Assembly (NCBI GenBank): GCA_040954595.2
Contig: CM082577.2
Coordinates: forward strand, 2,666,001 to 2,730,000
From: Balanoglossus misakiensis
Lineage: Eukaryota; Animalia; Hemichordata
Length of the DNA: 64,000 nucleotides
Direction: 5' to 3'
In this document: piece after piece, positions 1-64,000 of the stretch
Layout of the letters: each line of letters opens with the position of its first letter
Position numbering within the stretch: position 1 is the stretch's first letter
Translations under genes and position numbers: made by a program
Notes under the pieces: model-generated
What the model was told of the DNA's origin: nothing
What the model saw: the letters and a program-made list of their open reading frames with translations, nothing else
Database searches by the model: none

Positions 1-23
1 GTGATGACTTCTCCATCCATTAT
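1..23 (-). CDS. CRYM: CRYM coding exon 3 (partial, runs off window)
   Basis: Acceptor gatatcAG at 25-24, phase 0, reads IMDGEVIT, matching the conserved (V/I)MDG.VIT..RTAA motif. Confidence 0.85.
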
Positions 24-899
24 CTGATATCAACAAACATATCGAGGTTTTCAACCACAGATTGGATTCGAGAGTGCACAAGAGTACTGCTATGTTCAGG
101 ATTTATATTTCTGGCACAGCCATTTGAAATTATTTGAGTTTTTTCAAGTTTTCATATGCGTGGTATTCTCTCAACAAATGTCTGATAAAGCATAAACTAA
201 TTTGCATAATTATGTACAAATTGTGATACTAGTAATTTGGGAGAATACTTGTAGTTGAGTAAGAAACAATTTCTACTGATGCTTGTACAAGTAACAGATT
301 TTCAAAGTATAAACACAAAATCGAATCTACAATAATTAAAGTGTCATACCGTAGAAGATCAGACAAATTTTTTGACAGTACACCGAAGAGTAAGAGTTCA
401 GTGCAGAAAAAAATATGACAAAGTGCATTCTTAGATTTGAACCTTACTGAAAAAGTGGCCACAGAAACAACAGTGCAGAATTAGCCCATGCATTGTTAGT
501 TGGTAAGTAATCAATCAGGGGAAAAAGGAATTTTAATCCATGTTGTGTCGTTTGTGCAGGCCAGTTTTTTTTCTCTCCCTAGTAAGACAGACATCCTGGT
601 CACACAGTCATTTACATAAAGATACATTTATGCCTTTTCAGGTGATCAAGTAAGGTCATGTAATGTGACAGAAAATGCCATATGGATTATGAATTGGAGT
701 TCAAACTATTGAGAATTTACCTTCATCAGAATAAATGATGACAAAACATTCCATTCCAAATGTACAAGCATTTAAAAATCATCCTTTTCCAGCAAACGAG
801 CTGAGCAATTTGATTCAGACATAAAAACAACAACATGAGAATATTTCAAGGGTACTTTAGCTGGGGAAGTGTTTAAAAATATATGGGGGTCAAACTTAC

Positions 900-1050
900 A
901 GATTTAACTGATCCGTTTGATGCTTCGAATAAAATGATGGTAGCTATGTGTGTTGGGATTCCTTTCTCGGCATTTGAAGGGTAAAAGCAGACTAACTTGG
1001 AGGCCAGGACACTGTCTCTACTGGAATAGCCTGGCATGACGGCAAGAAAT
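900..1050 (-). CDS. CRYM: CRYM coding exon 2, canonical variant A
   Basis: Acceptor ttcttccAG at 1052-1051, donor GTAAGT at 899. 151 nt, phase 2 to 0: FLAVMPGYSSRDSVLASKLVCFYPSNAEKGIPTHIATIILFEASNGSVKS, closely resembling vertebrate CRYM (LGVMPAY...TKLVTFY...PSHQATVLLFEPSNG). Confidence 0.92.
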
Positions 1051-1158
1051 CTGGAAGAATTGATGCAAAGTGACAAGTCAACTCAGAGATTGCAAAGAGC
1101 AGAGGAGTTATAGTTGTGTTATAGATATTGGATGATAGCATGAGGATGAATTCCTTAC

Positions 1159-1309
1159 TGATCTCAGAAAGCCCTGGGTGTGGTCAAAGTAGTACAGAGT
1201 ACTTTGGGGACCCGTGAGGCGTGTTTTGTCACAATCTGGGAAGCGAGCCACAAATTTGGTCACCAATACTCCGTCATCTGCAGTGTATCCCGGCATTGAA
1301 TATAAATAA
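1159..1309 (-). CDS. CRYM: CRYM coding exon 2, divergent variant B (candidate mutually exclusive exon)
   Basis: Acceptor ttttgaAG at 1311-1310, donor GTAAGG at 1158. 151 nt, phase 2 to 0, no stops: YLYSMPGYTADDGVLVTKFVARFPDCDKTRLTGPQSTLYYFDHTQGFLRS. Aligns without gaps to variant A. Confidence 0.8.
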
Positions 1310-1625
1310 CTTCAAAAGAATTAGGCAGATGGGTGAGAATAGATTGCACTGACCATTCACACTTGAAATCATCACTCAGTACCCGCATATGCTGTCTATA
1401 CTGAACAATACCTCTTTCACATACATGTATGACATGAACAAAATACATGCAAAAACATGTTTCTATGAACACATCCAGGCATACATATCATATTTCAGCA
1501 ATTTAATGAGTTTTAAAGCCCCAATTGAACGATATTTTTATTGAAATATTTCAATCTCCTAAAAATCATGAAATTAATGCAAATATGGTCGCTATTGAGG
1601 CTTTAATGAAAACAAGAGAATTTAC

Positions 1626-1795
1626 CCGTTGTGTTCTTTCACTGGCACCACAGTTCGTACCGGCTGCACGATGCCACACTCTTCACCTTTCGAGAAGTCC
1701 CCAAGTGCTTTCTCTATAACAGGTATCAAGTCAGCCATCTTGAGAACCTGTTGGACGCTTTCCATTGTGATGTATTTGGGAAGATTTTTGGCCAT
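1626..1795 (-). CDS. CRYM: mu-crystallin/ketimine reductase (OCD/mu-crystallin family), first coding exon
   Basis: ATG at 1795 gives MAKNLPKYITMESVQQVLKMADLIPVIEKALGDFSKGEECGIVQPVRTVVPVKEHNG, matching the CRYM N-terminal motif (LIP.E.AL.NFS.G.GV.QPVRTVVPV). Donor GG|GTAAA at 1625, phase 2. An acceptor AG at 1829-1828 implies an upstream non-coding exon. Confidence 0.92.
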
Positions 1796-2416
1796 GCTTG
1801 CAGTTGTCAATGGATTTTCAATTCAATCTAATGAACAGTATAGAGAAAACACAAACAAGTTAGTATTAAAGCTCCATTAGCTGCAACTTTTCGCTGTGTT
1901 TTCAGTATTTTTGTTTTGTTGTTCAAATATTCCTGAAACATAATAAAAAATGCCCAGCATCTAGATTATCAACACAACATATATATGTATAGTCAACCTT
2001 CCTTGTGACTGATCAAAATTCGAATTCAAGTCTGGACTAAAATTAATTTGTCAACAATAACAACAGTGGTCATTATACACACAATTCAAACTATACCGAC
2101 AAGTGGAGTACGGGGTATACATCAGCATGAAGTTTGGAGTAGAACAAGAAATTGCATTTGATACACAGAACAATGACACAGATGACTGTACTGATATAAA
2201 TACTGCTGCTTTACAAAATCTACCAGAGCAAGTACATACACGCTAAGTACTCAGCATTGGTACAACTGCAGCTTTTTTTAGTAACTTTTTAGTGTATTGT
2301 AATTCAGGCTATATCGCTCAGCAATTTTTATTAGTTTCTCATGATCAGCAACTGTTTTAGTATCTCTCTCATATTGTGCAGTTTCCTGACTATTCTCTCT
2401 CTATACTCTACGCGCT

Positions 2417-2537
2417 CTCAACTACGGTGCGACCATAGCCTAGTACCTCGGCGTATTTTGGTAGTTTTGGAAGCAAAGCGGACAAAATACGCCGAGGTAC
2501 TAGGCTAAGGTCGAACCGTAGTTGAGGTACTAGGCTA
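2417..2537. mobile_element. Short palindromic MITE-like element
   Basis: 44-bp inverted arms 2417-2460 and 2483-2526 (2 mismatches) around a 22-nt loop. The sub-motif GAGGTACTAGGCTA recurs at 2524-2537. Confidence 0.6.
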
Positions 2538-3111
2538 GTGCGACCTGTGCTGAACTGCAGCTAGCTATCAAACGTGTCGCATCCTGCAAGGGGTGTGGCA
2601 GGCGGGCTATGGTCGAGGTCGGCAGCATGCAAGCATGTCGCAGCTGCGCTTACTTAGGTCGATCAGATTAGACCAGCGGTACACTAACTAAGTGCAATAT
2701 TCGCTTGCAGTATCCTACTGCACTCATACTGTGCGTGTGGCATTCATGGGACAAGTGGGCGATGCCGCCAAAACTCACCGATCATTCCAGCAATGCAACT
2801 TACTTTTCTCTCTGCAACTTATCGATAGATCAGGTGACCGCTGAACTTTTGACACGTGACAGAGGAAATGGTCAGGTCTGTCACCTGAGGGCGGTTTCTT
2901 CAAATTTCATGATGGCAAAACTTAAAAAAATAAAAGGCGCGGACAGCTGATACAGACCGCGGCCGGGGATGCAGGATCCGACCCTAACGCCGAACAGTTA
3001 AATTAAGCCATTTAAACCTATCAAATAATGTTCCGTGATGCCGAAACAGGTAATTGTGATACTTTCAAAATGTCGATGATCCTAAATGAAATACTTCGTT
3101 ATGATTGAGAT

Positions 3112-3185
3112 TCACAGTAGCGCAGTGGCTAAGATGACGGACCAAGTGCCGTGGGTTGTGGGTTCGAACCCTTGAACTAGTAGTT
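3112..3185 (+). mobile_element. tRNA-derived SINE head or degenerate tRNA pseudogene
   Basis: Pol III A-box-like TAGCGCAGTGG (3118-3128) and B-box GGTTCGAACC (3161-3170) at tRNA spacing. No convincing acceptor or anticodon stem. Confidence 0.55.
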
Positions 3186-4539
3186 AGTGTTGGCACTGTT
3201 TTTTTTAGACCATTATCACAAATTCTGTATCAAAATTGTTTTATTTTTTTTAATGTCAAAGTCATTGATGGTATGTACAAGTGAAGCAAAGAAAATTCCT
3301 GGTTTGCATTCATGTGAAACTTACAAGCAGTGTATAACTCTAATTGGTGTTTTTTTTTCCTGTCAGGATTACAACAAAAGATGTCTGTATTCTTTTGTTC
3401 AGAGGAGATGTATTTCTAAATGCAAGTATTTGTCATTTCTTTGTTATATATTAATTGTAATCCTGCTGATGTTATATCTTCATCATTCATGATCTGTCAC
3501 CATCATTCATTTTACTTTATAGAACCCATAATAATCTATCGCTTGCATTTGTAATTGTATGACGTTTCTTATATTTACACCATTGCTGTACATGTATATA
3601 GTATACATATACAAGTATAGCATTTCAAAAAAATGTCTTCTTGCAGAATTAAATCACAAATATAGACCCCAAAAATTGCCTGTTTATTTCTGACACCGTG
3701 GCGGTTTTTCAGCTTGTGAAGTATCTTTCAGAAAAACGACGGTCAATAGTGCCACCAAAAACCACTGAATGATAATACAGAAAATACAGTGACAAAAGTA
3801 TCTTGCTGGAAAAGTTTTTAACCCACAGACGATGATAATTATCCGATGTCATGCAGTTTTGAGCCGAGAACTCAGTGTAAAGGCTAGTGCAGACATACAT
3901 CAAACAGTGCCAAGTCAAGTGGCTACATTATAAAGTACCCTGTACCCTCTGGTGAGTATGTACAATTGGTCTAGTCACATGATGCTCATCATGATCTGAA
4001 TGGAGACTTTGCCGGCGCTATTACTACGTACGTGCGCATGGTGATTGTAAACCGATAGGCATTTTGAGTCACCGGTCCTTTGTGATGATAATCAGCTTGT
4101 CCGATCCCATAAAACACTGTTTGCATATCAATGCATCGCAAATCCGGATTAGCGATTGTTCAAGCCTCTTCTGGCTTTTATCTGTGTCTGTCACACTTTT
4201 ATTATTTGCAGATATTTATATGCATGTGCATTTGGCGTTTATTTTCACCGGCGCGTTCTCTGCAGTGCTGCTAAAACTTGGCCGGCTACCTGTGTTCATC
4301 TCTCTCGCAAGTTTGGACAATTCCTGGACGGTCTGCGTCCACTGCAGTTGAAAAGAAAACCTGTGCATGCACCCATTGACAAGATACGCTTGGTTGATGA
4401 TTAATATCCGAAGTGAGCAAAGGCTAGAAAATTTGCTTAGGGGAGGATTTCAGAAACGACAACGCATATTTTTTAAATGCACTAGCCGAGTTGCTTGTGG
4501 TCAGATTTTTTTTCCTGGCAAAAAAAAGAAGAAGAAAAT

Positions 4540-4978
4540 ATGGCCAAGAGCACTAACTCTAAGGATGAGGTTTCATTTTGTTCGGACAGCAGCGGCGCGG
4601 ATAGTAATCAGTTGTTGTGTGGAGAACTGCCGAGGTCCACATCCCAGCACGGCCTGCAGGATGTCAACATGAACACGGCGTCGAGTGGCAAGAACCGGTC
4701 GTTCAAGTCGCTCAGCTCCGGTGACCTGTCGAGCCGCTCAAGCCGCAACAACGACAAGAAACAACGGCCAGAGAGGGTCACCGGCAGGAAGGGCGGTGCT
4801 CGCTCCAAGTCAAGAGAGAGAGGACCTGCTGACCCAGACGCCTCCGCCGCCACGTCTAATGTTGTGGAAGCCGAGAAGAAGAAAACAAAAAAGAGCCAGA
4901 AACGGGAGAAGTCCAAGCACTCTAAAAGCAAGCAGAAAGTGAGCTCAGACGTTTGGAGTGATGGTGAGATTGATGATG
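4540..4978 (+). CDS. Myosin first coding exon 1a (Ser/Lys/Arg-rich, disordered N-terminus)
   Basis: GC-rich open frame MAKSTNSKDEVSFCSDSSG...WSDGEIDD ending at donor G|GTAAGT (4979), phase 1, compatible with the acceptor at 40759. Confidence 0.7.
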
Positions 4979-7900
4979 GTAAGTCGTGCATTATATTGTG
5001 ATAATTTAATTCTAGCATTCTCATATAGTACAAAACTGATTTAATGATGAGTTTCCAAATGATTGGAATATTTGTCACATTCTGGCTTTCACTGTTCCAG
5101 AGTGTTTCCAGAATGAATTATTTCTGCTTTGGTGCATGTAAAAGGCACGCTGCAGGGGGCCACATGTAAGACATGTAGCTATATTGTGGTATTGCAAAAT
5201 GATTGGTTTGTTTAGTCTGGCGCAACTACTGTAAAACGGTTATTTTCGCGACAGGAAATTTTCGCGATATCAAAAGAGGCAACTGTTACACGAGGATTAA
5301 TTTTCGTGTCCTCGTATTTCACTTACTGCATCGTTATCTCCGAAAAACATTTTACGCAACTTTTTTTTGGGCTCTCGCGTATTTCGCAAAAATTTATTGC
5401 TCGCGAAAATAAACCCGTTGTACAGTATCTGACCAGGGCTACCATGATACACCACAATAATAGATGAAACTAAACAAGCCCCTCAGGCAGTGTACCAGTG
5501 GAAGTTTTTGTCTAACTTTTTTTTGCAGTCGTAACCGATCAAGATTGGACTTGAGACGTTGTAAATATAATCATTGTGTGTATTCACCATGATTAATGTG
5601 AGTTTGAGTGTCCACAAAGCCTTCAATTATTGCTTGTCGTTTATGGTTTTCTACACTACTTGAAGGAGTCTAAAGGAATACTTAAAGACGTAGGGACACC
5701 TATCTGTAGATTCGTGTCAGTGCCTTTTAGTTTACAATGTGCACCTTTGGATCAACAATAAACACTCATTTAGACGAGATTTATGACTTTTACATATACT
5801 CATTGGCACCTCTTAAACATAAAACCCTAAACTGCGAGTATTGTGTGAAGTGGTCGTTGCTACCAAACAATTTCTATCTGAAAGGCGGGCTCGTTTGTGT
5901 TGATGTGGGAGGGTCTGCGATTTCGGGTCCAGTAGTTGAATCCTTTGTGCATGCAGACAGTGTTGGTAAAAGACGACTTGTGTTGTGGACACTTCTTATG
6001 GTTTTCAACTTCTTGATAACTTTGTTTTTGTCAGTAAATTGTCATATCGTGTAAACTGTTCAAATCTTCAGTAATATTTGAGAAATCTTGACTGAAGAGC
6101 CTCAAAACGTTGATTGAATCTTGTGATTGTGAATGTGTCATCTAGGAATTATTTGCAACTTTTCAGATTCACCTGTTGACTCATATCCCACTGATTTCCA
6201 AATTGGCCTAAATTGCAGAGGTCACAATCGGCTTATCGACACTCATTGTCAAGACAGATGTCTTGTTGAAGCACAAATTATAGTTTGGAAAATCTCTTTC
6301 AAAAACGAATCCTAGAATCTTGAATGATTGGCAGATCACCAAAAATGGATAGGAAATCAAAAGACCTTATGGTTGTATGCAGGATGAAATAAATAGAGGT
6401 TTCTATTACTGTTTTTTTTCTTGATAAAAATGGGATTTGCCTTCATGAAAAGAAACATGATATATGTACAGTGACACAAAATAGCAACTTGTTTAGATAG
6501 CTTATAGATTTATCCTTTATTCATACCAAATTTGGGATTATCTGCCATTTTACCGGTATTACCAATATGGTTATCACTCAAAAGACGAACATAGCTAGGA
6601 TACACTGTACTTTGAAATATCAAAATTGTATTGCTCTGTTGTAGGCATAGGTAATTTCTGGCATTTTGTATGTTGTGATCGTGCAAAAAACTTCTACGAC
6701 ACAATGGGTGCACATTGTAGACATAGCGTGGGGAAAAGACTCACTGGTACTTTAATGTAATAAATGTAGGCCCCGAGTGTAAGACATTGTTGACGACACA
6801 TTCCATTGCACAAACATGACTAATAGTATTGCTTTCAGATCAGTGAACGTCCTTTGGAACTCCCGTCTTTGTGTCATGAATCGGTGCATGTCGGTCGTGA
6901 ATAGGCGCCATTCTTAGCAAACAAATGTATTTTGGAAATCATTTTTGTCCTGATAGATGTCCATGTTTTCCTATGAGTGCTTCATATAATAATGCTTATA
7001 ACATTTTTTTTCAATACCTTTGATCCCCCCAAAAGTCTTTTAAAAGGCAGACAGTGCAACTGTATCGTACAGACAATCTTCAAATACTGAAATGTATTCT
7101 GAACCAGAGTCAAACACACCAAGCTGTCCCTGCAGGATTGCAGTCAGACCGATTTAATGCTCTTAAATCTACTGATCATAGGAGTGTCAACTGTTTTTCA
7201 GCTTTTTCGGCACAGCTGCCATCCCGGGTGAATCCTAGATCAGTGTTGACCTTAGCAGTTTTCACATTTTCATTAAAATTAAGTTTTGCAATCGCCATGG
7301 TTATGCCAACGGACTGTAAGAACCAGCTTCAAGCCCTTCCCTTTTTCCCCCTTTTGTAGTGTGCCGAAAAATGTGTCAGCTGATTTCATTCGGTGCTGAC
7401 AGTCGTAGGTGTCGTGTTAGTTTTCAAAGTCACAGACTAATAATCGTTGAAGGAAAATTTTACATTCTACAGAAAATCTTTCTATGACTTTCACTCTGCT
7501 GTACTCCAGATCAGCAGTCAGTCTTGCTTTCACTGTGCAGCATTTTGGGATTCAAGTTTTAAAACAGGCAGGCCATTGTCTACGACATACCAAAACCAGT
7601 TTAAATTCTACCCACATGTCGTACACGATGCCCTGTGCCCTCATGAACACCGTTGCTGTCTTTTATCCAGTTTTTGACTTTTTTACAGAACGTGATTTTG
7701 TTCTAAAACAAGTACACTGTCAGTTCTGTTTTGATTGGGATGCTTAGCCAAAGTGTCGCATAAACAAAGTAATTGTGTAAGTCTCGTGTTAGATGGCGCT
7801 GGCCATAATGTGCGAAACGACGTTCATGATTGTTTGCTATTGATAGTGAAATCTACTGACTGTCTTATGGTGTTTATTTTACAATGGTTGTTCAGTTCTG

Positions 7901-10080
7901 ATGTGATTACAATGACTTTGTAATCCAGTGCCATAAAACTAAAATCCTGGATCCCCAGTTTGTGCATTAGTTCTTGTTGACATTAGAGTATTACAATGTA
8001 TGTGGTGTTTGTTTTACCACTAGATAAAAAACAGCCAAAAGTTAACCTAAACCCTGTGAAAGAGATATTGATCTTGTTTTTCTGGCCAGGATCGCGACTT
8101 TTGAACCTGTATGTTCCTTCAGTGTCTTGAAACGTGTACCCTTTGAGCCCATATTTCATATTTTTCTGTTTAGTCCACCTACACTGTGAAACCAGTGTAC
8201 CATAGTCGGTCTAATTCTGTCTTTTGCGCCTGTGGGCACACGATTCAGTGGCTAACAGTCAGTCATGGGTGAAACGTGACAACATCAGCCAGACGTGCAA
8301 GCTCTGTTTTGTCCCTTGTGCCTGAATGTATACATCTGCCGTGTGGAATGTTTCATTTGCAATTAAGTGTTTAACAGGTGTGTCTTCAACCGGTCAACAA
8401 TCACGGAGCATCCATGCGGGGAAATCGCAGCCACCAGGGCAGAGACAGTCGGAGAATGCCTTTCCTATAGGGTTTGATGAGCAATTGACGGTGCAAGGAA
8501 ATTGAGGGGTGAAAAAAGAAGAACTCGTTTCTGTTCATGGATCTACTCATGCAGTAGCGCTTTGTTGTTCAGTTGAAAATAGCGATGAGGCAGAGATTCC
8601 TTTTTGCAACAATTTTCTTGCTGGTAACTCTTGTTGTGGGAGTGGTACAGTTGGGGTATTGTAACTAAATGCGCTTTTGTCGATATCTATAGTCAAAAGT
8701 CTTAAAATATGTTTATAAGCCTGAATTTTTTCAAGGAAAATTAAGAAAAAAATATAAAAGTGAGTCTTCACCCTTGATTGGCAAATGTGATGAAGACACT
8801 TTGCTTTTTTGACCTATTTATTTGCATGGAGTTAAAAATAGCAGTCCTGGCATTATTATTGGGTCCCATTGGTATGTACCATGGGACCTTATGGGATCGG
8901 TTGCGTCTGTATGTATGTATGGATGTATGTATGTATGTATGTATGTATGTCTGTAGGTCCGTCCACATCAAAAACTTGAAAACCGCTGCGTGTATCACAT
9001 TGATATTTGGTGTGCTGATGCAGGCTGGGCTGTAGATGGGAGTTTGTTCAAATGAAGTTGTCATTGCCGAAAATATGCAAATTAGCTGGAAAAATGTAAA
9101 TTTGGTCAAAACTCAGTAACTCAAGAACTACTGGTCAGATTGCTTTGCAAAGTGGTGTGTATTTACTTTATTGAGTTGTTTTAATTAGGCAGGAACTCCC
9201 CTCTGTGATTCATATAAACACAGCAAATTCCTGAATGATTAAATAACTGGCTAAGTTTTAAAGGGGCCAGCTGTTCTATTTAGTACATATGTACAGTACA
9301 TATGCCATTGGCAGCTTATGGGTCAGTCAGTGTTTGCCCATTGTATGAGCAAAGTTGAACTTCATTGGAGAAAAGAAGAGCCACTCCCGTCGGTCTTAAT
9401 TTGCATTTTAACACTTTATTTTGCATTTCAATACTTGATTTAAATATGAGAAAAGCCTAACAGTTTTGTCTCACTGTAGTTAAAGTTTTGGACCTAGAAA
9501 TGTAAATAGTTTGTGTCCATGAGTTCGTATTGGGGATGTGTTAGCTCTCTGGGCACCGTACTCCTCACGGGATCTGTTAACGCAGGTCAGTGCAACACAC
9601 CCCGAGCTTTTGTATCGCCTTCTTTTGCTGTGATTTGAGAGCTAATACAGTGTTCATTTTGTAGATACAGGGATGTTTATGTTTGTGAGAGGTTCGCGCG
9701 AGGCCGCCATTGTATTTTTGTGTGCAAAAGAGGTCGCGGGAGTTTGGGGATGTGTTAGCGCTCTGGGCACCGTACTCCTCACGGGATCTGTTAACGCAGG
9801 TCAGTGCAACACACCCCAAGCTTTTGTATCGCCTTCTTTTGCTGTGATTTGAGAGCTATACAGAACATCTTGGCATTCATTGTCCCATCAGATCTCTGTG
9901 TCGACAGTCCGATATTAGATTGTTATTGGGTCCCATTGGTATTTATGATTACCTGAATGATTACATAACTGGCTAAGTTTTAAAGAGACCAGCTGTTCTA
10001 TTTAGTGTATGTACAGTACATATGCCATTGGCAGCTTATGGGTCAGTCAGTGTTTGCCCATTGACCTCTCGCTATGTGTG

Positions 10081-10111
<31 letters not shown>

Positions 10112-13100
10112 ATATGGTCATGTACTTCGGTGTAGACTTTCTTGTGTAATCACTCAATGGGACCACCGTGTCCCTGACGCGATTTTATTTTTCTCAGAAT
10201 TTGAAGTGGAGGTCACAAAACAAATACGGTAGAAGTACATAAAACCTGTAATCTTTATGTGCACAGAGGAGAGAGATTTGGGATATTCCAGAGAATGGAT
10301 GAGCTTTAATTAGAGTTTTCTAGTTCAAGTATCAGGAGGCGTTTTCTCAATTATCTGTCGCCAATTTCAAGACACAGGTGTATAGCAGCTGCAGCCTTAA
10401 TTACAGAATGTGAAATTACCTTTAAACTCTGCATGGCCATTAGACTTGCCTTCAATTCTTAAATCCGGCGGCCAGTGTCCTATCATTATCCAATCCAGTC
10501 ACAATTACGACCATTATTTTCATTAAACTCGAGAAGTTTTGGCTTTGAGGCAATTGTGGGAATAAATGAACTTGGAATTTTCAGTTAACTGGAGAACAAA
10601 AAATCGATGTATCGTAGAGAAAGTGTCTTCAATATCCTGCTATTGTTGTTGTCAGCTCTGCCAGATTACATCTCATTGGTTCCATTAATTTATTCTGTCT
10701 GGCTGGAAATAACCGCCAGTTTACTCTACAGAACAGATGCACTGAAGTGATAATGTTCTGCTGTCCATTCATGCAAGAACTCAACATTTGATAGTCTCCT
10801 CTATATATTCTGAATGAGCCCCACCCTGCAGGATGCCCACGTCACCCCTCTTAAAAACAGAAATCCAAAACAGTGCACTCCACACAAGAACCAAGATTTC
10901 CTCTATAGGGATAGTGCATATTGTGTCCCTAAGTCATTCTGAGAATTTCTAAAAAGTGTTATCTTCGTAAAATTGCAGTTGTCTTACAGTTAAATCTGAA
11001 GTTTAGAACCTGTGTCACACAGGATATTAGCATATGCTAATCGGCCAGAAGGATTTTCTGTCATAATTCTTACTGTTAGAATTCTCAAATTGTGTGTGGC
11101 TTCTCATATGACCCCTTTTAAGCTAATCCCCCAACTGTTCTGCAGTATACAGAATTCGAAGAGACAGTTTCTTCCCATTGAGAAAAATCACAGTTTTGCT
11201 CAAATGACAAATATTGATCCGGTACACTCGATCCATGTAAACAAGCAAGCACTGTGGTATTTACATGTTTTGAAAAAAAACTTCTACAAACATTATTTTC
11301 ACTGTTTGGTGTTATTTGGTAGATTTGTCGGACTTGTGAATCTCGAAACAACAGGAAGAAATGTTCAGTTTACAAACATGTATACAGGTGTGTATATACA
11401 CATATGGCCGTCACCCTTCTCTCATTGTAAATACATCTAGGGCTTGAGGTCCTGGGAAATCCTAAAATCCCGGGGTTGTTTAAAACCACTCCTGGAGAGT
11501 CTGTGAAAGTCCTGGGGGAAAACTTTCCAGGATTGACCCGGATGATGGAAATTTACATGAAGTCATTTTCTGCTGTCATAATGTCAGTAATCATAAACCT
11601 TTTGATAAAAAGTACTAATGCAGTAACGCCTGGCAAGTCGCATTTCTTAATCTCAAAACTCCTGGAAAATCTCCTGGAAATTCTCGGAATTTTGATGACT
11701 GACCTTATGACCTCTGTATACAGTATAAAAGGACACCATGATTGTTACTAATCCTGTAGACCTGAGACTGAACTTGTTATTCTCTGTGTTTAAAATTATC
11801 CATAAAGCAAAAACTATTTTGGCGTATTGCTACATGTTCATGTATAAAAAATAAAATTACATCCAAAAAAAATCAGCAGGGATACTCCAGTGTGTAATTG
11901 TCAAATACACTTTGCCTCTCTTGAGGAAAATTTTCAAACACTAGAAGACGACTTCGTCCAAACTACATGAGAAAATATTATTCCAGTGGATTAAAACTTT
12001 AAAGTGACCGACATGCTCTCACTCCGAGCTAAGCCGTAGCCGGTGTACAAACAAAAACAGAACTGGTGTTCTGAATGAGGTTTTTAGACCGATTGATGCA
12101 AGTGCACTTGACAGCAAACATTCTCGATTGCGTGTTGGAAATAAAGTGGTACTGGTGAATGCGCTGAGTGGGCCAGGAGATCGAGATCCACAGTGATAAG
12201 ATGGGGTGATGCTGCACAAAGTTTGTCAGTGTTGATTGTTCAAGTCTGTGGGCTGAGAAATGTAGATTGCCGGTAATGGTTTCGGATCTCTGACATATTG
12301 GAAAATTGGTTGGATAATAAATGTCTCTTGACTAAGAGAAATGCCTTTTCGCATATCATGCCCATCTAGTCTGCTAACGACAAATTGCATCTGTGAAAAC
12401 GGTGTATGAATTGTGCATCGTTGACATTGGCCTTGTCTAGAATAGTATGTATAAACCTCAGTGTGAAATTGTCAGGGAAACTCGGTTCTCCCTTTCACGG
12501 GTTTTGCATTTGGGAGATTTCTTCTAGTCAAGACACTGACAGGTTGTTGGTCTAGAGGGTATAGTCTTCTACTTTCTACTTGTACTATATTTGGACCAGT
12601 CCCGCCTGCAGGCATAAATGTCAAAACAAAAGAGGCTTTTCAGAATCCGTCACACACGGCTTGTCACACGCACCAATAGCACCACCCAGGCATTTGTGTC
12701 TCCCCCCTCCCCCTGGGGCAGTGGCGGATGATATGGGAGACCAACGCAATCTCTCTGGCAGGCATATCTTACATCACACAGTTGCAGTTGCAGAAACTGA
12801 GTGCAATTTCTTTCTTAGTTTATATGTGGATGTTGTTAGAGAGTGTTCAAGTTTGGGTCAGGATTATAAAAAATATACATTATGTCTCTTCCCCCAAGTA
12901 AACTTGCTGTGGTATAGGCAGAGGAGCCTTGCCTTATTTGGCATCGATAAGATGTTCATGTACATGTATACCTATCAGAAAGCTTATTTAGATGGACCAA
13001 TTCTACGTCATGAATGGTAATGTGTTGGTGGTATTCAAAAGTTGAATGAGTGTGTCAATAGTGTGAGACGCCCCTGAACCCCGACAGTCAGTGTAGTGCC

Positions 13101-16100
13101 CACTGAAGTCTGTCGGATGGAAGGTAAGCTTGGCAGTGACCACTTTCTCAAATGTCAATTTCTCCCTCCTGTAACTTCTTGGTCGACAGATCGTCGTGGA
13201 AACACAGAAGCCCTGGCATCAATGTTCCGGCCTGTCTGGATGGTATGATAAGCTCTCTCCTATCCTAAATGAAATTCTGTTTGAAAGTTATTTACCTGTG
13301 TTTGAGAGTGGCTTAATTTGCACTAGGGGATGGTTGCTTCGGTATTTATTTGCATTTAGGTAGACTGTTAATTAAATGGGGTTTGTTTGTCCAATTGTGG
13401 TTTGTTCCTTTCCACGTACAGAAGAGTGAATCATCTATGCCCTCAGGGTTCTTTTCAGTCCTGCATGTTGGTAGCCATTGTGTTGATGGTCAAGACAGTA
13501 TTTTTTCACCAAATCGAGAAATATCCTACATGTGCTTTTCATTTGCAGTTTGTGTTTGCAAGAAACCAATATCTTAAACTTGAAGATACATGTAAAAGCT
13601 TGCTAACTGAGCTCTGTCTAAAGTGACTTGCCATTGTTGCACTTGTCAGTAGGAAACAACAAAATTCTTTTCTTTTCTCATTGTGCAGGATGTTTTTACA
13701 CAAATATTAAGTCAGCCTCTTTGATCAACTGAGGGCCCTTGGTTTTTATTTTGTCGTGAAATTTTCTGACAATGCACTGTTTATCTTAACCAGAAAATAG
13801 TTGTTGTTTTTTCTGCTCCAGGGTAAATACTGACAGGCTGACTGATTATGTCAGACGCCCTCTGATAGCATTTAGCATAGTGATAGTCTATACATTGTCA
13901 TTTTCATCCAATGTTCAGTTATCACCAGACATAATAATTAACAAAGTGGTATTAAAATGTGAGACCACGGGTAAAGTGTGAAAGAAAACAAACTTTCAAA
14001 AGACCCATTGTCTTATAATTACTGGGGAATGTTGTGATTCCATGACTTTATCTTCGCTTAATTGGTACTTCCTGATTTGGAGAAGTGAGTGCTAATTGAA
14101 GGTGGTAATTGGTTGTAATCTAACCCTGAGGTAAAGCAAATGTTTGCCTAATAATAATCCCTTGATTAAAGAAGTCTACAAACAAAACCTGCAGGGTCAT
14201 ATGTGAAGGGTCACCCCTCCTTACCTGGACATCTAGGGTATTTCTTGGTGCCTGGGACTAGTGGGAGATGAGAGGAGCAACTGGACACTTTTCCGAGGCA
14301 GACTCTCCCAAGTTTCATTGCAAGATTGTCATCTATCTTTCTTACAATTTGTAAACGGGAACGGGAAAGTGTGGTTTCAAGTGACTCTCAATTTAGAGGC
14401 TCCGAATCATTTGTGTCTATATTCTGATAAATAATCTTGCTTATCATATCAAGTTCTCATGACAATATTCTGAATTATCCAGTGTTTCAAACACTGATGT
14501 ATTGCAACCTTGAAATAAATTTATCTGGAAATAATCCGGAAAAAAAATACAAACTGCAAATTGTCTGGGATTAAGTATTTATAGCACTCATTCATCAAAT
14601 TTCTGGCTTCATCAGCGAGTCGAATTTCTGAAGCAGATTGGTGAAGTGATCAAAAATTAATGGGAAGGAAAACAGGGAAATAAGAGAAATGTTAATGAGA
14701 TCATCTGTTGCTTTCGGACAACCCCGGTGACACAACTGTGGGACAGGAAAGACAAAGTGGATGTTATGGATGGTTTGTGGAGGAAGTTCCTTTCAGAAAG
14801 CCATTATAAAAAAACAGCAATATTCTTGCACCTTGTGTCTCGTTCTGAGATGAACGGTGCTTTCTAAATTGTTTTGGTGGACACAAAGGAAGGAAGTGGA
14901 TCATTTTTTCTGCATTACAATCTCATGAGAATAATGGTGCACTTCCCCTGTTATCGTTTTTTTTTCTAAATCGCCAGTGGATGTCTGATACTTGACTTCC
15001 GGCGATCACAGGTACTACAAGAAATTTCATCATCATGAATATTTTAATAGACAGTAGATAAGCGTTTTTCAATTTCGCTCCAAGGAGAATTTTTCGGTCC
15101 CAGTTTATGAGCCCTGTGGATATCTTTGTACACATGCTGCGAAATCAACAAGTTTTGATGCTGATACCGATATCAGCTGAGGAACTTTTTCTTTTCTTTT
15201 ATTGCCTCACCTCTTGGTTTGTCTCAAACCGTGACCTTGCTCCTGACATCGTGTGGCCATTCTTTTTGCCAGGTGATGCAGAAAACAAAGGAAAGAGAAA
15301 AAAAGCTCTCAGGCCTGAATAATTTTCCCCAAATCCCTCTCGCTATGAGCCGTACCCATTGTTTTTATTGCTACGTGACCACTTTATTGATCTTTCGGTT
15401 CCCATTATAGCCGTCTGCACTACTCGTCCAAACTAAGGGGGCCAGAATTAGGCTCCATCAATATGCGCCCATTGTGTGCCGTCAGACAACTGATGGGTGA
15501 AAGCCAAACAGCGTGGTAGAATAGAAACGTTTGCTTGTAGTATTTCCCACTCCGGAGAGACCACACATGTGATGTTTTGATGGGAGAAAATACCTAAACA
15601 GCATCAGAGTGGATTTGGGGTCAGTCGCCGGGCACCGGTCAGAGCTTAAGCTCAGGAAGAAGTTTTAGTTCTTTAACTGTTGCCTTCAGAAGGAGCCAAT
15701 TGTTTCACCCCAGGGGATTTCGGAAGCTGGTGCAATGGCCTTCCTTTTGTCGCCGTTTTATTATTTAATCAATGAAGAGCGGGGAAGTACAGTCTCACAA
15801 GAAAGTCACTAATCTGTGGTGAGTTCGGACATAGAACCAGTGTGCATTATCATCACAGCCATGCAGTGTTGAGACATCGCAGGGACAGGTTTATACCACA
15901 GTGTTAAGAGACCTGGAGATACCAAGCCTGACCCCTGTACCCTGCCCTGTGGCGCTACATGTGTACTACACATCTGGGGGAATCACTCAACTGGAATTCT
16001 CATAACAGACGACAAAAAGACACTTTCTCACCACTGCCAAACTATAGCTACCCAAAGACGGTTTTTCCCGCCACAGATGCGTGTGTGATTTTCAGCGCAA

Positions 16101-19100
16101 CAGCGATATTGTTAGAGAGATATGGGAGATATGATGAAGAAAAGCTGGGTTTCCAGAGCCATGACGGCATCGCAGGGCGAAGACTGGAAACAGTTTCGAC
16201 GTTCCAGTCTCACCCTGTGCAAGGGACTCTTGCAGGAGCTTTCCGAGTGCTGCGGGGGTCTTCAGATGAGTCTCCAAGAATCCAATTCCGGTAATCAACT
16301 TTTTTTCCTTTCTGTTTTCTTTTTCTGTTGATGCTGGATCTTTCCCCCACTGTGGTACTGACACGTTGGAACTTTTGATATTTCCGGAAAACTGAACCAA
16401 CCAAGTCAGATGTGGTGATTTTGCACACTGAAATTTTTGTGTGACTTCTGTGGAAAACAGAAACACTTTTTTGTGTCCAATATAATCCTCTGGCCCTTCA
16501 TCTCTGTTTCTCCCCCCCCCCCCTGATTTCTAAATGTTAAGTTGTCGTATTTTGGTGTCTAAAGAAAAAAAAATGAATACTTAAAATTTCTTACATAATT
16601 TTGAAACCACCTGTTGATTGCGCATGCATCCAGGCAGTTTGATGTCAGTAGGTAACAGTGTTCAGATTTTTTTTTGCGGTTGACAATTAAGCACCACATA
16701 TGCCCCTTGTTCCAAAATATATTTTCCTATGATTTTAAAGATCTGAAAAAGACCACACTTTACATGTACCGGTATGTATCATCGGTATGGACACAGTCAC
16801 TGTGTGGAGCGACTGTGGTATGGACCATATTCCAAGCAGACAGTGAATTTGACTGTATACACATGTCTCTCACAATGTCCATGCATGGTTTGTCTGGATT
16901 CAAAGATGCCGCCCATTCTAAAACAAATTCACCACTTGAGGGACAATTCTTTCTTTATGCTCACGGGAGCTTGAAAACGTTTCACACACTTTCTCCTTTG
17001 TTATGCAGCTCTCTTTTGAAAAAAAGAAAGTCTAATTAAAGAATTGTGTGTACAAACAGGGCCATAAATTACCTGTTGGGTGTTGGAAACTTTGTTACGT
17101 TGCCATGGAACTTTAAAGAAAGAAGAGGGAGGTGGTGATCGTTGGCCAGTGGGCCCTCTGGAAAAATCTGCTTCTTCTGTATCGTAGTTCATAGTGGAAT
17201 TGACTGGATTATGCGGCAGCTGGCTGCCTTAGCAGCAAGGTCTCTCTGATTGTTGGTTTGTTCATATTCCAAGTTTGAGGGAAAACTCTTCTGTGTGTAG
17301 TGGGTCAGTCTTGCATGGATTTTTTAAATTTGCATGAATGTGTTTTCTCTGTGAACATCCATTCAGGTGTCACAATACATAAGTGTAGGAAGATGACTGC
17401 AAGGTCTTTGCCTGACCATACACCATATATGAATTATGGTATCCCAACCTAGATTCTCCATAGTTCAAAAAATGGAAAATGCAAAGAAAGTAGCAAATTC
17501 AGTTGTATTATATTTTAACAGATCTCGTGCAGTTGTCATGCCAACATCCAAAAGCAAACTTATGAATAAAATATGATCACATTGGTTGCTTTCCTTTAGG
17601 TGTCGACTGCAGATGCTACATGATAATATCAATAAATTTATTTGATCTGAAGATTACAAAGTGTTTTCAGCGCGCAGTTGATCGCAGTTTCTTGAATATT
17701 TAATTTACCCGGAAGAGGTGGTTGCAAATGAAATTATGACAGATGAGAGCCTTGCAAAGTTAACATTTACATCGGAGTCAGAGACAGGGTTTTAATATTT
17801 GAAGGAATGCAGCCATGGGCACATTAGCAGGGTGTCGTCATGGTAACAGAACCTGTTTTCTCAAAGCCCTTTATGCTGCAAAAGATGTGAATTGAGTTAT
17901 GATTTTAGCGGCGCTCATATCATTTGGTGACCAAGAGACCCAGTTCCTTGTTCATAGTTTGATGTGGGATGAAGACAATATCGATGTCAGCTGATGTAAT
18001 GAGTGTTCCTATTGGGTGCAAATGACAAAATCTCACTTTCTAATGATATATGTTGATCATCCGTTTTATTGTAACAAAACTTCACTAAAATCCCCTGCAA
18101 TTTTTTTCAATCTCTTACTCTTTGTGAGCCATACTGACACTTCCCTTGATGCAATATTCCATTTGTAATTTCAACCTGTTTTTGAGTTGTATATAAGACC
18201 ACACAACACCCACCTTAATTTAATTCTCACAAAGCTAACAAGAATCTGTCATGACACTGGTGCTTTTTCATCACACTTTTAATATACAAGACAGTTTCAA
18301 AGCCATATGTTTCTGTGGCTTGGGTTGATCTCCTATAATTGATGTTCGATTCATGGTCTGTCCTACATTTCAGACACTACAAACTCTGCCAATCAAATAT
18401 TAATCACACTGTCAGTGGCACGTATTGCCCCGTACGGCGTTGGTTTCTCCGAACCATATTGTTCAGTTTTCGTGTCACACAAAATGTCCTTTTACTCACA
18501 TCAATTCTATTAAAAGTGTGATGAAAAAACACCAATGTCATGACAGATTCTTGTTAGCTTTGTGAGAATTAAAATGAAGGTGGGTGTTGAGTGGTCTTGA
18601 ATACAAGAGGAAGTTTACACAGTGAGATCTAAAATATTTATCACATGTACGTAAAGTTGTTGCTCAAAATTGATTTAGCCACCTGTTGTTTTAACTTTTA
18701 TCCAAATATTTCTGAAAGATTGGCTGTACATGATATCATAAAACAATATTGCACCATTGATCAGGTTGGCACATAAATCAGAATTTTACATCAAAATACA
18801 AAATTAATACATTGTAATATGTTGTTTTTTTATTATCTAAATTTCACTGATGATTCTGTCTTTGGGCAGCTTTTTGTGGTTGGTAGGCGTCGAATGAAAC
18901 TCTTCTCAAAACAAGAGGGAGCTGGATAGTGCTGCGAGTCACATGTCCATGCATCATGTCTATAAAGACACTCACCAAGACTTTGTCTTTCGCACAATAA
19001 ACACTAACAATTGTCACACTGTCAATCCACCCACTCGAAGGAACCACAACCCAATTTAGCTAATCAGATTATGCAAATGAACCCTGGCTTTGTTTCGGTC

Positions 19101-22100
19101 CACGTTTTCAATGCGGTGGTGTAGAATTTGTCGTAATTGTTGTGTACTTTTGCTTTTATTGACTCGTTCTGCCGACGACTGCCAATATTTAACCTGTCCG
19201 CAACCATAGAATGGTTCAGTCCTGTTGTTTTCTAGCATTTGGTTGGACCAATACACTGGGAAAGTGGGAGTGAAATCAGTATGGGTTCATTCACCAGGTA
19301 CACAGGCCAAAAACTGCCATCAAACTGCAGTGAGGCCTTTTTCGATTTCCTGTATGGAGTAAAAAAGTCTCACTGAACTTGAAAATGTGACTCAGAAAAT
19401 TTACCAACAGACAACCTAATTATAGGTTGCCAGGTCATCAACATGGTTGCCCTAGCAGTCAGAAACAATGCTAGAGAAAGGCTGACGAAGCCTGCAACAA
19501 CAGACTACGGTATACCCAAAGGTGATGACGTGTGTGCTTGTAATGGACCATAGCCCGAGTCCCATCCATCACAGTTCGAGTCACACGCACCATTTCCATT
19601 GTGATGGACACTTCCCCAGGTGAAAAAACTGCCCGGCGATCAGCATCAATCGCCGGCGAGCGACAGATGTTATCATAACCAGAGGCAGACGTTTAACGAC
19701 TTCTTTGTACCAGGTGTAAATTACGCAGAGAAAACCAATCCATCGCAACCAGACCGACCATTCCCCCAACACTCTGGTGTCATCTTTCCTCTTTTCTGCT
19801 GTTTTTGGGGGGAGACCTCCGGACCCCAAATGTTGTTGTTTTGGCTTGTACAAACACTTTTGGATGTGCAAACATGGGCACTGTTTTTCAGAGCACATTA
19901 TCCGTATACTTGTACGGATCACGAGCGAACACGCCAGTTTCACATTTACAACTGAAAGGTCCATGCCCTCGCTTGTTGGTATTCTCTGTACAAGGATACA
20001 GTGTTAACAAGTTATAAAGAAGGTCTTTCACTCTCCTTTCACAGGTACATGACATATATTTTTTCCGGAGGTGAAGAACACCACGGTCAACGTTTTAATG
20101 TGATGGTTACACAGACCGACAAAATTCCACACTTTGCGCTTGCTTTGTCTGGTTTTACAATAGTCCCACGTCGCTTTTTAAATGTGTCATTTCCATGTTT
20201 ACACGGTCAATGTCTTGTTTCCGTTCGTTCACTGCCCCAGGGGAATTTGCTTTCAGTGTTGCCACAGACTATCGTAAGGAAATGATCGTGAACTGTGCAA
20301 AGTCAGCCATGAAATGTTGAATTTCGTCAGATGGTGCAGTTCATTTCTGTCAAAGATGCAAAAAGTAATATTCAAAGACGTTTTTTTTCTTCTAAAATTT
20401 AAATGTCTATCCATTCACACCATTATTTGCCAACTTTTATTGCTGTGGTCATCTTGGAAGAGACAATTTTCACAGTTCAGTGGTTGTTATTAGAGGAAAC
20501 TCTGTTTTATGCGTTTGTTTGTGGTCAATAACACGGACATCCTCTATATGGTTTTGTAAACTGACGTCAATTACGCTGTCGAACAGGTATTATAAAAAAT
20601 TTACAAAACAACATCTGGTTCTTTTTTACTTTTTTTTAATAGCAAATTAATTTTTTTAGCAATGGTTGAATTTGGCAGAGCCAGCTGGTCAAATTTTTAA
20701 AGTGAAATACTGTCAGTTTTGAATTTTTTCATGATTTTATCTTGAAAGGGAAATTTTAACAGTTCGATGTCATACAAACTAGCTTTTTACTGTAAAATAT
20801 TATTGTGTCATGTTTTGTCATTTATACGTTCCAACTTGTTCACGGTCCCTTGGCCATCCAAAGAGCGAATACGCTCCATTGAAATCCATATTGAATGAAA
20901 TTCCTTTGATCATTGAACCATATTTGCTTCCTAAAAGTATCAATTTTCATGCGTGAAATATTCCATATTGTACAAGTCTGTAAAACGATGCCGCGCTGCA
21001 TGAAATGGTGTTTTGATCAAGTAGTTTCTGCTGCTAAATGGCCACGGGGAACTACTGTTATTTTGTTCTGTGTATAGTGAGCATAACACGCACTTCACCT
21101 GAAATTTTCCTCTCTGTGAAAATTGTTTTTCTTCCATTACAGATGTTCGCAGAATGACTGAATCTGCACAAACAGAGCCAGGCACTTGTCATGTTGTCTA
21201 GCTCTCTTATTTGCATACTTCTATACATGATAAAATGGAACTGTTTCAATATCATGGATTATTGACATGTGACCTGATGAGCTGTACGCTTTCCACTTCT
21301 ATGCCTCAAGATTCTAATTCCAACAATTCTACTAATTGTGCAAATTAATCCCTCAATAATAAATGAAACGACGATAAAGTTCCAAATTTCTATTCTGGCC
21401 AGTTATCAGTGATCCAGTTCAGTTTGATTCCACTTGTTTTCCAGCTGATTGCATTCATTAAATATTTAAATGTATTAAAAGCCGGCATTGCTGTACTTGG
21501 GTGACACGCTGGCATTGGCAGTGTGACTTTCTGAAGCGGCCAAAGTAATATTGATCTATGCCACTTGAAAATCATTCATTGGTCCCCATGGACCAAAGTC
21601 CTAACGGACTGATAGATTGCCCTCTGTCCAGTCGTGTGTCCTTCTGGAGCCATTATTTCTCAGACATGTCTGGACCGATTTCATTCGCCCATATATATGC
21701 ATGGTATCATGAAATTGCAATGCCTCGTTTGTGAAGGTTTCCATTATCTTAAAACATTTATCTTACCAATTCCCGTAAATATAGGGATAACGTTTAAATA
21801 AGCATCATCATTTTCACAAATTCGCTTATTCAGAAAAGAAGAAAAAACCTGGACCATTGCTTTTAAAATATTTAACTCACAGAACAGCTTTCAAAGTAAT
21901 TGATGCAGGTATAACCATGGTTCTTTTGATCGATTCAGATCATTTCCCCCACGTTAGTGGGATTGTTGTCTGGCTCCATAATTGTGCCGAGAAATCCATT
22001 AAAATTCTATGGAATCTGTAGAAATTGTTGGTTATGGCTTGTCTGTCACCATGGCACAATCGGGAGTACTTTGTTCCAAGTTTAATTGTCTGAAATATAT

Positions 22101-25100
22101 GAGTTGACTGAGCTATACAAGGCTTTTTATAATCCTTAATAGCCGGCTGCATCATCAAATATTAAAAAACAACATGAATCAGGTAAATTTTTAATGACTC
22201 TTACTTTGTATTTGCTTTTATCTTTGATATGTATACACTTGTAACTTTTGTCTGTTTTCTGAACTGCATTAAGAGCGTGTTTCATAAAGATGTTAATAGG
22301 ATGCCATGTTAAAAGTCTGATCCTGTTTCAGTACATGCAGCGGGTTCGAGTTGCTGGCGGACAATTAAACATTTGTTTTTGTTTTGACTTGCCCCAGGTG
22401 ATCCTTTCGAGGCATATTACACAACCAGTTTTGTCTTTGTCGAGATCTTTTTTATTTACTATCTGTTTTGGAGATTGCTGCCATATCAACGATTGTGCGT
22501 GTGATTCTGATTCAGTCCTTGGGAAAACGTCTCCGAGTATCAAAGATCTGTGTATTAAGTCTTTCTCCGATTGTTTACGCCTGGTTGCCCGGAGATGAGC
22601 AGATTCCTTGCGGGGTGCTTCAGTGTCAAGGTGCGCCGTGTGGGTGCCACGTTTTCCCATGACATCATTGACTATCGACTGCACAAACTAATGAGGTCAT
22701 CACAAGTGGGCTTTCTCTGGTAATGAGTGGCTGTACTACCCTAAATGGACGGTGTTACCGGTGCTTAATTTGCCCTTAGATGTACTGAACAGTTGGTATT
22801 TTGGGATAGAATGAAACTATGGTAACTCCTTGCCAACTGCTTAGCAGTAGCGTGAAAAAAAGCAAGGTGAACCCCCCCCCCCCTCTCACACATACACACA
22901 ATCAGACATGTGTTAAAGTTTTAAGAGAAAAAAATATTTTTTTTGTCCAAACTCCCTTAAATTGATTCTTCAAAGTCATGACGGCCCACACAGAAGTGAA
23001 TGACTCAGTGGTGACATTGTCAGGCAAAGAATAAAAATTTCCAGCACATTTGGTTCTGTACATCTGAATCAGCGAACACGGTTGGTCAGTCGACTATGGA
23101 ATTTCTCTAAGATTTGTTAAGAATTTCTTCATTTAGCCTCCATGCATCTCTCTTGAATGCTTTTGTGGGATTCATATTTTTCCTTGAGAAAAAGAAACTT
23201 TTTTTTTTCAATGCAGGAGGAGTTTTATCCTTCTTTTTCTTCCCGTCTCCCAGTTTGTATAAAATGTCGTTGCACTGAACTTGCCCCTCACCTCACCTTT
23301 CATTTGGTCATTGACATTGAGTGGAAACAATGGCTCGGTAATGTGTCAATTCCTGTTGTATGTTTTGGCCTCGGGTTTCCCCGGGTCTGCAAACAGCCAC
23401 CCTTGTTCAGCTATGGGCGGTCACCCTTATGCCCAGAGGGGTTTGCCATCATCAAAGCCAGGGTCACTCCATATCGGAAAGAATGGCAAGGTTTCGGTGA
23501 ATGCCGGACTTCCACTGGAATCTGTTGTGTTGTCTTAAGTCTCATTGTACACCCGGAATGCAGGGTGATCTGTTGGCTTTCTCGGTTTAAATTAAAAGTA
23601 AAATTGACAGAGGTTCTGGTTGGGGATTATGATGTCGTTTGGGAAGATATTGTCCCCATGTGCTGGTGTGTGTTTGCCCATGTGTTTGAGCATCCATAGA
23701 AGAGTGTTTACACCACATGTGCCAGGTTTGTTGAGGTCTGTCAACAACCTGGTCATGATAAAGCATGCGCAGAGCCAAACCACTGTTAGAGAACCAAATC
23801 GCTAAAGCATATAACAAGCACTGTTACACCTGCTTGCTGACTTTGCATTCTTGCTTAGATTTTCATCCATTGGATAGAAGAAAACACCTGATGATCATTA
23901 CAAGTCTCTTACACCGGACAAATTTCATACGCCCAGAAAAGAATGTGAAAGTCTTTTCCCAAGGAGTTTTGGCCAAGATCAGCTTTAAATTTCAAAGTAC
24001 CAGGTACCACGTGTCTTGAAAGAGAAAGTTATATTGGCATGCCAGTGACGTACATGATTGAAATGTTATTTCTAGGAGCGCTTTGAGCTTCAGAGGTTAA
24101 CAGAGCCATGACCAGTTCTGTAGCAAATATAATAGTTCCACTTATACTCAGCTGACAGTTTTATTCGTATCGTTTCTCAGAGGCCTGCGAACATCAGAGG
24201 ATTCGGGGTTTGTCCAAACTTGAATGTGGAGTTTGTGTATTAAGAAAAGCTGTGATGACTTGTCAGAGTCATTATCCGGGGAAAGAAAGAAAAAGTAAAC
24301 ATTGAAGGTCACTGGTAAAATTCACAGTGATATTGAAAACTAGAAAGATCCCATAAACGGTGGACTGTTCAAAATCAACATTAAGAACTAAGGGAAGGAT
24401 TATAGTGTTTTTTTCTCTCCAAGTGAAATGCATCAGATATTGTAATAGTTTTGTGACTTTTTATCAGACTGAAAATGGAGTGAAGAAAAGAAAAGTTCTG
24501 CAAACAATGTTCGATTGTGATCGGATTTAGGAATTTCAATGCTGGTACTCTAATAACAAATTAAGTTGAACTGGGTGTATTTTTTTTCTCTAATCCAAAA
24601 CCTTTATCTGAGGTCATCGTTGTGTTTGTTCAGCCACAGTGCCAATAAGAGTGTCTGAGAATGTGAGCGGGGTGGGCCTGGCACTTCAAAAGATGTGGTT
24701 GCCATCCACCCCCCTTTTCTCTTTAGATTTCCTCCGTTCCGACGATTTTTCCACAGTGTGTGAGTTTGCTATGAGCCGCGAAGTTAATCGACGGAGGAAG
24801 GGTCTATTTTAAATTAAAGGTTGGTGAGGATCTTCATCACGGTTTGCAAATTGTGGAGATTGGTTTGCACTTCAGCATTTTTTGCATTCATGGAAATTTT
24901 TGTTGTGGAATGTCAAGGTTTTTGTTCTGTGTATCCTCTAGCTACGCTTTCTTGTTCTACTCTCTACAACATGTGATTCAGCTTGTCATATACAGATGTA
25001 TACCGGTACATATAACCAGCAAAGATTTGTTGACAGTTGAATTTTGGTCCGGGCAGAAATTAAAATGTCAACAAAAGCATCACACTTTCCACTGTATATA

Positions 25101-28100
25101 CATACATTGTTGATAAGCTGAATACTTGGCATTTGAACTTACTTTTGCCAGTAGAACAAGAAACTACTGAGCTTTCTTTCTTTATAGCTAAATTACAAAC
25201 CCGCTGAAAGAACTGAAAACCCAAGTTCACCAAAAAAACAACAACATGCAGCTAACTCAAAGTGTTTTACAGTAATTGGTCCACAGACGAAGACATTGAA
25301 GTAATCATCAAAAGTTGCCGCTACACTAAAATTAATCTATACGCAGAATGAGTACATTAAAATAGAATAGAATAGAATAGACTTTTCTTGAGATCACAGC
25401 AGTCGGTTTAAAGCGAGGTCACTCTTTTGTGCACCCCTTTGAAGGCAAACGAAGTGGTTCCGTCCTAATGAATATTATGATTGGCCAGGCGCCTTTACAC
25501 ATCAATTGGCCACACACCGATTGTGGATATTTTGATTCCATTCACTCAGTCAGTGTTGACAGTGGAGTATAGTAAAGTGGACTGTCGTGGCTCCTCGAAT
25601 GTACTACAGGAATCAAGAACAAACATCGTTGGCAATGCCTTCTCTAATGCGCTCGGCTCGGTCATAAGGCCAACACCACAGCCCCAGACACCGTCTTGGA
25701 CTTTGGGAACTTCCAGGACCCTTCACTCGGAGATTCTGCATACGATTCCCTTTTCCGGAGACTCTTGTGTACACTCAGATGTGCATGTGGGGGGTTTAAC
25801 GTTCGCTGTGATTGGTGAAAAATAATTAATTGGCTGCTAGCTGGTCTGAAGATGTCGCTTATGATGAAGAGTTTCATAATCGACAAGTACTTCGAAGAAA
25901 TGAAGCGCTCGACAACTGCAGACAACCAAGGTAAAAAAAGATTAGCTTTTAAATTGCATTTCCAGATTAGGAACTTCAGTCAGCCAGTGTTAGTAACAGT
26001 ATGACAAGCTTTAATTGTTGTTTTCTCATTGTATACTGAGCTAACACCACTTTCTCTTTTCACGCTTTTGTGGTGCCAGTGCTTTTGAGTGCGGCGATCT
26101 TACAATTCCACAAGCGAGGTCCCAGTCGTTCCGGTAATTGTCGCGGTGTGTCATGCACAATTGATCGTTATGTTCGGCCCTTCATGAACTGAAGTGCGCG
26201 AGCCAGGCCTTCCTGGTAGTGGTGGTGGTGGCGGAGTGGTTGTGCAAAGATGACCATGATGTCGCTGAAATTCTTTAAACAACTTGCGACATCACCCCAC
26301 TCAGAAAATGGCCATTGGTGTCTGCATCTGTGTCCCTCCCCTCTGTCACAATTTATCACTTCTTTTCTTTTCATAAAACCTGTGTAATTATATAACACCT
26401 GTATGTCAGACAAAAATTTGGTTAGAATTGTCACTTTTGATTTCATAGGCTTTTGAACCCTAATACTGGAGGAAGGTCTATTAGTTGTCGCCTATGCGAC
26501 AGAAGTTGTAGTGGCTGTGTTTCAGATGTCATTGAGTCTTGCTTTGTGTGTTATAAAGCAACATTTGTGACGCTTGCACTCTTTTGTGAATCACGTTCTG
26601 TCTTTGACGTTGGCCTTTGCCTGGCATTGACCTTTTTTCTTCAAAGAAGTTAGAAACTTCAAACAGATCTACCGGTGTCCGACGGAAACACCTAGTGAGA
26701 CCAGACTGAAGATTTGATGTCTCTACTCTGTGCTCCTGTCGTTGTTTCTTTAGTGAAGTGACTTTGTTTTTGCGATCGCTTATAATAGCCAGTATGAAAT
26801 CAGCTTTGTCTTTACTGACTAGACTCCAGCTACATTGTATACACATTTGACCAATTGTTGATCAAAAACTCACAACTAGAAACTCAGCCCTGCTGAAATC
26901 AGTTTGCCCAGACACCCTGGCAAAAGTTCCACTCCAGTCTCAGCTCTTAAATAGGTGACTATTCAGTTCAGGTTGATAGCTTTGCAACTAATGAGTCGTA
27001 TCCTTGTAACCGATACAGATACCCGGCAATTGAATTTTAAAATCATTTTTGGCGGCTGCTTTTTAAAAAAAGTTGCCAACAATTCTCAGGTCAACCTTCG
27101 GATGCATTGACCCACATCCATCCCCCACCAAGACATGTATTGCCAAGATCCAAGATCACAACAACCGTGCAAACTTGTAAAGAAAGCCTGCGCCCCACTG
27201 GGACGTGTCTGATTCACCAAATTACTCACTTGTCCACTCCCAAGGGTGCAGTGATGCATTCTTGGATTGTCCCCTCTCTTTCCGACCAGTTTTACCACCG
27301 CATGGATATATTGACCTGTGCCCGTTTCATCACTTTTTTCAGAGACTTTTTTGGCTTTGAAGTGTAGAATGAACAGTGTGTGGGTTTGCTGTATGGCGTT
27401 ACACACGTTCACTCCCTGATTGTAGTTTTTAGGCCCATGGGTCTCATTATACAAGCACGGTCTAATACCTGTAACTGGGCTGTACCTGTAGCTCGTGGCT
27501 GGGAAGACAACATTATCTACATGTATCTCTGCTTCACCAGTAATCCCCGGCCAGAGGGGTCATCAACATCCCTACATTGTGTAAAAGTCACACATAATTG
27601 TTCTGTATTTTTTATGTGCTCATGAACCAGCATCAGTATAACCCCAACTGCTAGCTGAAGGTGCAATACTATTATCCCCTGATGTATAGCACAGCCAGGA
27701 TAATGATTTAGTGACCTCATATTCATTGGACAACTCCCCTCCATTGTCTGTGGATTGTTTGTATTTCTCCTTTGTTTCACCCCAGGATTACTTTTACAGC
27801 CCTGTTCACTGAATCTGACCATGGTCCTGCTGATGGACCATTGTCTTGCGGACAAGGTGCTAAAATTGACAAGTGTATGTTGGATGTTTCTGAAGGCTTC
27901 CTGTTGTCATTGACATTAAAATGAAAAGGCCAAATCCCTCTTTCCAAAGTGAATGCACGTAATCTTCCTGTAGCTGTCTTTTCTGATAGAATGACTTTCG
28001 CTTTCCCTTTCTGCTGACATGTACAGTTTAGGGGTACACCACATATCGCAGAAAAAACTCCAACCGTTCTAGTTCATGTAGTCTGCATCTTTCCGGAATG

Positions 28101-31100
28101 TTAATCAACTCGAACCAAACCATCAAGAGACATTATTCTCTTCCATGCACATGATTATCACTGATGGCATTATATGCATGGAGCTACATGTAGCTCCATG
28201 GCATATGGCATCCCAGAATCTGATGAAAATCAACACATGCGTCTGTGAAGTTCAGATCATTGTTGTTTTAGTATTAAATAACAAGCACTTGAAAATGATA
28301 AAAACAAACAAGTATCAATTATTACAGCTGTTCTGAGGAAGACCCATGATGTAGTATCAAAAACAGTTGAGGTTACAAACAAAACATGATCATGAAAGTT
28401 AACAAAAATTCTCAATTTCAAGTTCATGAGGCCAACATTCCACTAGTAGTAACAACAAACTCCGAATGACAGTGGTATGCCATAGACTCGTCTTGTGACA
28501 TTGTGTTTCTCCTGTCTCCATCTGTGCCTCATTCATCGTCCCTGCCTCTTATCATGGTTCCAGCCCTCTTGTTTCTTTCCCCGTCGCCACTGTAAACACA
28601 CTTGAACCAATTCCACATCACTTGCCGTCCCACTATTTCCCACATCCCCCCAGAACATCGATAACACTCGAAAACAATCACCAGCGCCCTTCACTGGTTC
28701 TACCGCGTTAGCAAGCGACAATAACACTCGAACTATTTTTTTTTTACCAGACTGTCTGTCATTTTCCATCATCGGAGGATAAATGAATTGTTGATACTCC
28801 CCCAGTGCGTCGTAGTATTAAGGGTCATTTTAATTCTTTGAGTTGATTGATTGATTAGGGAGCTTGAAAGTGAAAGCTTGCATACTGCCGTGATGGAGGA
28901 CCCGGGTTCTTCACTGGATGACTTCCAGGTCGCCGTTACAAAATGAAAAAACTCTTTTGAACGTGTCACGTACGTGATTGATCGTGTACATACATCGTGT
29001 GCATAATGCTTCTTTGGCTGGCTGTGGGGAAAGTGATACAGCCCTGTGGAACTTGTTGATTTATGTTCACGTCAATGTGATTTCCTTGACGATGTCATAT
29101 TAAATGATCTCTCGAAGTCAGGGAAGACTAATAGTCTAGTATCTAGCCGTGTGTTAATGTCCAATCTGAATTCTGGTGACCCATCTAAATTTTACTTTCC
29201 GGCCCAAGGATTGAACGTACAGCAATGGCATGGGTGGTACATGCGTACATGTACTGTCAAGCAAGTCAGATGTGTCATCATGGTATATGTCATATCATTG
29301 ACTAACTCAGCTGAAGACCCTCCAGTGTTTAATTGTTAGAGTGCAATAAATGAATGTTGCCAGATGATAAAGGACAAGCATCTAATTCTGCCTTGAAGTT
29401 TGATAGTTTTACAACCTGGGTCTCGTTAACTTTCAGTTTCAGACGCAGACTGGGAAAAGGGACAATTTACTAAATCCTTTGAGAGTCGATGACCTCTCCT
29501 TTTCCATATTTTCAGCAGCTGTTAATTCCCAAACTGTACTATTAGCAAGAAAGCTGAGACCGTAACACAGGCAGTGATTCCCTGGACTGGGAGTCACGCT
29601 GACAAAACTAGTCCCCGGAAAAGTCTGCCTGAGGCTCTACCGTACTTGTAAATAAAGGTTTGTGAATGCGACGTTGATCTGGGCTGTGTATAGGACGTTA
29701 TACTTCACAGTTCACCGCAAGACTCACCGCAACACACACAGCAGTGTGCAGTCTTTTTTGTTCAGGACTAATCAGATGAAAAGTTGGACGGCTATGCCCT
29801 CAGAGGAGGGACTAATTCATCTTTTCTCCGGTGTAAACCTTTTTCTGTTTCTTCCGTCCGGGAATCCAATGGACGGATAAGAGTTCTTAAGAGTGTAACG
29901 CCATTGTTGAATCGGTGATAATACGTGTCAGACAACGAGAATACGAATGTAGGTTGCTTCAAGTCCCTTCTTTGCGTACAACTGTCATCATCCGGTTGAC
30001 AGTTGAGTCCCACTCACTGTGGATAACCCCATTCTGCGAGTTTCAAATGAAAAGTGAGGATGATCCAGGCCAGCGATTTGTGGGTGTGGATGCCATTGAT
30101 AAGCACGATAGCCTCTGGCAGAATGTCACTTGAAACCTTCAATTTTGGGATGAGTGCCTGCTGGTGTTTTTTTGTTCCGTGTCTCTGGAATTGTTAACAT
30201 CTGCTGTAACTCGAACTAGGTTAAATTTCTTTCAAGCGACAGTAGCTGCAACTGTTGATAATATTTCCAGTATTTTTTATTCACTACACAGTTTCTTGTT
30301 CTGCACCCTACAACATGTTGATATGTCCAGTATTGAGCATGTCATCACAGAATATATACATACATAAACCAGCATAAAGATTGGTGTCATTCCTCAAATA
30401 TCCATTTGCAAGCATTCATTTTCCATTTCTAATGTGTCGTATACAAACTGTACACACAAAGAATGATGTGATGTCGTCACGTTGAAGTGTGATCATTAAT
30501 TATAGTCAATAATTTAGATTAGATTTTGCTGAGTCTATATTTGATAAAAAAAGCAGGGTCTTCACTCATGGTTTGGTTTTTGATCAAATAACCTGCGAAG
30601 TTTGGTGATTACTTGTATGTGATTGAGGTTTCATTATGATTTTGAAGACGCTTGTAACATTTGCATATTGATCTTAGGACTGAAATTGTCAATTATGTTG
30701 AAAGTTTTACGCTAGTAGTCCTGCTGCCAGCTACAACCAGCAACCAGACACAGTGGCGCATCCACAGTTTTGTGAACAGAAGTTTTGCCCGCAGCCACAA
30801 TAGTGTGTATGAAAAACTGTGAGTCTGAAATAAACTGCAGTACTGAAAAATCATAAACCACCAGAAATACGAGTCTTTTGAGTTGATACTAAAAATAAAG
30901 TTGAAGCTATCGATTGCGTAAACGGAATACAATCGTTAGGTTGTTACAAATTAATGCATTTCAAAACCTACGCCTGTAAGACCCATCAACATAATTTTTA
31001 CGAGTAATCATAGCACAGTCACTATCGTATAATCATTCATTATTCAAAAGATTTTATAGCAGTGTACATGTAATACAAGCATTTAAGAGAGGAATCTGGT

Positions 31101-34100
31101 CCTCATCACATTCTGTCCACTTGTTGTAAATTGACACATGCTGATCTCAATGGCCTTGGTGTCAACTTTGCCTGCTGCCAACATCTGCAGTGCTGCCCAT
31201 TTTTCAAGCCATAACTTTTCATTATTGGCAAGATACCTTGTCTGCCTTTTGCAAGAGCGTCCAACATCATCATCTGCACAGTCAAGCCCTCATAAAATTT
31301 GAATGGAGTGTACACTTCCCAAGAAGTGTTTACTAATTTTTGGCACAACGTAATTTAGGGGTATAGTAAAATATAAAGGAAAATAACAAAAGTGGTACAG
31401 AAATAGCAAAAGGGGTCAAAAGATGGAGAGTGGCTGACTGAACTTGTGACCTCCCGTTTGTGTGCCTTGGGACCATGCCCGTAATCTTTGTGTAATCTCC
31501 ACAACTTGGGCGGTAAATTTCTGTACAACTGGACCAATGTGAAACTTTTGCTGATGCGTGAAACATTACATCTCAGTTTAATTCAGTGTAAAATTTTGGA
31601 AGTACAGAAGCTGATAGAATGGTTCTACCAGGCTGCCCAGTGAGTGTTTCCACAAGTTGACCATGTGGCAGAGGCTATCATCGCCGGCCAATTAGAGCCG
31701 ATCTTATCTTAGTGGGGGCCAGACACTGAGAAAGCACCACCCATCAGGAGAAGTGTTTGCTGTGTCAACAAGACCCTCTTCATATCACATCAGAAGTGGG
31801 TTCTACCTATTGACTCAGCTCATTAACACCTCATAAAAATCATCTGCTGATAAGCTTTTTTTTGATGTCAATTCCCAAGCAACAGTCTTGTGTGTTTAAG
31901 TCTGGGGGTCATTTCAGGTTGAAGAGGTCACGGTGGGGTCATTTCACTAGAGAGCTGGGTTGAAAGATCTTGCACAGATCCCAACTTTCTCGATGAAATG
32001 CTGTTTATAATAATGGAGGCTTTTTCAGGTTTCATCAAAATGAACAGATAATAATTATAATTTATAATTATCTATTCTGGTCAATGTTCAGTAATCAGGT
32101 CAATACCTCAAGTGAGTAATGGAGTTATAACAACAAACACACTCCTGAGTAATGTTGATTTAATGCATAGGGGGAAATAAATCTGGCTCAAATTGTTGAT
32201 TTACAAAGAAAAACAACTTAGTCAGTGTTTGCCTTGAATTCTTGGAAGCATTAAATTTTGTTTTCTGAAAGGGAAAAAAGACGAGTTTGTGGCAACTTTG
32301 GCGTGAAAAACTTCTGTGTGAATTCTCTGCAGCCAAGTTTGACATGAGACATATGTCTTTCAACAGAGCAATTGTAAGTGTTTCCTGAACGCTGCGAGAG
32401 CATCTCGTTCGAATTCCACTCCGCGATTCAAAAGATGTTGAAAATTTCGTCTGCCCAGACGGAAATTTACTGCTTCCTGGATTAAAAGAGTTTTTAGAAG
32501 TTGATACAAATTTTTGCGGTTTTCACATCTGCCGTTGTTGACTGGGGCTCTGATCTCTGTACTATTGATAGTATTTGAAAGGGTAGTGAACTTGGATACC
32601 TGTACTTTTGTCTGTCTGCTTTTCTTCTCTAATAATAGATCAACCAATAGCAAAACAGCGTAAATTTAGAAAATTCCACTCTTAATTAAACAAAGTCCTC
32701 GTTCAATTACCGAGAAATACCTATATTTGTATTTTCTGACCCCCACACCACCCGCCGGTCTTCACATCTGATTGATTCCGGCCTCCCACGGCTCGCTCCC
32801 TTCTTTGATACTGCTCCCGTGGGGTTTGTTTATACTGCCAAGTCCATTTGGTCATCGGCCGGTCTGTGAATAAAAAGTTTACTCTGTAACATACCTTGGT
32901 GCGGTCTTTGTCGGTGCCTCGGTTATGTTTGTCTGATCTGCGGTGGCTTGTTGCGAGGTGAAAGACTGATTCGTAGAGCAATGTGTGGTGTGTATGCTCC
33001 TTTGTGATACCTAAGGAGTAGCTACGTTTGGTGTTTAGAGAGAGCTCAGGTAAATATTTGATCCGGGTTTATTTTGAAAAATAAATGTCGGATGGGGGTT
33101 CCGAAATTTTTTGGTCCATGGAGAGTGTCGCATGAAAGGCGCTGAGTTACGCGACATTACATTGTTTGGAGTGAATTGACAGTCGTGTACAAGTTCAGTG
33201 TTTGTATGGAAAGACACACGCCCTTGCACCTGGAAAATGTTTTGGATAAATGCGCGTCGCATCTAAAAGCGATGGTTTATTTTTTGATTCAACTCGATCT
33301 GTGAAGGTGCACCCCCTCAGTGGTCATATCAAGTTTACAGTCAAATTCCACGAATGACTCGTTGTTCGGCTTGATCAAGATCAATTCTAATATTTACACA
33401 ACTGTTCCCCAGTGGTCCGAAGGCCCGAGATCATTCAAGATGAGAGGACCATCGTACACCTATCAGACCTGATCTCTGGGCAATTCAAAATAGCTTCGAG
33501 CTGCGTCGATGCAGAAGAAACTGGTGTGTAGTGACATCCGCTCAAGTCAGATTGAGGTCTCATGCCACGCTTGATAGCACCCATTGTTTTGTATACTATG
33601 AGCCAGTGTTATCTTTTGACAGGTCTGTCCTTTCCTTTGTAAATAGCTTTGAGATATGTTTGATGATGATTTTAATCACTAGCTGCCGGGACGCATACAT
33701 GCAGTTTGTCCTTGAGCAGTGTGAAAACATCTCTGAGCTCAACATATCAAATCCCCTACGGTGAATTTGGAACATTTTTACATGACCGACCGAAAGTGAA
33801 TTCTTAGACCACTATATTTGCTGCAGGAACCGTCAAAATAATACAGACAGTATTTATTCTCACAGAATGGTTCACAAAAAAACACTTTTAGGAGTCATTT
33901 TTGTGGCGTGTCTTTTGATCTGACGTTTTGGTGGGAGTGGGCAGTCTTTCTCCTTTGACGACCATAAAACGACTACATGTATCGACATTCACTGGCATTG
34001 TCCGCCTGACAATAAATGAAGTGTTTTTCCAGGGGCTTGGAAGATGACCAAGATCTATTAGGAAACAAATCCCACTGTGTGGAACTGCTGGCAATGAAAA

Positions 34101-37100
34101 GCGCGCTGTATTAAATTTACAGCCACTGTTGCATTTGCTCTGTACAAAGAACACATTTTACCGTCAACCTGGTCTTTTATCCTCGCCATTTTGTATAAAT
34201 TTGATGTTTTTTCTCACGTCGCACAATGGAGGCCTTTTCATTGCAAGGCTGCTCAGTGGTGCCATTGACGTCGTTCACATCCCAAGTCGCCCTTTGAAAA
34301 AGTTGACCAAATAAAGTTAACTCATCTTTGTGGTGTGTCAACACAGGTTTTCAGGATGGTCATTGTGATGCGTTCTGCTGTGTTTGTAAAGAAACCTGGA
34401 GGATGTTGAGTCAAGAAGTGCGTGCGTCACATTCTTCGATGTAGTCAGCTGTGTTCGGAAAACAATGCCTGGACTAAATGCACATATTGAACACCCTCTC
34501 TGCTGAGTGACATGAAATCTATGGCTCAGTGATGCCTCTATGCATAGAAAGTGCGGCCATCCTAACTTTTGACATAGCAGAGTTTGTGTACGGCCTGAGA
34601 AGCTCTGTTCATGTGTGCATGTCACCCAAGTTGTCATTTTAAAAGAAGATTATAAAACCCTTAGTGATCCAAGCGCTTGAAATGTTTAGGGGTAATATTT
34701 ACAATGGCAGTCTTTAGCATGTAAATGGAACTGCTTTTGTGTGCTTGGGTTATAAATAACGTTTGACGCATTGAAACCGTGTGGTACCTTTCGCGTTTCG
34801 AGCTGTCTTTAATTTCAAATCGCCTTTCAGGTGAGGATAACGGTGGCAGTCAGGGGGAAAATGACGCAGAATGGACGGGGTTTTTTTGTCTCTCCTGTCA
34901 GTTTAGTTTGTCAGCGTCGCTGTGAGAAAGTCATTTTGCGTCGGGCGCATTCTGGTGGTGATGACAACTTCAGTGCTGACTCATCTGTGATGTCTCAATC
35001 ATTTGCTTCCAGTGGAGCATTCTGCACACTCGCAGCGCTTGTGCAAGTACTGCTGCAGAATACACTGCATCACTCGTGAATATACTGTAAAAGGCGAAAT
35101 TTTCGCGACAGGATATTTTCACAGCCCTTGGTGAAACTAGGAACTGAACATCCCTGCAGTTATAATTGCAGTTTGAAATGCGATATCTAATGTCATCCAT
35201 GATGCATCGCTTATCATATAATCCGATCGCCCGTTTGGAGGAAGATTAGTCGCGAGCCTGATGCACTATTCATCATCTCCCCCAAATAAATTGATGCTTA
35301 AATGTGAAAATTGATATCACTTTATAATCCTGTTGTTCTGACACATCATCATCCTAAATATAGCCGAACGCCAATGGTATGAAATTTAATCAGAGCATTA
35401 ATTTCATCTCCTCCAGCCTTGTCTATTTTTTCTAAAGCATTTTAAATGTCACAAGATGTCCACTGATGTGGTGCGCATGAAATGTTGAAGCTAAAGGTAG
35501 TCCACTATTTTAATACGTCTAACACAATGTTAGCTGAGCATACGGATTAGCTGTAATGTTTATACACACGAAAAATAATTTCATGCACTTAAGACGATCA
35601 TCATAGCTAGAATGAGAACTTGAAGTCCAGGTATAAAGTGTCAATAAGACTAGAGACAGTATGATAATGATTTAGAACATTCTGTACATCAACATTTGAA
35701 GTCTGCAACTTGGCTTGTTTATTCACTGGAGTGGACGATTTCAACTTCACTGCACAAACAACTGTCAGTGATCAAGATTTACACTGACACTCCTTGGCAC
35801 GGTTTACAGTTGCAGGTCCAGTTTCAAAGTCAACCATGGCAAATATTTCAAAGTTGATGGGGGCTAGCATGGGCCGGTCGGCACGTAGAAATTCCTGCTG
35901 CGTTCGGCCAATAGGTGACTGAGGTTTATCGGAAGTTTCAAAAGTTGTATCAAATTCAGTGCTTGTTATTCGTTTGTCATCTTGCTGATGCCCAAATTTG
36001 AAATAGGTGTCGACATCTTCATGACCTTGCCACCTACAAAGATTAAATAAGTATGACACTGCACAGACACGAGCAGTGATGTTGACAACCGACTTTGAAA
36101 ATGCAATAATTGCTGAAACTGTAATAGTATAGAGGTTAGCAATGCCTGGAAATTCCCCAATATTTTGTTACATTTGATACCGCCATTCGGTGTTGCCTCT
36201 TATTTATTTATTCACCAAATTCTCATCATCCTGTGGGCATCTGCAGTCCTGTCAATCAAACAATCAAATAAATAGTCAGTCACATTGAGCTGTTGTGTTT
36301 AAGACCATATACACTGTTTTTGATTGGCTGCGTGAGGTACAAGTAAACCAATTACGTTGCAAGAGAACGACAGGAAAACATATGCAATAAGCTCACTCTG
36401 TTATAAGCTCTCTGATTGGATGGAGATGTGAGAAATTCATTTGCATACATGCAAGGGGGAAAGATAAGGCACTATAGAAAAGAAAAGATGGAGTTGTCCA
36501 AAAGTTGCATGTGGTACATGTGTCTCTAGCCCTGATGTCACAGTTTCAATTCAGCAACAGATGGAAAAGAGTTCTTCACATTGAAGCCGATTATTCCATC
36601 AATCAAACTGAAAAGCCGTGAATAAATAAACAGAAGAGCACAGCCGTGTATAAACTTGGTTTTTCCTCTCCAGACTGTATCATAAATTCCCAACCTCCCG
36701 GAACAAATATCGTGTGACCGGGGAGAATGTTTTTTAAATTTAACATCAACATTCGGTATGCGAATGTTTCCTTCCCAGACGGTGAGACCGGGTATTATCA
36801 TTACGCCCCTGCAACCCTTCGATAGTAGGGCGCAACCTCCAACTCACCTCTGACCCTACGGGCCCAGTGACTGACCCGCACCACATGCTAATTTTAATGA
36901 AAGGTCCAGGACCTCCTTAGGGTAGAGAGTACGACCCTAAATCAGAAACAGCGCTTAGTAGCTCAATACTCTTGTGTCGATCTACAACACGGAAGACAGA
37001 TACATAACGGATCTTACAAAGTACCGTTTTTGTGGTGCTCTTTTCCTCATTGGATATGGCTTCTTCTGACGCAGCTAACCGTCGCAAAGCGTGTAAGTAA

Positions 37101-40100
37101 GAATGTCTGACTTGGCCTCTGATGTGAAGTTTAATCTTTAAAATTCCACCAAACATCTTCAGATAAACTCTATATTTTATTTTTTCATGATATGCTTTGG
37201 AGTGTATAAATGTTTACAAGCTTGCTTTTAAATATAGACTTTCAACTTAAGGCATTGTTTGTGATACGAAGGATAGACTAAAACTATAACAGTAACATCT
37301 GTGACTGGATAAAGTAAATGTATCCTTTCTGTAACATTCAACTGAAAAGCATGTTTGAAAATTTATATCTGCACAGGTTTTGCTAGGATGCAGTTTCCTC
37401 ATTTTTTCGATGGAAGATGAATTCTCAACAGAACAGGTTCACAGCCTCAGTTGTTGCTGGCAAGTGAGTGACAGCCTGTCAATCAAATTGATTTTGATTG
37501 ACAGGTAGTAACACACTGCAGGCTTTTGTTCTGTCTTCTGGGTAACAGAACACTTCCAGAAAGTTTCTCATATCAGTTCTTGGCCACTGGCAACACCTGT
37601 TTCGGAGGTTTACGCTTCATAAATATTTATCTTGGCCCAACGTAAACAACAACAAAAGGCGGCTGTCATTTATGTTGTGTCTGTCCGTTATTATCATGAC
37701 TCTTCACAGCCGAGTGCAATCGACGGAAATAATTTATCACAAAACAAAATTACTCTGACTCTATATCTACCAACTGTAGTTTAATCTCAAATTGCAAAGA
37801 TCAAATTTCAGCTACCCTAAAATAAAAAATAGCTTGATTTGACAACCGTATTGATTTTTTATCTGTAGGGTAACTGACGCAGATAATGTTGGACAGCTGG
37901 CTACTCCCCCCTCCTTGACTTACAGAAAAGCTGTTCTCGTGAACCGAAGGAATGCGCAAACCTTACTCCTGTCAATTTCTTCTCTGACTGATCCCACGAA
38001 AACACCCCAGACGGGGCACTTTACCCCCACTCAAGCAGCCATTCAGCTCAACTTTTGACAAATTCCTTCAGACCTTAAATCTGAGTTTGTTTTTATTTAA
38101 CACCTGCAGAAAAGACTGCTTTCAGGTGCCTCCTATCCCCGACGCTTTCAAAAGCCCGGCTTCCATTTTGTCGGGCGATAACATCAAATCACAACAGTCG
38201 TGTCTCTGCTGGTGGAGGCAGCCTGGCACCAAGAAAGTTGCCAGGGAGACTTCTCAGAGTTTGGGTCAATACCGGGGTATCCATGCGACTTTTGTGCCAC
38301 TAATGGGGCCCAGATTTCTTTTCCCTGCGACAGATGTGTATTCATACAGCACTGTTGTGATTTCCTCCAATTTGTGTTTCCAGGGGCAGTAGTGAACACA
38401 CACACACACACACACACAGTTACTCCCTCGCAAAGTGCAATCATTCAGTAAGATAATGCCAGAAGTCTTTAAGGGTTGGGTTACGTGGCGATGACGGAGA
38501 CCTCTGCCTGCCCACACTGCTTGAACTGAAACACAGTGAGCTGAAATTGTTGTGCAGCGCCTGTCTTCTGGTGGTACTTTTTGCACTAGTCTAGTACTTA
38601 TCTCTAGAAGATGAATTGAATATGAAATTAGCAGACATTTCATTTTCCTAGTACCAACTGGTCCAGAGTCTAGACATATTATATCTAGAAGTGGAGGATC
38701 AAGAGTAAACGACTATAGACTTCAATTTGTACCAGTGTCAAGAGAAAACGGAGCCATGACTTAATTGTAACCATGGAAACCGATCTGGTTTCATCCTCCA
38801 GGATTTCAAATACCGTCAACAAAGGCATGCATATATACAAACAACAGTGACTGTTAAAGTCAGACTCATAAACAGCGAACCACTGATACATAAACTTTCC
38901 AACTTCATTGGCGTGATCACTCATCTGGATCAATTTAAGTGCACGCTCTAAAGTCTAAGTATAGAAACACATGAGAAGTTCAAGGTTACTATCCGACTGG
39001 CCCTTTTGATACAGGATTACTTCTTTCCTTTGTGTTCATACGGAACAAAGTCTGGGATAAGAGAGAGTGAGAGTCCATCTAGGCAGCAAAAAAACAAATA
39101 TAATAAATCAGCGAATAGGGTGCTTTTTGATAATAATTATGGTATTTGATATGTGCGAGTGAATATTCCACAGTTGCGCAGGTGCTGGGAGTCTGTGAAT
39201 GTCGACTGGAAATAAAATGGCCAAATAATCAGGTCTGTTTGAAGGAGTCAGAAATGGATCCATCAGATTGTGTTACAAATGATGTGTGATATCTGAAAAT
39301 CCATCTCGGGAGGCACCCACCTCTCTGAGTCCTTTTGGGAACAAAAGCTCGGCTGTGCATCTTTAGCCACGCTTTGTTGAAACCGAATACGTAGCAGTGC
39401 ACTTGACATACTTGCTGTATATTGGGCCCTTGACTGTGAAAAAAGGGGAGTGGTCGACCCTGAACGCCAGATTTTTTCTCCATGGAAGATGAATATTGTA
39501 CGATGTCTGCCACAACCAAAATTGACCACTGAACAACCATGAAGTTCTTCCAAACATTTTAGCTTGGTGTGATGTTTTTCTGAAAGCTGCAGAAAATTTT
39601 TCCTCTCCCACAGTGTGAATGTGCAAGACAGGAATAAAATTTGATTTCAGTTTTCTTTCATAACTCATTCAGACATTTATGATAGGAAAGTAAATAATTG
39701 TTTAAAATCAAAAGTAATACTAACAGGTCAAATATTGATGAACTGCTATGCGTGCTGGGATACAAGTAGCAGCTAGCCCCTCTGTTGCCAGTTGGTTGGA
39801 TTTTGGTTGTAGCATTCCAGTCTGGAATTATTTCAAGTAGCTTTTCTTCCGCTCTTCAAGCTCTAAGTGGTCAGAAAGGCTTATTTATAGTAGACCTTGG
39901 CCTTGACAGCAACACGATCCAGTCTGGTAAACTTTCACTCCATTCATAAGATGTCAGTGTTCATTTTCCCGCCTTGACTACATCTACAGTTGTATGTCTG
40001 TACTCTCCAAAGTACACAAATGTTGAAACAAGTGTTATTTTTTACCAGTTTTTGAGATTATCGTATTCATTGTTAATTTGGACAACTGAAGTTAGGCCCA

Positions 40101-43100
40101 GATTTAATTCCTCTGCTGGTGTTCAAGTTCAGTTGTTTGTGAACATAACGATGCCGGCTAAAAAATACAAAGGCTCACTTGACAAGCTAAATGTGAGACA
40201 TTTCAGTGTGAATTATCAGAAAACACTGAAAATATTCTTTAAAAATAAGGAACATTGACAAATTTATTTTCAAATTAAATTTTGAGTTTTTCGTTTGTGA
40301 TTGGTGCATATCACATCCTGTCTGTTGTACACATACGCTATGTGGTCCATTGCTCTGACTAATACTCGCATTGCACAGCGCCATGTTTTCTGTCTGTCAG
40401 TTTTTTCTATGAGCTCCTTTCAACTCAGAGTTCTGTCGAAGAACACATTACAAGAAAACCGTAAGGACCAGGCCTTTGTAGACTTGAAGGAAGCCATAAT
40501 GACGGACACAATGAGAAGCGAGTGTTGAACTAACAGAGTTCACCTCGCCACAATGAAAAAAGTGACTTCTTTGTGCCGTAATGCTTTTCAATTTTCTTGT
40601 ATGTCCCAGTTGGCGAACGGCGCAAGAGAATTAAGCCTACTGAGCAGAGTGTCTCTGCCAAAAATTTGAACACCACCGTGTTGTTTCGTGCACATGTTGC
40701 ATAATCTTTCGTGAAGCGCCTCTACATCGATGTTTGTTTCTCTTATCTTTGTTTGCAGCCACTTCTTCCAGCGAAGTGGTCATGTTACGTGAACAGTTGA
40801 AGACTCTGAGCACCGAGCTGGTGTCGCTGCGCACAGCACTGGTCACGAAGACCGCAAACGGACTCGCCAACGCAGCGGCCGACCAGTCTGAAGATGGTAG
40901 CCAACCCAGCCACCTCCAAAATTCCTCACACACTTACCAAGCAGAATTCAACAGTGGTGAGATACCATTATCTGTAAATATTTGTGATTCAAGCTATGTA
41001 GAAAGTGTGTTACTGTTTGTCTTATGTTGTTCATGATTTTCAAATAGAGTACTGGTATATGTATGTGACAATCCAACGACAGCTTTCTCTCATCCTTAAA
41101 TTTGTGGCAATTAATTCTCAGAAAAATAATGTACACCATAAGAGATTTGAAGCCTTTGAAATATTACTTGTATTAAAAACAACACAACGTACAACTTTGA
41201 TACGCACTTCTATAGACGCCCTCTAGAAATGCAGATGTGTTAACCTTTGTTTTCAGCAGTTTTTGATTTCTTGTGCTGTTTTAGTGTCTTTTGGTTGTAA
41301 AGTAAGCAATGGCATCAATGTTACCCACCAGCACATAATAATGTCAGTCAGTAACTCTCAGCTATACTATCGCATCAGTGCAAATATTATAAAACAACAC
41401 CATTAAAAATGTTCAGTGTTTGCATTGTCCTTCGATTTCATTTTTCAATCATTTGTCAGCCATTTTCAAAATTTCAAAGAAATGAGAAAAAGGCAACTTT
41501 TCATGACACTGACCATTCAATTTCCATGACGACAACAGATTCAATACACCTGGAAAGGAAAGAGAACATGGCGCCATTCTCTGAAAGCAGGAATACGACG
41601 AACAAAAAATTTACCAACAAGACCACTGCCAACGTGATCGGGAGAAGCTGTGCTCCGGGAGACTTGGAGGATCTGATACAGCTGTGTGGGCCGCTCACTG
41701 AAGATGCCATCATGAAGACATTACAACAGAGATGGGACCAAGGGTGTACTTATGTGAGTTGGGATTTTGAAGAAAATTTTTTGACTGATGATTTTTGTAT
41801 GTCGAGCTTTGGGTCTGTTCAAGGTGAATGGTGTATTAAAATAGTACCCTCTAGAGATGGCCATTGGAGTTTTCGTAGAGAATATAGTTGCATTATGTTC
41901 TGACTGATTTTGGGTGTGTTTTGAATGTCATCTTGCAAGATGATAGTCTTTGCTTCTGAGTGTGAAAATGCTGCTGTTGTAAAGAGAAATAATTTTAGTT
42001 TGTTTCTTTTGGTAAAACAATAGTACACTTGCAGTGAATTAATAAAAAGTGAGTCTTGGACTTGCTGGTGATTTCCTTTCGGAAATTTACAAATGATCTT
42101 ATCCTCTGATTTTCAGACAAAAACTGGACCTATTCTACTCTCCATGAATGCATATAAAGGTGATCCTCACACGTTGAGCGACGCCCTGTTGCACCCAGTT
42201 GATCACAATCCGTATTTATTGAACATTGTTAAAGAGGCTGTGCGTTTACAGACAGAGACAGGGTACTCACAGGCAATAGTGCTCAGGTGTGTTATCAATC
42301 TATACTTGTAATCCTTTAGCAGAACTTTTATTTTTGATTTATGCAAATAGATTACTCTCCCTTCATAATTTCCAAATTTACCCAAAACTTTGAACATTCA
42401 TTTTGCAGTGGGGAAAGTGGAAGTGGCAAAACCTACTCCTCAATGCTGTTGCTAAGGCAACTGTTTGACCTTGCAGGCGGAGGACCAGGAACTGATGGCT
42501 TCAAGGTAAGGGGTCGGAGTTTAGAGGTCATCAGGTAAAAGATAACTCTTTTATGGATATTTTGAATATCCATAAAATATCCATATCTCTTATCTATCGA
42601 CAGCAGGTGTTAGTATTAAAGTCAGTTTTGTCTATACCCAGTACATTGTTGTACAATATAGATTGGACACAAGCTACCAATGTAATCATATGTTTGGGGA
42701 GTCCAGCCAAAAATTTGGGTTTTATTTGCATATTCTGTGCTAGAAATATAACATCAATTGTTTGAACCAGATGTCCATTACTCAAAGGAATTCAGAGTAA
42801 TGGGAGAGGCAAATCTGAAGTTATAATCATTCCCGTATTTTGAATGCGCAAACTTTATCTTGGTTTTTTCAGCATTTATCTGCAGCTGTTACAGTGCTGA
42901 GATCGCTTGGAAGTGCTGCCACAGTTCAGAATGCAGATTCTACCAGAATGGTGAGTTGCGTGTACATGTGACGGATACAGTGTGGGCACATGTCTGTAAG
43001 ATGATGCCGTTCAGTGTGGCCACATGATTAGGCAGGGTTTATACTATTCCTATGTATGTGCATGTGTATTTATACATGCACTGATATGTACACTAGTACA

Positions 43101-46100
43101 GATACGTTATATGTACATGGGGTACTGGTATGCATGCATTTTCAAACTGGCAAGTGTGGAGTTCTTCAACTGGCTATCTAACATGTATTTGGAACCATGG
43201 ATTTCTTTCATTTGTGTGTGAATTATTAATTAAAAAATTAAACTGACAAATTGCTCAGTTGCATTTATAGTCTCTTGTTACTCCACTGGTTCTTGGTATT
43301 GTTTTTTTTTTAATCACAATGGAATTTTGTTTCTTCAGGGTTACTACACAGAAATCCACGTCTCGGAGGGTGTCATATTCCGCAGTAAAATCCACTGCTA
43401 CTACATCGATCAGACCAGAGTCACACACACATCACAGCAAGAGAAGGGCTACCACATTTTCTACCAGATGTTAGCTGGACTAACACAAGACGAAAGAGGT
43501 AAAGTCAGACAGTTATCAGAAGTGGTTTTTTGTTTGTGTTTTTTATCTTGTTATGGAGGCACTGTGAACGTGGTTGTGCAGGAGAGTTGCTTCCTCTGAT
43601 AAAGTTGTCTTAGGTACCGTGGATGGAATTCAGTATGTGAACAATGAATAATAATTGTTTTCATATATTTGCAGTGAAACTACATTTACAAGGCTATTCT
43701 GCCCATAATCTCAATTGTTTGAACCATATGCTGACAATGGACTCAGATGAAGACTGTGAGAGATTCATGGCTTGGAAGGTAAAGATACACCAATAAAACT
43801 CTCCTTGATAAAATGACCATGATTGTGGTTTAATATTGCAGACTAAGAAAATGTTAACAATTTTATGTTCTGGAACCTTTTCTTTGATTTTTTTTAAAAG
43901 TTTGTTCATTCCATGAGACATAAAATAAAGACATTGAATTTGTTTTAATTCCTTCAAGCCAACCTTTTTTGTAACATTAATGCTTTGTAAGAATTATAAC
44001 TGACAAAACTTCTAGGAATCCTACCATGCCAACTAGAAGCAAAAGATGAGCTGTAAAATGTTATCCAAGCTTACAGTTATAACTTCTAACATTGTTTAAT
44101 TGCTAATTGTCTTTTCCCAGAAATCCCTGTCAGTTCTTGGAATCCCGTTCTCAGATGTAATGAGGATCCTTGCGGCTGTCTTGTTACTTAGCAACATTGA
44201 ATTTATGGAGAGCAACGATTTAGAGCTTGACATTAAAGGAAACAATGGTATGTGCAGTTTGTTTAATCTACTGTCTATGGTTTAATACTGTCTATGAAAA
44301 AACAGTATAACTACAGCTACAGAAGTTACATCTATGACAAAATTCTCTGAAAGTGAAACTTCTAGCTAATGCTAAAGTGAAATCCAACATAACAAAAGAG
44401 AATCTACTTACCCTTACAGTGTTCAAATATACAAAACTCAAATTCATCAGGCTATTCTAATTTCTGTACATTTTATGTTATAAATACTGTACTACCTTTT
44501 CTCATTTTAAGTCAATGTCACATCAAACTGCAGATCCTTCATATACGAAAATGTATGACTTGCAGATGTCACAAAAGTTGACTCTATCATTCTGTACAAA
44601 AGTTGCGGGTCATACCAGCATGAATTATCCAAATTATTGAACAGTGTTTCTCTACATAAATCTGGCTATAGTATGAACAAGTATAGACTGATGGTTATAT
44701 CCTTTGTTATACCAGTGTATCCCTAAAAGAAAACTGGGTTTTCCTTAACACAGTGAGTGTAGTGTCAGTAAAGATAACAATGTGTTTATTCCTGACTACC
44801 GGTACATGCAACATTCTCTGGTGATGTCATTACAGCTGGGTTAATGTGCATCTCATTGCGATCTCCCAGTTGAAGTTTCCCCTGGTTGTGTATGGTTGTT
44901 GTCATATTAATATCTACAAAATACAAAAACGTCAGAATGTAAAATTGACAAAATCTGAACCGGTATGTGTTGTTAATATAGTGTACAGTCAACTAAGAAC
45001 CATAGAATTTACAGAGTAAACTTAGAAATTTTTCACAAGGTTTGCCAAAGGCCAAAAAGTTGAAATTTCAAGAAGGGAAATGGCAAAATAATTCAAACAC
45101 ACACATTTATGGCATATCCATTGTTTCCATCTAGTTTCATATAAATTTAAGTTACTTACAATTAGTGTGTGGTTCAGGTTGTGATGAGATTCCCAAGTAT
45201 AGACATTTCATGGCACTTTGAAGTGAATTTATGTGACAGTGGAGATCTTCCATGTGTTCAACAAACACTCCATTTGCTGGGTGAGATGCTTGGTCTCTCC
45301 CAGGAGTGACTTGATAAGATACAAGTGCAGTTTGCTGACCCATTCTCTCTTGCAAATTGTCGATTTCTGTGCTGACAGTTACTGGGCTTGCATCTTCCTG
45401 GGAGGATTGTGGTTGACCCATATCAGCTTCAATTGTGTTACTTTCAATGCTGTCTAAATTTGAAATGGAACAAAAATATCTGCAGGAATGTAATTCTGGT
45501 CAGTCATCTTTAATTGTTTCCCTGTCAAGTTTTATGAAATTTAACTCATTTTAAATTAAACAGTATATAAATCTTTATAGTGAGCTTCGCACATTTACCT
45601 TCAACAGAATTCGTTGATGGTGTCAGACTTCTCAGATAAGTTCCTGGACGAAAGGATTTCCACGTATACAGAAATCGCCAAAACAGTCCTGTGCAGAACA
45701 GCACAATTAGGATAATAATGTGTTCAAAATATGAAAACTACTTTTAGTACATTCACACATTTCTTCAGGTGTGTGACTGGTCATGATTGGCAGCTGGCCT
45801 GTTCATTTCAGTGGTGCTGTTTGCGAGCAATTGCATTGGCAACAGCCAATCAGATTACTGATATCAGACACACCCACAAGCAAAACCTTGTCAGGTAGAC
45901 TGATTGAGGGTACATGCACTGTATGTTATCTATGCTAGTTTTGTTAGACTGAAAAATCTGTCTTTGGAGGGCGAGAGCAGATAGCGCACTTGATTAACAG
46001 ATTTTCCATTCTGTTGTTTTGTATACTTACTAAAAACGTAAAAAATGTCCATGTCTTCGCAAAGTTCTCACAGCGCTGTGATAAATAATAAAAAGGAAAT

Positions 46101-49100
46101 GGGGGAAGCAAGTAATACAACTACTACTTCTGAATGATTGATTGTTTGTTTGTTTGTTTAATAATAAACACGTTCTTTGGCAAAGCGACTTTGTTTTTCT
46201 CAACCATACATTATTTGTGAAAGTAGTTTTTACAACCCATCTATAGGTCTATAGGCTGTAAAACACAGAATAACCTTATTAACACCAGAAGGCATTATAT
46301 TATAAATTACCAGCTTATCGTATGAATGCGCAATGTACCAGGTACATACAGCAGTTGCTAAGGCACAATCTTTGGATAATATTTGATTAAAAAAATAAGT
46401 ATTTTTAGTCCATTACTATACAACATATATCTCAAGCCATTTATGGAGACTAGTTTGCATGCACAGAGATAAAAAGCCAAACACGTCACGTACAGGGGGT
46501 GAACAAACTTGCGCCAATGGCACACTTTTTGTGACTTATTGATGAACAGGGTCATAGTACACATCCTGTTCTGCTGTACTGAAAACACTGATTGCCATGG
46601 CAACAGAGAATGTCGCAAAATAACGTCCAAGGAAGTTTCTAAAAAAGCTCAATACAAAAATCCCCATGAGGTGACTTCATTATAATAATAATAATAATAA
46701 TAATACTTTATTTGCCATAGAAATAAATGAAACAAAAACAAAACAAAAAGTCATTTTCATAACATAAAGGAAACAAATCTATGGCTGGAAAATAGGAAAA
46801 GTGTTGTTGACTTTTATACATGTTTTTTTCCGTATAGTTGGACTTGGTAGTTTGGGTATTCATTTTTGCGCAAAATTAGTGCAAAACTATTTTTGCCATA
46901 TTGTCAAGACAAATGTTACCAAAAGACTGGGGCAAAAACAGCAGCCATTTTACCGGTAATACAAAATGATTGTAGAAGACTGTTTTGGTGGAGGCAAAAT
47001 GTCGCACTTTTGCAATATTTTTTTCATAATCATCTTCCTCGTTTGCATTCTTTGCATTGCATTTCACTGTTCTTGTTCTATACTGCAACATATTAAAAAT
47101 GCAAATGTACTTAGTCTTCAACCATTACCGATAAACAGGCCCTTCACACTTGTAATGCACTTTTGGAAGGAAAAATACAAGACTGAAAAACGAATATGCT
47201 TTCTCCAGGAAAAAAGTTGCAATTTTTCTCGTGCTGGTTTTAAGAGTTTACATTTTCTCTTCTTTATATGATTCTCTCATCCAAACTCATTAAGATATTT
47301 TGTTTTGTTTAGTTTGGTTTTGATTTGTTTATGATTTTTCAAAATAATGTAGAGTAAAGTCAACTGTAAGAAATGGTGGGCAGGTAAATAAGTGTAACAG
47401 TGTTGATTCTTTGCACTGAGTATTGAAGACTTGTGTAGCTGTACATCGTTTGAAATTGTCTCTTACCTTTTTTGGTTGAGTACCGCCAAGTTTGTTATTC
47501 TTCAGATTCTGGGCTTGAGTCTGTGTTAGTGTGGGCTTTATGTTATTAGAAAGAGCTGTTTTGATAGGCTTAGCAATGTCACCCGATTTAATAACTGTTA
47601 TGGGCCGTGTGAATGTCCATATGGATATTTCATTGTAATGGTTAAATTTTACAGTTCTTAGATTACATCACACATATATAGAGGTGTAGCTAGGCTCAAA
47701 ATAGAATTCAAAAATTCCAATGACATGTGCGCACGGGATGGAGAGGTAATGTTAGGGAGGGGGGGGGGGGTACCTACGGTATGTTCCTTTTTGGGAAATA
47801 CCGGTAGTTATAACCAACAGAAAAAGACAAAGTACACAGTATCTGATTTTTTTTACCAGAATGAGATACACTGGATGAGCGCAACTTTGAAACCCACCCT
47901 GTTGTAGAATACCAAGTACACGTATAGTAATTTAGGTTCATTACGTATGTGATATTTTTTTTAATTTGTGGAAATTAAAGAAATGAATACTTGAGAGTGA
48001 TCTGACAACTATACTTTGTGGTGATCCTTTCCATTGGACAGGTGTGGCTGTATTGTACATTTTTGGCCCAGTATGTTATTGACATTCTTTCAGTTTCAGT
48101 GTCGAAGTCAGTGTGATAATGTCTTTGGCTCACAGAAAATAGGCTGGTCATCTGAGTTAACACTACTGGTATGTGCTAGGCTACACACCATTATCAGTGA
48201 ACTCCACTGAGCAGATATGTGAATTTAAGATGGAGGGATCATGCAAATAATGCATGAACAGGCTATCACTACTGCTCTACTGGAAGTTTTGAGCTAGTAT
48301 CATTTCCTATCAACATTGTCGTTTGGACAACAGGACCCTTTCCTCAGATCTCTCTGCAACATTTTAATTCATAACAGTCTTATTTTTATATAATTAATTT
48401 TATTTCTCAACAGAAATCAAAGCAGTAGCAGCATTACTTGGGGTATCAGGGGTGTCTCTGTACAGAGGACTTACAACAAAGACACGCAATGTCAGGGGAC
48501 AGATTTTCAAGTCACTCTCTGATGCTGCAACAGTAAGTCTTGATATCTTGAATAACATTTGCAAACTGAATGATACTCTTTGAAGTAGTAATTCATCAGT
48601 TCATTCACTCTTTCAATAGCTGTCAATTTTTCCTTTCAAGTGCTAGGAGCAGTTCATTATTACTGGTAGTTTTCATTCATTCGTTCATTCATTCATTCAT
48701 TCATTCATTCATTCATTCATTCATTCATTCATTCATTCATTCATTCATTCATTCATTCATTCATTCATTCATTCATATTATGATTGATTTCTCTTAACTG
48801 CCTGTATCCCTAAACCTTGCAGGCCAATGCAACCAGAGACTCATTAGCCAAAGCCTTGTACTGCCGGACGGTATCAGCAATAGCAAGGAAAGCCAACAGT
48901 GTGAGAAGACCTGGATCAAATTCTGGTCATTCGAGTAGCAGTGACGATGTCCACCATTCAGGTGAAAATTTTGAAAGAACTCTTGATCATTTTAGACTTT
49001 CCTCTGAAGTCCTGTCTCAGTTCTCAATTCATCACTCTAAATATCTAAACCAAACTGGTCCCCACAGACAAAGTCCAGGTGACTAATAATGGATTAGGTT

Positions 49101-52100
49101 CTGTCTGTCCGTGCATCCCTACACGTGGGGACCAGGTCATTGATGATGACAAGTGTTAGCAGAATTCTTTAAACCTGGCATATCAGCTAAACATTGATTT
49201 CTTTTACCTAGACCATTTACTAGTAGATATGTACATATTTGAAAATAAAATGCATTTTTCCTCTAACTCTATAATACTTTCCTTGTTAACATTATCAGAT
49301 CAGCAGAGCTGTAAGCAGCCTTCGCCGGCAACTTCCAAGTTATCTGTCAATCACTCGTCAGCTGTCAGCACACACTGTGGTAGCCTAGGCGATGGCATCA
49401 TTAGTGTTGTCGACATGTTTGGATTTGAACATAACCAGGTCAGTTTCTCCCCCTTGTAACTTGAGGGAACAATTAGTGAAAACTCCCATTCTCTATACTT
49501 GCATTTGGACACATTAAGCACAAAAGGCAATTTACTTTAAGTAGAACAAAAGCGAAGCTCTAAATACCCATTTTCATTGAAAATGGGTTAAAGTGAAAAA
49601 TGGCAATTTTAAATTCGTTCAGTTCATAACATTGTTGAAATTGGTATTTTGTGATAATCTGTACACTATTGAACGAGAACCTACTTTCAATTTCACCACA
49701 GTGACTGTAAATTTTGTCTCTCAACAGAGCAATCATTTTGAACAGCTGTGTATAAACTTGTGTGCAGAGACATTACAGCATTACTACAACACCCATGTAT
49801 TCAAAAGTACACAAGAATGTTGTAGGTAAGCAAAAATTGATTTTCTGTTTCATAAGTTGGGTTCTTCATTAATGACAGTCAATGGCATATAACTGAACTG
49901 ATTTAACTGCATAATTAAGTAACATACATGTTTTTTTTTATTTGACAGGGAGGAAGGAATTCCATTTGAGATTGATGTGGAATACCAAGACAGCACTCCT
50001 GTTATTGAATTGTTCTCAGCACCAGTAAGTTTCAATCAAGAAATGTTTCCAGATATATACAAGTATAGCACATAGTTCACCACACTCCTGCCATGCATGC
50101 ATTGATATAAATGTCAGTGTTACTCTATTGGCTTTCTGCAAACACACAAATTTCACTGACTATTTTTCATATATCAAACTTCCATATTCAGAAACAGCTT
50201 TTGTGTACACTTGTCTCATATCTTCTGTATTTTTTCAGTTGACTGGAATATTTTATCACATGGACAAGGAAAGTACAAACATAGAAGGGAAAGGCAGCAG
50301 TGCGTCCTTCGCACAGAACATTACAGCCCAGCACGTGCATTCACAAAGGTATGTAATCAACCTCTAAAGCCTGTATTTCCCTCTCCACAGTTTTACACCT
50401 AAAAGCTGTAGGTGTTTCTTCTCAAACATGTAATTTTTTGTCCTGAATTTTGGATTGTGCCAAACATCAGGGTTTTTGTGATCCTTCACATTTATGGCAT
50501 TTCGACAAATTTTGTTCAAAGTTGAGAGGTTGTGAGAGCACAAAACAAAAGCTGAAATCTTACAGCTTCAAAACATCTCTTGAGAAGGTACAGTGTAGCT
50601 GTACTTTTGTGGGAAGTTCTGCCTCACTTACAAAAATATGTGAAAGAGTTTTTTGGGGAAAAGAAAGATGCATTGTTTTGCTACATTTAATTCCACGCCA
50701 CTTTGCAACAAATTGTCGCTACATTCTACGTTATACCATTTGACTACTTCAAATCCACTCAGAAAACATTGCGGTTTTGAAGTGGTGTCCTTGGAGATTA
50801 AAAGTGACAAATGACTTAATTGAGTTCCGTATGCTTTTAAAGTTTATTACAGTGTTACTTCTTGGCAACAACACAAAGTTCTGTTCTTTCTCTGAGTTGT
50901 TTGCTTTTTTCCCGTTCAACAAACTTAGTCACAACATAGCTTTGTACATATTTTCATTCTCATGCTCCTTCAGCATACAAACTAAAACAACATTCCTGCA
51001 AACCATCCATTTCAAACCCAAAGAGGTTTGACTTTTTCAACCCTGTTTTCTTGGACTTGGGTTTAGCTGTGCCATCAAAAAATTGAAGCTGAGCCAATTG
51101 AGGTTATGAAATATCACATCTGTCACTGTGTTGACTTTCATCCCAGGTTTTACAGCCCCGAAGACGGAGGGACATACAGTTTTGGAATCAAACACTTTGC
51201 AGGCAATGTGGTCTACGACGCAACCAACATGGTGGACAGAAACCGAGATCTGGTCAGCGACGACATCTTGTCCATTTTTCAGAAGCAGAACTGCAATTTT
51301 GGCTTTGCCACACATCTCTTCATGAACGACCTCAAATCTCAAGGTAAATTTAAGTAACAGAAATGTTGGAATGATCGAGTCGTTCTCATGACCTCTGCAT
51401 GACCTTTCATGCTAGTATAGCCATTGGTGTGAATCCATCCATTTTAGTGAAAACACTGTCTTTAAATATGAAACTCTTGTACATGTACATGTACATGTAC
51501 ATGTACATGTTCCTGCAGTTGTATTCACTGAATTCCTCACTGAATTGAAAGTGTGATTCATTTTCAAGCAAAACTTTACAAGTTTCTTGCACCAAAATGT
51601 TGAATTTTGACAAGCAGTTTACCATGGAAAAGTAAATGAAGGAATTAACAGTGCCATGTCAATGAGAAAACGGTTAGCTGGACTGCCCAAATTCTGTGAT
51701 GTTCCCCACTCATAACACATTATTTCTTTTCAGGCAACAGTCAACCACGAGGCTATTTGCACAGAATTTATCCAACCTCATCGCTTCATGCAGAGCACTC
51801 AGGGTAAATGGGACTTGTAATTTGTCAATTTTTTCTATGACAAATTTTATGCCAAAAAATAGATTTCATTACACTGAAAACCTAAACACTATGACATCAA
51901 CTCATATGGAGCATGAATGTGAATGTAAAGTCTTCAGGATTTAAACTTTCATTTTCTGTTTCTGCAGGAAAGACGGGGTGAAAAGAACATTTTCTCAGGA
52001 TTTCCAGTGTAGAATCGACAATCTTCTGAAGACACTAATGCATTCCAAGCCACATTTCATAAGGTGTATCAGGGTAAGATTAACTATTCCCTCGTTCTTT

Positions 52101-54325
52101 TGCTTTGGTGTCTTTGGCGGGTAACATGAAAAGTAATTGTAGCTTTTGGATATTGGAAAAGGAGATTCAAATCTGTCTCTAAACGATTATTTTTTTCTGT
52201 TTCTCTTACAGCCATGTCACTTTGACTCGACATCAGAATTTGACCTCACAGTTGTCAGAAGACAAATCAGAGCTTTACAAGTGTTGGAGACAGTGCATCT
52301 CATGGCAGGAGGTAAACAAATCACCATGATTCGACAAGAGAAAGTTTAACCCTTTTTTGGTCCAAATCCAGTGGTTTCTATGGTAAAGTAGAAGCTCAAG
52401 AAGAGATATGGGGTTAAAGGGTTCAATTGCTTGAGTATGTACCTTCAATAGTTTTGAATGGTCTGCAGACGTGCAAGTGTGAATTAATATATCATGTTTA
52501 CTCCATCATTCAGGGTACCCACAGAAGATGAGATTCAAAACTTTCAATCACAGATACAAGTTTCTGTTGATTCACAAACGTCTGAGAAGAAATGAAGAAA
52601 AGGCAGTAGAAGACACAAAAGTAAGAATGGATTTTAACTACACATGCAATCCACTAACTGTTGTTAATATAACCATCTATCACAGCGCAATATCGGGTAC
52701 TTAATAGTTCTGTGCTGAACTGTTGTGTACTAACAACTTTTGTTGTATTTTATTGGATTTTTTCAGGCGATATTAGATTCATTTCTGAAGGCGATGGACG
52801 AAAGCAAGCTACCGTACACCAGTACAAACTGGGCGATTGGAAAGAAACACATATTTTTAAGGTTAGTGTCACATGAAAATATTAGTGAAATCTAAGTGGG
52901 AAGGCCATCCGGAATACAAAGTGAATGTAGGTTGTTGCTACATACAGAACCAAAGAATAATCAACACACTGTTTGAGGTGATCATGAAGATTTACTCTGT
53001 GTATATGTTTTGTTTGTGTTTTTTTCACAGTGAGGGTGCCAGACAGTGTCTGGAACTGCTGAGGCATCAGAGGAGGGAAGAAGCAGCAACAATCATACAG
53101 GCCAACGTGCGGAGAGTGCTCTGTCAGCGGCAGTGGCCGTCCCTGAGAAGATCGCTCGAACAGAAACACCACGTCAGAACGCAGAGCAATGTGCAATCCA
53201 ACAGAAAGTGAGTTTATGCTACATGGTGTATAGCAATTACATTTTCACTCAAGTTTAAACAACTCCTTCTTGTTCATCAATGTTTCTGACTCAAGTGATT
53301 TTTTCTATATTTTTTCTCAGATCACCAATGTATCAGGAAATTGAGAGGCATCGGAAGCGAGGACAAGAAAGCGAAGTTTGCGACATCAAGACTATCCAGC
53401 AGACGTGTTATCTCTATGGTCTAGATATGGTAAGGAATGACCTCAAATGACCCTTGATTGACCTTACTCGACCTTGACATTAAAAGAACCTGAGAGACCT
53501 TCAAGTGACCTTATCACCGTTTATCTTAACTACTTTTTAATTATCTATATTTCATTACCCCATTGATGGTACATGTAATTGTCTGATCATATCTGCAGGA
53601 CAACCCGCCTCCTTTGCCTTCAAGTAGACCTTACACCGTGGCTGGCAACTCCAAAATGGGATTCCCTCAGACTAGGATAATGAAACATAGCTTTCCAGGT
53701 GAGTAGATACCTAAGCATAATGTTAAGTCATGCAAAGTAATAACCAGTTTTGTATGTAACAATAGATGTCGTTGAAATAACAGAAGTGTAATCAAATAAC
53801 TGGTCGGTGCAGATCAAACTTTAAGTTTGAATGATGTTTGTTTGTGTGTGTGTGCCGTTGGGATGCATGTTAATTGTTGTGTATTCAAAATCTTTAGATA
53901 AGATTTGTAATCATACAATTATGTCTGTAATGTTTGCATCCACCAGAAAGCCAAGGTGAGGTTGTGTTGAAGAAGGGAGACACTGTACAAGTGATCGGTG
54001 TGTCTCCAAGACGCGGACATCTGATGGTAGATTATAACGATAACGTACTTCACGTGCCATACCAACTAACAGAACTCAAGGTAAAGTGTACTGTCCACTT
54101 TTAATAAAAAGTTAAGTGTGGTAGAATAGAAAATATTCCTCAGAATCACCAGTGGAAATTATGCATTTTGTTTCTTTTGTCTGTGACAGGCTGCTTTTAA
54201 TTATTGTATTGTAACATCATGACGTAATAACTTGGAATACTGGTTCATAATTGCAATTTATTCGCTTTTATTGACAGCCACAGACACCACCGAGATCAAG
54301 ATACGTCACTGGAGTAGAGATATGA
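4540..54325 (+). CDS. dachs: Dachs-like unconventional myosin (class XX): motor domain, one IQ motif, Pro-rich segment, C-terminal SH3-like domain; ~1170 aa, 26 coding exons
   Basis: Phase-consistent GT-AG exons: 4540-4978, 40759-40956, 41539-41753, 42117-42286, 42409-42505, 42873-42950, 43339-43498, 43675-43778, 44121-44247, 48414-48532, 48823-48961, 49299-49438, 49728-49825, 49949-50024, 50239-50348, 51147-51343, 51734-51803, 51968-52073, 52212-52311, 52514-52620, 52767-52861, 53031-53207, 53321-53429, 53599-53698, 53947-54080, 54278-54325 (3513 nt, open frame). Motifs: P-loop GESGSGKT, YHIFYQML, switch II DMFGFE, FEQLCINLCAETLQHYYN, HFAGNVVY, KPHFIRCI, IQ motif AATIIQANVRRVL. The tail PPPLPSSRPYTVAGN...FPQTRIMK...LKKGDTVQVIGVSPRRGHLMV is Dachs-type as I recall it. 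Linking exon 4540-4978 is inferred from phase only. Confidence 0.85.
5227..5427. mobile_element. MITE with TA-flanked terminal inverted repeats (Tc1/mariner-like, non-autonomous)
   Basis: Begins TA|CTGTAAAACGGTTATTTTCGCGA and ends TCGCGAAAATAAACCCGTTGTACAG|TA, with internal TTTTCGCG repeats. A related left end lies at about 35083-35120. Confidence 0.7.
8855..9170 (+). mobile_element. DINE-1/Helentron-like non-autonomous element relic
   Basis: 5' hairpin GGTCCCATTGGTA-TG-TACCATGGGACC, then an (ATGT)n tract at about 8910-8950, then GTCCGTCC...AAAACT...TTTGGT. This is the usual HINE/DINE layout. Similar starts occur near 21580 and 49055. Confidence 0.5.
9230..10063 (+). repeat. Direct repeat pair (~113 bp)
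   Basis: 9230-9343 is nearly identical to 9952-10063 (CCTGAATGATTA...GTGTTTGCCCATTG). Confidence 0.9.
9530..9858 (+). repeat. Direct repeat pair (115 bp, period 214 bp)
   Basis: 9530-9644 is nearly identical to 9744-9858 (TTGGGGATGTGTTAGC...GATTTGAGAGCTA). Confidence 0.9.
10081..10111. repeat. (TGTC)n microsatellite
   Basis: Tandem TGTC units seen directly. Confidence 0.9.
11439..11720. mobile_element. Degenerate MITE-like repeat with (T)CCTGGAAA sub-repeats
   Basis: Recurrent TCCTGG(G/A)AA motifs clustered near both ends. Termini are poorly resolved. Confidence 0.35.
16122..16290 (+). CDS. Candidate alternative first coding exon 1b of the myosin
   Basis: MGDMMKKSWVSRAMTASQGEDWKQFRRSSLTLCKGLLQELSECCGGLQMSLQESNS, then G|GTAATC, phase 1. 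In-frame TAG upstream at 16113. Confidence 0.55.
18187..18606. mobile_element. MITE/foldback element with ~98-bp terminal inverted repeats
   Basis: 18187-18284 is the near-perfect reverse complement of 18508-18606, around a ~220-bp non-coding spacer. Confidence 0.8.
25852..25930 (+). CDS. Candidate alternative first coding exon 1c of the myosin
   Basis: MSLMMKSFIIDKYFEEMKRSTTADNQ, then AAG|GTAAAA, phase 1. Good start context (aagATG). Confidence 0.55.
37056..37092 (+). CDS. Candidate alternative first coding exon 1d of the myosin
   Basis: MASSDAANRRKA, then T|GTAAGT consensus donor, phase 1. Start context gatATGG. Confidence 0.45.
38396..38418. repeat. (CA)n microsatellite
   Basis: Tandem CA units seen directly. 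Confidence 0.9.
48672..48775. repeat. (ATTC)n microsatellite, ~25 units, in a myosin intron
   Basis: Tandem TTCA units. Explains the spurious (FIHS)n ORF. Confidence 0.95.
51478..51510. repeat. (TGTACA)n self-complementary hexamer repeat
   Basis: Five tandem TGTACA units. Confidence 0.9.
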
Positions 54326-57060
54326 CACTCCGACAAATATGTGATGTCATCAAAGCGATTGATGTCGGTGGAATCTGGTTGACGTGGAAGACACGAAAAG
54401 CCAGAGCAGCCAGCAAAGGTCAATTTGGCCGTGACAACCAGTTCTGCAACCACGAAACCCACATCAGCAGAGCCAATATTTCATTGTTAAAATCCATTTC
54501 ATTAATTGGAACAGATTGATTGAACTACAATAGTCTATTCAACTGTCGTCATGTCCAGTTCATTTTAATATACTGCCAACATTGAGGATTTTCATTTTTC
54601 CATTACTTTGGTGTAAACGACATTGCTTCCTTAACAACCCTGCCATATCATATACCAGCATGGATGTTCTAATACATCATTTATTTATATAGTGCAATAT
54701 TACAACCTAACACCTAAATTTCACTTTGTACATAAACTTTTTTATTGAATTGAACCCAGCTAGAGGAATTTCCAAAGAAGTCATTGAAATTACTTATTTT
54801 AACCGTCATGAACCTACCCCATATGTAGCTGTATTTCTTTGCATAATCACTGTTGTTATATCAGCGATATTTTAAGCTGACAGAAAATGCTCCGATGAAT
54901 TCAAACTGCACATCTGTTATGCTGTTCAAAACATGCGATACTCTGAAATAAGAACACTTTAATTAATACCAAGATGTGTAAAGATGTTTGTGTGTGTTCA
55001 TTGAAACTTTGGCAGTTTGTCAGTATGAAGAAAAAGATTTTTCTGTTCATTCATTTCTTTATTTAAATCTTCTTTATCAAGTTCAATCATGGATCATGCA
55101 GGTCCTTGACAATTATGTGTAGTTTTGTTGAGTTTTGCGACAGAGGACATAACTTGGTTGTCCGTAACAAATGTGTGTGATGAAAATGTATATAAATATC
55201 AGGAGCAAGTTCAACTTTAATAAGATTTTTAGGAAGAATTAAGTGCTAACCATTTTGGCAGCCATTTTGGATTTCAAATATTGTTGTGTTTTCGATTATT
55301 TGGTTGTCTAATCCAAAAATTGGCGCAGCAACCACAGACAGGTTTCTCTGATTTTAAAAGCTCAACTATGTACTGTATGTTATAAGCAAAAGTTAATTTT
55401 TTTGAGGTGCATTGATCGACATTGAAATGTTGATGAACCAACCAATACCTTCAAAAGGGGGACAAGAAATACTCTGACTCTGGACTAAAAATTTCTGTGT
55501 AGGAGAGGAATTCTTACTTAATACAAGCAATACAGAGTAACTAATGATTAATATTAACAGAATGCACCGTGCACTGATAATTGAATTATTGTGTGTGCTA
55601 AAAACATGACAGGCTATAGTGGTGGTGTCTTGCATTTACTAATACAGCAGCTTATTTTTTGCCTATTTTTGACCGACTGCACTTTGTAGTTTTACGAATA
55701 TCAAGCTTTGCTACCTAGACAGGCTGTTATTATTAATCGCAAGCACTGCACATGGCGACCTTTGGTGTGATTTGCAGGTAATTTTAATTTGTGATTTCAT
55801 TTTTATTTTTTCATACATTGTGAAAATATCTCTCAGACAACTCCAGAAGAGCTTATGAATGAAATTTCGCCAAGCGATGGTCTAAATGTAGTAATAATGA
55901 ATGCAAATCTAGTGTGGTTAAATAATTATATTCTGGAGAAATTCTTTGCATTATTGCTGGTAGAATCAGAAGTCAGAGGACATGGTTAATGTTTGCAATG
56001 TAATCAAGTTTTATGGATTAGACAGGGTTCAGTTGGTACAAGCAAGTGACATACAATATTCTCAGAAAACTCGGTAAGATAACTTAGTTGCGTTTGTCTT
56101 GGAGCAGTTTAGCAGTTATTTAGAAATGACTTGCAGGTTGGTTTAATTTCATGGTAAATGGTTTCTGTTTTTAGCACTCTCGCACACTTTTACTAAACTC
56201 TAGTTCCTCTCTCTCTGTCAGACGTTCATTTGTAGAGAACAAATGTTTGCCAGATCTACGGAAAATTTTTTGGTACATTCATAAATTCATATACCGTACA
56301 CATCAGACAATGAGTGAGCGTCCAGCAAAACCTCATTTCTATGCAATTTTTGTATCGGCAACTAAAAAGTCAACCAGAGTGACTTGCCAGTAAAAGGTTG
56401 AATTTGCCTCCTGTCATATAGCATTGCCAAATTCAAGCAGCATTTTGACTGTTTTTATCATATTTGAATAATTGATGATGACTTGTGATGCAAAAACTAC
56501 TTAGTTTTCCTTCCAAAGTTATGTAAAATTCCCTTCCCAGTTTACAAGAATTTCTTGTTTGTCAAACTCCCACACTTCATGTACTTGTAGTGATCTCATC
56601 TTTTTTTCATTTAAAAAAAGTAATTTGAAAGATGGTCTCATTGTTTTTATAAAACCATATTATATCGTGTCACCATCACCTGCATATTTTGAGTATTGGA
56701 CTTTTTATAATCAATATTATTTATTTAATTAAAGAATTGTGAATTATAACCAAAGGTGCATGTTTTCCCATTAGAAGCATTTTATCACTATCAAAAACTA
56801 ATTCATTTTGTAAAAGTTTTTAAACAATTATGTAAACTTTGAACAAAGTTCCGACTTCATCTTACTAAGCCATGAAAGCAAGCCATGTTTCGCTGTTTCC
56901 ACTATTTCACTTGAAATACCGAAAAATGTTTAAATTCAAAAGTTCAACTTTGTAAAGAATGTTTTCTTTCCTTTAAGAAATTGTAAAGAGATTTATAGAA
57001 CTTTCCATATATTTTTTTTCAATGTTGTATTTATACATTGTATTTATACTACTATCAACA

Positions 57061-57066
57061 AATAAA
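57061..57066 (+). terminator. Candidate polyadenylation signal of the myosin gene (~2.7 kb 3' UTR)
   Basis: AATAAA preceded by U-rich sequence with TGTA motifs (TTGTATTTATAC twice). Confidence 0.45.
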
Positions 57067-58616
57067 CTGAAAGACTTACAGAAAGCGCATCATTTAATTT
57101 TCATCTGTCCTCTATCCCTAAAAGATTTAGGAGTAAGTTTACTTTCTGACCCCTGCAGACTGACAGGATCGTCACTCAGGGGTGCTATCCATGATCTAAA
57201 AAACTATAGAAAACAACAATTTCTAGAGAAAAACAAGAGTAGTATTTATTCATGTCACTCCTGTATTTGGACTTCGGAGTTGTCTGTGTAATTTCAATAC
57301 AAACTGTAGGTGCAACTCTAAATTCTGAGAAAGTAAAATCCAAATGAAGTGGTTGTACAGTGCAAAAGTATTTGAAAATATCTGTAAACACTGTTGTGTT
57401 CACTGGTCACTGCCAAAGAGATTTTTTCAACAAGATTTTCAAATCATCACCATGTGCGAATATGGAAGTGCATGGACTGTGTTCATTTCAATTGTGTGCA
57501 TTTCACCGGATTGAATTTGCACAAAGAAGACATCTCTTAAATTACATCACATATAAACCAATCTTTTATACTAGAGTCTGTATAGAACATTTTTTCTTGG
57601 TATGATTGTTGGAAAACAAGTTTTAAAACACTCTATAATGCAGCAGAAAACCATTATTGCAGACATGACATAGTCACATGGCAGCTTTTAAACCAATCAC
57701 CATCTCTGATATATGACATATACCCGGGGGGTAGTTAATATATTCTTCAATAGACAAAATACACTCACTTTCTTTGAGAAAAGAATATTCTTACAATTGG
57801 ATATAAAACATCATTTTGTGCGTCATAGACTATACTTGTGCAGTTGACAAACAAATTTTACTGTGATCTTGTCTTTATCATACTCTATTATCTATATCTT
57901 GCATTTTCGAAAACGTTTGTCATATCATGAAAATAATGCTATAAAACTATTGTTGTGCCATTAAAATCTCTGTTCAAAAATAGAACTGTAGATTGATATC
58001 TCAATTTCTTATTCTTTTTTAATTAAAAACTGGATTTTTTAATGCCCACAAAAGACTTTTTGGGATGATTGTGAGAAACAGGAAGTAAATCTCAGCAGCA
58101 TAGAATGTATTTGATTTTGGTCTCAAGACACAGGTACTTTAAAGATGTAAATAGAGAGTTGGACGGTTCCTTTTTGATTTGGTCTGATTCCTGTCTTTGA
58201 AGACAAACACGACAGGTGGAAAACATATACATGTACTTATAAATAAATGTGTGAGACATCAATTAAACCCCTATATGCACAAAAATCTGTCTTGCATGCA
58301 GCATTCCAACTACACTCCGGAATAAAATGAACACGCATGGATTAAATGTGAGAAGTAATGTAAGAAATACATTTGTGTACATTGTACATATGTATATACT
58401 TTATACCCTTTATGATTGTGTAATTTTTGTGAAGGTGACTGCCCGAATCAACTACCAAGGAGGTCTAATTTGTCCCTCTGACTGTAAATAAAACCAAACG
58501 AAATAGATATACAACAACGGCACCACGAAAGCATTGCATGCAAAGACCCCTTTTATAAATACAGACAAACACAAAACAGCTGGAATGTTTCACAGTCCCC
58601 GGAATGAAGAGATTTC

Positions 58617-61600
58617 CTAGGAGTATTCCTTCATCACTTCCCTCTGCAGCTGCATTCCGAGATTGGCTTCCAGTTCCGACAGCTCCTGGAGACAGGCCTC
58701 TCTCTTGGTCCGGATTCGTCGGATGGTTTCGTCGTGTTCTCTGTAGAACTGCCGGAGTCCGAACTGCAATTCAAGGGAGAAACAGAATAATCTTGATGAG
58801 GGAACTTTTTGTAAAAGCTACGCTTTAGAATGCAACAAGTCTATCCTGAATGTCATGAATGTTTTCACACAGAGGACAAAATGATGGGTGACTCACCATA
58901 TCCGGAGGGTCTTCTTCGGGACTGGAACTTCTGATACTGTGAAATGAAGAGCAGAGAAAGCAAATTTTGTGAACATGTCCTCGTTGACTTTTACATTAGA
59001 AATCAGATAATAGGGACACATGTAGATGTATAAATAAACATGACTAAGCAGACACCGGTCCTCATGTGTGTACGAATCAGTTCTCGCTTGAGTGAGGTTC
59101 TATTGGAAAATGTAATGATTAAATGCAACATTTGATATAAGAAAAATTCAGGAGAAGATTTCTCTGCAAAATGAATGTTTTTCTTAATTTCCAATGGGTA
59201 CACCCCGTTTTCTTCTATGACAGAAAAAAAGATGACACATCATCTCCAAAACACTGCCCTCTATGGCCATAAACAGCAATTAAGTTCTTTCCAAGGCATC
59301 ATCATAACACAATACTTGCGTAATTTCTCACTTACTGTCTGGTTTTCCGAAGCGTTCTTCTGACCTCTCGCTGTAAAATATTGATGTCGTGTTGATATTG
59401 CACTACAATGTTGTCACTTTCAGCTCTCCCGATACCTGAAAACAGCAACAACAACAAATTTGATACGACCATCACTGCACACAAACTTTAATGCTCAGCA
59501 AATTTTGTTGTTGACAGCTTTGTCATTTTGCAAATATCATTCCAGTAAAAATATACTGAAAATATGCAGACAAGCAACACAGTTATCCACAAATTGCATT
59601 AGAAATCTGTTTTCTGAGTCATCAACAACCGTGGTGGTCACAACTTGTTATCTGCTGTTGTCAAAAAATCAATATCCATTTGTTGGCAGATGTTGGGCAG
59701 ACAGATTCCCTACTTCACTGCAGGGTATTCCAGAATCTCTTCTCAAAATTTTGAAAACTTCACTTGGAGAAAGTAGAGGCACTGCCCTTACCTTGAAGTA
59801 AATTTTCCAGATCTTCTATTTCTCTTTGTATGACATCTCTGGTTCTGATGGCATATTTGCTATAAATACATGAGGGGGAAAAATGATTTTTTTCACTCTT
59901 ACAGTATTAAACATTTACAAGAAACACTAGTGTCATATTGCAGCATATCAAAGGAAAGACAGAATTCACTCTAGATTACATGGCTGAAGGCCATCTTTAT
60001 TTTTGAACACCTAAAGCCACGATGAATACTTCATGATCTAGAATTACTGGGGGAAATTGCAAATTTTCTCACAAATATCCAGCTAGATGCATATTTTATG
60101 TCTGCAACTTCACAAGAGCAGCAAAGATGAAAATTGATCTGTATGTGAATTCTGAAACCTGTCGGTCTGATTAGTTTTATATTTGCATATCAAAAGGCGC
60201 GTGGTTGTGCTGTTAATAAGAAAGCCACTATCTTGTAGTCAGAAGCTATCATTAAAACAGGGAGATTTATGCTGCGAGATTACACACATCAATTTTCAGA
60301 ATTAGTTCGACTTAATATAGAGCTTAATTATTTTGGATTTTAGAATTAGGCAGTCGTTCTTGACTTTACATGTAATCATTAAATCAGATTCTGTTAAAAA
60401 TGGTAACCATGACAATCTGTCTTCAGTTCATTAAAACAAGAGAAAATGTGTAAAGCATGAAACAGAGAATGTATAAGGTCATGTCCATCATTTTACATAT
60501 AAGTCTTTAACTTTAGAGAAATCTTTAACTGTCATCTGTGAGCCAAACACTGCCAGCGTTCACGTCACACAGCTAACCCAGAATATATATTTATGTTCAC
60601 ATAAGCTTTTTCATTTAATTAATTTTATTTCCATATATTCTTTTCGATCCTTGAAATGTAAAAGTCAACACCTACATCTGCTACGATCAGTAGCCAGGGC
60701 AACTGTTCAGATGTGGTAACCATGGCAACTGACTGACAATTACCACCTCCTGAAACACACTGCAAATAAATCAACTCAGACGCAGCCGACCTTGAAACAA
60801 GGTCACCTGGGTTAAGGTCACACTCATATTGATACAGGTCTTTCGTGAAAATCTTGTGATTATTTTTAAATGCACGCATCAAGTAGTAAAAACAGGCTAA
60901 TGGCTCATAAATGCTGCCAGTAATTTTTGGCAACACCTGAACCGAATTATCGTGATTAAATCTCTTAGTGGATTCTCTCTTTCACTCTGCGGTGTTAATG
61001 ATAATAGCTGAAGGTGTTTTTGCCTCAGAGGAAATTCACCACAGCTGAGAATAAAAACAGAACTGTAGAGATTGATGGGGACAAACCTGGCATCGTGCAG
61101 AATTTTTCCATCAGCTGAGAAGATGGTATGATCACACATCATGGTTTCAGTCCTATCCTTATCCTGAAAAAAAATATTTTAAGACATTTATACAATTATT
61201 CACAATTACTCATGAAAAGTACATCCATGACTGACAACATACTATCTCTAAAACAGTAAAACTCTTATGGATCTGGATGCCATTTCTACTGCAATGGTGT
61301 CTATATATATTTTGCAAATTACATTGCTTATATAGCTAGACTAATTTATTGATGGAAAACCAGGGTTTTGAAAAATATTGTACTTACCCCCGTGTAGTGA
61401 AATAACTTCTTTGGGTCCTGTAAAACAAAAACAAAATGTTATTAGTGATGAAAAGCATACAGTATTGTAAACTACAGGCACTGGGACTGAAAAAAAATCT
61501 TTTAAAGTCTTGTATAGTCATGTACCGGTACCCAGTAGCAATCATGCCAACGTATGACAGAACAGTATTACTCTATTTACATATACTTACAAAGGCTTTT

Positions 61601-63471
61601 GGAGAAGGTGGAACCACAGTGTGGGGTATTACATCATTAGGTTGCTGGGGTAACGGCACCACAGGCAAGTCTTCATCTTGATACAGTAATGATGGCAGGA
61701 ACACAAGGCAGGTTTTGGGATCAATACCGCACCTAGTCAAACATAAAATACAGAGACCGCATCTAAACTTCATTAATTCAACCTGATTGACTTCACAGAG
61801 GGAAAACCATTAAAATGTCTCACATATAAACGTCTTAGATAAAATTCTATGTGTAAAGATCACATACCATTCAGACGGAATATCTTGTGTCAGAAAGGGT
61901 GCAAGAGCAGCTATCCCTTTAGGAATCACGCTGTGTTTTTCTCGTTCTTTCTCTTCTTTTATTGTCATTTTCTCTTCGACGGTATCCGACAGCTTGTACG
62001 GGAAATTGACATCGATTGTACTGGGTGACGTACACGAGGCAGAGTCTCTGAGTTTATGCTTCGCAGATTCTGACATCTTCACATCAATCTGAAGTGTTCT
62101 GCACTTGACGGCTTCTCTATGCGAGTCCCAATCCAAGCGCGGTTTGGCAGACATGGGTCGCCGCCTGTTCCCCGACGCTGCCACGTCCCTCTCCTTGGCG
62201 AATTTGGCCGACTGCGGTCTCTGCCTGACTGCAGGCTTTTTAGGGACATACTCAGCACTGCTGTGGCAATTATACTTGTCATTAGAAAACTTGGCGGCTC
62301 TCCTTTCCTGAGTACTGCTGGGCGGCATGTGTTCGTTGGATTCAAGTCTGGCTTTGGCACTCTGCGGCCTCCGCCTGAATCTCTCCGTTGAGCCAGACGC
62401 TCGTCCCCACGGCGACGGTGACCGATTCCTCAACAGGTCTGGCTCAAACAGGAGATGTTTCGACGTCCCCGGACGGATTTCAATTTCACTTTCGATTTTC
62501 ACTGTCCTTGAAGTTGAACCCCGATCGAGATCAGGATTTGGGGCGACTGGACTTTCTCGCTTTGGCAAGCCATGATGCCTCTGATGCCTGATGTACTCAT
62601 TGTCTTCCAGCTGCAGAGTCTGAATATTGGGAGTTGTGGACAGCGACGCCTTGGCACTGAGCGGCCTTGTGTGGAGAGGGTATTTCACTTGGTGAATGTC
62701 AGTTTCAGAAGGCTGAAATAGGAGATGTTTGGAGCTTGTTGTGCTTAACTCCTTGGCATAGTTCTGTCCTGCTGCATACTTGATTTGGATTGTTGGCCGG
62801 CCTGACGGTGGCTTGCTCAAGACTCCTGCACAACAAATGACAATCATTGCAATCGATCAACAGGTAGTTTGTGTGACTGAGAGTTGTTTACAAAACATGT
62901 CTCCAGGCCAAACAGTAATTGCAAAAGGCAACAACAAAATAACCCATTTAACAACGCAGGCCAGCTAAAGGCTAAAAGTATGGTAATGGTAATAGATAAC
63001 TGCGGATCGTGTGATGATATCATATGTCATGTGAATGTTGCCCTTTTCTATTTCAATCATTTGTGTACGAGATCCCCGAGTACAACCAAGACTTTGGCCT
63101 GACCTGGTTCGCTGACGGCATATTTTCTAGTTTGGAAAAGCTAAATTTCCCAAATCGAGAAGCAAACATGTCCAGACAAGGCTTGCGGTTGAAAAAACCT
63201 ACGTTGCCATGACAATGGCGTGCAATGGGCGTGGTCAAAACGTGTTCTGCGGTCAACGATCTTTGTGGTTGTCCCGATCCGATCCCTACACTGGGCTGAG
63301 CAACTCAGCACACTGCTGTTTTGAAATAATGAAGCTTGGCGTGGGATTCATAAATGCAGTGTGTTTGATAATCAGCAAGATGAATACACCACTTCATCGC
63401 AAAGGGAATCTAACAGCAAAAACCTCACCTGTATCCTGAGATGCCCTCTTTTGTGTTTTGTTGTCGGCCAT
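58617..63471 (-). CDS. Uncharacterised ~584 aa protein: basic disordered N-terminal half with RPxSAK repeats, helical/coiled-coil C-terminus; probably cilia- or microtubule-associated
   Basis: Phase-consistent exons: 63471-63429, 62825-61868, 61732-61591, 61417-61388, 61163-60937, 59859-59792, 59435-59336, 58936-58897, 58763-58617 (1755 nt, open, ends ...LQREVMKEYS-TAG). Contains RPLSAK, RPQSAK twice and RPMSAK. No family recognised. Confidence 0.8.
60690..60729. promoter_or_regulatory. Pair of intronic RFX X-box-like motifs
   Basis: GTAGCCAGGGCAAC (60690-60703) and GTAACCATGGCAAC (60716-60729). A third, GTAACCATGACAAT, lies at 60403-60416. Confidence 0.5.
63203..63216. promoter_or_regulatory. 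RFX X-box-like motif in the first intron of the minus-strand gene
   Basis: GTTGCCATGACAAT versus consensus GTTGCCATGGCAAC. Confidence 0.55.
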
Positions 63472-63487
63472 TTTTTCAAAGGACAAC

Positions 63488-63503
63488 AAAGTCACGTGAC
63501 TTT
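63488..63503. promoter_or_regulatory. Palindromic E-box/CLEAR-type element in a probable bidirectional promoter
   Basis: Perfect 16-bp palindrome AAAGTCACGTGACTTT, immediately upstream of the ATG at 63471. Confidence 0.55.
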
Positions 63504-63682
63504 AAAAGTAGTTGCGTACTTTTTTTAGTTAAATATATTTGATAAAATTTGTCCTTTTTATAAAATACTCATACTAAAAATGGAAATAAATACTAGAAAT
63601 GGATACTGACTGAGTCGACTGTTAAATTCATTAGAATGTCTCGCCAAATCTCGCGGCCGACACGGGATTCTTCATTTCCAAT

Positions 63683-63788
63683 ATGGCAGCCTCCTTGATG
63701 AACGAGTAATTTGCAAATTTAATATAAAATTTGTTGATTTTATGCATTGAAGAGAATCTATTAGAAATCAACGATGCCTGATCTTATG
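63683..63788 (+). other. Possible 5' exon(s) of a divergent gene continuing beyond the window
   Basis: CpG-rich stretch, aatATGGCAGCC start context at 63683 and a strong donor TG|GTAAGT at 63789. Too short to identify. Confidence 0.3.
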
Positions 63789-64000
63789 GTAAGTATTCTG
63801 TGAGTGATTTTGTGTAGTTGTGTGTCGCGGAAGGTTGATTATATCGCAAATTCTCAGCTTATTTCAAGCAAGTGATTTCACAATCATGACAATGATTCAG
63901 GGAAATGGGATCGACTGTGTACTGGATCATGGATGACTGTGTTCAACTGCCAATCGTTGTTTAACAAACTTACTTTTATTGAAGAAAAATAGCATTACGA

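Follow-up and report, generated by a model that had tools for sequence, protein, structure and literature searches.

The minus strand of positions 1–1795 of the window, the 64-kb stretch of Balanoglossus misakiensis DNA analysed here, carries the 5′ part of a mu-crystallin (CRYM) gene, whose first 113 codons lie within the window. The gene segment contains a first coding exon, two adjacent homologous exons, which we denote A and B, and the beginning of a common downstream exon. In order of transcription, with mouse CRYM residue numbers mapped from alignments (these agree with the rat variant names), the features are:

1626..1795, minus strand: first coding exon of CRYM, 170 nt, ATG at 1795, ending in phase 2
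1310..1625, minus strand: intron preceding exon A, 316 nt, GT-AG, acceptor ending ...TTTTGAAG
1159..1309, minus strand: exon A, the derived 151-nt alternative exon, with M62 and K75 kept and Y58, Y60, R79 and P91
1051..1158, minus strand: intron separating exons A and B, 108 nt, GT-AG
900..1050, minus strand: exon B, the ancestral-type 151-nt exon, with F58, M62, K75, V77, F79 and H91 kept
24..899, minus strand: intron following exon B, 876 nt, GT-AG
1..23, minus strand: start of the common downstream exon (IMDGEVI...), 23 nt up to the window edge

The first coding exon encodes the equivalents of R47 and V49, and the IMDGEVI residues of the downstream exon also follow the swapped segment in the acorn worm Ptychodera flava. 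Exons A and B are each immediately preceded by AG and followed by GTAAG, both run from phase 2 to phase 0, and both are stop-free in the frame starting one base in; the acceptor of exon A (AAG) looks weaker than that of exon B (CAG). The locus thus has the anatomy of tandem duplicated, mutually exclusive exons: two homologous exons lie side by side, match in length and phase, and have intact splice sites. Neither a second CRYM copy nor a third copy of the exon was found elsewhere in the 64-kb window. Re-reading the sequence confirmed the first-pass annotation in its two 151-nt exons, their coordinates, phases and splice sites, the 108-nt gap and the 15 of 50 amino acids shared.

The reading frame constrains how these exons can be used. 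Transcripts joining exon 1 to the downstream exon through either A or B stay open up to the window edge. With both exons included, translation meets a stop at codon 118 (peptide ISCRHARLFQ, then stop); with both skipped, it does so at codon 58; and if the 108-nt intron between them is retained, at codon 124. Because joint use and joint skipping both end in an early stop, as had been proposed from the sequence at first pass, only one exon or the other alone keeps the frame. The window gene is therefore likely to undergo mutually exclusive splicing, a reading that gains support from an orthologous P. flava gene annotated with exactly these two isoforms and from the conservation of A-type residues between the two species. 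Such a gene would use one promoter and make a single choice of exon A or B per transcript, with exclusivity enforced mainly by the frame and both-or-neither transcripts cleared by nonsense-mediated decay. A steric block of A–B joining is unlikely, given that a candidate branch point in the 108-nt intron, around 31 nt 5′ of the acceptor, lies around 77 nt from the donor of A. Competing RNA pairing of the docking site/selector type was set aside for lack of support: 38 of 60 shuffles did as well as the best upstream candidate, and 16 of 25 as well as the best downstream one. An 8-mer and a 7-mer recur in the sequences around the two acceptors (1310–1345 for A and 1051–1100 for B, minus strand) even though third codon positions are saturated; 4.6% of random acceptor-like pairs share as much. 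These words are possibly conserved splicing elements.

The two exons differ in how closely they resemble known CRYM sequences. Exon B alone matches PF02423, the profile of the OCD/mu-crystallin family, at 35.9 bits against a cut-off of 24 (E=5e-9), mouse CRYM at E=1.5e-9 and human CRYM at E=3e-8. Exon A alone reaches only E=0.65 against CRYM and has no Pfam match, PF02423 being present in the full A-form orthologue of P. flava. A metagenome scan returned 31 loci, three of which (L001, L002 and L011) cover the exon region, all with a B-like sequence. The L011 homologue contains introns in the same phases as the window gene and has one B-like exon of 148 nt; neither the 432 nt of available upstream sequence nor the stretch leading to the next matched exon contains another copy. 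Since B matches both CRYM and PF02423, A barely does so, and L011 has a single B-like exon, exon B represents the ancestral type, from which A is derived by copying.

Exons A and B align without gaps, with identity at 15 of 50 amino acids and 66 of 151 nucleotides, and their ungapped BLOSUM62 score of 70 was reached in none of 100,000 shuffles. Identity at codon positions 1, 2 and 3 is 24, 28 and 14 of 50, respectively (positions 1 and 2 against 3, Fisher p=0.0056), and 13 of the 15 residues in common are encoded by different codons. This concentration of divergence at third codon positions shows that exon A diverged from B while under coding constraint.

Close relatives of the gene are found in P. 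flava. Querying with exon 1 returned five proteins among seven candidates, all from this species, and the exon is identical at 49 of 53 amino acids to XP_070580653.1. That protein (X1) and XP_070580654.1 (X2), which have consecutive accessions and 316 residues each, are isoforms of one gene, and their 32 differing residues all fall inside positions 61–108, the segment corresponding to exons A and B. Both are predicted (XP_) automatic models that carry no functional statement and are known here from their protein sequences alone. RefSeq isoform models generally rest on RNA alignments. X1 is B-type, with 36 of 50 residues identical to window B, and X2 is A-type, with 29 of 50 identical to window A and 17 of 50 to window B; window A and the X1 segment likewise share 17 of 50. 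Window A agrees with X2 and not X1 at 16 positions and with X1 and not X2 at 4, and window B agrees with X1 and not X2 at 21 positions and with X2 and not X1 at 2. In a tree of 11 segments (50 columns) in which most other branches are unresolved, the three A-type sequences lie on one side of a branch with support of 100/99. The grouping of window A with the P. flava A forms indicates that the exon duplication predates the split of the two species. X1 and X2 combine the same two segment types in one gene as the window does; at the identities given above they differ from the window gene, as a different species or an unlisted paralog.

Besides the two-isoform gene, P. flava has the CRYM paralogs XP_070580655.1, XP_070581599.1 and XP_070580649.1, whose models comprise one full-length B-only protein (P0009), one full-length A-only protein with an intact GAG nucleotide motif (P0010) and one B-type protein of 104 residues (P0011). 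The X2 segment is identical to the A-type paralog P0010 at only 39 of 50 residues, which argues that it is a separate genomic exon and not a copy of P0010. The paralogs show further substitutions, K290 and L292, which adjoin the pocket, being changed in P0010 and position 91 being Arg in P0011. The 50-residue exon A and exon B queries matched 0 of 4 and 0 of 15 candidates, respectively, among longer proteins, and exon A against 1.84 billion representatives gave three matches, all long proteins with five to eight short matched stretches that we judged to be chance; as these searches missed even the P. flava A proteins, their blanks set no bound on the range of exon A. Three peptides from the window had no exact sequence match in the protein collection, and an ESM Atlas search returned general OCD-family clusters only.

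Between the window species and P. flava, the A segments are less conserved than the B segments and exon 1 (49 of 53), and A therefore evolves faster than B, a pattern also compatible with relaxed constraint. One could accordingly read exon A as a duplicate that formerly functioned but has fallen out of use or begun to decay, the X2 model then reflecting rare splicing noise, and its weaker-looking acceptor would fit such a history. Set against this are the open frame, exact length and splice sites kept in the window, the modelling of an A-type coding segment in two P. flava genes, and 13 positions that are fixed in all three A-type segments and absent from three B sequences (the 104-residue P0011 being left out of the B side). 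For comparison, 44 of 892 windows of 150 nt in the two flanking introns are stop-free. When neutral divergence to the observed A/B level (around one change per site) was simulated with substitutions only, the frame stayed open and both splice dinucleotides survived in 0.4% of copies, and at least 15 residues were retained in 1.5%, though a very recent loss of function would leave no trace. We regard decay of exon A as very improbable, and it is very likely that both exons are used.

The swapped segment contributes directly to the substrate pocket, as the first-pass annotation had recognized. In mouse CRYM, the contacts of the thyroid hormone T3 are F58, F79, V49, R229, S228, R47, K75, R118 and L292, according to the available part of a review (PMC9202446), and F58, K75 and F79 fall in the exon. 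The available part of an engineering study of the rat enzyme describes ten chosen active-site and tunnel positions, four of which (F58, V77, F79 and H91) lie in the A/B exon, and reports that in an S228G background changes at 58, 77 and 91 shift activity or stereoselectivity (PMC12804161). F79 variants are not among the top improved variants in that part of the study, and Arg is not among the residues tried at 79 (PMC12804161).

Window B keeps the mouse pocket residues F58, K75, V77, F79 and H91, and the hydrophobic T3 pocket of V49, F58 and F79 is intact in the B form encoded by exon 1 and exon B. The A form lacks this pocket: in all three A-type sequences residue 79 is Arg, residue 91 is Pro and residue 60 is aromatic, and residue 58 varies among Tyr, Val and Ile. 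No A or B segment departs from K75 or M62. Arg47, Met62, Lys75 and Arg118 are present in both P. flava forms, and R47, M62 and K75 in the window (R118 lies beyond its edge). Among 33 other homologues (L001, L002, L032 and L035–L064, mostly the best-scoring loci of a search of 401 Chloroflexota genomes), K75, R47 and R118 occur in 33 of 33, Arg79 and Pro91 in none, and position 79 is non-basic throughout; as this sample is narrow and mostly from Chloroflexota, Arg79 may be commoner elsewhere. Some of the Chloroflexota homologues (L032 at 306–1205, and L036–L042) are around 50% identical to animal CRYM, mostly keep F58, F79, H91 and R229, and are closer to animal CRYM than the solved archaeal relatives are.

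Models of the P. flava orthologues show a two-domain fold with a Rossmann domain, and the matches to mammalian CRYM are strong for both forms (E=5e-113 for B, E=5e-107 for A). All four strands of the sheet are preserved in the A-form model (pLDDT 94.4), which superposes on the mouse CRYM–NADPH–T3 structure with a TM score of 0.92 and an rmsd of 1.1. The A and B models differ only at residues 84–94, a region modelled as a short helix in B and as a loop of lower confidence in A; the pLDDT over residues 81–90 is 72 in A and 91 in B. The A model leans towards the B fold, since only 2 of the 36 rows in its input alignment are A-type. Mammalian CRYM (mouse 4BV8, 4BV9 and 4BVA; human 2I99) belongs to the same family and fold as both forms; its pocket residues are kept by exon B, and it differs from the A form, which has Arg79 and Pro91.

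On this evidence, we consider it probable that this acorn worm CRYM gene is spliced one way or the other, exon B giving the ordinary enzyme and exon A a further imine reductase with a pocket predicted to fit a different and likely more anionic substrate. Form B would act as a typical NADPH-dependent ketimine reductase and be capable of T3 binding. Form A is likely still to bind NADPH and an α-imino acid and to keep hydride transfer, because R47, M62, K75, R118 and the whole Rossmann domain are retained. The changes Phe79 to Arg and His91 to Pro, with the new aromatic residue at 60, would put a positive charge where the T3 rings otherwise rest against a hydrophobic wall, so that T3 binding may be lost and a substrate with a second acid group accepted. 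Candidates include a dicarboxylic ketimine, the imine of 2-oxoglutarate or oxaloacetate, and an opine. That the substrate range of A differs from that of B is likely; that A specifically prefers a substrate with a second anionic group is a more tentative proposal, which we put at somewhat below an even chance.

The same residues allow the two forms to be related in other ways. Both exons could be used, with A acting on the same imines as B and set apart chiefly by its failure to respond to thyroid hormone or to other halogenated aromatics, or else by kinetics alone. Form A retains the Lys and Arg that bind the carboxylate, and position 79, which with F58 forms the hydrophobic T3 contacts in the available part of the review (PMC9202446), is changed in all three A sequences; in addition, genes of the P. 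flava thyroid-hormone receptor pathway are co-expressed with metamorphosis genes (PMC11618098). However, a fixed Arg at this otherwise non-basic position and a rebuilt 84–91 loop exceed what losing a hydrophobic ligand would need, and the A-only paralog P0010 carries the further changes adjoining pocket residue L292. We therefore find an unchanged substrate range unlikely.

Less probable still is that form A is made but enzymatically inactive, serving instead to carry a ligand or to damp activity as a subunit of A/B heterodimers. His91, a strong determinant of activity in the rat enzyme in the available part of the engineering study (PMC12804161), is Pro in A, and the Arg could block the pocket. 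Yet the rat H91A variants described there are more active on one reaction, not dead (PMC12804161), K75 and M62 are retained in every segment, and a full-length A-only P. flava model keeps its nucleotide motif. We thus continue to favour a second, catalytically competent reductase with an altered pocket. A bolder extension, which we offer as speculation, is that splicing lets a single CRYM gene of acorn worms alternate between a ketimine reductase that binds T3 (B) and an opine or dicarboxylic-imine reductase blind to the hormone (A, with Arg79 and Pro91), the latter providing an outlet for anaerobic metabolism or detoxification in burrow sediments, and that the two forms later split into A-only and B-only gene copies in P. 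flava.

Substrate-switching exon pairs are an already known type of event, and the P. flava isoforms already stand in RefSeq, unremarked. The ketohexokinase (KHK) forms KHK-A and KHK-C differ in substrate affinity. A human catalogue of tandem duplicated exon substitutions lists KHK and ACSL6, and CRYM is absent from it (PMC8373072); these are internal substitutions in enzymes, like the CRYM pair, in proteins of unrelated folds and dated to Chordata (PMC8373072). In helminths, annelids and molluscs, exons 6a and 6e of coq-2 are of equal length (134 nt, not a multiple of three), are mutually exclusive and remodel the enzyme core, and the derived exon carries invariant residues close to where the substrate lies and brings about a change of product, as described in the available part of the report (PMC7434440). 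The CRYM pair would work in the same way in an unrelated enzyme; the coq-2 switch, its product and its link to anoxia have been shown experimentally in that account, whereas the CRYM pair is known from sequence. Sponge tauropine and strombine dehydrogenases, SbnB and iminosuccinate reductase show the OCD/mu-crystallin fold tuned to opines and dicarboxylic imines, according to the available part of the source (PMC8446579), and these are separate genes, in contrast to the splice forms A and B. A likeness of form A to these enzymes may serve as a lead. In the literature searched, which left most subscription papers outside its scope, we found no description of a mutually exclusive exon pair in CRYM, and the main text of two papers on hemichordate genomes makes no mention of CRYM (PMC11618098, PMC11175523). 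The CRYM exon pair is a real, conserved feature with an unusual pocket change.

The pair amounts to a natural experiment on the CRYM pocket, in which two proteins are identical at 284 of 316 residues and differ only in the segment that contacts hormone and substrate. Assaying the A and B forms would allow catalysis to be told apart from thyroid-hormone binding in a basal deuterostome, and would identify what substrate is taken by the Arg79/Pro91 pocket, which is unseen in the other homologues examined. Ketimine reductases have been engineered as biocatalysts at the same positions, as the available part of that work describes (PMC12804161), so a natural charged-pocket variant may be of practical use. 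The P. flava paralogs, in turn, may record a splice switch resolved through gene duplication.

The remainder of the window holds several other features. An inverted repeat at 2417–2526, with 53-nt arms that are 89% complementary and a 4-nt loop, lies around 620 nt upstream of the CRYM ATG and is likely to be a small hairpin-type repeat element. An open frame of a neighbouring gene at 4520–5001 (plus strand) stands head to head with CRYM and has no significant Pfam match, and a stop-free frame of 348 codons at 61810–62856 (minus strand) contains repeated RPxSA-like words, also with no Pfam match. Between them, at around 40600–53200 (plus strand), exons matching the myosin head (E=3e-9), with a weak IQ motif match, mark an unconventional myosin gene.
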